Below, piece by piece: positions 1-64,000 of a stretch of DNA of 64,000 nt. The DNA lies in NCBI GenBank assembly GCA_965215885.1, contig CBDCEW010000086.1, positions 1-64,000 on the forward strand, read 5' to 3'. The position numbers were made by a program, and so were the translations under genes. A model generated the notes under the pieces. That model had not been told where the DNA came from and did not search any database. It worked only from the letters and a program-made list of their open reading frames with translations. How positions within the stretch are numbered: the stretch's first letter is position 1; each line of letters begins with the position of its first letter. The DNA comes from Candidatus Moanibacter sp. GTDB taxonomy: Bacteria; Verrucomicrobiota; Verrucomicrobiia; Opitutales; UBA2987.

Positions 1-1318
1 CTTCAAGATCGATTTTCGTGGCCTTCCCCGCCTGTTCATTGCCGACTCCGGGGAAGTCAAGAATATCGCAGCGAGCGAGGAATTCCTTAAACGGCGTATC
101 GGTAAGGTGATCCGAATTGATCGGTACGATCAGCTCCCATACAAGACCCTGAAAGAGGGCGAAATCCTCCGGCGAACCGACGAACTTATTCGAAACCTCC
201 GGGTGAAAACCGATATTTACGCGGTCTCCCTCTTCCGCGAAGGCCAGGTTTGGAACGAGGTCGTGAATGACGCGCTCACGGTCCTCGGGTCTCGCATTGG
301 GAGGTACCGGCTCGAAGAAGACCTTGCAAGCATCCATGTCGAGAAGGAGACCGGCCACGCGAATGGTGCAGAAAATTCGTTTTTCAGGCCAGCGTTCCCG
401 GTACTTGAGGTAGGTCTGTTTCAACTTCCGAAAATACTCCGTGAGGATTTCGTAGCCATCCCAGAGAATACACCCGGCAAACTCTTCCACCACCGCCGGA
501 TCGCTGAGGAGGAGCTTTTCGGTCAAGAGAGCGTTCAGCTGGCTGTGCCAGGAATCCTCACCATCCTCCAGGAGCTGCTGGTAGCGGGGAAGCTCCGCGA
601 AAACGAGGTCGTCGAGAATATCGCAGAAATCGTGAAGAGCCTCGAATGCCTCCCGGTTCGGTTCGTCGGACCTGGCTTTGTGCTTGTTCTTGAAATCGGC
701 CAATTCCTGCTTGAATCGTGAAATCGTCCAATAGGTCGCATTTCTCGTCTTGGAAGGGCCGAGACACTCCGTATCATAGCCCCGGGCAAGGGCGTGCCAG
801 AGCTCACTCGGCGTCACCATCTCAATCTCGATGGGAAATTTGACGTTGGCGACGTGATAGCGATCGGCTGCGGGCGCCGGGCTCCCGCAGACAAACCGGC
901 TTAGACAGGAGGAGGCGTCTTTCCCTCCGTTAAAGGGATTGAGAACGTTGAGATCGGCCGGGAGAGTCTCTTTTTCCTCATCCACCCTGGGAGCCATAAA
1001 GAATGCGGGTTCGCCTCCTTCCCAGTGCAGCGCTGAACCTTTTCCATCTTCTCCCTTCTTCCTTTCATAGGGGGCATTTTCATCCAGATAGGCTGAAACG
1101 AGAGTGGATTTACCAGTCTGCGAGGGTCCCCAGATAGCCATGGCGGGGCGGGTCTTCTCCGTTGCCTCATGGATAGCCGCCATCTGTTTGTGGACCGTGT
1201 AAAGGGTATTGGTCCATTCGTTAACCGGCAGGGCATAGTCCTGCTGGCGTTTCACGCCATACCGCCAGAACCAGTCAATCAGGCGTTCAGAGAATTCGGC
1301 CTTCTTTGATGTCTCCAT
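1..1318 (-). CDS. SrfC-like (Virul_Fac family) P-loop GTPase-like protein, runs off the left edge
   Basis: Absent from the ORF track; hand-translated from ATG 1318: METSKKAEF...AIWGPSQTGKSTLVS (Walker A), LNPFNGGKDASSCLSRF, FPIEIEMV, and DILDFPG near nt 47-67 in the same frame. These motifs match my recollection of SrfC-family proteins. Confidence 0.75.
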   Translation of the reverse strand, partial: METSKKAEFSERLIDWFWRYGVKRQQDYALPVNEWTNTLYTVHKQMAAIHEATEKTRPAMAIWGPSQTGKSTLVSAYLDENAPYERKKGEDGKGSALHWEGGEPAFFMAPRVDEEKETLPADLNVLNPFNGGKDASSCLSRFVCGSPAPAADRYHVANVKFPIEIEMVTPSELWHALARGYDTECLGPSKTRNATYWTISRFKQELADFKNKHKARSDEPNREAFEALHDFCDILDDLVFAELPRYQQLLEDGEDSWHSQLNALLTEKLLLSDPAVVEEFAGCILWDGYEILTEYFRKLKQTYLKYRERWPEKRIFCTIRVAGLLLDMDACKVFFEPVPPNARPEDRERVIHDLVPNLAFAEEGDRVNIGFHPEVSNKFVGSPEDFALFQGLVWELIVPINSDHLTDTPFKEFLARCDILDFPGVGNEQAGKATKIDLE

Positions 1319-1547
1319 CTAAATCGAATACTATGCGCACCGGCGGTTGAGTACTGGAATTCGTCACCGTATTTGCGAATTCGAATACTAAGAAAAAACC
1401 CTGGAAGGAAGGACCTCCACCGGCAAGTTTTTGATTGAAAGCGGGTCGAAAGTTCCTAAGTTTTTTAATATCCAACACTTACGACTCGTCACGACTAATT
1501 AGGATATAATTGATCGAGTCAACAATTCTCAGTTAAGCTCTATCGTT

Positions 1548-3245
1548 ATGAAAAGCAAGGCTATTAAGACGACTTCAATCTTTGCGATGCTCTCCCTCAT
1601 CATTCTCTGTAGTGGATTTACACGGCGTGACATTGAAGAGGAGCAGCGGATCATCTCAGAGTCTCACACGGACCGCGCGAAATTGCACATCGGCGAAGCC
1701 GAACGCCGGATCGGGGCCGGGTTGTTTAATGCGGCGCGGGTCAATTTGCTGGTGGCATCCTACAACTTGGATGAGGCGAAGAAGCTGATCGACCAGCACC
1801 GTCCGAAGATTGAGCAGATCAGTTTCATGTTTCCGCGGTCGAAAGGCGCGGAGACGATTCGGGAGGATTATCGGGAACGGGCGGCTGATATTGAGAGAGG
1901 GATCCTGCAGAATGAGGACATGGTCACGGCCATGGCAAAGGACCTTCACAAGAAGCTGAAAGATGAGGGCGGATTCTGGCAATACGATGCGCTGGGTTAT
2001 CTCGAATACTGTGTCGAAAACGAAAGAGATCCCATTGTCAGGGAAAAGTGTAAAAAAGCGCGCGACGGTGCGGCGGCGGCTCTCGACAAGGGTGACCTCG
2101 CGGCGGCGGATGCAATTCTGAAGCCCTTCGAAGGGTTGAAGGCTCCGGGCGATGAGGGTGCTTCCGAGGAAGAGGAGGAAAGCCTCGAAGGAGAATTTTC
2201 CGCTTTGTTGGAAGAATTAAAGGATCGGATTGCCCAGGAGAGAGATCCAAATGTAAGGGCGGTTCTGCAGAAACTCCATGACGCCCTGGAGGCTGCCATC
2301 GCAAGCGGAGATGCGAAGGCCGCGGAAGCGATCGCCGCACTCTTGAAGAACGATATTGCGGATACTTTGAGCGAATTGGCCCGAAAGGCCGCGGAAACAG
2401 ATGACCCGCTCTTGAAAGAGTTTTATGAGTCGCTCTTGAGTGGAGTCGCCTCTCTTGTCGAGAATGGGAATTTCGGGGAGGCAGCCGAACTGCTCGAAAG
2501 TGGCCTGGGAGGAGAGACGGAAGCGACGGTTAAAGACCTGATCGCCAAAATCCGAGGTGAATCGGATCCCGGTAAACGGCGGGGCTATGAAGAGGAGCTG
2601 CGGAAGTCGATGGGAAAGCTGGCCGGTGGCGAATCCGGAGCGGCCATGTCCGGGATGGCTTCGCTGGATCGGGATATCGAAGTGAGCGCGGCAAGGGGCG
2701 AGGAGGCTCGCAAAAATCCGAGAGGCACGCGAACCGACGGTGGCGTGACGGTCTTTGTGGATCCGGTTACAGGAGAAGCGACGGAATTTCCTGCTGAATT
2801 TGAATGGGTAGGTAATAAACTGGGGCCGAAAATCACGACAACTTACATTGGTGGGCGTGGCAATCGATTGACGCGCGAAGTCGAAGTATCGCTCGTCAGA
2901 AAGCCGGATCCATCCAATCCCGACGTCTGGATTGCGGAACGGATTACGGGTGAGGAGCGTGGATGGAGTTTGCAATTGACGGAAATTTCGGGTTCACGCA
3001 GCCGATCGGAAGGAGAGATGTCGACCACGCTAACGGTGCGAGATGCAAGTGGAAAGGAGAGTTTTACGGTCAGCTCCTGGGAAGTGCGCGACCAGTCCGG
3101 TAATCCGGTCATGTCGAATAGTGAAGGAGTGAGCGAATTAAAAGTGCGTTTTGATAAGAATGGCGATTACACGATCTCGGTCGTAGGAAAAACCGACTGG
3201 GGCAGCGAATTCCGCATTCGCGATCGCCTCAAAGTCGAGCTCTAG
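1548..3245 (+). CDS. Exported hypothetical protein, helical repeat body with a beta-rich (Ig/PKD-like) C-terminus
   Basis: 565-aa ORF with N-terminal signal-like hydrophobic stretch, recurring helical units (ERDPxVR...) and a beta-strand-rich tail. Confidence 0.7.
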   Translation: MKSKAIKTTSIFAMLSLIILCSGFTRRDIEEEQRIISESHTDRAKLHIGEAERRIGAGLFNAARVNLLVASYNLDEAKKLIDQHRPKIEQISFMFPRSKGAETIREDYRERAADIERGILQNEDMVTAMAKDLHKKLKDEGGFWQYDALGYLEYCVENERDPIVREKCKKARDGAAAALDKGDLAAADAILKPFEGLKAPGDEGASEEEEESLEGEFSALLEELKDRIAQERDPNVRAVLQKLHDALEAAIASGDAKAAEAIAALLKNDIADTLSELARKAAETDDPLLKEFYESLLSGVASLVENGNFGEAAELLESGLGGETEATVKDLIAKIRGESDPGKRRGYEEELRKSMGKLAGGESGAAMSGMASLDRDIEVSAARGEEARKNPRGTRTDGGVTVFVDPVTGEATEFPAEFEWVGNKLGPKITTTYIGGRGNRLTREVEVSLVRKPDPSNPDVWIAERITGEERGWSLQLTEISGSRSRSEGEMSTTLTVRDASGKESFTVSSWEVRDQSGNPVMSNSEGVSELKVRFDKNGDYTISVVGKTDWGSEFRIRDRLKVEL

Positions 3246-3517
3246 GGGTGTGTTGCCCAAACCAGGATGAGCGTTGTTGCGAGTTCCACGGATCTCATCC
3301 GCAAGGCGCTCATGTCGGAGAAGCCCTGCGGGCTTTGACGACATGAGCAACGCCGCGGGGAGCCCGTGCAGCCGCAACCCCTTGGGCTGGAGCGATTTTG
3401 GTCTTGATCAGCGTTCGCATCGAGACGAAAGGCCCTGCGGCATTCCTGTCTCGATGCCGCCTCGTTCAAGACCAAACTTGCTTCCAGCAACGCCATCCTG
3501 GGTTGGGCAACACACCC
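3246..3517. mobile_element. MITE-like element (~272 bp) with 24-bp terminal inverted repeats
   Basis: GGGTGTGTTGCCCAAACCAGGATG (3246-3269) versus CATCCTGGGTTGGGCAACACACCC (3494-3517), one mismatch; internal hairpins; no credible ORF. Confidence 0.7.
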
Positions 3518-3654
3518 TTTAGTCCGGAGATTCTGCGAATTTCCGGACAGTAGCGAAATCGCGGCTGGCCGCAATTTCGTGCATAGGGAGGTGTTCCAAT
3601 TTCTTGGGGCCTCTTTGCGCCAGTGTTTTGCTCTTACCGGCACGAACACTCCTG

Positions 3655-4145
3655 CACAAACTTGATTGTAAGCCTTGTCGTAAACTTCGGCGACAAAGAC
3701 CAATTCTTGTAGCCGCGTCGGCAACGACGGGGGCCCAACCGAGGGTACTTCTTCCACCCGCAAGGGAAACTTCGTCGTAAACTTTGGCGTCAACATTGTC
3801 GTCTCTTCCGGGTTCCCCGATCAAGCTTACGACGAAGCTTACGATTAAGTTTGGAGGGAGCTTCTTCCACCCGTAAGGGAAACTTCGTCGTAAGCTTCGG
3901 CGCGAGTCCCGCTGAGCGGGATCGTCTTTTCCGGTTAGTTCCCCGATCAAGCTTACGACGAAGTTTACGATTAAGTTTGGGAGCGTTTCTTCCACCCGCC
4001 AGGGAACCTTCGTCGTAAACTTTGGCGCGAGCTTTGTCGTTCTTCCGGGTCCTCCGATCAAGTTTACGATTAAGTTTGGGAGCGCTTCTTCCACCCGCCA
4101 GGGAACCTTCGGCGCGAGCATTGTCGCGAGCTTTGTCGCGATTCC
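3655..4145. repeat. Degenerate tandem array of ~100-125-bp units built from 12-bp sub-repeats
   Basis: CTTCCACCCG..AGGGAA recurs near 3750, 3862, 3988 and 4087; CCGATCAAG(C/T)TTACGA...TTAAGTTTGG recurs three times; CTTCGTCGTAA and TTACGACGAAG occur in inverted orientation. Confidence 0.8.
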
Positions 4146-4216
4146 CTTCCTTGTCTGAGCCTACCCGATCGCGTTTTCGGGTTGCCGTATTTCAGTTCCT
4201 GTGACCCGATAATACG

Positions 4217-6298
4217 ATGACGACCGAGGAATTTCTTGAACTGGTAGGCTTGGAAGAGAAGGGAACCCTCGAAGCGGTTGAACGCGCCTGTGAATCCACC
4301 ATCGAGGAGTACGAGCGGCAGCAGCAGAAGATCCCGGTCAAGACGACGCGAATCATACTCCAGCGGAAGATCGATCTCCTGAGGGAGACTTTTCCGGAAA
4401 TCCGGAACCGATACCTGGCGGAGGAGGCCTACAACCTCCTGGGTGAAGTCAATGAGCTGATCGACCAGCGGCAGTTCAGCCGGGCGCAGGTAAAGGTAAG
4501 CCGTGCCCGCGAGTTGGTAGGCGATTTTGCGGAGGGAGCTCTGGCGCACAAGCTACAGGAAACCCAGGCGATCATCGACGATGCGAGAGCGCCCGAAGAG
4601 GCGGACGCTCTGAAAGAGTTCAGCGGCAAACTCAATTCTTTTTACGAGGTTTTGGGTAAAGACGGGGTTGAGGCCGCCGGCGTCTCGCTTGCCGAGGTGG
4701 ATAGTATCGGCTTGCAGCTCACAAGGGAGGGGATTCGCGAGCGACTCGAAGAGGCTCATAAGGCTCTCGGGAAGAAAACACAGGAAGCGGAGACGGCATC
4801 CCGGATTGAGGCTGAACGCGCCGCGTTGGATCAGATCCTTGAGTCGGACGATATTGAGGCCGCCCGGAAGTCGATCGAATCTCTTGAGGGACTTCTGTGC
4901 GAGGTCAGTTCGGTTGACGATGAGGAGTTCGTTGACCGGGCGAGGGAACGTATCCGCCGGATCGAAGCGAAGCAGGAAAGGATTCATGAGCTAACCAGCT
5001 CTATCGAGAAGGTCGAGGCTGCTTTGGCAGAGGGAGAATTGGATGCGGCGGCCTCCAACCTCGGAGCGGTGGACTCATTGATGACCGAGGATGACGAGGA
5101 ACTCGGCGGGAGAGTGGACAAGCTCCGTAGATCGCTCGAGATGGCCCAGGCCGAGAAGACACTCGAGAGTGCCGCTTCGGCTCTCGAGGAAGGTCAGTTC
5201 GAGGAGGTAGAGCGGCTGTTGGGGCAACTGGAGGCAAAGACGCTCCCGGATAGAGATCCCGGCTTTGAGGATCGGCTTCACCGGCTGCGGTCTCGAATTC
5301 AGGAGGAGACAACGAGGGCGGAACGCGAAGATGAATTGGAATCGCTTCGCAGGAATGTCGAAAGGGCGCTTGAGGGGCGCCGCCTGGACGAGGCCGATGC
5401 CGCGATCGGCCGTCTCGAGACATTGTCCGCTGATCCGGATTACCGCGAACTGGTTGAAGCGATCGACCTTGGGAGTTACCGCGACCAGTTAGGGGAACTC
5501 AAAAGTATTCAGAAATCGGAAAAGAAATTCCGATCTTCTCTGGATCGTATCGATCTTCTGCTTGACCGAGGCGATGCCTCGGAGGCCAAAAAAGCGCTCG
5601 ATGTGGCGGAAACGGATTGGATGGAGGGCGGTCTATCGGAGGGTCGCGACCGGTTGAAGGAGCGGCGCGAGCGACTGGCGGCTGAGGAAGCTGATGAAGT
5701 CGTTCGAAGATCGGTCCGGGAGAATCTGGCCGCTTTCGGACGGGAGCTGGGTCAGGACAATCCGGCGGAGGCAAAGCGGCACCTGGATTCGGCGGAGAAG
5801 TTACTCAAAAAAGACGTGAAAGACCCGGTTCTCGCGCGGGAGATCGAAACCGCGCGGGAAGAACTGAAAAAGTTGAAAGGTCCCGGTGTCGTGGGAAAAC
5901 TCTGGGGTTCCCTCTCGGGCGGCGGGAAGGAAAAAGGCGCCCGGCCAAAAGATTGGGTCGGTAGTATTGTGGTCGTTGAGGGTCCTCGCAGTGGCGAGGA
6001 ATTTGAACTTCTCAAGGGCCGGCCCCTAACTTTCGGACGTAAAGGGATGGGGAAAACAGTGGATAGTGGAGTCATCCTCTTTGACGATCCATCGCGGCGA
6101 ATGAGCGCCAGCCAGGCGGTCATCGCCTGGAGCGCCGGAGATGATGCCCCCTGCCTGGAATCGCCCGGTGGCATGCAGCCCAACCTGTTGAACGGCCGAC
6201 CGCTTCCCGCCGGAAGTCGAAGTCCCCTTTCCGATGGCGACCGCATCACACTCCCCGGCTCCCGCCCCGTCGTGATACAGTTTACGGCGGAGGACTAG
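4217..6298 (+). CDS. Helical-repeat/coiled-coil protein with C-terminal FHA domain
   Basis: 693 aa; C-terminus IVVVEGPRSGEEFEL..LTFGR...MSASQAVI...LLNGRPL...LSDGDRITL follows the FHA pattern. Confidence 0.8.
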   Translation: MTTEEFLELVGLEEKGTLEAVERACESTIEEYERQQQKIPVKTTRIILQRKIDLLRETFPEIRNRYLAEEAYNLLGEVNELIDQRQFSRAQVKVSRARELVGDFAEGALAHKLQETQAIIDDARAPEEADALKEFSGKLNSFYEVLGKDGVEAAGVSLAEVDSIGLQLTREGIRERLEEAHKALGKKTQEAETASRIEAERAALDQILESDDIEAARKSIESLEGLLCEVSSVDDEEFVDRARERIRRIEAKQERIHELTSSIEKVEAALAEGELDAAASNLGAVDSLMTEDDEELGGRVDKLRRSLEMAQAEKTLESAASALEEGQFEEVERLLGQLEAKTLPDRDPGFEDRLHRLRSRIQEETTRAEREDELESLRRNVERALEGRRLDEADAAIGRLETLSADPDYRELVEAIDLGSYRDQLGELKSIQKSEKKFRSSLDRIDLLLDRGDASEAKKALDVAETDWMEGGLSEGRDRLKERRERLAAEEADEVVRRSVRENLAAFGRELGQDNPAEAKRHLDSAEKLLKKDVKDPVLAREIETAREELKKLKGPGVVGKLWGSLSGGGKEKGARPKDWVGSIVVVEGPRSGEEFELLKGRPLTFGRKGMGKTVDSGVILFDDPSRRMSASQAVIAWSAGDDAPCLESPGGMQPNLLNGRPLPAGSRSPLSDGDRITLPGSRPVVIQFTAED

Positions 6299-9172
6299 CG
6301 AAAATAGCTAAATCGGGGTCACAGAGAAGTGAACAGAAGGAAACGGAGAAAGATTGCCCGCTAAACACGCGAAAAAACGCGAAATGGGGAGCTGTAGCAA
6401 CGGATAGAAGGACAGCAACGGATGAGGGGATTCTTAGATCCCGTTGTGCCGTCCCGTTCAGCGGGATAAGTACGTGGGTTTTTTAGATCGCGGCTACAGA
6501 AAAGTGAACAAAAGGAAACAAAGAAAAACGAAGAGAGGGATAATTCGGATTGTCGGCGAAGCATCTTTCGAAGGGAGATCGATAGAGTTTTACCGCGGAT
6601 TGCGCGGATTGCGCGGATGGGCAACCAAAACTCTGATCGACTCCCTATACTCCTTCTTGCGAGTGCGCAATCTATGTCCTCTCTTTATCCGCTCAAGCTG
6701 AAATCCGCGGTCACGTTGATTCCGATCGACTTCACGTCGAATGATGTTTTCTGGTACCAGTTTCGTTGCGGCTTCGCTGCGCTAGCGTGCTCTGTGACCT
6801 TCTTCTGTTCTGTCGGCCTACCATTTTGATTGCGTCCAATCCCGCCTTGCCGGGGTTCACTGAATTCTTCTACCCTCACCTCATCATGCCCTTTGATTCC
6901 GACGAGACGATACTTGCCGGCGATGGCGGGGACGGGCCCGGCGTCCTGCGGCCAGGGGAGCGTCTGGGTGATTACCGGATAATTGAAGAATTGGGCCGTG
7001 GGGGCATGGGCGAGGTGTATCTTGCCGAGCAGGTGCACCTGAAACAGAGGTATGCGCTGAAAGTGCTGCCCCGCGAGCTGTCTGGGCGGGCCGATTTCCG
7101 TGAGCGCTTCGAGCAGGAGGCACGAACTTTGGCTGCGCTAAAGCATGAAAGGATTGTGCAGGTGCATTATGCCGGAGAGGACCGGGGTCGCTTCTATCTC
7201 GCCATGGAGTTTATAGAGGGAGGCAGCCTGGAAGATTACCTGAAAGCGCAAGGTGGTCCCATCGACGCGGCTCAGGGCAGGCGACTAGAGCCTGGCGAGG
7301 TCAAAGGGATTCTTACAGAGATTTTGGAGGGGCTTCGATTTGCCCACGATGAGGGAATTATTCATCGCGATCTCAAGCCAGCCAATATATTGCGCATGGC
7401 GGACGGAGGGATCAAGATCAGCGACTTTGGACTGGCCCGTGTGGTCGGGGAAGAATACGTGCAGACGATGATCAAGAAGAGCATTGCTCTGTCGCAATTT
7501 GGGGATCGATCGACGCAGGTGGCCGGCGCTTCTGGAAGCGAGGCCTATGTGGGGACCCTGCACTACATGAGTCCGGAGGTGCAGGAGGGACGTCCGGCCG
7601 ATGAGCGAAGCGATCTCTATGCGATTGGTGTGATGGGTTATTACTTCCTGACCGGGAGGAAGCCGATAGGACGGGCGAAGGCGATCGCACAATTGGTTCC
7701 CGAAGCCGGCGAATCGTGGGATGCAGTGATCGACCAGTGTATGGAGTTGGAACGCTCTGACCGATATCAGAGTGTTGCCGAAGTTCTCGGCGATTTAGAA
7801 GAGATTGAAAGCGGGCTTCACAAAAAGCCCAAATCGAAGGGGCCTGTATGGGTGGGGATGGCAATCACTATCTTGGCAGGTCTGGCGGCGGGATATTACT
7901 GGGGCGTGTATTTGCCGGAAACGAAGGATACAGAGGAGCGAACCGCCAAGCCTGAAATCATAGCAGCTGAAAAGGTGCCGCTCGGGCCTGAGACGCTGAT
8001 CGAGAAGGAATCGATCCCGATCGCAACGGCATTTGGGAGTATCCTGGTTACAAGCGAACCGAAGGGTGCAAATGTGTTACTCGATGGCCAATTGGTTGGG
8101 AGGACACCCCTGGTGTTGGAAAAGCAACCTGCGCTTAAACAGTATCGGATCGAAGTTAACCTGAAAGGTTATCGAAAGCACGAGCAGGAATTCTATCTTG
8201 AAGCTGCCGAGCGTAAGTACGTCACGCTTGTTTTGAAAAGTAAGCATGGCACTCTGCAGATTGATGGTATCCAAGACGAATTGCTTCCAGAAACTGTGGT
8301 GGCGGTAGATGGTCAAAGACACACAGCGGGGAAAGTTCACTTAGAGAATCTGTTGGCTGGAGATAAGACGGTTCTTGTAGAGCACCCGGATTACTTACCT
8401 TGGCAGGGTGACGTGAAAATAAGCGAACAAATGGTAACTGAAGTGCGCCTTCAGTTGGAGCCTAAGCCTGGCCTTCTCACAGTTACATTGAAGAAAAATC
8501 TGCCGTTTGAGATTGTTGCCAACGGCGTTGTTTTGAAAGGAACAGACAACCGTTTTCCTATCGTTCCGAATGTGGAGCAGGTTGTTGAGGTGCGAGTGCG
8601 TGAGCATCTTACCGCGAAACGAACCTTCATGTTCGGCCCAAACCAAGAGAAGGAATGGAAAGTGGTCCAAGTTCCCATTCCAGAACCAGTGGAGGGAAGC
8701 CCTTGGATGGTTCCTTACCTCGGGCTGAAAATGGTGTGGATCCCACCGGGTACTTTCTTGATGGGGAGCCCGGCGAGTGAATCGGAACGGGGAAAGGACG
8801 AAAACTTGCACGAAGTAGTTTTGACAGATGGCTTCTGGCTGGGTCGGTATGAAGTGACGCAGGGAGAATACGAGCAAATCATTGGGAGTAATCCGAGCGG
8901 CTCCAAGGGGATGGGAGTTCGGGCACCGGTGGAGCAGGTATCTTGGGAGGATGGGATGAATTTTGCAAAGCAACTGTCCGAAAAGGAGCGAGCGGCGGGA
9001 AGGTTGCCGGAAGGATACGTATATAGTCTGCCAACCGAGGCGCAGTGGGAGTATGCGGCGCGGGCGGGCACAAGCAGCGCGTTTCACTACGGGAATAGCC
9101 TGTCATCAAAACAGGCGAACTTCTTTGGGGACTATCCATACGGAGGAGCAGAAAAAGGCCCCTCTTTAGATA

Positions 9173-11089
9173 GACCCCATTCGAAAAGCCTTTCGAGCGG
9201 GCGGTTTAAGGTTCTCCGCCACGGGCGGACCAGCCTATGGCTGGCAGGTTTCGGGTTTTAGGCTGCCGGCGCTGCCGATGAGCAGGTATTGAGCGGCCAT
9301 CGGCGTGGCTTGCTGCACAATACGTATATTTGCCGCTGTCTGGAGGCATACTCATCCCGTGGTGCTTTTTTCTCTGAGCTTCAAAGCGGTCAGATTCAGG
9401 CTGCCTGTTCCAGTTCCTCCCCTCGGCGTTTCTTCATCAGTATGATGCGGCAGAAGTTGTAGGCCAGAACCTTCTCGAGCAGTTTATCGCCTACCGCATC
9501 GATGCCGCGGCGGCCGAGTTCGCCAAAGGCAAATCCATCTTTAATCGTGAACATCAGCGACTCCACTGCGGAGCGATCGCGGCGTGCCTCGCGATACGCC
9601 TCGCTCTCCCAGTCCTCGGGGGTGGTCAACTTCTTGCCCTTCGCCCCACTGATACTGATCTGCTTTACCCCCATGCTCAGCACCTCCTTGCGTCCCTTCG
9701 CCGAAGCATATCCGTCATCGGTGCTGACCAGTTCAGCAATGACACCGGTGCGCTTGATCGAATCGCCGATGGCCGGCGCCAGCTCAATGGAGTCTGCCGC
9801 ATTGCCTTGCGGTACGATCAGGCTGGTGACAAAACCGTTTTCGCTGCGAACCAGTTGTGGCTTGTACCCGATCACTGGATTGCGGCTGCCCTTCTTGATG
9901 TAGGCCGCCGATCCGTCCGAGAGGCTCAGGACCTTCTGTGTGGACGGTAGCTTCTTTTCGTGAAACACCCGATCATGAGCATACTCAACAACCCGCTTGG
10001 CGTCGGCAATATCGCCCCTGATCTGGCTCAATGCCCGCTCCAGAAGCTCCCGGCGAGTGGGAGGCAGTGAATCCATCGACAGGCCCTCTTCAAGATGGCT
10101 CAGTTCCCCCGTTAGTGAGTCGGCCGCCTTGCGGCCCCGCTTGAGCAACCGCCGGTAGTGTTTCTTCAGCTTGCCCTTCGACTTCGGTTTGCCCGCGGCC
10201 AGACAAATCTGAAACTCCAGCTTGTCCATTTCCTCCAGCCAACGCCCAACCCATCCCTTGCGAAAATCCTCCAGCCCGAAGACATGCAACTTCTGACCCA
10301 AACGATTGGCCCGCATCAAAAGACCGCTCAGAATCTTCCCATCGGTGGGCCAGCAGCTGTTTGCTTTCACCGAGGTGCTGTCGATCGTCAGCTTCCCGAA
10401 ATCGTCCCATTGCTCCTGGAGGATAAACCCAATCTGTTTATCAAAGATCAACTCGCGGGTCGTATGGCTGACCAGGTTCACGTTCTCCAGAATCGTCGTC
10501 ACCGCCGGCATTCTCAGTCCCCCGCTCTGCAAAAATCCGTACAAGCTCATCGACTCGCGCACAAACCGCCGTGCCGGTTTCGTGGTCAACGAACCCAGAA
10601 ACCCTCGAATCATCACGAACACGTATACCGCATAAGCCGGCATCCGCGGCCGGCCTGCCCCAAGATTCAATTCAGCAGCCAGAATATTCTCCTCCTCGAT
10701 GTCCAGCTCCGGCAGCTCCGCTGTGCGCCCTTCAAAGAACCTGCGATCTTCCAATCGAAGTTTCTTCTTCTCACGCGCATGGGCGTCCAGATCCTTCTCG
10801 ATCGCCTCGATGATTTGCGCCGCGAACCCGGCCAATTCTTCAACTTCATCCAGAAAATCACGGAAATCCGTGTCTGGAACCGGCAGAATGAGGTTGCTAA
10901 GGGGCGTCTTATCGCTTTTGTTCTCCTCTGTCGCACATGTTGGCATGTTTAACTCCTTTCTTAATCTTAGGTTGTTAAACACTAGCATGTTGCGACACTT
11001 TTTATCAAGCCAAAAAATGATTTTTCTCAAGTTTTTCTTGCGCCTTTTGCGCCTCTTTGCGGCCAATCAGTAGCTTTTCGGATAAGGTC
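9173..11089 (-). mobile_element. 1917-bp insertion sequence, copy 1 (DDE; IS5/IS1182/ISNCY-like, family not assigned)
   Basis: Imperfect TIRs GACCCCATTCGAAAAGC / GCTTTTCGGATAAGGTC; flanking direct repeat TAGATA (9167-9172, 11090-11095); second copy at 19226-21142. Confidence 0.95.
9396..10946 (-). CDS. DDE transposase
   Basis: TIDSTSVKAN, STDDGYAS, RSAVES motifs; ATG 10946 preceded by AAGGAG. Confidence 0.9.
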   Translation of the reverse strand: MPTCATEENKSDKTPLSNLILPVPDTDFRDFLDEVEELAGFAAQIIEAIEKDLDAHAREKKKLRLEDRRFFEGRTAELPELDIEEENILAAELNLGAGRPRMPAYAVYVFVMIRGFLGSLTTKPARRFVRESMSLYGFLQSGGLRMPAVTTILENVNLVSHTTRELIFDKQIGFILQEQWDDFGKLTIDSTSVKANSCWPTDGKILSGLLMRANRLGQKLHVFGLEDFRKGWVGRWLEEMDKLEFQICLAAGKPKSKGKLKKHYRRLLKRGRKAADSLTGELSHLEEGLSMDSLPPTRRELLERALSQIRGDIADAKRVVEYAHDRVFHEKKLPSTQKVLSLSDGSAAYIKKGSRNPVIGYKPQLVRSENGFVTSLIVPQGNAADSIELAPAIGDSIKRTGVIAELVSTDDGYASAKGRKEVLSMGVKQISISGAKGKKLTTPEDWESEAYREARRDRSAVESLMFTIKDGFAFGELGRRGIDAVGDKLLEKVLAYNFCRIILMKKRRGEELEQAA

Positions 11090-11463
11090 TAGATAACACG
11101 GTGAAGGTAGGGAGCTACGAGCCGAATGCTTGGGGATTTTACGACATGCACGGTAATGTATGGGAATGGTGCGCCGATTGGTATGGAAAGTACCCAACGG
11201 GTCGAACGGTGGATCCGAAAGGCCCCAAGTCGGGTTGGAAACGTGTGAACCGCGGCGGTGGCGTCTTCAACTCTGCGGATGAGTGCCGGTCGGCCGCCCG
11301 CTCCAAGGACTCGCCCGGGTACCGTCTCGGCTTCACTCGGGGCTTCCGGATCTCGCTGCGAAAGGTAGAGGATTGACAGCCATCCTGAATCATTCAGGTG
11401 TTGTCAATTTATTCGAGCGATTCGGAGAGGCGAAGCCGTCATAGATTTGTTGCAAGCTGGATG

Positions 11464-11609
11464 CCCTTCGACTTTGCTTAGCGCCTTCGGCTGGTTATCG
11501 GATACTCGATATCGGTTAATGGGCTTCAGCACAGGTAGCTGCACCGCCTGTGGTTAGCACCGTCGAATCACTCTTGACTCTCGTAGTCCCGCTCCTTGGG
11601 AGCGCAGTG
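11464..11609. repeat. ~150-bp intergenic repeat following kinase-lectin gene 1 (copy 1 of 3)
   Basis: GGTTAATGGGCTTCAGC.CAGGTA.CTGCACCGCCTGTGGT.AGCACCGTCGAATC shared with 14937-15090 and partly with 17385-17477. Confidence 0.85.
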
Positions 11610-11802
11610 CTTTTCGGTACTGGGACCTGGAGGAAGCGTAGCCGGCAGCCTTGACGCTTCAGAGATCGCACTTAGGATAACGTCCCTTATTTGATGGCTC
11701 GGCGCAACATAGTGAAGACGGGACACATTGATCCACTCTTTACTGCTGAGCGCAGCGAAGTCCCGGCTTGCCGGGGGTTACTGAATTCTTCTTCCTCCCC
11801 TC

Positions 11803-14682
11803 ATGCCCTTTGATTCCGATGAGACGAGACTGGCGAGCGATGGCGAAGATGGGCCTGGGGTCCTAAGGCCGAGAGAGTGCCTGGGCGATTACCGAATCGT
11901 TAAGGAATTGGGCCGCGGGGCGATGGGCGAAGTGTATCTGGCCGAGCAGGTGCATCTGAAGCAGAGATATGCGCTGAAAGTGCTGCCTCGCGAGCTGTCG
12001 GGAAAGGCCGATTTCCGGCGGCGTTTCGAGCAAGAGGCTCAGACCCTTGCTGCGCTAAAGCATGAGAAGATCGTTCAGGTGCACTATGCCGGAGAGGACC
12101 GCGGTCGCTTCTACATTGCGATGGAGTATGTCGAGGGGGGGAGCCTGGAGGACTACCTCAAGGGGCAAGGCGGTCCCTTCGACGCAGCTCAGGGCAGGCG
12201 ACTAGAGCCTGGAGAGGTTAAAGATATTCTTACCGAGATTTTGGAAGCGCTCCGATATGCCCATGGAGAAGGGGTCATTCATCGCGATCTCAAGCCAGCC
12301 AACATTCTGCGCACTACCGAGGGAAGAATCAAGATCTCGGACTTCGGGCTGGCCCGTGTGGTTGGGGAGGAATACGTCCAGTCGATGATACAAAAAAGCA
12401 TCGTGCTGTCGCAGTTGGGGGATCGATCGACTCAAGTGGCAGGATCATCAGGAAGCGACGTTTATGTAGGGACAATTCACTACATGAGTCCAGAGGTGCA
12501 GGAGGGCCGGCCGGCCGACGAGCGAAGCGACCTCTACGCGGTGGGAGTCATGGGTTACTACTTTTTGACAGGGAGGAAACCGCTGGGGCGGGCAAAGGCA
12601 GTTACACAGCTGGTTTCTGAGGCGGCAGATTCGTGGGACGAGGTGATCGACCGGTGCATGGAGCTAGAGCGCTCTGAGCGGTATGGGAAGGCCGAAGAGG
12701 TTCTGGGCGATTTGAGGCGGATCAAGATTGTTACCGAGAAGAAGCGTAAATCTATGCCACCAATATGGGCAGCTTTATCAGTCATCCTGGTAGCGGGGCT
12801 GGCGGGGGGTTATTACTTGGGTGAATATCTGCTGCCAGGAATGAAAGAGAAAGCAGAAGAATCCAAAACGATACGAACCGTTCCGGAAGAAAGGGTTCAG
12901 ACCGAGCAGGAACCGCCGCCTCAAAGAGTGACGGTAGCGCCGAAGGTTGAACAGGAAGCGGTCACCCATAGGCAAACCGAGGGTGAAATTGTGAGCGAAC
13001 CACCTGCGTGGACTGGCTTGCCCAGGGGCGGCTTAATTGTGCAGACGGAGCCGGGTGTACGGATCAGCGTGACCGGCGATCAGGGCTATGAAAGCGATCT
13101 TGGTGCAGCTGACAGAAACGGCTTCCTGGAGCGCGTCGGGGCCCTGCCAGTTGGAAGTTACACCGTTTACATCGAGAAGGACGGGTATGAACCGGCGCGT
13201 CTCGAAGCGGTCAGGATCCGTGAGGGTCAGGATGCCGTAATCACGCAGAAGCTTCAGCCGCAGCCGGGGACCTTGTTGGTGTTCAGCCAGCCGGGGGGAG
13301 CCGAGGTAAGACTCGATGGCAGAGTTGTTGGTAAGACGCCGCTCGTGTTAGGAGAACAGGCTTCCCTCAAGCAGTATCAATTGACAGTCAGCTTGCGCGG
13401 TTACCGGAAGCACGAGGAAAATCTCTACCTTGATGCTGCCGAGCGCAAGCGGGCGATGCTCAACTTGGAGGAGGAATGGGGCACTCTTCGCTTGGATGGG
13501 ATCAAAACGGAGTTACTGCCGGGAATAACGGTGACGGTTGATGGAGAAAAGCATCCTGCGACTAGCGGTGGAATCGAGAGGCTGTCTCTGGGAGAAAAAG
13601 TGGTATCGGTGGAACATCAGGACTATCGGCCATGGCAGGGACGGGTGAGGATCGAGGACGGGAAGGTAGCGAAAGTTCGACCATCGCTTGAACCCTTGGC
13701 CGGGACCTTAAGGATGGAGGTATCGCCGCGTGTGGTCTACCAATTGTATATGAATGGGGAAGAGGCGACTGGGCGCAATGGGGTCTATACAATTCCTGCG
13801 GAAAAGAGCTACCAGCTGGAGGTCAGAGCGAAGGGGTATCAAGCCGCCCGGAAACAGGTACTGATAGGAGCCAATGGAACCGAGAGATGGGCGGTGGCTT
13901 TAGAGAAACGGCCCGGCCCGGTGGAAGGCGAGCCATGGACCGTCCCTGACTTTGGGCTCAAGATGGTGTGGATTAAGCCGGGGACGTTCATGATGGGGAG
14001 TTCGTTTGGGGAGACGGGACGAGAAGGTGACGAGACCGGGCACGAGGTTGCGCTGACGGAGGGCTACTGGCTGGGGCAGTATGAGGTGACTCAGGGCGAA
14101 TTTAAAGCTTTAATGGGCAATAACCCGAGCGGCTTCAAGGAGGAGGGCGTGCGGGCGCCGGTGGAGTGGGTGTCCTGGGAAGATGCGATGGGTTTCGCGA
14201 AGAAATTGACGGAGCGCGAACGAGCGGCGGGACGGCTGCCGAAGGGGTATGTTTACAGCCTGCCGACGGAGGCGCAGTGGGAGTATGCGGCGCGGGCGGG
14301 GACGAAGACGGCTTTCCACTCTGGCAACAGCTTCTCCTCGAGACAGGCGAATTTCGATGGGAGATATCCGTACGGTGGAGGAAGTAAGGGTCCCTCGTTG
14401 AATAAGACGGTAATGGTGGGGAGCTATGAGCCGAACGGGTGGGGACTGTTTGACATGCATGGTAATGTATGGGAATGGTGCTTTGATTGGTATGCAGATT
14501 ATCCGACGCGTCGAACTGTTGATCCAATGGGCCCCGGAACAGGGAGGCACCGCGTGAACCGTGGTGGCAGGTGGGGTGTCCTCGCGGAGTACTGCCGGTC
14601 CGCTTACCAGTACAGTTCCGCGCCCTCGTCCCGGAATGATAGTCTCGGCTTCCGACTCTGCCTGCGAAAAGTCCAGAACTGA
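11803..14682 (+). CDS. Receptor-like Ser/Thr kinase - TM - PEGA - FGE-sulfatase/C-type-lectin-fold protein (paralog 2, intact)
   Basis: 959 aa; intact kinase motifs, TM IWAALSVILVAGLAGGYYL, PEGA repeats, FGE motifs through NDSLGFRLCL. Confidence 0.95.
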   Translation: MPFDSDETRLASDGEDGPGVLRPRECLGDYRIVKELGRGAMGEVYLAEQVHLKQRYALKVLPRELSGKADFRRRFEQEAQTLAALKHEKIVQVHYAGEDRGRFYIAMEYVEGGSLEDYLKGQGGPFDAAQGRRLEPGEVKDILTEILEALRYAHGEGVIHRDLKPANILRTTEGRIKISDFGLARVVGEEYVQSMIQKSIVLSQLGDRSTQVAGSSGSDVYVGTIHYMSPEVQEGRPADERSDLYAVGVMGYYFLTGRKPLGRAKAVTQLVSEAADSWDEVIDRCMELERSERYGKAEEVLGDLRRIKIVTEKKRKSMPPIWAALSVILVAGLAGGYYLGEYLLPGMKEKAEESKTIRTVPEERVQTEQEPPPQRVTVAPKVEQEAVTHRQTEGEIVSEPPAWTGLPRGGLIVQTEPGVRISVTGDQGYESDLGAADRNGFLERVGALPVGSYTVYIEKDGYEPARLEAVRIREGQDAVITQKLQPQPGTLLVFSQPGGAEVRLDGRVVGKTPLVLGEQASLKQYQLTVSLRGYRKHEENLYLDAAERKRAMLNLEEEWGTLRLDGIKTELLPGITVTVDGEKHPATSGGIERLSLGEKVVSVEHQDYRPWQGRVRIEDGKVAKVRPSLEPLAGTLRMEVSPRVVYQLYMNGEEATGRNGVYTIPAEKSYQLEVRAKGYQAARKQVLIGANGTERWAVALEKRPGPVEGEPWTVPDFGLKMVWIKPGTFMMGSSFGETGREGDETGHEVALTEGYWLGQYEVTQGEFKALMGNNPSGFKEEGVRAPVEWVSWEDAMGFAKKLTERERAAGRLPKGYVYSLPTEAQWEYAARAGTKTAFHSGNSFSSRQANFDGRYPYGGGSKGPSLNKTVMVGSYEPNGWGLFDMHGNVWEWCFDWYADYPTRRTVDPMGPGTGRHRVNRGGRWGVLAEYCRSAYQYSSAPSSRNDSLGFRLCLRKVQN

Positions 14683-14936
14683 CGGCCGCGTGCGGTCTTC
14701 CCATGATGCAGCCAGTTGAACCGAATTTCAGGCGGCGCTGAGAGGAGTCCGTTTTTGCATCCGGTCTACGCCACTTATGGCTGCGTCCAGGCATTTAGGA
14801 GAAAATGAGTGGGCCGGGTTGCCCGGCCCCAAAGATTGCAGATTGCGGTCGTCGTCGGTCCTCTCCGTTATCGACACAGGTAGGCCTCGAGATGATCCGA
14901 ACGACGAAGTCGTCCGGCTACGGGAATCAATGGATG

Positions 14937-15090
14937 ACCTTCGACCTTGCTCAGGGCCTTCGGTTGGTTGCCGGATAGTCGAAATTGGTTAATGGGCTTC
15001 AGCCCAGGTACCTGCACCGCCTGTGGTGAGCACCGTCGAATCGCTCTTAACCCTCGCAGTTCCGCTCAGCGGGAGCGAAGTGGGTTCCCG
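14937..15090. repeat. ~150-bp intergenic repeat (copy 2)
   Basis: Aligns with 11464-11609 and 17385-17477. Confidence 0.85.
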
Positions 15091-15171
15091 TGCAAGGAGA
15101 ATATGGGAGACGTGTCACATCCTTGACTCCAAAATGGAGACACCTACGGTTAGGGCCTTTCGTGACTGATT

Positions 15172-17114
15172 ATGCCCTTTGATTCCGACGAGACGAGACT
15201 GGCGAGCGATGGCGAGGATGGGCCAGGCGTCCTGAAGCCTGGAGACCGCTTGGGCGATTACCGTATTGTTGAGGAATTGGGCCGCGGGGCGATGGGCGAG
15301 GTGTATCTTGCTGAGCAGGTGCACCTTGAGCAGAAATATGCCCTCAAGGTACTGCCGTCCGAGCTTTCGAAGAGTGCAAGTTTCAAGGAGCGCTTTCGAA
15401 GCGAAGCGAAGACGTTGGCAAGACTAAAGCATGACCGAATTGTCATGGTCCATAACGCCGGTGAAGACCGCGGTCGCTTTTACCTTGCGATGGAATATGT
15501 CCGGGGAGGTAGCCTGGAAGAGTACCTCAGCGAGCAGGGCGGGCGGGTACGGCCCGAGGAGGTTAAGGACCTTCTCATCCAGATCCTGGAGGGACTCCGA
15601 TATGCCCATGGAGAGGGGATCATCCACCGAGACCTCAAACCGGCGAATATCCTCCGTACACCTGAAGGGAAGATTAAGATATCGGACTTCGGATTAGCCC
15701 GTGTGGTAGGCGAGGAATACGTCCAGTCGATGATTCAGAAGAGCATCGCCCTCTCGCAGCTCGGTGATCGATCTACTCAGGTGGCGGGCTCATCGGGATC
15801 TGACGCTTACGTTGGCACGATTGACTACATGAGCCCGGAAGTGCGGGAGGGTCGGCAAGCTGACGAACAGAGCGACCTCTACGCAGTGGGAATATGTGGC
15901 GCGGGCTGGGACAACAACGGCGTTTCACTCTGGTAACAGCCTGTCCTCAAGTCAGGCAAACTTCGCGAGGGAACTAGGTAAGACTGTAAAGGTGGGGAGC
16001 TACGAGCCGAATGCGTGGGGCTTGTATGACATGCATGGCAATGTATGGGAATGGTGCTATGACAGGTATGGAGGCTATACGAAGGGGACAGCAACCGACC
16101 CGGTGGGTCCCTCTACGGGTTCGGACCGCGTGTTCCGCGGCGGCGGCTGGGGCAACGACGCTCTGAGCTGCCGGTCGGCCAACCGCCGCAGGTTCTCGCC
16201 CGGCTACCGCAGCTACGGCCTAGGCGTCCGCCTCGCTCTCAGGAAGGTAAGAGAGCCAGAGCCTTCACCGGTTGAAGGGGAGCCATGTACGGTTCCTGAC
16301 CTTGGGCTAAAGATGGTGTGGATTGAGCCGGGGACGTTTATGATGGGAAGTCCTGCGAACGAGTCGGGACGGAGTAGTGACGAGACCCAGCACGAGGTGG
16401 TCCTGACCAAGGGCTACTGGCTGGGGCAGTATGAGGTGACGATCGGGGAGTTTGAGAAATTCACGGAGGCGGCGAATTACCGCACGGAGGCTGAGCGGGG
16501 GGGACGGTATGTACCAATGGACTGGAGAAAATTTGGAAAAGCAGGCGGAAACGAGCTGGCGAAATGTCTTCAACGAGGGAACGAATTATCCAGTCGTAGG
16601 GATCAGTTGGAACGATGCGGTGAAGTTTGCTGAATGGCTGACCGATAGGGGGAGGCGTGCGGGTCGGCTGCCAGAGGGGTATGTGTACGGACTACCGACC
16701 GAGGCGCAGTGGGAGTATGCGGCACGGGCGGGGACGAGGACGGCTTTTCATTATGGCAACAGCCTGTCCTCAACACAGGCGAACTTCGATGGCAATTATC
16801 CTTACGGTGGAGCAGGTAAGGGCCCCTATTTGGAGAAGACGGCAAAAGTGGGCAGCTACGAGCCCAATGCTTGGGGATTGTATGACATGCATGGCAATGT
16901 ATGGGAATGGTGTAACGACTGGTACGGTGAGTATCCGACGGGCCGAAGGGTGGATCCGAAGGGACCCGGATCGGGTTCGATCCGCGTGCTCCGCGGCGGC
17001 GGCTGGTTCCAAAACGCGCTGCACTTCCGGTCGGCCTACCGCTACAAGTACTCGCCCGGGCTCAGCTTCAACTACCTGGGCTTCCGGCTTTGCCTGCGTA
17101 AGGTCCAGAACTGA
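15172..17114 (+). pseudogene. Kinase-lectin paralog 3 with two tandem FGE/CLec domains; internal deletion at ~15882-15891 and frameshift at G7 16497-16503
   Basis: Kinase ends at DLYAVG and joins out of frame to (Q)WEYVARAG of an FGE domain; the second FGE domain is split between ORFs 15896..16633 and 16452..17114. Confidence 0.9.
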
Positions 17115-17384
17115 CGACCCCGTCGGATCTTCCTATGGTGCAGCCGAATGAACCGTTCTGGTGAGGCTCCGCCGTGACAGGTCCGCTTCGCCTTCCGGTC
17201 TACGCCATGAATGGCTGCGCCCTGGCATGCAGGTCAGGTGAGTAACAGGTACAGGTAGGGGTGAAGGGGCGTCGTGGCGGGGGTGAGGGGGCGGAGCCGC
17301 CCGCGCCAAGTCGCCCCGCGGCGCACGGTCAAGACATGCAATTCGCTTTTTTGATATTCCGGCCACTGCACCGCAGGAAAGGCA

Positions 17385-17477
17385 GGAGCAGCTGCACCGC
17401 CTGTGGTGATCCCGCCGAGCGGGACGAACCGCTCTTGACCCTCGCAGCTCCGCTCAGCGGGAGCGAAGTGGGTTCCG
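17385..17477. repeat. Partial intergenic repeat (copy 3)
   Basis: GCTGCACCGCCTGTGGTGA...CGCTCTTGACCCTCGCAGCTCCGCTCAGCGGGAGCGAAGTGGGTTCC. Confidence 0.8.
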
Positions 17478-17577
17478 TCGCAGGGGGCAGCCAGGACTCG
17501 AGGATCTCCGGAAGGCTTGGAAAAGGAAATGCAAGGAGGATGTAGCGAGAGCTTCTTAATCGCGCTCGGCGCCGATT

Positions 17578-18762
17578 TTACTCCTCGCTCTCGATGGTGT
17601 TGTCGAATTCAGGTTCTCTTTGCTCCAGGATCTTCATGACTTCGGGAGCCAGATAGATGCGGTTTCGTTTTTTTCCAGTAACCTCTCGAAGGATTCCGGC
17701 AGCTACCAGCTTTTCGATGTTAAGCTGGCTGGAGCGCGGCGTGATCTGGAGCCTTTGCGAAACCCGGCTATTCGTGATTGCAGGGTAAGCGAAAAGTTCG
17801 TCAACGAGCTGCAATAAGAGAGAAGAAGCCCGTGCTTCCTGTAGCTTGTCACGATAGTCCTGCCAAAGTCGAAGCAGCTGATCGGATCGCGAGATTGCGT
17901 CTTTGGACTGAACTTCGATGGCGCGGAGAAAGAAACTCATCCATTCTGTCCACGATCCCCTTTGACTCACTTTGAGCAGTAATCGATAATAGTCGTCGCG
18001 GTATCGCTCAAAGAAAGCGCTAAGGTAGAGGAGCGGCTGGGGAAGGAGACCCTCTGTGCAGATCAATAGTGTCGTGAGCAATCTACCGATGCGGCCGTTT
18101 CCATCTAGAAAGGGATGAATGGCTTCGAACTGGTAGTGAATCAATGCAAGGCGCATTAGGGGAGGGAGAGTCGATTTCGTATGGAGGTACTGCTCCAAAT
18201 CGTAAAGTGCCTGTTTCATCTCGTCTACTGGAGGCGGCACGTAGACAGCGTCCTCTAGCGTGCAACCGGGTGGACCTATCCAGTTCTGCGACCGTCTGAA
18301 CTCGCCTGGAGTCCGGTTTTCGCCACGTACTCCCCCAAGGAGTCTCTCATGCATCTCCCGAATCAGGCGAAGGGAAAGAGGGAGTTTTTCAAGCCTGGCG
18401 ATGCCATACTCCAGCGCCTGCACGTAGTTAGCAACCTCACGTACATCGGGGACATTCTCCTCACCAATATTGGCCGCTTCGAAGAAAAGAAGATCAGAAA
18501 AGGAGGCCTGAGTGCCCTCAATCCTACTTGAAAGTACCGCCTCCTGCCTTACAAAGGGCCCAATGAGCAAATGAGGGTTGGGTAGGGTCCGGGCAACTCC
18601 CGCCAACTCGCTCAAGGCCCGGTCTGCCGCTGAAAGTCTCCGAACCAGGGCCAGGTCCAAATCCAGGATTGGCTCAAGAGGACTGGGAATATAGGCCCAA
18701 TACCCTTTTTGGGTGTGGATCAACCCGCCACTTTTATGTGTTTCATAATCACGGGGTTCCAT
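17578..18762 (-). CDS. Fic family protein with N-terminal inhibitory motif and C-terminal HTH
   Basis: HPFLDGNGRIGR catalytic motif; SSRIEG fits (S/T)xxxE(G/N). Confidence 0.95.
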   Translation of the reverse strand: MEPRDYETHKSGGLIHTQKGYWAYIPSPLEPILDLDLALVRRLSAADRALSELAGVARTLPNPHLLIGPFVRQEAVLSSRIEGTQASFSDLLFFEAANIGEENVPDVREVANYVQALEYGIARLEKLPLSLRLIREMHERLLGGVRGENRTPGEFRRSQNWIGPPGCTLEDAVYVPPPVDEMKQALYDLEQYLHTKSTLPPLMRLALIHYQFEAIHPFLDGNGRIGRLLTTLLICTEGLLPQPLLYLSAFFERYRDDYYRLLLKVSQRGSWTEWMSFFLRAIEVQSKDAISRSDQLLRLWQDYRDKLQEARASSLLLQLVDELFAYPAITNSRVSQRLQITPRSSQLNIEKLVAAGILREVTGKKRNRIYLAPEVMKILEQREPEFDNTIESEE

Positions 18763-19225
18763 CTAATTATACATAGGAACTATAACAGGTTTCATTATTA
18801 TACAAAACAACTAATATGTATAACAATAAAAGTGTTTTGTCAAACTGCTCTTGTGCTTTGAGCCACCACAGAAATTGATCCTTCCAAGTCGAAGACTATC
18901 TTGAGGTTACATCTCGTTCAAGAGGCTCTTTCATGTCACTGCAACACCCGATCATCTTTGCGGTTACTCTATTTTTGGTATTAATGCGCATCTGCCTCGC
19001 TCAGGGAAACCAAAGCAAAAGAGTGAGCAGCGGATAGAAATGGGAAAGAATATCCACGCCAGGATCCCGCAAGCCGAGACAAAGAAGGGAGAGGAAGTCA
19101 GATTGATTTGGGACAATAGTACGGGAGAGTTCTGGCAATCCCGACAAGCCGGGAACAGCAGAGCAACGGATGGGGAGAGGACATAGATCCCGCGGTCGCC
19201 GGCGTTCCTCTTTGGTGGCTACCTA

Positions 19226-21142
19226 GACCCCATTCGAAAAGCCTTTCGAGCGGGCGGTTTAAGGTTCTCCGCCACGGGCGGACCAGCCTATGGCTGGCAG
19301 GTTTCGGGTTTTAGGCTGCCGGCGCTGCCGATGAGCAGGTATTGAGCGGCCATCGGCGTGGCTTGCTGCACAATACGTATATTTGCCGCTGTCTGGAGGC
19401 ATACTCATCCCGTGGTGCTTTTTTCTCTGAGCTTCAAAGCGGTCAGATTCAGGCTGCCTGTTCCAGTTCCTCCCCTCGGCGTTTCTTCATCAGTATGATG
19501 CGGCAGAAGTTGTAGGCCAGAACCTTCTCGAGCAGTTCATCGCCTACCGCATCGATGCCGCGGCGGCCGAGTTCGCCAAAGGCAAATCCATCTTTAATCG
19601 TGAACATCAGCGACTCCACTGCGGAGCGATCGCGGCGTGCCTCGCGATACGCCTCGCTCTCCCAGTCCTCGGGGGTGGTCAACTTCTTGCCCTTCGCCCC
19701 ACTGATACTGATCTGCTTTACCCCCATGCTCAGCACCTCCTTGCGTCCCTTCGCCGAAGCATATCCGTCATCGGTGCTGACCAGTTCAGCAATGACACCG
19801 GTGCGCTTGATCGAATCGCCGATGGCCGGCGCCAGCTCAATGGAGTCTGCCGCGTTGCCTTGCGGTACGATCAGGCTGGTGACAAAACCGTTTTCGCTGC
19901 GAACCAGTTGTGGCTTGTACCCGATCACTGGATTGCGGCTGCCCTTCTTGATGTAGGCCGCCGATCCGTCCGAGAGGCTCAGGACCTTCTGTGTGGACGG
20001 TAGCTTCTTTTCGTGAAACACCCGATCATGAGCATACTCAACAACCCGCTTGGCGTCGGCAATATCGCCCCTGATCTGGCTCAATGCCCGCTCCAGAAGC
20101 TCCCGGCGAGTGGGAGGCAGTGAATCCATCGACAGGCCCTCTTCAAGATGGCTCAGTTCCCCCGTTAGTGAGTCGGCCGCCTTGCGGCCCCGCTTGAGCA
20201 ACCGCCGGTAGTGTTTCTTCAGCTTGCCCTTCGACTTCGGTTTGCCCGCGGCCAGACAAATCTGAAACTCCAGCTTGTCCATTTCCTCCAGCCAACGCCC
20301 AACCCATCCCTTGCGAAAATCCTCCAGCCCGAAGACATGCAACTTCTGACCCAAACGATTGGCCCGCATCAAAAGACCGCTCAGAATCTTCCCATCGGTG
20401 GGCCAGCAGCTGTTTGCTTTCACCGAGGTGCTGTCGATCGTCAGCTTCCCGAAATCGTCCCATTGCTCCTGGAGGATAAACCCAATCTGTTTATCAAAGA
20501 TCAACTCGCGGGTCGTATGGCTGACCAGGTTCACGTTCTCCAGAATCGTCGTCACCGCCGGCATTCTCAGTCCCCCGCTCTGCAAAAATCCGTACAAGCT
20601 CATCGACTCGCGCACAAACCGCCGTGCCGGTTTCGTGGTCAACGAACCCAGAAACCCTCGAAGCATCACGAACACGTATACCGCATAAGCCGGCATCCGC
20701 GGCCGGCCTGCCCCAAGATTCAATTCAGCAGCCAGAATATTCTCCTCCTCGATGTCCAGCTCCGGCAGCTCCGCTGTGCGCCCTTCAAAGAACCTTCGAT
20801 CTTCCAATCGAAGTTTCTTCTTCTCACGCGCATGGGCGTCCAGATCCTTCTCGATCGCCTCGATGATTTGCGCCGCGAACCCGGCCAATTCTTCAACTTC
20901 ATCCAGAAAATCACGGAAATCCGTGTCTGGAACCGGCAGAATGAGGTTGCTAAGGGGCGTCTTATCGCTTTTGTTCTCCTCTGTCGCACATGTTGGCATG
21001 TTTAACTCCTTTCTTAATCTTAAGTTGTTAAACACTAGCATGTTGCGACACTTTTTATCAAGCCAAAAAATGATTTTTCTCAAGTTTTTCTTGCGCCTTT
21101 TGCGCCTCTTTGCGGCCAATCAGTAGCTTTTCGGATAAGGTC
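19226..21142 (-). mobile_element. 1917-bp insertion sequence, copy 2
   Basis: Same ends as copy 1; flanking direct repeat TACCTA (19220-19225, 21143-21148). Confidence 0.95.
19449..20999 (-). CDS. DDE transposase (near-identical to 9396-10946)
   Basis: Translation differs from copy 1 at MLRG/MIRG and GDELL/GDKLL. Confidence 0.9.
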   Translation of the reverse strand: MPTCATEENKSDKTPLSNLILPVPDTDFRDFLDEVEELAGFAAQIIEAIEKDLDAHAREKKKLRLEDRRFFEGRTAELPELDIEEENILAAELNLGAGRPRMPAYAVYVFVMLRGFLGSLTTKPARRFVRESMSLYGFLQSGGLRMPAVTTILENVNLVSHTTRELIFDKQIGFILQEQWDDFGKLTIDSTSVKANSCWPTDGKILSGLLMRANRLGQKLHVFGLEDFRKGWVGRWLEEMDKLEFQICLAAGKPKSKGKLKKHYRRLLKRGRKAADSLTGELSHLEEGLSMDSLPPTRRELLERALSQIRGDIADAKRVVEYAHDRVFHEKKLPSTQKVLSLSDGSAAYIKKGSRNPVIGYKPQLVRSENGFVTSLIVPQGNAADSIELAPAIGDSIKRTGVIAELVSTDDGYASAKGRKEVLSMGVKQISISGAKGKKLTTPEDWESEAYREARRDRSAVESLMFTIKDGFAFGELGRRGIDAVGDELLEKVLAYNFCRIILMKKRRGEELEQAA

Positions 21143-21296
21143 TACCTAGTTAGAAATCGAGCTGACCCGAACGACGAAGTCGTCCGGCTGGAGTTTGGCC
21201 TTTTACTAGATAAATTGCGCCCCTATCTTCTTTTTTTCTTCTAAAGTAAGTATTTAGCTTGACTTGGATCTAGTTATTTAACTAGATCTATGGCCC

Positions 21297-21506
21297 ATGG
21301 GATTCTCAACTAAAGTTCAAGTCATCAAGCGTAAATGTAGCGAACAGTGGTATATCAATCTGCCCTCCGCCGTGGCTCAGGCGATGGAGTTTGGCAAAGG
21401 AGAGGTCGTGGAGTGGATTATTGCCGACAAAGGCCATCTGATCCTGGCCCGATCCCATGCCCCTCCCAATCCGGTGCGTGTAAAAAAAACGGCTCCTCAC
21501 TTCTAG
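21297..21506 (+). CDS. Small AbrB/MazE-like DNA-binding ORF (orfA of the IS)
   Basis: TKVQVIKR...QWYINLPSAVAQAMEFGKGEVVEW is a swapped-hairpin pattern. Confidence 0.7.
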   Translation: MGFSTKVQVIKRKCSEQWYINLPSAVAQAMEFGKGEVVEWIIADKGHLILARSHAPPNPVRVKKTAPHF

Positions 21507-22915
21507 AAACCTTGGAAGGGATAATTGGATCGTGTGCCAAAGCCTGTTCCACAGCGAGCTGCTTCAATCGCTTTAGAGAGCACATCTTGTGCACCCTTCT
21601 GTGTCTGGGCAGGCGTACTGTGACCGGGATCATCACGACGGGCGGACGCCAATACGATGATTGGAGCGCACACTACAGGATGTATTCGAAGAGCCGGGTC
21701 GACCCTGATGAGTGCTTCGCGCTTATCCGCGAGAAGATCGAGCGGATGCTCCCGCCCGGTAGGCCCATGGTCGTAGCACTTGACGACACCCTACGGCAAA
21801 AAAGTGGAACTCGTATCCACGGAGTGGGCTGGCGCAGAGATCCCCTCGGTCCCAAATTCCAAGTTAACCTCGTGCTCGCCCAGCGATTCATCCAACTTTC
21901 CGCCGCCCTTGCCGCAGAGGACGGTTCGGCCCGCATGATTCCTATTGATCTGACCCATGCGCCCTCCGCGCGCAAGCCGGGGGCAAAAGCCACACAGGAG
22001 CAGGTCCAATGCTATAAAGAGAGCAAAAAGCAGCTCAAACTCAATCGACAGGCAATAGAGCGCGTTGCACTGCTCAGAGACTCTATGGAGGTCGAACGCG
22101 AACTGATCGTCGTGGCCGACGGCAGCTATACCAATGGAGACTTCCTCAAGGCTCTGCCCGAACGCACCACCATGATCGGGCGCATCCGCAAGGACGCTAC
22201 GCTTTGCAAAATGCCCGGGCAGGCGCCCAAAACCGGACGCCGACCAAGCTACGGGCCAGAGATTCCCACGCCCGAACAGATTCGCAAGGACCAGGAAGTG
22301 CCGTGGGAATATGTGGAGGCCTTCGCGGCCGGTAAGCGCCACCGCTTTAAGGTCAAGAGGGTGAAGGATCTTTTGTGGCGCAAGAGCGGAGCAAAACGCC
22401 CTTTGCAGCTTTTGATCATTGCTCCGCTCCGATACCGGCTTCAGAAGAAGGCAAAGTTGCTCTACAGAAAGCCCGCTTACCTGATTTGCACCGATCCCCA
22501 ATTAGCGCTTGAAGAGTTTCTCCAATACTATCTTTGGCGCTGGCAGATAGAGCCCAACTTCCGCGATGAGAAGACCCTCTTAGGCATGGGCGAGGCCCAG
22601 GTCAGGACCGAAGCGTCCAACAGAAACCTTCCCGCCCTCAACGTGGCAGCCTACTCGATGTTGTGGCTGGCCTCCTACCAATCCGATCCCAAGCGCCATC
22701 AACAAGGCATCTTCGAGCCGGCCAAGTGGCGCACCGATAAACGTTCCATGCAGGGCCCAACCACATCAGACTTACTGCAGCAACTCAGATACGAGACTTG
22801 GGCGGGCAGTCTGCGACCATCGAGTTTCTCCCACTTCGTTGATCCTAAAAGTGGTACCCACAAGTCGGAGAAACTCAGCCCCCATCTTGCCAGCTCCCTC
22901 TTTCAAGCCGCTTAA
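21480..22915 (+). CDS. DDE transposase (orfB), probably reached by -1 frameshift from orfA; start approximate
   Basis: VVALDDT, VVADGSY, YLWRWQIEPNFRDEK motifs; -1 frame relative to orfA, overlapping at A8 21482-21489. Confidence 0.85.
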
Positions 22916-23288
22916 GAATTAACTCGTAGTTTCTACGTGACTCGAAACGGGCCAAACTCCAGCCGAACGACGAAGTCGTCCGGCTACGGGTTGGGGGCAC
23001 CAGCAATGGGCAGTGCGGAGGATAAATTGTAGCGAATTCTTCGGCTTCGGGTGTTGGACAAAATAACCAACATTCCATTCTTCCATCCTTCCATTCTACT
23101 TTTCCCGCTTTCGCGTGTTTTCGCGTCTTTAGCGGGCAATACCTCCTCGAACGAGAACGACTTTCGAGGGAAATTAAAGAAATCAACAGGGAAAGATTGA
23201 CTACACTTAATAGAAACGCGCCGGTTATTTCCTCGCCGTGCCTGATTCGTTGCTCGCCCTCCTACGTTGGTTGCGCTCGTAGGTTGAT

Positions 23289-24482
23289 TTAGGGCTTTCG
23301 GCGCGAGAAGCGGACTTTACTTTTCACCCCGGAGGGAGATTGGGTGAGGTCGCCGGCGTAGTGGTCGTCGCCGACGAGGATGAGGCTGTAGGTGGAGGAG
23401 GAGGGCTGACCGAAGACAGTGGTGCGGAGGGAGAAAGCCAGTTCTCCGGTCCGTGGATTCAGGTCGAATTCCGTAATCGCGATGGGCGTTCCTCGCGAGG
23501 CGGAAAAGGTGAGCGTGAAGCGGCCGTCATCGTTTTGCAGCTGGAAACCGGCCGATCCCATGGTGCCGCCGTGACGGATGTGGAATTCGCCGGCCATTTT
23601 GTCGGAAACGGGGGTGGGGTCGCGGTAGAACCCGGTGGCTTGCCATTGGGAGAGGAATCCCTCCTGTTTATCCTTTTCGGGGAGGATGAAGAAGAAATCG
23701 CGCGTGAGGGAGGAATGCTCCCACGGAATCTGATCCTCGCCACTTTCCTGCATGACATCGACGCGGACACGCTTGAAGATCGTTTCGATGGGCAGCGCGT
23801 CGCTCTGCATATGGGTGAGAAACCTCTCCGTGTAGAGCCCGTTTTTGCGGGTGCCGTCGGAGGCGTACTGTCCGGGCGCGGTGGCGAATGCGAGGAGGGT
23901 ATTGGCTCCCGATTCCATGGCGGCCAATCCACTTCCCCGATCTTCTTCGAGGGGGGGCAGGTATTCTCGGCATGCGTCGATGATAAGGATATTCACCTCG
24001 TTGTCGGTCTCGTTAAAGAGCTGGGCGACTCGACGAGCATTGAGGAATTCCCGATCGAGATCGGGCGTGCTTCGGATTTTCCCAAAGGCTACGGGAACGA
24101 GGTAGTTGATTCCACCGAGCTGGAGCCCGTGTCCGGAGAAATAAAAGAGCCCGATATCGGCGCCTTCGAGGCGTTTACGGAACTCCGCGAGGCCGTTCTC
24201 CATTTCAGCCAGCTCGGAATCTGCGAGATGGATGACTTCGAATCCGAGTCTGTCCAACGTGCGTTTCATCTCCCTGGCATCATTGAGCGTGTTGCGGAGC
24301 GGGGAATCGGCGTAGGTTCCGATACCGATCACGAGGGCGACCTTGCGCTCGTCGCGCATCTTGGCGAAGGGATCGTCTTCGCCGATGAGGGGGAAGGATA
24401 GGGAAAGAAGGAACCCGCCGGCGAGGGAGGCGAGGATCAATCGCGGTGCTGAGGAAAATTGAATGGAGGGTCGTGACAGCAT
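23289..24482 (-). CDS. Exported caspase-family (peptidase C14) protein
   Basis: ALVIGIGTY, FYFSGHG (His), IIDACR (Cys), NGLYT, QIPW; N-terminal hydrophobic signal. Confidence 0.92.
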   Translation of the reverse strand: MLSRPSIQFSSAPRLILASLAGGFLLSLSFPLIGEDDPFAKMRDERKVALVIGIGTYADSPLRNTLNDAREMKRTLDRLGFEVIHLADSELAEMENGLAEFRKRLEGADIGLFYFSGHGLQLGGINYLVPVAFGKIRSTPDLDREFLNARRVAQLFNETDNEVNILIIDACREYLPPLEEDRGSGLAAMESGANTLLAFATAPGQYASDGTRKNGLYTERFLTHMQSDALPIETIFKRVRVDVMQESGEDQIPWEHSSLTRDFFFILPEKDKQEGFLSQWQATGFYRDPTPVSDKMAGEFHIRHGGTMGSAGFQLQNDDGRFTLTFSASRGTPIAITEFDLNPRTGELAFSLRTTVFGQPSSSTYSLILVGDDHYAGDLTQSPSGVKSKVRFSRRKP

Positions 24483-24494
24483 GATATATCCTTA

Positions 24495-24788
24495 CTATAA
24501 CCGACTGTCGGACTTGTACGTGTTTAGCGTGATGGCAAAATGCCTTGGCTCGATGTTGGAAGCAAAGGGTCAAGCCTTAGAAGTGTCTGTTTTTCGGGGT
24601 CAGCCGCCTTAACAAATTGCCCTAAGCCTGCGAAGGGCGGTTTGTAAGGCCTGACCCCCTCAGCGAAGCGGAAAAACAGCCACTTCTTAAGGTCATGACC
24701 CCGAACGGCGAATAATTCTGCAAGAACTTTAAGACCATAAACCATCTCGCTAAACATGTACTCGGACTTGCCCGACAGTCGGTTATAG
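24495..24788. mobile_element. ~294-bp MITE-like element flanked by TA
   Basis: CCTTACTATAACCGACTGTCGG (24490-24511) is the exact reverse complement of 24772-24793; an inner IR pair GTACGTGTTTAGCGTGATGG / CCATCTCGCTAAACATGTAC is also present. Confidence 0.75.
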
Positions 24789-25447
24789 TAAGGCAGTGAT
24801 ATTCGCTTCAATCTCTTTCCAGACTCTCGAGTAGGAAATAAACCTTGGTTTGTCGACAATCGTGACCTTCAGAGTTTGAACGTCGACAAGGTATCGAAAA
24901 TAAATATCGATGCTTGGGCGGACCGTAAAATTTCCTTCTGAGCCGACCGGCACGACGATCCGGTCTTCCTTCATCTTCTTCCGGAACCGTTCGATGTGGA
25001 TCTCCCCGATATCGTTGAAATCCCGCTGCGTGATGGCCGGATCGGCTTGAGCGGAGAACAGGCTCCTCTTGGGCGGTCCGGTGGCCTCCCGTATGCGCGC
25101 AAGGGCGTCTTCCAGAATTGACCAGAATGTTTCTTCGGAGATCAGGGCGCGGCGAACGGAGCAGCGAAACGGAGAGCTTCTCAGTCTCGCCATCGTAGGA
25201 GTAAGCGGCCTTTATCGAACCCATCTCGACAGAGCCGGATGGGCCTTCTGGAAGAGAAATATCCGCGGCCAGCAGTTCCCCCCTGAGAACGGAAAAGGTG
25301 TCGGTGCTGACACCGGAAAAGACGCGTTCGGAAGCTGGTTGACTTCCCTCGCAAGGCACGGGAAATGAAGAGGCTCAAAGCAACCAGAAAGAGGAAACCG
25401 CGGAACTCGCAATGGGCACGAAAGAAGGTTGTGATAAATTGAGACAT
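24783..25447 (-). pseudogene. Exported protein with an internally duplicated ~75-aa domain, split by two single-base frameshifts
   Basis: Signal peptide in ORF 25181..25447; repeat 1 (VFSGVS...YSYDGETEKLSVSLLRSP|LISEETFWSILE) and repeat 2 (FNDIG...FRYLVDVQTLKVTIVDKPRFISYSRVWKEIE) lie in successive frames. Confidence 0.6.
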
Positions 25448-25535
25448 CCTTATCGTTTAGTTTGCTTTACTTGAGAAAAACCGGGATTTGAAAGCTCTCT
25501 TCTTCCTCTAGTAGTCGAATGGTAAGAATATCGAT

Positions 25536-26250
25536 ATGGTAAATGGATTCAACCTTTTCTCACGATTGCTTATCCTTCTCCTTCTGACAGGACTTGCAGG
25601 TAGAGTCTATAGCGTGGATACGGCTGTCAAATCGTTGGCTGGTCTTGCCTCGCTCAGTGTCGTGGATCTGTCGGACCCGGACCTTCCTGTCGAGTACGCC
25701 TTTTCGGATGGAACGGAAGCGGGTCCGGAACGCCGTCTGCGCCTCCGGTTTCAGGCAGAGGAAAAGGTTGAAGTCCTGGTCGCTTTTCTGTCCAAGGATA
25801 TGGAGCTGGATTTCTATCGCGACCGTGATCCCCAACTGTTTTCAGCGGAAAGCCATGAGGAGGAACCGGCGCCATCGATCGTGGAATGGAGTTGGGAGGA
25901 GGAGCAGGACCCGTTCGATCTTTACGTGCTTTTTTTCGACCCTCAGGATCCCAACCTGGAGGAGATACGCAGGATTGTTGTCCTGAGCGAAGAGCATCGA
26001 AACGCGCGCAGCCGGAGACGCCAGCTGGCGGTGAGTCTGAAGGGAAAATTGAATCAGATTCAGGCTGAGCGCTCCCGACTGATCGCGAGTGAAGGGCCAG
26101 TGGTGGCACGAATCGGGGGGTGCGCGTAAATCGTTTGGGGACCTGATCACGCGGAAGTTTGATTGGCAAAGGGATAGCGTGAGCACCCGATTTGGGGTAA
26201 AACAGACAGGCATCGTCATTTTCGATTACGAAGGGGAGGGAGAGGACTAA
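25536..26250 (+). CDS. Exported hypothetical protein; probable frameshift at G6 26115-26120
   Basis: Signal peptide; ORF stops at 26129, but removing one G continues GGARKSFGDLITRKFDWQRD...EGED* to 26250. Confidence 0.55.
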
Positions 26251-26309
26251 TGTGTGTTTTCCGGCCGTGGCGAATATCGCTTCGGAAGGACTCTGATATA
26301 TAAGAAAAT

Positions 26310-26505
26310 TAACCACGAATGACCTCGCGCAACGAAGCCGTAGCAAAAAGAGAATAAGAGAACCGCAGATGCACGCAAATGGACGCGAATGAAAAAGGAA
26401 ACTCCTACTTCCCTGGGTAACCTCGTCGCGAACCTTGTCCCGAACCTTGTCGGTCGCAATACATTCGATACCATCCGTGCCCATCCGTGTCATCCGCGGT
26501 AAAAT
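26310..26505. repeat. Dispersed composite repeat, inverted copy at ~42822-42970
   Basis: GAACCGCAGATGCACGCA.ATGGACGCGAATG..AAGGAAACTCCTACTTCCCT.GGTAACCTCGTCGCGAACCTTGTCCC matches the reverse complement of 42823-42918. Confidence 0.85.
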
Positions 26506-26572
26506 TCTCACTTGCTTCCTTTTTACTCACTTATCTCGTCTAACCGATTTTGGTAGATAGATTGAACCACTT

Positions 26573-28708
26573 ATGGAAGGCGATGAAGGGCGTTGGCTGA
26601 GGCGGCCTGAGTATTTGGTGTTACTTGCCTCTGCTTTTATAATTGCCAGTATCAGCCTCTTTCATCCGCAGCTGCGACTGCTGAATTTGCAGTGGTATGA
26701 TCTCGCCCTCAAAACCCACACTAAACTCGGCCTGGGAGCGGCGGTCAGTCCCCGATTCGTTCATGTTGGTATCGAGGATGAGGATCTGCTGGGCCGCAAT
26801 ACCCTTGAGTCTGAATATGCCCTGGTTGCTGACGTTATTGAGAAGGTGAAGAGGCTGGGGGCTTCGGTGATCGGAGTGGATGCTGTTTTCAAGCGGGCGG
26901 ACCGGAAATCGGCTGGAAAGCTGGTTGAAACGGCCATTGAGAACGGGCCGGTTGTGTTTGGCGAGGTGCTCCCGGTGGGTCCGGGAGGTTCCGGCAAAGT
27001 GATGCGCTCCTTCCCCTATCTTGAGGACGGATATCCCTACCAGGGATTCCTGAACGTGGAGGTTCAGGATGACGGCACCTTTCGGGATTACCGCCTAGTT
27101 CAGGTTGTCGGTAAGCGAATACAAGCCTCCTTTGCCTTCGCCATCTATATGGCGGATCAGGGTTTGAGGGTAGAGGAACTGGTGATTGATTGGCGAGGCG
27201 GAAGACTGATTTGGGAGATTTATGATGGGGAGAGCGGGACGTTTATTCCCCGGATTATCGGAGTCAAACCTGCCTACCTGAATTTCAAGGGGCCGCTCTT
27301 CCCGAAATTGAATGAGCGAGTTGAGGCTCAGTCCATCGCCGCGAACTATTTTCCTTATCTTTCGATCCTGCAGCTCAACAAATACGTAAGATTGGAGGAG
27401 GCAAACCGAAAGGCGCGTGGAGAGAAGGCGGGAAGAGATCCTTCGGAACTCCCGCTAGCCGGCAGGATCGTCCTGATCTCCTATGCCGTCACCGGGATTT
27501 CGGACATCGGGAGCACACCGTTCGGGGAAAACGAACCGTTGATTAGCCTGCACCTGAATGCCCTGAGCGGGCTCTTTGAAGAAGAATTGATCGAGGAGGC
27601 GGGAATTCGCATGCAGATCGTTTTCTTTACTGTATGCATCGGAGCAATGCTCCTCCTCACCCGGATTCGCAGGACATTCATTTTTCTCACCGGAACCCTT
27701 CTCACCGTCGTCGTGGTTCAAACCACCGCCTTCGGATTGCTTCCCTGGAAACAGATATTCGCTTCGCCCATGGGCGCTTCGCTCCTGCTTGTGGGAGTAG
27801 CGTGCACCGGGATCCTCCGGCGCTTTCTCCTCAACCTTTTCGAAAGGGAGCGACTCCATTCCACCTTTCGCCGCTACTTTTCAGTGGAAGTGTTTCGTGA
27901 AGTTCTCGAGAATCCGGATTCGCTCGAACCTAAAGTGGCGGAGATCACGGTTTTGCTATCTGATGTAAGGGATTTTACGTCGATCGCCGAAAAACATGAA
28001 GTGCACGAGGTATTTGAATACCTGAACCGTATCTTTGAAATCGAGACCCGCTGCGCCTTGATACATGAAGGCAACCTGCAGCACCTGACCGGAGATCAGT
28101 TTCTCGCCTACTGGGGGGCGCCAAACAAGGAACCGGATCATGCCGATAAGGCTTTGCGAGCAGCATTGAAGATTGTCGCGGAGCTGAAGGATCTGGCTGG
28201 GGAAAATGAAGAAGACAGGATTCCCTTCTCGGGCTGCGGGATTGCGCTTGATACGGGAACCGTCGGGGTGGGGAACCTGGGATCGATCCAGAGGCAGGAT
28301 TACTCAATTATCGGTGATTGCGTCAACGCGGCGGCACGCATAGAGGCTCTCACCAAAGTCTACCGAATACCGCTCCTAATCAGTGAAACGGCTTTGAGTC
28401 ACATGAAGGATAAACCGCCTCACCGTCTGATCGATGTCGTGGTGCTGAAAGGCCGGCAGGCACCCGTCCAGCTGTATGAAGTGGAAAGCGCGGCTTCGAG
28501 ACAGCCTTTCGATGATCTCGTAACGGCTTTTTCGAAGTCTTTTGAAGTCTACCGGAGCGGGGATTTCGCGGCCGCAGAAAAAAGCTTCCACGATGTGGCA
28601 GCAGAGTTTGACGATCCCGTGTCCGCCGCATTCGCCGAACGATGCAGGGGATTGCAGTCAGCGCCTCCGGAAAACTGGGACGGTGTGTTTGTGATGACGA
28701 CGAAGTGA
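26573..28708 (+). CDS. CHASE2-domain class III adenylate/guanylate cyclase
   Basis: N-terminal TM, CHASE2 (GASVIGVDAVF, TPFGE..PLISLH), 3 TMs, LLSDVRDFT, TGDQFLAYWGAP, IGDCVNAAARIE, WDGVF tail. Confidence 0.92.
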   Translation: MEGDEGRWLRRPEYLVLLASAFIIASISLFHPQLRLLNLQWYDLALKTHTKLGLGAAVSPRFVHVGIEDEDLLGRNTLESEYALVADVIEKVKRLGASVIGVDAVFKRADRKSAGKLVETAIENGPVVFGEVLPVGPGGSGKVMRSFPYLEDGYPYQGFLNVEVQDDGTFRDYRLVQVVGKRIQASFAFAIYMADQGLRVEELVIDWRGGRLIWEIYDGESGTFIPRIIGVKPAYLNFKGPLFPKLNERVEAQSIAANYFPYLSILQLNKYVRLEEANRKARGEKAGRDPSELPLAGRIVLISYAVTGISDIGSTPFGENEPLISLHLNALSGLFEEELIEEAGIRMQIVFFTVCIGAMLLLTRIRRTFIFLTGTLLTVVVVQTTAFGLLPWKQIFASPMGASLLLVGVACTGILRRFLLNLFERERLHSTFRRYFSVEVFREVLENPDSLEPKVAEITVLLSDVRDFTSIAEKHEVHEVFEYLNRIFEIETRCALIHEGNLQHLTGDQFLAYWGAPNKEPDHADKALRAALKIVAELKDLAGENEEDRIPFSGCGIALDTGTVGVGNLGSIQRQDYSIIGDCVNAAARIEALTKVYRIPLLISETALSHMKDKPPHRLIDVVVLKGRQAPVQLYEVESAASRQPFDDLVTAFSKSFEVYRSGDFAAAEKSFHDVAAEFDDPVSAAFAERCRGLQSAPPENWDGVFVMTTK

Positions 28709-29007
28709 GTTTTGACGGCATTGCAGCATTTAATTCTGCCAAAAGGTGGAGGAACAACTAAGGATGGGCTAGCGCAACGAAGCCGAAATCAAAAGAGAAA
28801 AAGAGAACCGGTCTGCCGTACGGCAGACCACGCAGATGGACCCGTCTCCGTCCTCCGGGCTTCGCCGTGGCATGCGCGAATAAAGAGGAAGGCACCACGA
28901 ATTCGAGCCGTCTTCGCTGCACTGCGCCGAGCCAGGGAAAACCGCGGATTGATTCAACGTTCAACACCGGTCTTCATTCTGCACCGTGTCTTTCGCAGAC
29001 GCAATCG

Positions 29008-29196
29008 ATCGCGGGATAAACCCGCTCCTACATTCTGTCGGATGGTCGAGCTGAGAATGGAGCCCTTGATTATTGCCAGGATGTAGGAGCTTAATCCATC
29101 GCGGGATAAACCCGCTCCTACATTCTGTCTGATGGTCAAGCTGAGAATGGAGCCTGTAATTACTGCCAGGATGTAGGAGCGGCTTTATGCCGCGAT
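29008..29196. repeat. GTAG-type REP/REPIN-like cluster with 90-bp tandem duplication
   Basis: ATCGCGGGATAAACCCGCTCCTAC at 29008 and 29098; inverted GTAGGAGCGGCTTTATGCCGCGAT at 29173. Confidence 0.85.
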
Positions 29197-29390
29197 GGGA
29201 ACTTCGGAGGGCTCCCGCATTCCTCTACCAGAGAAGTCTGTACTCAGCCGTAGCGGAATCCGGGAGGATTTCGGAAAGTCGGCCGCTGGGATTGAGAAGG
29301 GCTTCGTTTGGCCGCAGTGAGCCCCAACAGCAGAAATGCTTCCGCATTCCTCTACGCGCTCCTATGTGGCTCTTGAGGGTTCGTCCAAGT

Positions 29391-30548
29391 TCAGCGCACG
29401 CGAGTCATTGCGCCGAGAAGCTTGAAGAAAAGAAAGAGAATAATGGGAATTCCGATGATCGCGATCAGGACCCATTTCAGCGCCTTTTCCGGGATTCCCA
29501 GACTGGCCATGAGACCGTATACCTTGTCGAGAAATGTCTGCTCAGGGGCCGCCGTTTCGGCGTCGAAGGTATCTCCCCAAAGGATCTGACCGGTTTCCAT
29601 TTCGGCGACGGTCATACTGAGGACGACCCGCGCCGTGTCGTCGTTCACGTCCGCCTGCCGAATGCGGCCGAAGAGGACGGCATCGCGAAAGCCGTCGGAA
29701 CGTGGAGTCGCGGCGGCCGCATCCCCTTCCAGGACCTGGCGAATGATGAGGGCCATGTTCTGGAGTTCCGAAAGGCCGTTATTGGACAGTTCGGAGGCGA
29801 TCTTGTTTACGGTGCGGCGCCCTTTCTGTCCGGCTACAGCCGAAAAGAACTGAAGGTCGTTTCCGCCGCCGCGGACGAGGTAGGGGAGAACGACTTCCAT
29901 GGCGGCGAGGTTATCGTTCATCATGGCAAGGGGGTAGATCCTGTATTTCCCTTTTTCTCTCATGTCACTCTCAAATCGTTGTTGCGCCTTACCGGCAAGA
30001 TCCAGAAGCACTTGAGACAGTGCCTTACTGGTGACGAGTTCCGGCTCGGGTCGAACGACGCCCTCCACGTTACCGGACCAGAGTACCTCCCATGTCTCTA
30101 CATCCCGCAGGACAAGGGAAAAGCGGGCGATGGCTTCCGCTTCCGAATCCGACAGTTCACGTATGCTTCCGAGCAGAACGGCCCCTACGCCTTTGATCCG
30201 GCCAAACTGCGGAATCGTTAACGGGTCCATGATATCGCCCTTGCGCACGCCTTTTTCAATTTCGGCCACGAGCAACTCGTATTCCGGCGGATTGCTTGTG
30301 ATAAAGGTAAAGGGTCCGGGGTAGCGGCTGAGTTCGGCTCGAAAGACCGAGGAAATATCCTGAAAATCATTGGGGAAGGGAAGGAAGGCAACATTCATCG
30401 GCTCGAGGCTCCGATTTGTCATCGCCTTGATGGTTTCGTAGGCGGAATCCTGGACCGCGTAATCAAGTTCCCGGGGGCCTCCATATGAGTTGGAGGAAAG
30501 GAAAATGGAGGTCGCGAGGAGAAGAGTAAGCGTAGTAAATATGCGCAT
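29391..30548 (-). CDS. Exported protein with two CsgG/LpoB-like domains and a C-terminal TM anchor
   Basis: Signal MRIFTTLTLL; repeated motif AVLxGxI...ARxxLxxxxxETxxxLW; C-terminal hydrophobic helix. Confidence 0.7.
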   Translation of the reverse strand: MRIFTTLTLLLATSIFLSSNSYGGPRELDYAVQDSAYETIKAMTNRSLEPMNVAFLPFPNDFQDISSVFRAELSRYPGPFTFITSNPPEYELLVAEIEKGVRKGDIMDPLTIPQFGRIKGVGAVLLGSIRELSDSEAEAIARFSLVLRDVETWEVLWSGNVEGVVRPEPELVTSKALSQVLLDLAGKAQQRFESDMREKGKYRIYPLAMMNDNLAAMEVVLPYLVRGGGNDLQFFSAVAGQKGRRTVNKIASELSNNGLSELQNMALIIRQVLEGDAAAATPRSDGFRDAVLFGRIRQADVNDDTARVVLSMTVAEMETGQILWGDTFDAETAAPEQTFLDKVYGLMASLGIPEKALKWVLIAIIGIPIILFLFFKLLGAMTRVR

Positions 30549-30805
30549 GGTAACTATCTGATTGTAAGTGATCATAAAGGAGCTCCCGTGAAGTTTGCAA
30601 TCATACAAGAGGCTTATTCGTGCCTGCACGACAAAGATCGGATTCCTTGTCTCCAGGAGCCTATCGGCAAAGTCCGACAAGTTGCTGGCCCATATATTTC
30701 ACGCGGTCTCGCTACGAAGTGTGAATTGTCCGGGCTGGCGGTCTGTTTTTTTGTTTGAGATGGCATGGAGTTCCTATATAAATCCGAAATAGAGGGGGGG
30801 TATTT

Positions 30806-32391
30806 ATGGGTCTTTTTTCGGATAAATGCAGCAAGTGTGGGACACCGGTAAAAAGGCGGCACGCTTTTGCAGGAAATGTGGCAGCGCGGCACCCAAGGGG
30901 TGGGTGAAGTCGCCTTTCAGCAGGAAATGGGTGGGAAACGATGCCGAGTTCGATCCCCATACCGGTGCGCGTCTCAACCTGGCGGACCTCGACAGTATCG
31001 ATCAGGATGGCTGGAAGAGGCGGGAATGTCTTCTCGCCCAAAGAATCGATGGGCGGCTCATTGAGAACCGGCTGCAGACGGCGCTCTATGTTCAAGAGGG
31101 AACCCGGGTCCTTCTTCAGGAAAAGGGCGAGTTTGTAAAGCTGCTGGAGCCCGGGAGGCATCAGACGAGTTCGGTATTTTCATTTTTTAAACGGGATGCC
31201 GCGACCGCTCCGCGCGATTTTGTATTCCACGAGTTTACGGAAGCGGGAATCGATATCCGATTCGACGGGCTTTATGCGAAAGACGGTCTTCAGGTGGATT
31301 TCGTTTCGCAGGTGAGCCTGATGTTCTCCGAAGAAAATATCGATGCCTTTATTGTAAACGTGCTTCGGGATCAGCGTGAATACTGGCTGAGTCAGTTGAG
31401 TGAATTTTTTGAGAATGAGATCATGCCGGGATTGAAACGGGACTGCGCGGAACTCGTCCAAATGCATTCGGTTGACGAGCTGTTCGAAAGTCCCGAAACA
31501 CGCCTGCAGCTGGAAGCGGACTTCCAGACCCGCCTCAATGCTCGACTGGGCGGCTTCGGGTTTGAGGTATTTCGGGTAGGCGCGATCGACTTCGAGGGCG
31601 AGGCGTATTTTAAACTGAAGGAGAAAAACGCCGAGGTCGAAGAGTTGCGCCGGAGCATTGAACTCGATCGGCTAATGCAGGAGCGGTTGACCGAACAGGA
31701 GAAGATCGAAGGACAGGGGGAATGGGACCGCGAGGCTTTCCTTCTCGAGATTCAGCAGGAGCGGGACCTGAAATCCGGTGAATTGGAGCATGCGCGCAAT
31801 TTGATCGGGAGCCAACAAGCGCACGAGTTGAGCATACAGGAACTCAAGCAACAGGTTGAGGCGGATGCGCTCAAGCGAGAGGAGACGCACCGCAACCTCG
31901 TCGATCAATTGCGAGGGCGTGCCGCGGAGACGGATGCCGAGATCGACGATACCAAGAAGTGGCTCGATGTAAAGAAAGCGAAGGAAGAGCAGGAACAGGA
32001 TCTCGAGCAGAGAGGCAAGCAGAAGGAAATCGAGATTGAAGCGCAACGACTGGATACTCTTGCGGGTCGGGACATCCAGACATTGATTGCCGCCATGAAT
32101 CCCGACAAACTTCTCGAGCTTCACCGGCAGCAGATGCAGACTGGTCGGACTCCTGAGGAATTGCTGGCGGCTGCTGCCGCGGAAAACCCGGAGGTGGCCC
32201 GGGCCTTGTTCGAAATGCAGGAGGCGAAGAGACGCAGTGATCGCGATGCCGTTGCGGAGACGCGGGAGCTGTATGAGAAAACGATGGCACAGTTGGAGCG
32301 GGTTGTATCGGAAACAGTTAAGAGTATGGCAAAATCCACGAAAGGTCCTGATGTGTCGCTGAACCCGAATTTTCCCAATAGGCTTTCCTGA
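30806..32391 (+). CDS. Double-zinc-ribbon SPFH/band-7-like protein with coiled-coil tail; one-base frameshift at A5 30850-30854
   Basis: ATG 30806 after GAGGGG gives MGLFSDKCSKCGTPVK; adding one A joins KAARFCRKCG; LYVQEGTRVLLQEKGEFVKLLEPGRH is SPFH-like. Confidence 0.75.
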
Positions 32392-32422
32392 ATTGGACAA
32401 GATTAGCTCAGATAGAAAAAAG

Positions 32423-34015
32423 ATGCTTGGCCGCTGCCCTAATTGTGACGCGTTAATCGACGAATTTGATACCGCCACATTTTGCGACCGGTGTGGGAAA
32501 TCACTTGTGGTAACGGCGGGAAACGGTGGGTCGATTCCACAGCCATCGGGGCATTCGGATCAGCAGAGCGAAGCGAGAATACCCAGGATTGAATTTCCCG
32601 AGCGGAGCGCCCCAGAGGATGACTCTCCCGCCGAGGGTAGTCGTGAGGCAATCTGGGCGCCGATGAGTGAGAGCGCTCTCAGAAAAGAAACGATCATTTC
32701 CAGCGGAACAATGCGAGATCACGAGGACCGCTCCTTCGTGCCGGAAAAAGGGGAAATCAGAGTTTCCTACGATGGCGCGCAGTTCTTTCAAGAAAGGCAG
32801 CTTGGGGGGCTGGATTTCAAGCTGGAGCGGGACGCCAATTGTAAGGATATCGTGATTGATACATTCGTTGACGAAGAGAGCAGGCATACCGTATCCCTGC
32901 GCAAGCATAAGGAGCTTTTTCAGTCTCGCGGGACAGATACCGATATTCGATTTTCTCTCCTTTTTGAATTTCCGGAAATGGATATGTCTCTTGAAAATAT
33001 ACCGGTCAACCTGTGCGCAGAATATCGATATAAAAAATCGTTGTTCAAGTATCAGGGGCAGTTTCGCGTCAGCTGCTTTGTCGCCACTGAAAATGTATCA
33101 AAAATAGCCGATTCCATCAAGATCACACTCGAGCAGGGCCATGCCGGCGGCCAGCAGGGTGTCAATCTGGGTGCTATCCGACCCCAGAATGCAGTCGAAA
33201 GCCAGGCACAGTATCTCCGAGAACTGAAAGGGCGACCCAAGCAATGGGTAGAGGTCAATCTGTTCAAGATTGCGGAAGAGAAAGAGGCGGAACCAATAAG
33301 CGTCATTCTACTGGAGAACCGACCGGCAACGGTGAAGGTGGAGAAGACGTTCGGACGCGAAGTCTGGCATCTGCTTACTTCGGATCCGAAAACTTTTGGA
33401 CGACAAAGCGATAACGATATTCGAGTGCTCCACTATGCTTCGGGGGATCGAGAGAAAACCAAAAAGTACAGCATGAATATCAGTCGCCGCCACTTCACGG
33501 TTTTGAGCGACGGGACCGGAGTTCTGATTAAGGACGGTGCGCGGAGTGAGGGAGGTGAGTGGAAACCATCTGCCCTGGGAATCTTTCGCAAAGGTGAAGA
33601 ATCGCGTAGCGAAGAGATTCATATCGGTCCCGGTGAGGAAGTGACACTGGAGATAAGGGAAGATTACAAGTTCGCCGTTATAGTGGGATACCGATTCCGC
33701 CTTTACTCCTTCGGGGAGCTGCGATTGGCTTATCCCGACGAGTACAGGGAGTGGAAAGGCCATTCTTTAGACCGTGAACTTGCTTGCCTGCTGGGACATC
33801 GGTTGGGTGTATTAAAGGAGCATGTTCTGATAATCTGGCATCCGGTGAATCTTCGGCATCTTGGCCTGGCCATGGATGATTGTTGGCTGGGGAACCGACA
33901 GTCAGCAAAGTCAGGCCGGGTTCGATATATCCGATTTTCCAACGATGCTCCGCTGCCCTCCGGTTGGTCAGTCGTTTCATATGGCAGACTTACATTTTCG
34001 AATCCGCACAGTTAA
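32423..34015 (+). CDS. Zinc-ribbon + FHA domain protein
   Basis: CPNC...FCDRCG; KTFGRQSDNDI...NISRRHFTV FHA motifs. Confidence 0.75.
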   Translation: MLGRCPNCDALIDEFDTATFCDRCGKSLVVTAGNGGSIPQPSGHSDQQSEARIPRIEFPERSAPEDDSPAEGSREAIWAPMSESALRKETIISSGTMRDHEDRSFVPEKGEIRVSYDGAQFFQERQLGGLDFKLERDANCKDIVIDTFVDEESRHTVSLRKHKELFQSRGTDTDIRFSLLFEFPEMDMSLENIPVNLCAEYRYKKSLFKYQGQFRVSCFVATENVSKIADSIKITLEQGHAGGQQGVNLGAIRPQNAVESQAQYLRELKGRPKQWVEVNLFKIAEEKEAEPISVILLENRPATVKVEKTFGREVWHLLTSDPKTFGRQSDNDIRVLHYASGDREKTKKYSMNISRRHFTVLSDGTGVLIKDGARSEGGEWKPSALGIFRKGEESRSEEIHIGPGEEVTLEIREDYKFAVIVGYRFRLYSFGELRLAYPDEYREWKGHSLDRELACLLGHRLGVLKEHVLIIWHPVNLRHLGLAMDDCWLGNRQSAKSGRVRYIRFSNDAPLPSGWSVVSYGRLTFSNPHS

Positions 34016-34056
34016 TTGGGAATGTGAAAAAAAGAAGGATGGGAAGGTAATTTCCT

Positions 34057-34833
34057 ATGAAAGTTAGAATAGCTAAAATGATTGTCATGTCGGCGGTCCT
34101 TATTCCAGGGCATGTGACGGTGATGGCTGATATTGAAGTGACGGCAGAGCGCATCGATCCGCGTATGGAAAATATGCGTGTGGGTGTAGGCGCATCTGAA
34201 GGCATCGTCGCCAAGGGCGATAGATTCCAAATGACAACACTGAGGAAGGAAATTAGCAGCACCCTCGGAGACCGCGGTTTTTATGTAGTGGAGAATGTAT
34301 ACGAGGAAGTCCGGGGCCCCGACATGATGGATATGATGTTGAAGGGGTGGAAGGAGGATCTCGACGTCGTCGTGGGCATCTATGCGGAGTACAAACCCTT
34401 TGACCGCACCGGTAATTTTTACCTGTTCGAAGGAAAGGCAACGGTTCGTGTGCTTCGCGGGGTCGATAGAAGGCTGCTGGGAATGAAGCGGTTTTCGGCT
34501 AAAGGTCAGAGGAAGTTAGGTGTCGAGGAAGCGGCGGAGAGCGCTGCGGAAATCCTTGCCAAAGAGATCAGTCAATGGGTAGGGCAGAATGTTAGTCCTT
34601 CCAAACTGGGCATCCAGGAAGCCGTGCTTCTCCTTAAAAAGATCAAGGACAAGGAGTTGGCTTCGACCATCAGATTCCTGAAAAGCGATCCCGCAATAAT
34701 CAGTGTTGAGACTGTCGATCCGTTGAAGCGGCGTCGCTGCAAGCTCAAACTCGTCTATTTCGAGAAAAACATCTCCGAAGGGATCGTTAATCGCGTGAGA
34801 GAAATCACCGGTAAGAAAGTCAAGAGACGTTAG
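34057..34833 (+). CDS. Exported hypothetical protein
   Basis: 258-aa ORF, signal-like N-terminus, operonic with the upstream genes. Confidence 0.65.
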   Translation: MKVRIAKMIVMSAVLIPGHVTVMADIEVTAERIDPRMENMRVGVGASEGIVAKGDRFQMTTLRKEISSTLGDRGFYVVENVYEEVRGPDMMDMMLKGWKEDLDVVVGIYAEYKPFDRTGNFYLFEGKATVRVLRGVDRRLLGMKRFSAKGQRKLGVEEAAESAAEILAKEISQWVGQNVSPSKLGIQEAVLLLKKIKDKELASTIRFLKSDPAIISVETVDPLKRRRCKLKLVYFEKNISEGIVNRVREITGKKVKRR

Positions 34834-34844
34834 CCGGCTAGTGC

Positions 34845-34961
34845 TTACTCACTGGGTTTTTGCTCCTTCCTCTTCTTAATCTTCTTGTTCTTAGGGCGTG
34901 TCTTGCCGTGGGAACCTCTCCAGATCTTCCCTTTCTTGCTCTTGCGGTCTCCTCTTCCCAT
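34845..34961 (-). CDS. thx: 30S ribosomal protein Thx (bTHX)
   Basis: MGRGDRKSKKGKIWRGSHGKTRP, 38 aa, highly basic. Confidence 0.9.
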   Translation of the reverse strand: MGRGDRKSKKGKIWRGSHGKTRPKNKKIKKRKEQKPSE

Positions 34962-35172
34962 AGATATTCTCCCCAACCTTACAGATTCTTTCTGTAACGA
35001 TGTCCAACCTTTTCTCGCAACTTTACAATTTGCACAATCCCGCTTTTCTTCAGTGGGTAAGTGGAATAGACTGCCGGATGCTGCGATTCGCCCGAGACGC
35101 GTCCTCCAAATTCGCGGGAAAAGCGGGTTAAGAACTTGTGCCCGATTGGGAAATCGCTTTGCTTGTGCGGAA

Positions 35173-36975
35173 ATGCGTCCATTTGTAGCGTCTCTTCTTC
35201 TCTTGGCCTGTCCCGGATTCATCTCCGCCAAACATAGTGCGGAGCCGGAGATAATGCCCCTGTCAGAGATCGAGCCGGGAATGAAAGGGGTTTGGAAGAC
35301 GGTGCTCTCGGGCACTACTGTCGAGAGCTTTCAGCTGGAAGTTCTGGGTATAGCCCAAAATTTTGTCGGGCCTCAGAGAGCGCTCATCATATGCCAGGCC
35401 CTCGATTCCAGGCTTAAATCGATGGGGCCGGTGGAGGGGATGAGCGGGAGTCCCGTCTATATAGAGAACCGGCTCGTGGGTGCCTATGCCTACGGAAACA
35501 CCTGGGCGAAAGAGCAGGCGATCATTGGCGTTACTCCCATTGAACAAATGCTTGAGGTTCTTCAGGATTATCCACTTCACACGGATGGGTCAGAGGTTGC
35601 ACCAATATCGACCGGTGAGTCGACTTGGCCGGGTAGATTCTCGGCTCTTGAAAATGGTGATGCATGGCAAGTCTCTGAGAGCGACGGTCGATTGCGGAGT
35701 GAAGAAATCGATTCGCTACTCCGCCCACTTCCGACACCGCTTCTGGCCTCCGGTTTTTCAGAGCGGACTCTGAAACTCTTCCAGCCAAAATTTGAAGAAC
35801 TCGGGCTCAAGATCCTTCAGGCCCCCTCGGGCAGCGTGGAGGATGGAACGAAACTCCACCTGGAACCGGGATCGCCCGTGGCAGCCGTGCTTATGAGCGG
35901 TGACTTCAACATTGCCGCCACGGGAACCGTGACCTATCGCAACGGCGACACTTTGTTGGCTTTTGGGCATCCCTTTTTCCAGATGGGAGAGGCCCAGCTA
36001 CCGATGGCCGGTGCGGAGATTATCACAGTAGTACAAACGCTGCCAAGCTCATTCAAATTGTCCAATACGGGACCCTTGGTAGGATCCATATTTCAGGACC
36101 GGCTGACGGCGGTGGCGGGGCAGATTGGGAAGTTTCCGCCTATGCTGGAAGTATCCATCAATACGAAGGCGCCCAACGGGAGAGTGAGAAAATTCTCGGG
36201 AAATCTTGTAGATCACCAGATGCTCACCCCCATTTTCGCATCGGCAGCTCTTATGCAATCACTCTTCGCGACCATGGAATCGGGTGAGGAGCAGACGTAT
36301 TTCGTCGACGGCACTGTAAATCTGGAAAAGCACAATCCGATTGAGTTTAGGAATGTCGCGTCGGGATCCAGTGGAGTGGCGGAGTTGTCAATGGGATTCT
36401 TGGAGCACTTGACGCGATTGTATAATAATCCCTTCGGCGTGCCACGGGTATCGTCGATCGAATTTGGCATCGAGTTGCGGAACGAGTGGCTCATCAGCAG
36501 TTTAAAAGCGGTTCAGGTAGAGAACCGGAGAGTCAGGGCAGGGGGAGAGATCGGTATGTCTTTAACCCTTTACAATTACCAGGACGAGTCGACACGACAT
36601 CGATTGTCGATACCGGTTCCAAAAGGATTAAAATCGGGTCAGAAACTTACCGTGCTCGTGGCCGACGCAGCGGAAGCCGAGCGCGTTAATGGAATACGCC
36701 AACCGCTTGTAACCTCCCTGGACGAGATAATAAATCAGTGGCGCGGAACTCTTTCCAAGCAGGCCGTATACGTAAAATTGATGCAAGAGTCGGCGGGACT
36801 TTCTTTCGAGGGCGAGAGGATGTTCGGTTTACCTCCTTCAGTTCGGTCGCTTTACACTTCCCCTGGCAACAATATTGCGAGGCAAACGCTGAACGAAGTG
36901 ACGCTTTGGGAGACTCAGATACCCGTAGAAGGTGAGTTTCGCGGGAGTTATCGAATACCGGTTAAGTTGGAGTAA
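35173..36975 (+). CDS. SpoIVB-like peptidase S55 domain protein
   Basis: IEPGMKG..KTV, GMSGSPVYI..RLVGA, LLAFGHPF. Confidence 0.9.
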   Translation: MRPFVASLLLLACPGFISAKHSAEPEIMPLSEIEPGMKGVWKTVLSGTTVESFQLEVLGIAQNFVGPQRALIICQALDSRLKSMGPVEGMSGSPVYIENRLVGAYAYGNTWAKEQAIIGVTPIEQMLEVLQDYPLHTDGSEVAPISTGESTWPGRFSALENGDAWQVSESDGRLRSEEIDSLLRPLPTPLLASGFSERTLKLFQPKFEELGLKILQAPSGSVEDGTKLHLEPGSPVAAVLMSGDFNIAATGTVTYRNGDTLLAFGHPFFQMGEAQLPMAGAEIITVVQTLPSSFKLSNTGPLVGSIFQDRLTAVAGQIGKFPPMLEVSINTKAPNGRVRKFSGNLVDHQMLTPIFASAALMQSLFATMESGEEQTYFVDGTVNLEKHNPIEFRNVASGSSGVAELSMGFLEHLTRLYNNPFGVPRVSSIEFGIELRNEWLISSLKAVQVENRRVRAGGEIGMSLTLYNYQDESTRHRLSIPVPKGLKSGQKLTVLVADAAEAERVNGIRQPLVTSLDEIINQWRGTLSKQAVYVKLMQESAGLSFEGERMFGLPPSVRSLYTSPGNNIARQTLNEVTLWETQIPVEGEFRGSYRIPVKLE

Positions 36976-37047
36976 TTTGAAATTCGAAACCGAATCCCGA
37001 TCCTGGGGTATAACGATCTTACTACTCCACATGTTCATTAGTTTGCG

Positions 37048-39243
37048 ATGAAGCGTTTCTTGCTCTCGTTTTTGTTTTTGAGTTTTCCTTTCTCTCTCGA
37101 TGGAGTGCAGACTCGGTCATACCGTCACGACAGCTATGAGGACTTTGTTTCGGGAGAGTTTGAAAATGTCTCGCTGAGCAACACCGGCGTTCTCAAGTTA
37201 GCGCCCGCTCTGGAAGAATTGGTGGAAATCAGCGCACCAATCGTCTGGACTGCAATTGCGGACAAAGACGGCAACCTCTATCTCGGTACCGGGAATTTGG
37301 GAAAAATACTGAAGGTAGATACGGAGGGTGAGATCTCCACGATGTTTTCGCCGGAAGAAGTATTGAGCCGCGCTCTGGCCATAGATGCGGAGGGCAACCT
37401 CTTCGTTGGAACTTCGCCGATGGGACGTGTATACCGCATCACTCCGGGAGGCCGGCCGGAGATTTATTTTGACCCACCTGAAAGCTACATCTGGAACTTG
37501 CTCTTTGATAAGGAAGGGAGTCTTTATGTCGCCACGGGCAGTGAAGCAGTAATTTACAAATTACCGGAGAACTTCCAGCCGGAAGACGAGCCGGTTATCT
37601 GGTTCGAGTGCGAACAGTCTCACCTCACCAGTCTAGCCTGGGATGCAGAAGGGAATCTCCTGGCGGGAAGCAGCCCGGAGGGAATCTTGTATAGAATCAC
37701 TGGAAACGGAAAAGGGTTTGCTCTCTATAATACCGGCGCGCAGGAGATTAAGCAGATACTGGCGAGAGAAGATGGCGGAATCTATTTTTCCACTTTCAGT
37801 ACGAAGCAGGTCGAGACGAAAACGGGTTCTGTAATTAGTAAAACCAAAGGGGAGAATTCCAATTCTTACACAGTTACAGCTAAACGGGGTGAGGGCGATT
37901 CGTCGAGGAACTTGGTCGGCAAGAAAAGCGGAAGCGGCAGTAGCATGATCTTTTTTATGGATCCGGAAGGATTTGTGGAAGCTTATTGGGGGTTACCGAA
38001 TGCACATATATTTTCCCTGGTCCTTAGTGATGAAAACCGTCTAATCGTTGGCACAAACGACCAGGGGCGCATCTTTTCCATCGAAGATCGCGGAAAATGG
38101 AGTCTCTTGCAGCAAGCTCCGGAAGGAGGCGAGATCTCAGTAATTCTCAAATCCGACGACGCTTCGGGCGCCCATTATCTATTTTCCAGCAACCCGGCTA
38201 AAATGTACCGAATGCATTCTGAACCGGCGGAATCGGGGACTTACATTTCCGCGGTATTTGATGCAAAGCAGATATCACGTTGGGGCAGATTACTTCCTTT
38301 GAGCGAGATAGCTACGGAAAACCATGAAGAATTTCGCACTCGCAGCGGCAATACGGGCGATCCGGATAAAACGTGGAGCGATTGGGAGGATGTTACATTG
38401 CGCGGAGAAGGCGTGACGGTATCGAGTCCGGTGGCCCGGTATCTTCAGTATCAATTCGGATTCAATTCCGCCGATTTCAGCGATCGGGAGTCCGGCATCC
38501 AGCAGGTACGAATATTCTATCAGTCAAAGAATGTGGCTCCCTACATTGCGGCAATTCGTATCGTTCCGATTGGATTTCAATTGTTAAAAACTGTCGCCAA
38601 TCAGCCCAATATCGACCTCGCTAAATTGATTGATGAAAAAGACACGGAAAAGCTGTTGAAAGTACCGCCGGTTCGACAGCAGTTGAGAAAAGCGGGAGAG
38701 GAAGGCTTGATGTCGGTCGCTTGGAAGTCTTTCGATTCAAATGGAGATGCCCTCACTTATACGCTTAGCATCAAGAATACGGTAAATCCGGATTGGATTG
38801 TCCTGGTGGAAGATCTCAAAGATCCGGTCGCTACATTCAACACCAACGGATTTGAGGAGGGCTACTATCGCGTAAAGGTAACGGCAAGTGACGAATCCGA
38901 CAACGAGGAGAATCAAGCACTTTCAGGATATCGATTAAGTGAAGTGTTTCTCATCGACAACTCTCCCCCTCAGGTTTCGGTGACAGAGCGCCGAGCGGAG
39001 CAGGAGAGTTTGCACTTGGAATTTCAGTCGGTTGACGATTTCAGTATTAATAAAGCGGCCTTCTATATTCTTGACGGGCGGCCCGCTCAGTCCATTCGCC
39101 CGATCGACAAGCTATTCGATTCAAAAATTGAGCGCTTTCAATTGATGATCGATTCTCTTGAGGAAGGATCCCACAGTCTCGTGCTCGAAGTCTACGATGA
39201 GAGTGGTCGATCCGGTGTCCTGACCGTGCCATTTGAGATTTGA
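37048..39243 (+). CDS. Exported beta-propeller/FN3-like protein
   Basis: Repeated DxxGNLYxGT blades, TRSGNT..PD.TWSDW, IDNSPP. Confidence 0.8.
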   Translation: MKRFLLSFLFLSFPFSLDGVQTRSYRHDSYEDFVSGEFENVSLSNTGVLKLAPALEELVEISAPIVWTAIADKDGNLYLGTGNLGKILKVDTEGEISTMFSPEEVLSRALAIDAEGNLFVGTSPMGRVYRITPGGRPEIYFDPPESYIWNLLFDKEGSLYVATGSEAVIYKLPENFQPEDEPVIWFECEQSHLTSLAWDAEGNLLAGSSPEGILYRITGNGKGFALYNTGAQEIKQILAREDGGIYFSTFSTKQVETKTGSVISKTKGENSNSYTVTAKRGEGDSSRNLVGKKSGSGSSMIFFMDPEGFVEAYWGLPNAHIFSLVLSDENRLIVGTNDQGRIFSIEDRGKWSLLQQAPEGGEISVILKSDDASGAHYLFSSNPAKMYRMHSEPAESGTYISAVFDAKQISRWGRLLPLSEIATENHEEFRTRSGNTGDPDKTWSDWEDVTLRGEGVTVSSPVARYLQYQFGFNSADFSDRESGIQQVRIFYQSKNVAPYIAAIRIVPIGFQLLKTVANQPNIDLAKLIDEKDTEKLLKVPPVRQQLRKAGEEGLMSVAWKSFDSNGDALTYTLSIKNTVNPDWIVLVEDLKDPVATFNTNGFEEGYYRVKVTASDESDNEENQALSGYRLSEVFLIDNSPPQVSVTERRAEQESLHLEFQSVDDFSINKAAFYILDGRPAQSIRPIDKLFDSKIERFQLMIDSLEEGSHSLVLEVYDESGRSGVLTVPFEI

Positions 39244-41018
39244 AAAGGACACACCATTGCAGCGAACTTACGAAGTCGGACAACGGCGCGACGGTGACGC
39301 TGATCGGATGGGTCGATTCAGTACGTGACCACGGCGGCATTCTGTTTGTCGATTTGCGTGATCGCGAAGGATTGACTCAGGTCGTTTTTGATCCGGACGA
39401 TAGGAGCTACGTCGGGCGCCTCAACGATCTTAAACCGGAATCCGTTATTGAGATAACTGGTGAAGTCAGTCTGAGGAGTGAGGAGACGATTAACGCAAAA
39501 CTGAAGACGGGTGAAATCGAGGTACATGCTCGGGAGTTGGTCATTCATAACGTCTCAGATACTCCCCCATTCCCTGTCGATGAGGAGAAAACGGCCAGCG
39601 TAAATGAGGATCTTCGCCTCCGATTTCGCTATCTCGATTTGCGCAGACCGAGCAATCTGGTGGTATTAAGAAAGAGACATCAGGCTTACCGGTCGGTCCG
39701 TAATTTCCTCGATGACAATGGATTTGTCGAAGTAGAGACCCCTTTACTCTTTAAGAGCACTCCAGAAGGCGCACGCGAATTCCTTGTGCCGAGCCGAATG
39801 AATCCGGGAGAATTTTATGCCCTCGTCCAGTCACCTCAACAGTACAAACAGATGCTGATGGTAGGTGGAGTGGAACGCTACTATCAGATTGCAAAGTGCT
39901 TTCGTGACGAAGACTTGCGGGCCGAACGTCAGCCCGAATTCACTCAGATCGATATCGAATTATCGTTTATCGACCGCGAAGACATGTACGCGCTCGTTGA
40001 AGGCCTTTTTCATCAGATTTGGAAGGACGTTCTGGGCGTGGATATCGAGACTCCGTTTCCACGACTTTCCTATCACGAGGCGATAAACCGCTTCGGAACA
40101 GATAAACCAGACACTCGTTTTGAACTCGAACTGGCGGATCTAAGCGAGGTATTTGCAGATTCCGGATTCAAAGTATTCTCCTCCACAATAGGCGGAGGTG
40201 GTGTAGTAAAGGCGCTTAACGCGAAGGGGTTGGCTGATATTACCCAGGGCGAATTAAGGGATCTGGAAGAGGCCGCAAAATCGCTGGGAGGGAAAGGACT
40301 GGCTTTCATTAAGGCGGAGGGCGGAGAATGGAAGTCGCCCATATTAAAGTTCTTCTCTGAAACTGAAAAGCGTGCCCTTAAGGACACCCTTGCTATCGAG
40401 GAAGGAGATATCGTCTTTTTCGCGGCGTCCGATTGGGAGCGCGCTTCAACGATACTGGGTCGGATTCGCAACGACTGTGCCACTTACCTTAAGAAACGTG
40501 GGAAATTGAAATTGGCGCCAGGCGAATACCACTTTCTCTGGGTAATTGAATTTCCGCTCATGCTCCACGATGCCGAGACCGGTGAATACGCTACCGCTCA
40601 TCACCCTTTTACCTCGCCGGTACCCGAAGATATTCCACTGCTGGAGACTGACCCTAAGGCGGTGCGTGGGCAGCACTACGATGTTGTCCTGAACGGAGTC
40701 GAATTGGGTGGGGGAAGCATCCGAATTCATGATTCGGAACTTCAGCGGAAGGTGTTTCAAGATGTTCTGAAGATCCCGCCCGATATTGTGAAGGATCGTT
40801 TCGGATACATGCTGGAGTCGTTCCGTTACGGAGCGCCTCCGCATGGTGGAATTGCTATCGGCTTCGACCGTCTGGTCGCGATCCTGACAGGTAAATCAAG
40901 CATTCGCGAGGTCATCGCATTTCCGAAAACCCAGAAGGGGCGATGCCTCATGAGCGATAGCCCGGGACCGGCCACGGATAAGCAATTGCGTGACTTGCAT
41001 ATCAAAACGTTGGAGTGA
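39240..41018 (+). CDS. aspS: Aspartate-tRNA ligase
   Basis: RTHHC, RDHGG, STPEGAREF, QSPQ, CFRDEDLR, GAPPHGG. Confidence 0.98.
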   Translation: MKRTHHCSELTKSDNGATVTLIGWVDSVRDHGGILFVDLRDREGLTQVVFDPDDRSYVGRLNDLKPESVIEITGEVSLRSEETINAKLKTGEIEVHARELVIHNVSDTPPFPVDEEKTASVNEDLRLRFRYLDLRRPSNLVVLRKRHQAYRSVRNFLDDNGFVEVETPLLFKSTPEGAREFLVPSRMNPGEFYALVQSPQQYKQMLMVGGVERYYQIAKCFRDEDLRAERQPEFTQIDIELSFIDREDMYALVEGLFHQIWKDVLGVDIETPFPRLSYHEAINRFGTDKPDTRFELELADLSEVFADSGFKVFSSTIGGGGVVKALNAKGLADITQGELRDLEEAAKSLGGKGLAFIKAEGGEWKSPILKFFSETEKRALKDTLAIEEGDIVFFAASDWERASTILGRIRNDCATYLKKRGKLKLAPGEYHFLWVIEFPLMLHDAETGEYATAHHPFTSPVPEDIPLLETDPKAVRGQHYDVVLNGVELGGGSIRIHDSELQRKVFQDVLKIPPDIVKDRFGYMLESFRYGAPPHGGIAIGFDRLVAILTGKSSIREVIAFPKTQKGRCLMSDSPGPATDKQLRDLHIKTLE

Positions 41019-41023
41019 GGATC

Positions 41024-41269
41024 TTACACCCCGCTTTCCAATCCGAATTCTTCCAGTTCGGGGGGATTCTTCTGCTTGTTCAGACGTTCGATTTTCAGTT
41101 CAGCATCCTTGAGCTTTTTCTGGCAGAGGTCTAAAAGTTTGTTACCCTGTTCGAATCTCTCGACAAGTTTCGTCAGGGGAATTTCACCACTCTCCATCGA
41201 TTCGATGATTGTCTCAAGTTTCTCGAGGGCTTCTTCAAATTCCGGACCATCTTCCTTCTTATCTGTCAT
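41024..41269 (-). CDS. xseB: Exodeoxyribonuclease VII small subunit
   Basis: FEEALEKLETIIESMESGEIPL...FEQG..LLDLCQKKL..AELKI. Confidence 0.95.
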   Translation of the reverse strand: MTDKKEDGPEFEEALEKLETIIESMESGEIPLTKLVERFEQGNKLLDLCQKKLKDAELKIERLNKQKNPPELEEFGLESGV

Positions 41270-41365
41270 GGCATTCTCCTCGCCTCGTTCTATTCAACAC
41301 CATTGACGGCGAATTAACAGTCGATAATGGGTGAAAACCGGTCAATCTGTAGGTTTTTGTGAAAA

Positions 41366-42637
41366 ATGCATCCGCTTCTCATAGCATTTATTGTTATTCT
41401 CGTCTTAAAGGTGCTCTTTGAGGTCTCTCTCGATATCCTAAACAGGAAGCATGTTGCTGCTTCAGCCGGCAGAGTACCAGAGGCGTTCGAGGAATTCATC
41501 GAACAGGAGACCTACGATCGATCGATCGAATACACCCTTGCTAAGAATCGATTCAGCAAGGTGGAAAGCGTATACGATGGTTTGATACTGTTCCTGATTA
41601 TCCTGGTCGGATTCCTGCCCTGGTTGTACGGGTTGCTCCTGCAGGCATTTGGTGGCGGGATATGGGCTCAAGCGCTCATCTTGTATCTGATCGGGATAGT
41701 ATTATCACTCCCCGGCCTGCCTTTGGAGTGGTGGAGCCAATTTCGGCTGGAAGAACGATTCGGTTTTAACAAGAGCACCATTAAGCTGTGGATAAGCGAC
41801 AAGTTAAAAGGACTGATAATCGGTTTTCTGATTGGATATCCTATCCTCTGCCTCCTCTTGTGGATGATGAATTTGCCCTTCTGGTGGCTCTGGGCGTTTT
41901 TCGTCATCTTCTTTTTTCAGATCATCTTGATGATCATTTATCCAATGTTCATCATGCCTCTCTTCAACAAGTTCGAACCGCTGCCGGAGGGCACATTGCG
42001 CAACCAGCTCATGCAACTTTCCGATCGCACCGGGTTTAAAACTCAGACAATTCTGGTCATGGACGGCAGTAAACGATCCGGGCATTCCAACGCCTTTTTC
42101 ACGGGGTTCGGAAAGTTTCGCCGAATTGTGCTTTTCGATACCCTTATTGAGCAACTGAAACCGATTGAATTAGAGGCGGTACTTGCCCACGAGATTGGCC
42201 ACTACAAATTGGGACATATCCCTAAGAGATTGGCAATTTCCGCAATTTCGACCCTTGTCGCGTTTCGAATACTTGCCTGGCTGTCCAACCGTGAGTCGTT
42301 TTTCGAGGCTTTTGGGTTCTCTCACGCTGATGGAATGGCGCCTGCTTTGCTGCTGTTCGCTCTCTTGAGCGGATTAGTCACCTTCTGGTTGACTCCGATC
42401 TTGAGTTCCTGGGCGAGAAAGCACGAATACGAGGCGGATGCCTTTTCTCGGGACGCCATGAAGAATCCCGATCCTTTAATTCGTTCCCTTCGAATCTTAC
42501 ATGAAAGAAATCTGAGTAATCTTACACCGCATCCGCTCTATAGCCGCTTCTACTACTCCCATCCTACTTTATTGGAACGGGAGAACGCGCTCCGAGCTGA
42601 CTGTAGCCCGCCGGGAGCAAGCGAGACTGAGGAGTGA
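41366..42637 (+). CDS. M48 (Ste24-like) membrane metalloprotease
   Basis: [30 protein letters not shown]. Confidence 0.95.
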
Positions 42638-42821
42638 GAACACTATCAGGGATTGAGGCAGCACATAAAGAATTGACCTCGGATGATCTAGCGCAGCAGA
42701 GCCGCACCCAAATTGGAAGATCGACGCACGAAAGAGGGGCTACAGAGAACAGCGAGAAGAACAGAAGAGCACGGAGAGTTGAACAGAAGGAAACGAAGAG
42801 GTTGGTATTCAATAAATTGCA

Positions 42822-42970
42822 GGCGACAAGGTTTGGGACAAGGTTCGCGACGAGGTTACCCAAGGGAAGTAGGAGTTTCCTTCTGCATTCGCGTCCATCT
42901 GCGTGCATCTGCGGTTCTCTTTTTCTTTTTTGGTTGCGGCTTCGCTGCGCTAGGTCATCCGCGGTGAAAA
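42822..42970. repeat. Dispersed composite repeat (inverted relative to 26310-26505)
   Basis: Direct sequence comparison. Confidence 0.85.
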
Positions 42971-43082
42971 TTTTCCCAACTCACTATTCTCATTCTTTCG
43001 ACTAATGAGCCTCAGCAGCTTGTTCATCAATTTATCTTTCATTGTTCATTTGCGGTTACGTGAGAGTTTAGGATCAAAAGTA

Positions 43083-43958
43083 ATGAAATTGTGCCTCTTG
43101 CTCTTCGCCTGGGGATGCACGGTTCAGGCAGAGACCGTTCGCGTGGCCTCGTTGAATTTGAAGAATTACCTGAGCGCAGATCGCATGGTGGAGGGTGTTG
43201 ATCGCAAAGAATATCCCAAGCCCGAAGTTGAGAAGGAAGCTCTGAGGAGAGTCCTCAAGGAGATTAACCCGGATATCCTCGCTCTTCAGGAGATGGGAAA
43301 AGAACCCTTTCTTTTTGAACTGCAACGCGATCTTCGAGCAGTCGGTTTACACTATCCTTTCACGACACTACTGAAAGCCGCCGATGAGCAACGACATCTC
43401 GCCGTCCTTTCAAAAGCGCCGTTTCGAAAGGTGCATAGGCACAAGGACTTGGACTTCAAGTATTTCGAGTACCGCGATGAGGTAAAGAGAGGCTTACTCG
43501 AAATTGAATTTGAAACCGGAGAGACAGTCTGGACTCTCTTTGATCTACACTTGAAGAGCAGGCGAACGGTGCGAAAAGATGATCCTGAGTCTCGCACGCG
43601 CCGAAAGTCGGAAGCTTTGGCTATAAGGAATTTCATCGCGAAGCGGTACCCTCCGGAGAAGGACCCGAGTTTCCTCATCCTGGGCGATTTTAATGACACC
43701 CGCGGTTCGCCCGCCGTTAGGTATATGCTTAAAAGAGGATCTCGGTTACTCGCAATATTGGTTCCCGCTTTCGACAGTCGAGGTGAAACCTGGACTTACC
43801 ATTATAAAAAAGAGGATACCTATTCGCGTGTAGATCTGATTCTCGCCTCTCCCGAAATGCTTCCAAGAGTACTGGATGAAAAGGGTAGGATAGTGGACCA
43901 TCCCAGTATGAGAACGGCCTCAGATCACCGTATGATTTACGTCGATCTCTCCTTCTAG
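43083..43958 (+). CDS. Endonuclease/exonuclease/phosphatase family protein
   Basis: PDILALQE, LHLKS, LGDFND, ASDH. Confidence 0.92.
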   Translation: MKLCLLLFAWGCTVQAETVRVASLNLKNYLSADRMVEGVDRKEYPKPEVEKEALRRVLKEINPDILALQEMGKEPFLFELQRDLRAVGLHYPFTTLLKAADEQRHLAVLSKAPFRKVHRHKDLDFKYFEYRDEVKRGLLEIEFETGETVWTLFDLHLKSRRTVRKDDPESRTRRKSEALAIRNFIAKRYPPEKDPSFLILGDFNDTRGSPAVRYMLKRGSRLLAILVPAFDSRGETWTYHYKKEDTYSRVDLILASPEMLPRVLDEKGRIVDHPSMRTASDHRMIYVDLSF

Positions 43959-44851
43959 AATACCGTAACCGGCACCTCGATGATGTTGAAACCGGGAACA
44001 TCGACAAAGAGTGTGCCACTACCCTCTTCGCCTCCTTCTACCGGAACGTTCACGGACCTCGCACCTTCCTCGATGATGACCCGCGGCATAATGATCGATG
44101 CCGGAACATCCGTGGTCGCATCGATATACAGGCCTCCTGGAGGAGCCTCAAAATCAACCGTAATCAACATCATGATACTTTCACCCGGAGCGAGAGAGAG
44201 CTGTTTGGGAAGAATCGAAAGAGTGGCACTATCAATACGAAAGGTCCCAATCGGGATGTCACCTTGACCCGTCCGCAATGCTACCTGATATGAGCGGCCG
44301 GAGGGCAGACTGGGGACGTAGAAACTGAGGGAATTTGGAGAAATGTATTCAGTCGGGACCTCCCTCGCTCCCATAAGGAGGACATCGTATTGGGAAAATC
44401 CGCGACCGACGACCGCAACCTTGGCACCGACCAGCGCTCTGTCGCTTTCCAATTGAATAACATACCGATTGACCAGTTGAGCCGGATAAATATCGGAAAA
44501 AAGTTCGCGAGTCCGTTTCCTTTGATCGACGTAATAATCATATTTGAGGATATAGTAGTACCGCACTTCCGTCGTGTTGGGCGGCATCTTGTAATCAACT
44601 TCGAAAATCGTCGCCCCAATATCGCTTCGATGCATTTCGAAGCGCTCACCGTTGACCACAATGGCCGCGGCAGCTGACTCACGTACAGACTTACTTTTGG
44701 TGAAATTGGCCGCGAAGCTGAATGTGTAGATATCTGAGGGGTTGGCCGGGATTTGTTGCGGAGTCAGATTTGCAATTCGGGTAACGCAGCCGCTCCCCCC
44801 AAGGATAGTACTTAACAGTATCGTCCCGACAATGAAATTTTGTGTTTTCAT
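43955..44851 (-). CDS. Probable lipoprotein with IPT/TIG-like domain
   Basis: Lipobox-like GGSGC; VGAKVAVVGRGF...LSFYVPSLPSG. Confidence 0.7.
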   Translation of the reverse strand: MKTQNFIVGTILLSTILGGSGCVTRIANLTPQQIPANPSDIYTFSFAANFTKSKSVRESAAAAIVVNGERFEMHRSDIGATIFEVDYKMPPNTTEVRYYYILKYDYYVDQRKRTRELFSDIYPAQLVNRYVIQLESDRALVGAKVAVVGRGFSQYDVLLMGAREVPTEYISPNSLSFYVPSLPSGRSYQVALRTGQGDIPIGTFRIDSATLSILPKQLSLAPGESIMMLITVDFEAPPGGLYIDATTDVPASIIMPRVIIEEGARSVNVPVEGGEEGSGTLFVDVPGFNIIEVPVTVF

Positions 44852-44985
44852 TTGTAGTTCTACTACAGTAAGTAAGGCATACCTTTGATGTTTCTGCAAG
44901 AAAAAGCTGATCGCACCCTTTTGTTCGATAGCCCGCTTTTCCTGACCGGTGAGTAACTGCGTGTCAATGAGATGCCTCTGTCGGA

Positions 44986-46182
44986 ATGAAACCGAGTAAA
45001 TCTTTCGAAAGAGGCATAAAGTCCGATCCCGGCTTGCCGGGACTAGGGGTCTACCTTCATATCCCGTTCTGCGCCAAACGCTGTGATTTCTGCGCCTTCT
45101 ATGAAAAAACGCCCCGCCGCGGTGAACTCGCTGACTTTATCTCCGGCCTGGAATGCGAATTGGCCCTCGTCGATATCGGGCGTCACGTGGATACAGTTTT
45201 CTGGGGTGGGGGAACTCCCGGGCTTCTCCCGGCACGCGATCTGGAAACTCTCGGTCGGGCCTTGAGGGAGAGGATACCCGAATCGCCCGAAGAGTGGACC
45301 GTTGAGATGGCGCCCTCAACCGTAAAGCCTGAGAAAATCTCCGTTCTGAAAGATCTCGGTGTAAACCGTATATCGCTCGGAGTGGAGACTTTTTCCGACA
45401 AGCAGCTTGAAATCCTGGGCCGTCAACATTTACGAAAGGAAGTCTACAAAGCGATCGACATGATCTATTCCGGGGGTGTGGAAATTCTGAATCTCGACCT
45501 TATGTTCGCCATTCCGGGGCAGACTCTTGGTATGTGGGAAGTCGATCTTCGGGAGGCGGTGGAGATCGGGCCGCAGCACATTTCAACTTATTGTCTGACT
45601 TACGAAGAGGACACGGCCCTTTACCTGAAGCTTCAACACGGCCGGATCGCTCCTAAGGGCAAATCCGAAGAGGCGGCCTTTTACGAATCCACTTGGAGAT
45701 TCCTGCGGGAATCCGGCTATACCCAGTACGAAATCGCTAATTTCGCCCGAAACGGATTTCAGTGCCTTCATAATATCAACACCTGGCGCATGGGAGAGTG
45801 GATCGGTTTTGGCCCATCCGCTGCATCACAGGTCGATAATCGGCGATACACGAACATACCTTCACTCGCGGAATGGCTAATCGGTATCGATGATGGAAAG
45901 CCCGTGCGCGTGGATGAAGTCGACCTCACACCCGAAATTCTCGCCGTCGACTGTCTCATTTTCGGCCTTCGCATGAACCGTGGGGTCGATCTCCTCGAGC
46001 TGAGCCGCCGCTTTCCCTCTATCGCCTTTGAGAAACTCGAGCCGCTCTGGAAGCACCTGCACGAAGAGGATCTTATGAGCCGTCAAGAAAATGGCTGCTT
46101 GCGTCTTACCCCAAAGGGGCGCCTGCTCGCGGATAGTATCGCCGTCGAGATCCTCCATGCCTTTGAAAGCTATCAATTCTGA
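44986..46182 (+). CDS. hemW: Radical SAM heme chaperone HemW
   Basis: YLHIPFCAKRCDFCAF, WGGGTP, YEIANF, HNxxxW. Confidence 0.9.
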   Translation: MKPSKSFERGIKSDPGLPGLGVYLHIPFCAKRCDFCAFYEKTPRRGELADFISGLECELALVDIGRHVDTVFWGGGTPGLLPARDLETLGRALRERIPESPEEWTVEMAPSTVKPEKISVLKDLGVNRISLGVETFSDKQLEILGRQHLRKEVYKAIDMIYSGGVEILNLDLMFAIPGQTLGMWEVDLREAVEIGPQHISTYCLTYEEDTALYLKLQHGRIAPKGKSEEAAFYESTWRFLRESGYTQYEIANFARNGFQCLHNINTWRMGEWIGFGPSAASQVDNRRYTNIPSLAEWLIGIDDGKPVRVDEVDLTPEILAVDCLIFGLRMNRGVDLLELSRRFPSIAFEKLEPLWKHLHEEDLMSRQENGCLRLTPKGRLLADSIAVEILHAFESYQF

Positions 46183-46204
46183 TTAAAACTCGGTACTACC
46201 GGAA

Positions 46205-46783
46205 TTGACGATCGAGATAGCTTTCGTTTTGGCACTCCTCCTGTTGGCAATTGCCTGCTTTGTGACAGAGCGGCTCCGACATGATATGATCGGGCTTCTC
46301 GTAATCGTTGCTCTCGGCCTGACGCGTATTCTGGAACCAGCGGATCTCTTCTATGGGTTCAGTAACGAGGCGGTTATTACTATCGGGGCGATGTTTGTGG
46401 TCAGCGCCGCCCTCGACTTGATTGCCACTGAACTGATCGGCAGGGTCGGCCAGTTGGGACTCTACGGGACCTTCTGGATCTTCTACTTCATGACGGGCCT
46501 GTTGAGCCTCCTCATCCTCAACAAACCTGCGGCGGTGTTGGCCACCCCACTTGCCATTTTATTGGCACTCAAGCTTGAGGTGGATCCCAAGCCGTTTATA
46601 ATGGCGGTTGCGTTTGCGGCCTCAACCGCCATGGCAACTTCCATGGGCTACCAGACAAAACTCCTCGTCTATGGTCCCGGTGGTTACAATTTCAAGGATT
46701 TCGTGAAATTCGGCCTGCCCTTGAATATTCTGACGGGAATCCTCGCGTGCCTCCTGATTCCCGTTCTATGGCCGTTTCGGTAA
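46205..46783 (+). pseudogene. SLC13/CitMHS-like permease with large in-frame internal deletion
   Basis: N-terminal GFSNEAVITIGAMFVVSAAL fused directly to a C-terminal segment (GYQT..VYGPGGY.FKDF); only 192 aa. Confidence 0.75.
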
Positions 46784-46797
46784 CGCCCGTGCCGATT

Positions 46798-48125
46798 TCA
46801 AGCTGGCCGCAGGGCGGCTCTCTCAGTCTCCCCGAAGAGGCGATCTGCCCGATACATAATCGCAATGCTGAATACGTCTTCGATGCACTCGACCGGAAAG
46901 AATTCCACCTGCTTTCGCACATGATCGGGCAACTGGCGCAAGTCACTCTCATTTTCCTTGGGAATAATGACGCGGCGGATACCGGCTCTATGCGCAGCCA
47001 ACACTTTTTCCTTCACGCCACCGACCGGTAAGATCAGACCACTTAATGTGATCTCACCGGTCATCGCGGTGTCCCTATCGACCGGTAGATCCAGGTAGAT
47101 GGATGCGAGCGCCGTCGCGATCGTCACTCCCGCGGATGGACCGTCCTTTGGCGTTGCTCCGGAAGGCACGTGAATATGTACGCCCTTTTCTGAGAACTCT
47201 TCCGCATCGATATCCAATTGATCGGCATGGGACCAGATGTAACTTTGAGCCGCTCTGGCTGATTCCTGCATCACATCCCCTAACTGTCCCGTCAGAGTCA
47301 GCCCGTTCGCCTGGGGAAGCTTGACCGCATCAATATAGAGTACCTCTCCGCCTGTCTCGGTCCACGCCAGGCCGGTCGCGACTCCAGGTGCAAGTCTTCG
47401 CCGAACGGAATTCAATGAAAAACGTTCGGGACCTAAAATATCGGGGAGATCGTCGGGGGTGACCGTCAAAGGTTCTGTTCGTCCCGTGACAAAAAGAGTC
47501 GCTGGCGTTCAAATCGACGACCGAGCGCTTTGGCGATTGAATGGCCGAGTGAAGTCTTTCCCACTCCCGGCGGTCCGACGAGGCAGAGGATTGGGGCTTT
47601 CGCCCTCGGGTTGAGCTTCAGGACAGCCAGATGTTCGATGATTCGGTCTTTTACATCCTCGAGATTAAAGTGGTCCGCATCGAGCACTCTTCGAGCCGAA
47701 TCCAGGTCCAAAATGTCCTCAGTCGCTGCATGCCACGGGAGTTCGAGGATCAATTCGATATAAGAACGGACTATTTGATAGTCTCCCGAAGCTGGACCCA
47801 TGCGTTCCAGCCGGGAAAGTTCCTTTTCCGTTTCGCTTTGAACATTCTCCGGCAAATTCGCCTCCCCGATTCGTTCTCGCAGCTCCTCAATTTCGGCCTT
47901 CTCATCATCCTTTTCTCCAAGTTCCTCCTCGACCGTCTGCTGATCAACAGAGGCTTTTTCTGTGAAGACGAGTATCTCTTTGCTCTCGCCCGTGATCGCC
48001 GCTTCCACAGCCGCAATCGATTCAGGTCGTTCGGCCGCCAGAGGTCTCAAGACTTTCGGAAATAACACCGTGTCCTTTAAAAGCAATACGGGCAAAACAA
48101 CTGATTTCTCTTTTCCCCTGATCAT
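46798..48125 (-). pseudogene. lon: Lon protease remnant with two internal deletions
   Basis: LPVL...VLFP start, GPPGVGKTS Walker A, then a jump to the protease domain GLAWT, PKDGPSAG, VGGVKEK; Walker B region and most of the N-domain missing. Confidence 0.9.
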
Positions 48126-48422
48126 GGTATTCGTATTCCCTGTTTCCTTTGAAGATCCGTTCTTCCCTTTGAATTCGCTCGTTTCGCAGCAATGTCGCTC
48201 TTCTTTATACAGATCTCATGCCAGTTTCTCATGGATTTGCAAATAGCTTACTATCAGTTTCATAGCGACAAAAACGAGCTTCGTATCAATCACCGGAAGC
48301 CGCGAGATACCGCCCGAGTGACGGGATTTCGTGTTTAATCAACCACCTGCAGTGACCCCGCAGCGCAGAGACTCGAAGTCAAAGAATCAGCCGGAGAGCG
48401 ACGGTGCAAAAGGTGACTTATT

Positions 48423-48522
48423 GTCATTGCGAGACCCGCGTAGCGGGGCGTGGCAATCCAGTCCCGTTCGGCGGGTGAATACCAAATGCGTGGATTGCTT
48501 CGTCATTCTTCTTCGCAATGAC
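48423..48522. repeat. Palindromic REP-like pair (GTCATTGCGAG...CTCGCAATGAC type); half copy at ~63691-63726
   Basis: TGCGTGGATTGCTTCGTCATTCTTC.TCGCAATGAC at ~48487 and ~63691. Confidence 0.75.
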
Positions 48523-48612
48523 GGCTGTAAGGGATTCGTATTCTTTCCGACTCATTGTGGAACGAACGGTCAACAAGTTTCACGAAAACCGGTATCAAAA
48601 TTGCAAACATAA

Positions 48613-48965
48613 ATGAACATGAAAACATAACTGATTTAACGGAAGCTAACTTCGATACAGAAGTAGTACAATCGGAAGAACTGGTCCTGGTCGATTTCTG
48701 GGCGGCCTGGTGTGGTCCATGCAAAGCGATGGCACATGTTCTCGCGGAACTGGCTGTCGAGAAGGCCGGGGAAATAAAGGTCGCAAAGGTGAACGTCGAT
48801 GAGAACCCATCATTGGCTGAGCGCTTCAATATCCGATCAATCCCAACGCTCCTCATTTTCGAAAGTGGAGAGATCAAGGACCAGATCGTGGGAGTAGTTC
48901 CAAAAGACCTGATTCTATCGAAAGTTGAGAGGGCGAAAGATTCGCGCGAGGTCACGGCGCAGTAG
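48613..48965 (+). CDS. trxA: Thioredoxin; start uncertain (ATG 48613/48619 is one base out of frame)
   Basis: VLVDFWAAWCGPCK, KVNVDEN, IRSIPTL. Confidence 0.88.
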
Positions 48966-49081
48966 GAACGGCATGGTGTCGGACGTCAGGCTGGCCTCCG
49001 GCGCCTTGACCTTTGCGGGTCTGACAGGTTCACCACAGGCGTGATCAAACTCTGCCGTACGGCGGGGTGAAACTTTGACTC

Positions 49082-49171
49082 AACCCACCTCTGTCCCCTC
49101 CCAGGAGGGGATCTTTTCGCTCCGGGGCTCGTTCACCAAGTTCCCCTCCTGGGAGGGGACAGGGGTGGGTT
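49082..49171. repeat. Inverted pair of GC-rich palindromic REP-like units
   Basis: AACCCACC.CTGTCCCCTCCCAGGAGGGGA / TCCCCTCCTGGGAGGGGACAGGGGTGGGTT. Confidence 0.85.
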
Positions 49172-49277
49172 TCTTCCAAGACGAATTTCACCTTCAATAA
49201 ACGTTAGCTTATCGCTTGCAAACTCGTTCTGCCGTACGGCAGAGAAGTTTAAAGTCAGGCTGAGATGGTGCTGAACT

Positions 49278-50486
49278 CTAAACAGGATCTGACGGGATCA
49301 GCTCTCGTAAGTGTTTCCTTATCTCCTCGATCTTGGTGAGCTTCTCAATCCAAAATTCGGGAATCCCTTTTTCTCCACCGATTCCGTAAGAGGCGCCGAG
49401 GACGGCCCCGAGAAGAATAGCGCGGCCACACGAGTCGCCACCGGCGTAGATGTTCTGGCGGATAGCGTCCTTGTAGGATCCGACGGTGGCTAGATTGTGA
49501 ACAACACTGGGAACGCCGAAGACGAGGTTGCAGCTCATTCCGAATTCGAAGGTCACTGACGGCGTATCCTTGTTCCTGAGGGAGAGTGCTTCGTCGATGA
49601 GTTTGGAAACTTGAGACTCTGCCACTTCGCGACCGGCAGCGATAGCACCAGCCGGGTCCGCGTTACGAATTGCAGCTTCGATGATGCGGGCGGCGGCTTG
49701 ACCAAAGGCAACCGCGCGATCATTGTCATTGGTTACGCGGACCGCGGATTCTACGACTTCAGAGAGCCGATCGTTTCCAGCGTAGGCGGCGACCAAAGCC
49801 GGAAGCTTCGAAATGGCCGGCATCTGCTCGTCGTTGGCTCCATGGTAACCACTGATACTTTCCAGCTCATCAACGATCTTGAACGCATAGGCGACCATAT
49901 TGTCGTCGTCGTGTGTGAGCCGGACGGTTTCTTCAACCCTCCGGCGAAGTTCCTCACCCTTGGCCTGCTTCACGTTGGAGAGGACCTTGGTGATCATGCG
50001 GTGCTTGGTGTTCTCGTCACCATGAAACGGGATGGCCGCCGCTCGCTTGAGCGCTTGGCGTTCCGCGAAAGCGATGTTGTCCAAGGTGTCATGCATAGGA
50101 TGGTCAATATACCCTACATAGTCCCCGCCGTAGCCAAAGTACTCGCGAAACAGGTCCTCATAGTGCGTTTTGTCGTACTTGCCTTTGTTCTTAGCTAGTG
50201 AGCGAAGAAGCAATATCGCCTGTTCCCCGTAATGGGAAAAATCCCCGACTTGCTTTCTACCATGAGCGTAGAAGCCGCGTATTCCCTCGTAGTCCCCGGG
50301 CGTGGGGATGCGGAATTCAGGCGCTTCAGGCGCGACTTCGCGGATACGTTGCTGATCGTAGACCCAATGCAGTCCCAGGGAAGCGGCGTCGGCCACCAGG
50401 GCGCCAAGGACTGTGGTTTGTACACGGTTTTTGTCTTTCTTCTTTACGACCGGAGATTGATTCTGAACTGAATTGGCTATTGTCAT
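49278..50486 (-). CDS. ADP-ribosylglycohydrolase family protein
   Basis: LGALVADAASLGLHWVYD, GDFSHYGEQ, AGGDSCGRA. Confidence 0.9.
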   Translation of the reverse strand: MTIANSVQNQSPVVKKKDKNRVQTTVLGALVADAASLGLHWVYDQQRIREVAPEAPEFRIPTPGDYEGIRGFYAHGRKQVGDFSHYGEQAILLLRSLAKNKGKYDKTHYEDLFREYFGYGGDYVGYIDHPMHDTLDNIAFAERQALKRAAAIPFHGDENTKHRMITKVLSNVKQAKGEELRRRVEETVRLTHDDDNMVAYAFKIVDELESISGYHGANDEQMPAISKLPALVAAYAGNDRLSEVVESAVRVTNDNDRAVAFGQAAARIIEAAIRNADPAGAIAAGREVAESQVSKLIDEALSLRNKDTPSVTFEFGMSCNLVFGVPSVVHNLATVGSYKDAIRQNIYAGGDSCGRAILLGAVLGASYGIGGEKGIPEFWIEKLTKIEEIRKHLRELIPSDPV

Positions 50487-50511
50487 TTCTTTTCCGTCCT
50501 TTCGATTGTAT

Positions 50512-50670
50512 TCATGCAGCGGCACGAGATCGCTGTATCGAGCGTTGCACGACCCACGCAATGAGCGCCTCCCTGTCACTTTCCATTTCCCAGACCTTGT
50601 TCAGCACCTCCGCAGGGTGAATGTCGTGCTCCTTGAGGAACTGTCGATCCAGAGGGCAGGGGTAGCTAAA
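50512..50670 (-). pseudogene. C-terminal remnant of a DUF5069-like paralog
   Basis: YPCPLDRQFLKEHDIHPAEVL..VW...ALIAWV aligns with YSCGADRRFLKQFDIHPAEFL..LW...AIVDWV of 51122-51658. Confidence 0.7.
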
Positions 50671-51076
50671 CTTGAACCGTTTCCTCCCGATCCCCGGCGA
50701 TGTAGCGGAAGACATCGACCGCGTCGATGAAGAGAGATTCTGCGTTGAGAACCATAAGTGCAGGGATCCAGATACCGAAGAAATCAGTTGGCGGAATTTG
50801 ACTGAGACGCGTCCAGAGAAAGATTAGGAGGGGAACCCAGAATATATGTCCGAGGCCGAGAAGGCGCGTAAATCCGGAGGTTGCTGTTAGTATGGTCATC
50901 AACAACATGCTGGCCATCACCGCGGTTAACACCATCCGCGCTTCGACACGATCGAGGAAGAAGAGTGGAGTAATCATGTTTGCCGCGACCAGAAGCATCG
51001 TCCATACCTTCCAGTGCGCCGGCATCTTCATCATGCCCCGGTTGAATTTGAGGAATGCATTGAGTAGGTTTTTCAT
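50666..51076 (-). CDS. Small multi-pass membrane protein
   Basis: 136 aa, four hydrophobic segments, GFTRLLGLGH motif. Confidence 0.75.
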   Translation of the reverse strand: MKNLLNAFLKFNRGMMKMPAHWKVWTMLLVAANMITPLFFLDRVEARMVLTAVMASMLLMTILTATSGFTRLLGLGHIFWVPLLIFLWTRLSQIPPTDFFGIWIPALMVLNAESLFIDAVDVFRYIAGDREETVQV

Positions 51077-51121
51077 TATTGATATGTGTTGTGTGTCTTA
51101 TCGTTCCGATGAATTGGATAT

Positions 51122-51658
51122 CTATGCCGCTTTACGATCGCCGGCTCGACTGATGACCCAATCGACGATGGCACCTTCGTTCTCCTCGTTGTGCCACAGT
51201 TGGCGAAGGAATTCCGCGGGGTGGATGTCAAACTGCTTAAGGAATCTTCGATCAGCGCCGCAGCTATACATGACATCCGAGTGCAGCTCGCCGTGAAGCT
51301 TTGCCTTCGCCTTTTCAATGATGCGGAGGAGCCATGGCAATCCCAATACTTCGGAGTTTCCTGCAGGGAGCTCGTTCGGGTCGATCGTTTTCCTGGTAGA
51401 CTTGCCGTTCTGAACGTCAAGGAAGTAGCTCCGGCGAATATCATGCACCAAAGCAAATGTGGTAAAGTCCGGCTCCCCAGAGGTGACATAATCTTCCGCG
51501 AAATCGAAGACTTCCTGGTCGGTCGCACCGATTGAGCGAATGAATTCGGATTCTTCCGTGTCAAAATAGGAGGAAACGTCGAGATTTCCCCCTCCATACT
51601 GCTCGACGGCTTTCTCCCAGATTGCGTGTAGGTTTTTCTGATAGTCGTAATTCTTCAT
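51122..51658 (-). CDS. DUF5069-like protein
   Basis: GLPWLLRIIEKAKAKLHGEL..DVMYSCGADRRFL. Confidence 0.8.
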   Translation of the reverse strand: MKNYDYQKNLHAIWEKAVEQYGGGNLDVSSYFDTEESEFIRSIGATDQEVFDFAEDYVTSGEPDFTTFALVHDIRRSYFLDVQNGKSTRKTIDPNELPAGNSEVLGLPWLLRIIEKAKAKLHGELHSDVMYSCGADRRFLKQFDIHPAEFLRQLWHNEENEGAIVDWVISRAGDRKAA

Positions 51659-52672
51659 ATTTATTTCCTCAAGAAAGATTATCTTGTATACGTTTGTTAT
51701 ATAGGTCGAACGAGTTTTCTATTCCTTACAAAAGGGTCGCTCACTCCTCTTGTTGATTTTGCATTTCGTGTTTAAGCGGATAATTTCCGTTCTCACTTCA
51801 GATTCAAGCCGCCCGTTTATTTTCGGGAGTGCAACCGCATTCGAAATTTTCCCGGACTTGCCGGACCTCGGAAAGCCTTGGAAGCCTTCGCAGATTGTCG
51901 ACCTCGGTAGAAAACCACTCTCCAAAAATGAGGAGTGTTTCGGGTTCCAGGGGCAACCCAACCCTTTGCAGCAACATCATCTGAACGAGATTCCACCTTT
52001 TCAGGTCGATCATCTTCATGCTTTGTGCAGTCATTTCTTGGGTCTTCCTTTTTCCGTGAAAGTTCATTCACAGGTAACAGTATCTGTGCCAGTTCATACG
52101 AAAGTCCTTAATTGCTTTAGATCAATAGATTACAATTTTTGTGATGATACCTGTGGGGTAGGGGAGGCGCGGAAATTCGTGCGTGGCACGGTGGTCCGTG
52201 ATTGACGGGGACTTCCAGGCTAAAAACTCAGCAGTACTTCTCGTCGAAAACATTTTCCCATGAGGTTATTTGTGCGCCCTCACGGCGCGTGTACTTTCTT
52301 TAATTTCGTCGTGGACGAACAAGTCCTCGTACTCGTGTATCATTCTCGTTATCAAAAAGAGGGATGTCCGCTAAACACGCGAAAAAGCGCGAAAGCGGTC
52401 TGTGGTCTGTAGTCCGTTGCCCCTGGCGAACGGAAGAGTGAACAAGGATGAAGCCCAGCTTGTTAATACTCTCTTTTTACTGAGAGGGTAGGAAGCTCGC
52501 TCGTTGCAGACCCTGAGCACGTCGAAGGCCGAGCGATTTAGGAGAGGGTTGTTTGTGGCCAATACGATGTGCCTGTTGATTTGCAGTAGCATGGAAACCT
52601 AACAATCCCCGGGGCAAGCCCGAGGGATTCGTTCACGCGATCAGCCAATTTCGAGGGCGATAACGAGAACGA

Positions 52673-53150
52673 TTACGAGGACGGTATCTGATCCGCCTCA
52701 CAGGAGGGGCAGATCTCAAGCTCCTCAATCTCGGCTTTAGTGTACCGCGGGTTGATATGCTGGGGGCAGTTACCATCCCAGGCCTCGATGTGGAAGATGA
52801 AAGCGCGCTCCGGTTTTCCGCTGTAATTGGGATCGGCCAGTTTATCCAGAAGCACGGGGTCGTTCTCGATCACTTCGGCAGTTCCCCAGACCTTGATGCG
52901 AGCGCGATTTGCGTAGTCCATCAGGAAGATGAAGGCTTTGCTATTCTCCGCCAGATTTCCGAATGAAACGTACTGGCGATTGCCTGTGAAATCGGCGAAA
53001 CCCAAGGTACGGTCGTCGAGAATTTTGAGAAAGCCATTGGGGCCGCCGCGATGCTGAATATAGGGTTGGCCGTCAGCGCTGGCGGTTCCCAGGTAGAAGG
53101 AGTCGCGCTGAGCGATAAAATCCGCCAGCCTGGAAGTCACGCGATCTGAC
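52673..53150 (-). pseudogene. Pyridoxamine 5'-phosphate oxidase-like FMN-binding protein, probably 5'-truncated by the adjacent IS
   Basis: SFYLGTASADGQPYIQHRGGPNGF, ADFTGNRQY, NCPQHI; the frame runs into the IS4 end with no good start. Confidence 0.75.
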
Positions 53151-53175
53151 CCGAATGGCGCTAAGATAAGCCCGA

Positions 53176-54477
53176 TTAACGACGATTTTTGCCTTTGTTT
53201 CTGCGCGAGCGCGAGACTTTCATTTTCCCTCGCGGCTTCGTTAGTAATTGGTAAGGTTTCGGTCTTCGTTTGACCGCTCGTGGTTCGCTGCGGTGTTCTC
53301 GTAGTGGAACAGTCTCCTCGGCAATAATCAGAACCATCTCGTCAATGATGCGTTGTTGCTTTCGAGGTTGCTTGCGGGTGGCGTTCAGAGCGGTGCAGTA
53401 CTGCCGAACGGTGTCGACCGTGCTCTTGAAGCTGAGCCGATGCAGGTCACGCTGATAGAGGGTGGCGGCGTGTTGCATGAGGGCGCGGATGAGATTATAG
53501 GCGATAAAGAACAGCTGGATTTCCTTACGCACCATTTCGGGAGTAAGGCAGCGTACCGTTTCCATCTTCATAGTCGTTTTAATGTCGCGAAAAAACAGTT
53601 CCACTGACCAGCGGCGGAAGTAGAGATCGGCCAGATCCTCTACGGTGTATTGGAGGGGGTCGGTAAAGGTGGTCACAAGATCGATCTTTCGGGTACGGAA
53701 TCCTTTGATCTGAACGAAGAAACGCACCATTCGCAGAGTCAGTTCGGCCGGTAATTGAGCCCATTCTTCCGGGCTGAACCCGTGCTGTCTCTGCGGTTTT
53801 TTCCAGGTCACCAGCCGATCGTATCGGCCCAGTGTTTGGCCGCTACGGAAGTCGCATTTGCGCCTTTGGTGCAGGCGCATGACCGCGTCCATTTGATGGT
53901 TTAGAAGCAGCCCCAGATTGGCATAAGAGCAATAACCGCGGTCGCACAGAACCACCTCTGCTTTTTTCAAATACCCAACGAATTTGCGCAAAATGCCGCT
54001 TTCATGGTTTTTTAAGGTGGTCTCGACACAGTGCAGCAAGGCCCCGCTGGCCAAACAGAAACAGCCCACCAGAAGCATGACGGGAAATCCGCACCCCTCT
54101 TTCTGCCCCCCGGGTTGGGGAAAGGCCCTCTGGTTCTGCTCGGTATCGGGCATACTGATCCCAGTACCGTCTATCACTCTGACCTCGTGCCCCTTCCACC
54201 GCTGCGCTTGCCTTACCTCCTTGTGTATCTGCTCGCTGACCTCTTCACCGATCTTTTGTAAGTCCTCTATACCTATGCGCTGACGTGCCTGGCAATAGGC
54301 CGAGGTGGAGGAACTGGGCAGGTTCAACTCCCGCTCACTACAGTAGCTCTGCACCTTTCTGACGACCTCCCGGCAGGCTGTCTGCGGGGAGAGCACCTGG
54401 AACAGAAAGCCCCAGAAGGTCGTTCTGAGTGAGTAGACTCGTTCCCGGCTGTTTTCTTTTTCGCTCTTGGGTTGCAA
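53176..54477 (-). mobile_element. IS4 family transposase
   Basis: VIDGTGISMPDT..NQ..FPQP, LCDRGYCSY, YFRRWSVELFFRDIK, EPRAVKRRPKPY. Confidence 0.92.
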
Positions 54478-54574
54478 AACAGGGTAAAAGGATTCCAGGA
54501 AGCAACTAGCTGATAAGCAAGAAGATAAAAAAAGAGCTAAACAAACCCGAGGGAATCAGTCATGTTAAGATGGG

Positions 54575-56348
54575 ATGAAAGACAAAAAATCTTACCAACT
54601 GAATCCTTCGATAGATCGTTTAACTCTGCGTCTGGTCCTGCCCGAAGAGCAGGAGCGATTCAATGATCTATTGAAACAACATCATTATTTACACAGTGCG
54701 GGCAGCGCAGGAGAGACCCTGCGCTATGTGGCGCAGATCGACGGGCAATGGATGGGCCTGCTCTTGTGGGGGGCCGCATCCTACCGGCTGAAGGATCGAG
54801 ACGAATGGATCGGGTGGGACGGGGCGCAACGGCATGCACGATTGAAACTGGTAGTACAGAACCGGCGTTTTCTGATTTTGCCCGGGGTGGATCTTGCAAA
54901 TTTGGCCTCCAAGACGTTGGGTATGTGCCTGAGAGTCTTAGCCGATCACTGGCAGGAGGCTTTTGGCTATCGTCCCTTAGTAGCGGAAACGTTCGTGGAC
55001 CCACAGATTCACCGGGGCACTTGCTACGAAGCGAGCGGGTGGACGCCCTTGGGCTTGAGCGCGGGATATGGCCGCCAACGCGAAGATTTCTATCAACGCC
55101 ATGAGCGTCCCAAGCAGATCTGGGTCAAACCCCTCAAGGCTAATGCCCTTGAGCTTTTGCGCGCTTCAGGGCCATTGCCCGCGGCACAGAGCCAGGCGCT
55201 CAATGAAACCGATAACTCCCATGCGGTCTGCCTCAAAGTGGAACAGATGAGCAGCCTGTGGGAACGCTTCAATCAGATAGAAGACTTCCGTCGTAAAGCG
55301 GGCCTTAGATATCGGCTCGCCACGGTCCTGAGCATGATTGTGCTCGGCACGATGTGCGGCAAACAGACCCTCAAGGGCATCGTGCGCCTGGCCCATCATC
55401 TCAATCAAGCCCAATTGCGCGCCTTACGCTCCTGGAAAACCCCAAAACAGGCCGCTATAAGGCCCCTTGCTATGATGTCTTCTATCGGGTCTTGCAAAAC
55501 GTAAAGGCCGAGCTCTTCGATAAAACCCTCACCGAATTCATCTGCTTACAAGACGGCTGTTTGCCCCGCGATATTGCCGTCGACGGCAAGACCCTCAAAG
55601 GCACAAACACCGAAGAATCAAAGGCTCTGCACCTGGTGGCCGCAGTCGATCACCAAAGCGCTCAAACCTTAGCCCAAGTCGCTACCGCCGATAAATCCAA
55701 CGAGATCACCGCCGCCCAGACTCTCTTGCGAAAGATGCCCATTTTGGACGGCTCCACCTTCACCTTCGACGCCATGCATAATCAAAAAGAAACTGCCCAC
55801 ATCGTCGTCGAAGAACTCAGTGCTGACTATGTTATTCAAATTAAAGACAATCAGCCCAACATGCATCAATACGCTCAGAATCTCTTCAGCTCCACCCCCT
55901 TTTTCTCCACCAAACCGTGGACAATGACCATGGGCGACTCGAAATACGTCAAATAGCAACCCATTCTCTAAGCGCTCCCTCTGCCGGCCTGCCCCATGCC
56001 CGCCAGTTCGCCTGTGTGCAACGCACCTTCCATTATCCAAACAAAGCTGAACCTTCCTCTGAACGCTCTTACTACGTAAGCAGTCTCGATCCCGCCGATT
56101 TGAGCCCTCAACAGTTCCTCTCGAAAATTCGCAACCATTGGGCGATCGAAAATAAAAATCATTACCCCAGGGATCGCTTCTTCGATGAAGATCGATGTAT
56201 GATCCGTAATCATAACGCAGCCAGAATTCTTGCTGCATGCAGGCAACTGGTTCTCAGCCTCAAGTCTTCCATGGGCGCTGAATCCACTCCCGCACTCTGT
56301 GATGATTTCGTCTTTAACTTACATAAGGCCATCAATATCATCACCTAA
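54575..56348 (+). mobile_element. DUF4338-fused ISAs1-family transposase, split over three frames
   Basis: HHYL..GETLRYVA, NRRFLILP, ETFVD...GTCY.ASGW; then IAVDGKTLKG, KSNEITAA, FDAMHNQ, IKDNQP, IRNHWAIEN; shifts near 55436 and 55895-55904; candidate ends CAGGGT at 54480 and ACCGTG at ~56371. Confidence 0.85.
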
Positions 56349-56569
56349 TGCTCCGAGAATCAAAATACCGTGTATTGTAAGTAATCATTATTTTTTCTCT
56401 TTTTGTTTTTACTCTTAATTCTCCCATCTACTAACAGGTTCTGTGCCAATTTCATGAAACCTCTTAAGTTGTTTACAAACAGCCGCTTAAGGGTGTGTTG
56501 CCTTTTCTGGTCCACAATATTGGAGACGACATTCCGCCGGAAGCATGGTAAACCGCGCACCCTGAAACG

Positions 56570-56596
56570 AAAAAACCCCGGCTGAAACCGGGGTTT
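56570..56596 (-). terminator. Rho-independent terminator
   Basis: AAACCCCGG-CTGAAA-CCGGGGTTT stem-loop with a U-run on the minus strand, just downstream of the 56629 stop. Confidence 0.8.
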
Positions 56597-56628
56597 CTGT
56601 TACTCCTAACGTTGAAGACCTATCTCAG

Positions 56629-57333
56629 TTACACCAGGAGCATTCTTAAGTTTCGCGCGCTTTTCGATTCGTCACCTTCGTCTATCGCACTCTGGACCGC
56701 AGCCACCGCGGTTTCCGAGTCCTTTAAGAAGAAGCTCAAAGCCGCAAGCATGAACCTGGAATCGACATCGCTGGAGTCATCCCTGACGGTTTCCCGGTAA
56801 AGAGACGCTAAACGGCGCAGTTCAACTCTCAGGGCACGCCGGGTTGGAAAATCGCTCGCACCGGTGGGATCCAGTTCAAAAGCGTTCCTCATGGCAAACA
56901 CTGCTTCTTCATGTTTCCCGCTTATGGCGGCTGTAAGGGCGAGGCCAACCCTTGGTAGTCCGCTCGTTGGCGACCTGGCTGCCAGTTTGGCGAATTTCCT
57001 CTTGGCGAGTTCAACATTGCCCTTGGCGAGATGCTTCCACGCACCACTGGATTTGCCAAAAGTGGCAGGTTCCAGGGAGTAATCCAAATAGGGCCCGTAA
57101 TAGCCCCCATAGTACCCATGGCCATACCCGTGATACCCGTATCCGAATGCACTGTATGGGTAATAACCGTGGCCGTAGTGGCCGTAGCGGTGATGGCCAT
57201 ATCCGTAGTAACCGTGATAGCCGGCTTGAAGTTGGGTAGCAAAACCCAGTCCGACAATTGCCGCCAGGATAGCAATACTCCTCTTCAGTTTGATTCTTTT
57301 GATTCGGGTTTAATTCGTGTGTTTAATTTTCAT
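56629..57333 (-). CDS. Exported Gly/Tyr/His-rich protein with TPR-like C-terminus; in-frame TAA at codon 8
   Basis: One frame reads MKIKHTN*TRIKRIKLKRSIAILAAIVGLGFATQLQA-GYHGYYGYGHHRYGHYGHGYY...-LDYSLEP into the TPR-like ORF 56629..57087. Confidence 0.7.
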
Positions 57334-57633
57334 GCCTCGGGGCTTGCCCCGAGGATCTTTTTTCTTTCCTTTCCTTATTATGATTAACTATTGCAAATTA
57401 CCTGAGATTCATAGCCGCCATGAGAGGTGGTCAGAATTCAAAATCCCGTTGCCACAACGCGCAGCCTGCTTCTCACTTCTAATCTACGTTCGTTGGACTA
57501 AGAGCGGAAACCTTACAGATTAATTCCCACGACGACTGATCCGTGGACGATTTAATCGCCTGTGCCTACTCCTGTTCCTCAGTCGCGGACGAATGGCCCT
57601 TCAGAAAAAAATCTCGTTTTTTCCATTTTTTTG

Positions 57634-57661
57634 TTGACCAATCGGTTCCTAAGAGTATAGT
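57634..57661 (+). promoter_or_regulatory. Sigma70-like promoter overlapped by a putative TetR operator
   Basis: TTGACC-16 bp-TATAGT; TTGACCAATCGGT recurs at 58292 and 58336. Confidence 0.7.
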
Positions 57662-57683
57662 GCTTGATGTTAACCGACGAAAA

Positions 57684-58274
57684 ATGGCAAGACCGCGCGA
57701 ATTTGATATCGACGAAGCACTGGAAACCGCCATGCAGGCATTCTGGGATCACGGCTATGAAGGGACATCGATGGCCGATCTCGTCCAGGCAATGGGTCTC
57801 AAGAAGGGTAGCATCTACAAAGCGTTCGGTAATAAGCACGCCCTTTTCATGGCCGCACTCGAGCGTTACCTCAACCGGTATTCTGTAATGGTAAGTGAGG
57901 CCACCGCAAAGGCAGATTCCGCTATCGAAGCGCTTCAAAGTATTTTGTTTGAAATGACCCGAATGAGCCAATCCTCCGAGGTTCGACACGGCTGCTTCGC
58001 GCTTAACACCGTAGTAGAACTGGCTGCCCATGACGAGCAAGTCGAGGCATACATGGCAGAGGGCTATAAGCGCATGGAGCGCAAATTCACCGACCTCGTG
58101 CGCTGGGGGCAGGAGAGCGGCGATTTTCGAGATGATGAAGATGCCCGGGTCCTCGCTCGGTTTGTCTACATCTCTCTCGCAGGTCTCGCCGCCGCTAGTA
58201 AGGGATTCTACTCTCTCAGCGATATCGAAGAGATGGGTAGTTTCCTCATTCGCAATCTGCAGCCATCGCGCTGA
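57684..58274 (+). CDS. TetR/AcrR family regulator
   Basis: MARPREFD..EAL..AM..FW..GYEGTS..DL...MGL..GSIY..FGNK. Confidence 0.95.
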   Translation: MARPREFDIDEALETAMQAFWDHGYEGTSMADLVQAMGLKKGSIYKAFGNKHALFMAALERYLNRYSVMVSEATAKADSAIEALQSILFEMTRMSQSSEVRHGCFALNTVVELAAHDEQVEAYMAEGYKRMERKFTDLVRWGQESGDFRDDEDARVLARFVYISLAGLAAASKGFYSLSDIEEMGSFLIRNLQPSR

Positions 58275-58291
58275 GTTTTTTTGGCCCATTC

Positions 58292-58348
58292 TTGACCATT
58301 CGGTAAATAACTAGTTCTTCATTTTGCTTTAATTGTTGACCAATCAGT
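58292..58348 (+). promoter_or_regulatory. Two putative TetR operators upstream of the transporter
   Basis: TTGACCATTCGGT (58292) and TTGACCAATCAGT (58336). Confidence 0.7.
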
Positions 58349-58370
58349 AACTAACTTAAGGAGAAGAGAG

Positions 58371-60767
58371 ATGAGAAAAACAGTATCACGAAGACGAGCA
58401 GCGCTGGCATCGGTTGATGCATTTGCGGTGAAGGTGGCAGAGGCAGTCATAGCGAAGCGCTGGCTGATAATTGGGGCGACCGTGGCGCTGGCGGTTGTGA
58501 CGGGAAGTGGGGCCCGTTTTCTCGAATTTGCGACGAACTACCGGGCGTTCTTTTCGGACGAGAACCCGGAGCTGGTCGCCTTTGAGACCTTCCAGAATAC
58601 TTACACGAAGAATGACAACATTCTCTTTGTAGTACAACCGCGCGAGGGTGGCGTCTTCACAAATGAGGTGACGAGCGCGGTGGAGCAGCTCACGGCCGAG
58701 GCATGGAAGATTCCCTACGCCATACGGGTCGATTCGATCTCCAATTTCCAGCATACATGGTCTGAAGAAGACGACCTCACGGTAGAGGATCTGATAGTCG
58801 ACGGAGCAACTCTGAGCGAAGAGGATCTCAACAAGAAACGGGCGATCGCGCTGGCAGAGCCGCTCATTGCGAACAACCTTCTGTCGGCCGACGCTGCTAC
58901 GACCGGCATCAACGTCGTCCTGCAGTATCCCGAGAAGAGTCTTGCCGAAGTCCCCGAGGCGGCGGCCAAGGCGCGCCAGATCAAGACAGAAGTCGAATCG
59001 AACTATCCGGACCTGACGATCGCCATTACTGGGGTCTCGATGCTGAACAACACCTTTGCGGAGTCCGGAATACGCGACATGAGCACCCTCGTGCCTGTTA
59101 TGTATTTTACTCTGCTAATTGTAATGATACTTTCGCTGCGCACGCTTAGCGGGACGTTTGCGACCCTTGGGGGCATCATGCTCTCGACGATCACAGCGAT
59201 GGGAGTGGGAGGATTCCTCGCCATCGAGTTGACGCCGATCTCGATGACGGCGCCAACCGTAATTCTGACACTCGCAATTGCGGACAGTGTGCACATCCTT
59301 ATCTCTCTACGTTCAGCGATGAAGGAGGGACGGGACAAGGTCAGCGCGATCGTCGAAGCGATGCGGATCAATTTCCTGCCGGTCTCGATTACGAGTGTGA
59401 CAACCATAGTCGGTTTCCTGGCTCTCAACTTTTCCGATTCGCCTCCGTTCAATCATCTCGGGAACATTACGGCGGTGGGCATCGGGGCCGCTTGGATTTA
59501 TTCCGTCACATTCCTCCCTGCCCTCATGAGCCTGCTCCCCGTGAAATTCAAAGCGGCATCGGCCGAAACTACCCAGCGGGCGACTCCAATGGAGAGGATC
59601 GCCAATTTCGCTATTCTGCGGTACCGCGGGATTCTCCTCGGCATGGGGACCCTGGCGGTGGCACTATCGATTCTCGCTCCGACCAACGATCTGAATGACG
59701 AATGGACGAAGTACTTCAGCAAGAGCGTCACCTTTCGCCAGCACACCGATTTCGCGCTTGAGCATCTCGGAGGCCTATATCCGATCGAATTTTCGGTGGG
59801 CACGGAAGGACCGGGCGGGGTGAGTGAGCCTGAGTTTCTCGCCTATCTCGAGGAATTCACGGCGTGGTTGCGGGAGCAACCCGATGTCACCCATGTGTAT
59901 AGTCTGACCGACATCATGAAGCGGTTGAACATGAACATGCATGGCGATGATGGAAGCTACTACCGAATACCCGGTGAGCGCGAACTCGCTGCCCAGTACC
60001 TTCTGCTCTACGAGCTGTCGCTCCCCTACGGGCTCGATCTGAACGATCGCATTAGTATCGACAAGTCGGCCACGCGGGTGACGGCAACCCTGGGAGACGT
60101 CTCGACGGTGGAGACGCGAGTCTTTGTTGATCGGGCCGAGCGGTGGCTCCGAGATCACACCCCTGAGTATATGTGGACGAAGCCTACCGGCGCCTCCGTC
60201 ATGTTCTCCTACATCGCGAAGCGCAATATCGACAGTATGCTCCGTGGAAACCTCTTAGTCGTCGTGATCATTTCGGCGATCATGATCGTAGCCCTGCGGA
60301 GCGTAAGGCTGGGGCTTCTCAGTCTAATTCCGAACGTCGTCCCGATATTGATGACGTTCGGTTCCTGGGCGGTCCTCGTGGGAATGGTGGGGATGGCAGC
60401 GGCGACCGTAACCGCTACCTCGATCGGGATCATCGTCGATGACACGGTTCACTTTTTAACAAAGTATATCCGCGGAATCCGTGAAAAAGGCCTCGATGTC
60501 CCTGATGCGATTCGCTATGCCTTTCGCACGGTCGGCACCGCCATGGCGGTCAATTCGGTCATACTAGCTTTCGGGTTTTCGGTCCTCGCATTTTCGACCT
60601 TCAAGATCAACGCGGAGATGGGTCTCCTGACCGCCCTGGCCGTCATCTTCGCCCTCATATTCGACTTTCTTCTGTTGCCGGCGCTTCTCATCGCGGGCCA
60701 CAGGATCAAACAAATCAAGTTAACGGAAAAAGGAGAGATATATCATGAACAACCTGAAATGGCATAA
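58371..60767 (+). CDS. MMPL/RND superfamily transporter
   Basis: Two-repeat RND topology; LAIADSVH and GIIVDDTVH motifs. Confidence 0.93.
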   Translation: MRKTVSRRRAALASVDAFAVKVAEAVIAKRWLIIGATVALAVVTGSGARFLEFATNYRAFFSDENPELVAFETFQNTYTKNDNILFVVQPREGGVFTNEVTSAVEQLTAEAWKIPYAIRVDSISNFQHTWSEEDDLTVEDLIVDGATLSEEDLNKKRAIALAEPLIANNLLSADAATTGINVVLQYPEKSLAEVPEAAAKARQIKTEVESNYPDLTIAITGVSMLNNTFAESGIRDMSTLVPVMYFTLLIVMILSLRTLSGTFATLGGIMLSTITAMGVGGFLAIELTPISMTAPTVILTLAIADSVHILISLRSAMKEGRDKVSAIVEAMRINFLPVSITSVTTIVGFLALNFSDSPPFNHLGNITAVGIGAAWIYSVTFLPALMSLLPVKFKAASAETTQRATPMERIANFAILRYRGILLGMGTLAVALSILAPTNDLNDEWTKYFSKSVTFRQHTDFALEHLGGLYPIEFSVGTEGPGGVSEPEFLAYLEEFTAWLREQPDVTHVYSLTDIMKRLNMNMHGDDGSYYRIPGERELAAQYLLLYELSLPYGLDLNDRISIDKSATRVTATLGDVSTVETRVFVDRAERWLRDHTPEYMWTKPTGASVMFSYIAKRNIDSMLRGNLLVVVIISAIMIVALRSVRLGLLSLIPNVVPILMTFGSWAVLVGMVGMAAATVTATSIGIIVDDTVHFLTKYIRGIREKGLDVPDAIRYAFRTVGTAMAVNSVILAFGFSVLAFSTFKINAEMGLLTALAVIFALIFDFLLLPALLIAGHRIKQIKLTEKGEIYHEQPEMA

Positions 60768-61563
60768 ACAGAATAATCGGGCGTGGCTCTTGGCTGTCGC
60801 CCTCATAGCAATTGGTTTCGGAAGTCCCGCTTTGGCTCAAACAGCTGAAGAGAAGGGGTTCGAGATCGCGGCTCGCAGCGACCGATCCGATCGCGGATTC
60901 ATAAACAGCGACGTAGAGCTTGAGATGATACTTTGCAACGCCGCCGGCCAGGAGTCGACGCGGAATCTTCGCCTAACCACCCTCGAAGTGCCTGACGAAG
61001 ACTTCGGTGACAAGAGCCTCGTTGTGTTTGACAGCCCGAGAGACATCGATGGTACCGCTTTACTCTCACACGCCAAGATCCTCGATCCCGATGATCAGTG
61101 GCTCTTTTTGCCTGCCCTCAAGCGAGTGAAGCGAATCTCTTCGGCGAACAAGTCGGGCCCGTTCGTGGGGTCGGAGTTTGCATTTGAAGACTTCACGGCC
61201 CTCGAACTCAATAAGTACGCCTATCGGTATGTCGGTGAGGAAGATATCTCCGGCCTACGGGCCGACATCATCGAACGTTACCCTCAATATGCCAATTCCG
61301 GCTATACCAAGCAAGTCACGTGGATCGATCAGGAGGTGTTTCAGGTTCGACGGGTCGACTTCTATGATCGGCGCGGCGATCTGCGCAAGACGCTTATCCT
61401 GGATGACTACCGTGATTACGACGGTATCTGGCGCGCCCATAAATTCTCCATGACTAATCATCAGACGGGGAAGAGCACCGATCTCCTCTATGGAGAATAC
61501 ACCTTCAAGACTCGACTCAACGACAACGATTTCGTAAAAGGGATTCTCAGCCGAATTCGGTAA
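60745..61563 (+). CDS. Outer-membrane lipoprotein-sorting (LolA-like) protein
   Basis: DKSL.VF.SP.DI.GT.LL, DDQWLFLPALKRVKRISS..KSG.F.GSEF..ED. Confidence 0.9.
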   Translation: MNNLKWHKQNNRAWLLAVALIAIGFGSPALAQTAEEKGFEIAARSDRSDRGFINSDVELEMILCNAAGQESTRNLRLTTLEVPDEDFGDKSLVVFDSPRDIDGTALLSHAKILDPDDQWLFLPALKRVKRISSANKSGPFVGSEFAFEDFTALELNKYAYRYVGEEDISGLRADIIERYPQYANSGYTKQVTWIDQEVFQVRRVDFYDRRGDLRKTLILDDYRDYDGIWRAHKFSMTNHQTGKSTDLLYGEYTFKTRLNDNDFVKGILSRIR

Positions 61564-61811
61564 GTGTGGGAATCACGGGAAAGCTTCGGCAAGGCAATCC
61601 TATGTATCTGAACAGTGTGATAGTGGAAGCCTTGGTTCGACTATATCAAGGTCGCTTTATTCCGGAGTGGTGTATAAATACGAGGCAAAGACGCTGCTTC
61701 AGGCTTCGCTCATTTTCGGCCGCGAGCGGCCTTCCTACGGCAGATCCCACCATTTGTAGGAAGCTCGCTTGCGAGCGAAAGTCTTTTTCTCCTGGCAACC
61801 CATTTCGGGTC

Positions 61812-63041
61812 ATGCCACGAGAATTGATCGGGACAGAGGGAGGTCTCATCGGTCGACGTCTTCGAGTTCTCGTTTCGTTCTTGCTGGCGTCTGCCCCGAT
61901 GGCATTTGGAGAATGGGAATTCTCCGGTGTCATCGGATCGGAGGCGCGCATCTTTACGGACAGCGCCGCTTTCGCGGACCAGTTCGACGGCGCCCAGTTC
62001 TCCCTCACGTTCGAACCCGAGCTCAGCTGGGAGGGAAATGACGGTCGAAACCAGGCCGGTCTTGTTCTTTTCGCCCGCGTGGATTCCGAAGACGACGAGC
62101 GGTCGCACTTTGACGTCCGCGAAGCCTACCTGCGCACCATCCGCGATGACTGGGAGATTATGGTGGGACTTAATAGTATCTTCTGGGGGGTTACTGAATC
62201 GCGTCACCTAGTGAACATAATCAATCAGATCGATCAGGTTGAAGCCACCGATGAAGAAGACTTCCTGGGACAACCGATGCTCCAGATTTCGCGGCAGACG
62301 GGCATTGGCCGATTCGGCGCGTTCGTCCTGCCGGGATTCCGCGAGCGCACCTTTCCCGGCAGTGCCGGCCGCTTTCGCGGTCCCGTTCCCGTCGACGACG
62401 ATGCCGCCCGATACGAGTCGGAGGACGGGAAATGGCACGTGGATTATGCTTTGCGCTACTCTCACTTTTTTGGCGACTGGGACATCGGACTCTCCTATTT
62501 TTACGGCACAAGCCGTGAACCTCGTTTCGTGCCTTCCGCCGATGCGACGCGATTGAATCCCTTCTACGATCTCATCCACCAGTTCGGAGTTGAACTTCAG
62601 TATACCCGCGATTCCTGGCTTTGGAAGTTTGAGGGAATCGTGCGCGAAGGTCAGGGGGACACTTTCGCCGCTCTCGTGGGGGGATTCGATTACACACTCT
62701 ACCAGACATTTGGGGGAAATGCCGACCTCGGTCTCCTCGTCGAATATCTCTATGATGAACGAGACGACGTCCTGGCCCCGCCCACCATGTTCGACAACGA
62801 CCTCTTTTTCGGCTCCCGTCTCGCTCTCAATGACGTTCAAGACACGGCCCTACTCGTCGGAGTGGTTGTGGACCTGGACGACCGGACGACCTCCTTCCGC
62901 GTCGAGGCCGAAAGACGCCTGGGCAAGCATTACAAACTCGAAATTGAAGCCCAAGCCTTGACGAACGTCCATCGGGGAAACGCCGCTTACGCTTTCCGCA
63001 GGGACAGTTATCTACAGATCTCCCTGTCGAGGTTTTTTTGA
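61812..63041 (+). CDS. Probable outer-membrane beta-barrel protein; start uncertain
   Basis: Alternating amphipathic strands, FWGVTES..LV.IINQ motif, terminal Phe. Confidence 0.8.
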   Translation: MPRELIGTEGGLIGRRLRVLVSFLLASAPMAFGEWEFSGVIGSEARIFTDSAAFADQFDGAQFSLTFEPELSWEGNDGRNQAGLVLFARVDSEDDERSHFDVREAYLRTIRDDWEIMVGLNSIFWGVTESRHLVNIINQIDQVEATDEEDFLGQPMLQISRQTGIGRFGAFVLPGFRERTFPGSAGRFRGPVPVDDDAARYESEDGKWHVDYALRYSHFFGDWDIGLSYFYGTSREPRFVPSADATRLNPFYDLIHQFGVELQYTRDSWLWKFEGIVREGQGDTFAALVGGFDYTLYQTFGGNADLGLLVEYLYDERDDVLAPPTMFDNDLFFGSRLALNDVQDTALLVGVVVDLDDRTTSFRVEAERRLGKHYKLEIEAQALTNVHRGNAAYAFRRDSYLQISLSRFF

Positions 63042-63905
63042 GGTATTGAGATCTCGGGTTAGTCGCCTCCCCGGCGGGCTACACGAAAATATGTAGACAA
63101 AGAGGAAGATAAACTCGTACCCATTGGTTCCGTTTTCGGTTCTTAAAAGTGTCTGCGAACCGCCCGGGAACCGATTCGCTCTTCCCGTCGTCGTCGTTAT
63201 CGTAGTCGAAAATCGAGAGCTACTTACTGACTATCGACGACGATTACGACCACGACATTCGAGTGGACAATAAAGATTGCCCGTATCGGCCTGCCAGGAC
63301 GGGCAGTCATCATTGGGAAGCTTCCTTATCGATTAGGGACTTAACCGCTTCCAGCAGTGAATTTGCGGTGAACGGTTTCCTTAATGTGCGGTCAGCGCCG
63401 AATTGCTCTGCCGCCTTCAGATAGTTCGTAGAACCCACTCGTGCAAATAATCAGACAGGTTGTTTATCAATCGGTATCCAACCAATGAGGAGAGAGATCT
63501 TGAAGGGGGATTCGGCAGGGCCTGCCCCGATCCTGCTCGGCGAGACGAAGGCCTCACCCCGGCAAGCCGGGGATAGGAGAAAATGGCAGATTAGGGAGAG
63601 TGAGCGGCGAATTAGGAAACGGCAACGGATGAAGCGAAGATGCAGATCCCTCGGTTGCAGGACGGAGAATTAGCGTTCCGAAAGCTCGAATGCGTGGATT
63701 GCTTCGTCATTCTTCCTCGCAATGACATATCGATGAACCAGCAAAGTGCAGGTTTTTTGACCCACCATTTCCCACCTTTCGAGAAGAATCTCATACCTTG
63801 GAGAGGGTGCCGGAAGATGCTAAAGAGTATGGACGATGGGAAAGCCCCAGGTGGAGAAGAAACCGCAAGAAGTTAGCTCGCACGCAGATGCAATAGCCAT
63901 ACCTA

Positions 63906-64000
63906 CTATTCCCTCTTAGCGGCCTCGTAATCCAGGCGGAGCAGGGCGTTGATCTGGTCGCCCGCCAATTTCATGCGTTCCACCATTTTCTCGGCGGCAT
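63906..64000 (-). CDS. C-terminus of an unidentified protein entering from the right edge
   Basis: Open frame ...AAEKMVERMKLAGDQINALLRLDYEAAKRE*. Confidence 0.45.
   Translation of the reverse strand, partial: AAEKMVERMKLAGDQINALLRLDYEAAKRE

Follow-up and report, generated by a model that had tools for sequence, protein, structure and literature searches.

Receptor-like kinase genes of a Candidatus Moanibacter genome as probable orphaned targets of decayed HRDC-type DGR cassettes

HRDC-containing DGRs, which Wu et al. (PMC5758913) describe in their main text as "Architecture C", or the Treponema TvpA type, have FGE-sulfatase/CLec targets that include a kinase architecture, b12; over half of the candidate DGRs in that survey were set aside as broken or incomplete. 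Cyanobacterial variable proteins (VPs) in which a Ser/Thr kinase is combined with a CLec domain, including remote VPs and "VP homologs", are described in the main text of Vallota-Eastman et al. (PMC7517822), and the main text of Dore et al. (PMC10907252) reports DGR loci that have degenerated, along with "antigen sensor" targets, in Thiohalocapsa PB-PSB1. Kinase-CLec targets and degenerate DGR loci are, accordingly, already published, as is the analogy between DGR targets and antigen receptors (PMC10907252, PMC7517822). In our literature search, which covered main texts, no paper dealing specifically with orphan targets recognized by a codon fingerprint came up; some could be included in the target tables of PMC5758913 and PMC7517822.

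The window analyzed here is a stretch of 64,000 nucleotides from Candidatus Moanibacter sp. (Verrucomicrobiota, Opitutales; contig CBDCEW010000086.1, positions 1 to 64,000). An earlier note on this DNA described a tandem array of receptor-like kinases with lectin tips that would be diversified in trans by a remote DGR. The DGR origin of the variable tracts proposed there is borne out by a codon fingerprint, by a match to real template repeats and by accessory-gene stubs. The genes themselves, however, are probably not live targets but the orphans of HRDC-type DGR cassettes that have decayed, with tips that are now frozen.

Layout and state of the kinase genes

Gene 1 (6886..11376, forward strand) encodes a Ser/Thr kinase-TM-PEGA-FGE/CLec protein with matches to the Pfam domains Pkinase, PEGA, and FGE. 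Its FGE domain is split by a 1.9-kb IS (9172..11090, reverse strand) with a 4-bp target duplication, beyond which the 3' piece of the gene resumes. This IS is present in 113 near-full-length copies in the genome, and its transposase scores under every NCBIfam cut-off, the best match being ISNCY. Gene 2 (11803..14682, forward strand; 959 aa), the sole intact member, consists of a kinase, a TM segment, a carboxypeptidase-regulatory-like/PEGA stalk and an FGE/CLec domain; its single hydrophobic helix (residues 321-339, mean hydropathy 1.8) is preceded by KKRK, and the best among its solved relatives is TvpA, a DGR target (2y3c, E = 1.3e-29). The kinase motifs found are the Gly loop, ALK, HRDLKPAN, DFG, and YMSPE, which we take to be the catalytic motifs of a Hanks-type kinase; along with the one TM helix and a predicted outward domain, they point to a Hanks-type single-pass receptor kinase. 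In gene 3 (15172..17114, forward strand), a Pfam kinase and two FGE pieces are recognizable, but neither a TM segment nor PEGA. The kinase runs, with a shift of reading frame, into the middle of an FGE domain, half of which is left; a 9-bp microhomology (15883..15891, forward strand) marks this deletion junction, and the second FGE domain is frameshifted near position 16500. Of the three genes of the array, two are not intact, gene 1 being broken by the IS and gene 3 by the deletion and the frameshift. A sixth, paralog-like kinase, without a lectin, is encoded on contig C69 and had been missed previously. In the protein search, multi-FGE proteins dominated the matches, which added no context.

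Codon fingerprint of the variable tracts

Four VR-like tracts lie on the forward strand of the window: tract 1 (11245..11349), tract 2 (14554..14655), and, in gene 3, the internal tract 3a (16130..16231) and the terminal tract 3b (16986..17087). A fifth one, on contig C85, had been overlooked. The four starts, the common scaffold, the five quoted codon columns and the extra codon in copy 1 (one codon) are all as given in the earlier note. Its statement that the copies differ mostly at codon positions 1-2 is true only of tracts 3a, 3b, and C85, the pairs of which show 13/9/5, 10/9/5, and 12/13/4 differences at positions 1/2/3 over 34 codons, but not for the four pairs with copy 2, where position 3 differs at 15-19 of the 34 codons. 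For the ten tract pairs together, the difference rates are 0.36/0.35/0.31 at positions 1/2/3, compared to 0.18/0.15/0.38 upstream.

C-ending codons occupy 51 of the 60 variable sites of the five tracts (12/12 in 3a and 11/12 in 3b), as against 3 of 12 in the C105 FGE gene, a non-DGR-like control from the same genome (p = 8e-5). When amino acid composition was controlled for, using the paralogs' own codon use, 9-10 C-ending codons were expected among the 34 of each tract; the observed numbers are 25 in 3a (P = 4e-8), 22 in C85 (P = 7e-7), 22 in 3b (P = 7e-6), 20 in tract 1 (P = 2.5e-4), and 15 in tract 2, where the excess is marginal (P = 0.04, and 0.21 on genome-wide usage). The test was also positive in one of eight long FGE genes of relatives that were judged by eye to be of the conserved type (L078, p = 2e-5).

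In principle, a conserved CLec motif with a binding face under ordinary diversifying selection could produce paralogs of this kind, without a DGR ever having been involved: FGE genes carry this motif, along with variable residues, in genomes that gave no DGR RT match as well, the codon signal of copy 2 is weak, and one conserved-type control is a false positive. Such divergence would, however, explain neither the amino-acid-controlled excess of C-ending codons in four of the five copies nor the contrast with the C105 gene, and is strongly disfavored by the accessory-gene stub behind the C85 copy (see below), so that we regard it as very improbable.

A DGR origin of the tracts is further supported by comparison with templates. 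The C-terminal variable tract of the CLec-fold target varies at template-A positions, as scored against foreign templates because the cognate template is missing: at least three bases are found in 21 of the 35 template-A columns compared to 5 of the 67 other columns, a contrast that is partly circular given that template-A columns are also naturally variable residues. A reduction of synonymous divergence in the tract relative to the gene body reached significance in only 3 of the 10 pairs. A template motif inferred from the tracts yielded one match among genome records, a template right behind a YMDD RT in a Kiritimatiellae MAG, and also matched two metagenome loci, one of which is a full DGR; two of the templates retrieved in this way adjoin DGR RTs. 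Viral contigs contained no match to the motif. In this intact metagenome DGR (L081), the target, with the architecture kinase-like/TM/FGE/FGE, is likewise followed by an HRDC gene, and the template agrees with the window tracts at 64 (3a) down to 57 (copy 1) of 73 non-A sites. This DGR differs from the window in possessing an RT and a template repeat (TR), and its own VR and TR agree at all 73 non-A sites. The L081 kinase, which scores weakly, is of another type than those in the window.

Cassette remnants, missing machinery and drift

The HRDC protein of the metagenome DGR has a single tblastn match in this genome, at C85:21490-21377, directly behind the fifth tract (58% over 38 aa, E = 5e-8), and this match was also recovered with a 13-protein profile (E = 5.3e-6) and a DNA profile (E = 6.1e-8). 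Among the listed accessory-profile matches from 401 genomes, outside of which there are 9 further matches, those that start at the N-terminus are the 16 best, including accessory genes of DGR loci, and the C85 stub; nearly all the others span the HRDC half alone. The 761-aa HRDC matches on C102 and C85 similarly span the HRDC half alone and were set aside as putative RecQ-like proteins.

Behind gene 3, a putative stub of the same kind (17336..17409, forward strand), frameshifted and truncated, appears to retain some 24 codons from the 5' end of an HRDC-type DGR accessory gene. The region aligns with C85, whose own stub is significant, at 83% over 225 nt; this alignment scores 69, compared with 34 for the best of 2000 shuffles. 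The profile match of the window stub is marginal (local hmmsearch E = 0.047, missed by nhmmer both genome-wide and locally), and the stub overlaps a short repeat that is also present behind genes 1 and 2. A 17-bp GC motif (17288..17304, forward strand) is the same as one in the spacer between the target and the accessory gene of another intact DGR, L084 (blastn against 19 DGR loci, E = 0.008), where it lies within a predicted hairpin; the stem predicted in the window is less regular and is at most a candidate cis hairpin. Neither the stub nor the spacer motif behind gene 3 figured in the earlier note. No RT or TR follows the stub at 17336-17409, and no accessory stub was found at the relatives' loci L004-L078. 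A VR-derived tract accompanied by cassette remnants but not by working machinery indicates a decayed DGR locus with an orphan target, firmly for C85 and more weakly for the window stub. At these two loci, the targets would not be remote, as had been proposed, but parts of cis cassettes (target, spacer, and accessory stub) of which the RT/TR half is gone.

With 90.3% completeness, 5.5% contamination, and 105 contigs, the assembly could lack a distant DGR. In this assembly, a DGR RT query and a 19-RT profile revealed no DGR RT: the two full RTs exceed the group II intron model cut-off, and an RT fragment on C90 that was detected by the 19-RT profile is group II-like by eye and is interrupted by an IS of the gene 1 type. 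The previously proposed search for a non-coding copy of the tract next to a DGR RT likewise came up empty in the genome as assembled. Apart from the tracts, no template was found by blastn, an ungapped A-tolerant scan or blastn with foreign TRs, and no template repeat was among the 25 windows listed, of 58, from an AAC-rich scan of the genome; the five tracts, with 10-14% A, are the only matches of an 18-TR profile at E below 0.2. Of an accessory gene, Avd or HRDC, the genome yielded no intact copy, the 5' stubs aside; the one bAvd match, on C80, is, by score, a TIGR02436 four-helix bundle that misses the Avd cut-off (41.9 vs 80) and has no RT or TR nearby.

Seven live template-target pairs differ at 2 of 501 non-A sites, with 0-1 differences each, whereas the five tracts deviate at 3-15 of 67 non-A sites from the five-copy majority, which serves as the reference in place of the lost TR (the templates of C85 and C86 may have differed). 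There are 3 deviations in 3b, 5 in 3a and 3-5 across 3a, 3b, and C85; 9 in tract 1, which has also lost the conserved Trp; and 15 in tract 2, the most eroded one, where position 3 deviates at 13 of 34 sites compared to 2 of 33 for positions 1-2 (p = 0.003). Tracts 3a and 3b, which belong to one gene, differ from each other at 8 non-A sites. The drift implies that these sites have not been reset, as retrohoming would keep them.

Population data came from contigs of four of the eight runs at a depth of about 2-4, with 40 of 498 variants listed, so that rare tract variants could be unseen. Over tracts 2, 3a, and 3b, the listed contigs of two other studies depart from the window by no more than 1-2 letters: an X6 contig has 2 differences over 14262-14648, and the X4 contigs have 1 each over 3a and 3b, the latter at 16985, outside the tract; no listed contig covers tract 1. 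An X1 contig (contig 7) spans the gene 3 deletion junction with 0 differences. An X4 contig (contig 18) agrees with the window up to 15890 and continues differently, and so seems to represent a gene 3 allele without the deletion. The paralog on C69 was dismissed as its source because C69 is 81% identical to the gene 3 kinase and the contig shows 0 differences.

Together, these data bear on the idea that one or more tracts are still being rewritten in trans by an intact DGR that is either absent from the assembly or confined to a fraction of the population. In its favor, some 10% of the genome is missing, 3a, 3b, and C85 are close to the majority, X4 seems to hold the undeleted allele, DGR RTs are present in 15 of the 401 genomes of the order, and trans activity, as well as structural variants with an intact RT/TR, is described for Thiohalocapsa in the main text of PMC10907252. 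Against these observations stand the failure to find an RT, a TR or a whole accessory gene in this genome, the lack of a DGR RT match in all eight genomes of the family, the non-A drift that live pairs do not show, and the near-identity of the three tracts in the listed contigs of other studies. Furthermore, an X4 contig runs through the stub to 17500 without a gap, so that the X4 population has the same broken stub, and the sole intact gene, gene 2, carries the most eroded tract. For an active remote target, virtually complete agreement with a TR of the genome at non-A sites would be expected, and no such TR was detected in the assembly; we consider continued rewriting in trans unlikely.

Proposed history and comparison with known systems

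The preferred reading, orphaned targets of decayed cassettes, suggests the following history. The ancestral cassette would have consisted of a kinase-TM-PEGA-FGE/CLec target, a spacer, an HRDC accessory gene, an RT, and a template repeat, and would have rewritten the lectin tip via adenine-specific retrohoming. The target was presumably duplicated into five or more kinase paralogs, of whose lectin tips five survive; when the RT and the template were later lost, stubs of the accessory gene would have stayed behind gene 3 and behind the C85 copy, with the tips frozen and drifting since by ordinary mutation. Gene 2 might have been the earliest to leave DGR control and appears to have been kept, possibly by purifying selection, as a fixed-specificity receptor kinase with a predicted cytoplasmic kinase, one membrane helix and an outward PEGA stalk and lectin, which could still signal; the remaining copies seem to be decaying in an IS-laden genome. 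Given that neither the enzyme nor the template was found and that most copies are broken, the array is better read as the frozen relic of a system already known than as the working antigen-receptor-like repertoire envisaged originally.

Tentatively, DGRs might act as transient gene-family generators that visit a lineage, diversify and multiply a receptor kinase, and are lost, leaving fixed paralogs, with the time since release readable from non-A drift (here, 3-5, 9, and 15 sites) and the oldest copy kept by selection as an ordinary receptor; we rate this scenario as less probable than not. The C-ending fingerprint is present on 7 of 22 FGE tips of relatives, all 7 in genomes that gave no DGR RT match; unrecognized DGR alumni could therefore be numerous among the CLec sensors of the order. 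Nine RT matches in one relative (G003) are, by eye, group II intron copies, and four other FGE-rich relatives have no RVT_1 match. A simple codon test flags past DGR action that is invisible to RT-anchored surveys and could raise estimates of the number of bacterial sensors shaped by DGRs. No new mechanism is added. A working variable-receptor system would be one more instance of the published kinase-CLec DGR targets; a relic, which is most likely, presents a graded series of released targets in a single genome, one intact and the others broken.

Compared with the systems described in the respective main texts, the locus shares with HRDC-containing DGRs (PMC5758913) the C-terminal variable tract of an FGE/CLec domain, the HRDC-type accessory gene after the target and the relation to TvpA, but retains an accessory stub only, with no RT or TR found in the assembly and with non-A drift. 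The cyanobacterial kinase-CLec VPs (PMC7517822) are likewise paralogous, with VR/TR similarity that varies in degree and with transposons in the vicinity; the genomes in which they were studied possess a DGR, and most of these proteins are cytosolic, whereas the genes here, in a genome where no DGR RT was found, encode a TM helix and a PEGA stalk. In PB-PSB1 (PMC10907252), complete DGRs are kept, and trans targets show variation among reads and agree with a template at every non-A site, neither of which was found here; the two genomes have in common duplicated loci with missing or pseudogenized machinery, IS-driven rearrangement, and kinase/TM/CLec targets.

Kinase paralogs and their lectin tracts

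The four tracts resembling variable regions (VRs) of diversity-generating retroelements (DGRs), which the earlier note placed at the lectin C-termini of three tandem kinase genes (tracts 1, 2, 3a and 3b, starting at 11245, 14554, 16130 and 16986), were confirmed at those sites, and the quoted codon columns are correct. A blastn search of the assembly (G000; 6.36 Mb in 105 contigs, completeness 90.3%, contamination 5.5%) found a fifth tract on contig C85, in a kinase-TM-PEGA-FGE paralog (C85:21377-24105, minus strand) that contains two frameshifts, perhaps genuine and perhaps introduced by the assembly, and the clearest stub (remnant) of an HRDC-type DGR accessory gene. A further paralogous kinase-TM-PEGA gene, surrounded by transposases (C69:21262-23023, minus strand), has a frameshifted kinase and ends before any lectin domain. 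In a protein search, the few homologs with a name came mostly from Verrucomicrobia, which makes this the likely phylum of G000.

Gene 2 (11803-14682) is the sole intact member of the three genes in the window. Gene 1 is interrupted by a 1.9-kb insertion sequence (IS), copies of which, with 4-bp target duplications, occupy 9172-11090 and 19225-21143; genome-wide, 113 near-full-length copies (152 hits) make up about 3% of G000, and the transposase scores below every NCBIfam cut-off. Contigs from sequencing runs X2 and X4 link the right end of the IS to its left end (window 11091 joined to 9171) with a few letters between, a pattern that circular IS forms or directly adjoining copies would produce. 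A short intergenic repeat lies behind genes 1, 2 and 3 (11458-11609, 14931-15088 and 17392-17476), partly overlapping the window's own stub, and has a few partial copies elsewhere. In gene 3, the kinase is joined out of frame, at a 9-bp microhomology, to half an FGE domain, followed by a second, frameshifted FGE domain; because contig 7 of run X1 crosses this junction with 0 differences, the junction is more than an assembly artefact. Contig 18 of X4 matches the window up to 15890, and we read its further 793 letters, which do not align there, as a candidate undeleted allele of gene 3.

Upstream of the tracts, the paralogs differ mostly at codon position 3 (0.18/0.15/0.38 for positions 1/2/3). 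Inside the tracts, the claim that differences fall mostly at positions 1-2 holds among 3a, 3b and the C85 tract, where position 3 is low, but not across all copies (0.36/0.35/0.31). With amino acid controlled for, four tracts show an excess of C-ending codons (p 2.5e-4 to 4e-8), and copy 2 a marginal one (p 0.04 with the same control). At the twelve variable columns such codons account for 51 of 60 codons over the five tracts, for 8-11 of 12 in each of seven real VRs, and for 3 of 12 in the conserved FGE gene of G000 on C105. The test is imperfectly specific: among FGE tips of relatives, 7 of 22 gave p<0.005, including one of conserved type (L078).

Machinery and accessory-gene remnants

Neither a non-coding template repeat (TR) nor a DGR-clade reverse transcriptase (RT), the partners predicted in the earlier note, was found in G000: four methods detected no TR in this 90.3% complete assembly, and a DGR RT profile returned, besides two full RTs, nothing except one group II-like fragment. 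Both full RTs were discounted, being group II intron maturases, and so was the single bAvd match, which belongs to a four-helix bundle gene of generic type.

From the tracts, a template motif was inferred and run against the genome collection, metagenomes and viral contigs, with one match in the collection (immediately behind the YMDD RT of a Kiritimatiellae MAG), two in metagenomes (loci L081 and L082) and 0 in viral contigs. L081 is a whole cassette, with a kinase-like/TM/FGE/FGE target, an HRDC gene, an RT and a TR; L082 has target and template, with no RT among the ORFs listed. The L081 RT produced matches at E<=1e-40 in 15 of the 401 genomes of the order, none in G000 or in any of the 8 genomes of the family. 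Of the 19 loci examined, 13 carry the HRDC gene, L081 among them.

In a tblastn search, the L081 HRDC protein matched G000 at one place only, C85:21490-21377 (58% over 38 aa), directly behind the fifth tract. Profile searches confirmed this stub, whose frame gives way to unrelated sequence some 35 codons in. Over 225 nt, the DNA behind gene 3 shares 83% identity with C85, and within it 17336-17409 is a candidate frameshifted, 24-codon version of the stub; a 17-bp motif behind gene 3 also occurs in the corresponding spacer of an intact DGR. By itself the window stub is weak (local score E 0.047; not detected by nhmmer). Next downstream lie a spacer and, on the opposite strand, a Fic gene rather than an RT.

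Elsewhere, family member G003 has a related, frameshifted kinase-PEGA-FGE gene without an accessory stub. An AAC-rich, mutated TR-like tract in another genome of the order (L044, G040:C48:4220-4338), with no RT ORF seen alongside, is likely an orphan TR. Genome G123 carries HRDC-type accessory genes on C147 and C342 and has no match to a DGR RT at E<=1e-40, and on G063:C3 the RT and accessory matches are both shortened; these are likely further decayed cassettes. Two 761-aa HRDC-containing ORFs of G000 with near-identical scores (C102:178685-180967 and C85:48368-50650) possibly reflect duplication or mixed strains.

Drift of the tracts

Across seven real TR-VR pairs, mismatches occur at 2 of 501 sites other than template adenine (non-A sites). 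With the majority of the five tracts as a stand-in for the lost template, which makes the counts approximate, tracts 1, 2, 3a, 3b and C85 deviate at 9, 15, 5, 3 and 4 of 67 non-A sites; the three closest to the majority total 12 of 201 (p 1e-5 versus the live pairs). Tracts 3a and 3b, within one gene, show 8 non-A differences, or 5 without the last four codons. Among the contigs listed (depth 2-4, at which rare variants could escape), X4, from another study, has 1 difference and 1 gap in 718 nt over tract 3a, and 1 difference (at 16985) and no gap from 3b through the stub; X6, also from another study, has 2 differences over most of tract 2, and X1, possibly the source sample, has 0 over tract 2. 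The proposal of live remote targets is thus not borne out, given drift at non-A sites, near-identity over tracts 2, 3a and 3b in the listed contigs of other studies and the lack of detected machinery; we read the tracts as frozen.

Proposed history and relation to known systems

In the history we propose, a cis cassette would have diversified the lectin tip, the target would then have been duplicated, RT and TR would have been lost afterwards, and the tips would have drifted after this loss. Drift in gene 2 is mainly at codon position 3 (13/34 sites, vs 2/33 at positions 1-2), as would be expected under early release from the DGR combined with purifying selection. Gene 2 likely encodes a fixed receptor kinase, with a cytoplasmic Hanks kinase, one helix, an outward stalk and a CLec tip. 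The neighbors, namely, a long protein whose C terminus weakly matches FHA (E 0.006; 4217-6298), the Fic-family gene (17578-18762) and a caspase-domain gene (23289-24482), hint at signaling or conflict. More tentatively, and with rather less than even confidence, we suggest that fixed receptor families may be seeded by DGRs and remain detectable through the codon fingerprint.

Earlier publications (PMC5758913, PMC7517822 and PMC10907252) already describe kinase-CLec targets, remote targets, HRDC cassettes and degenerate loci. Compared with such systems, the window locus does not belong with functional DGRs, nor its tracts with live remote DGR targets; it behaves like a former HRDC-type DGR target.
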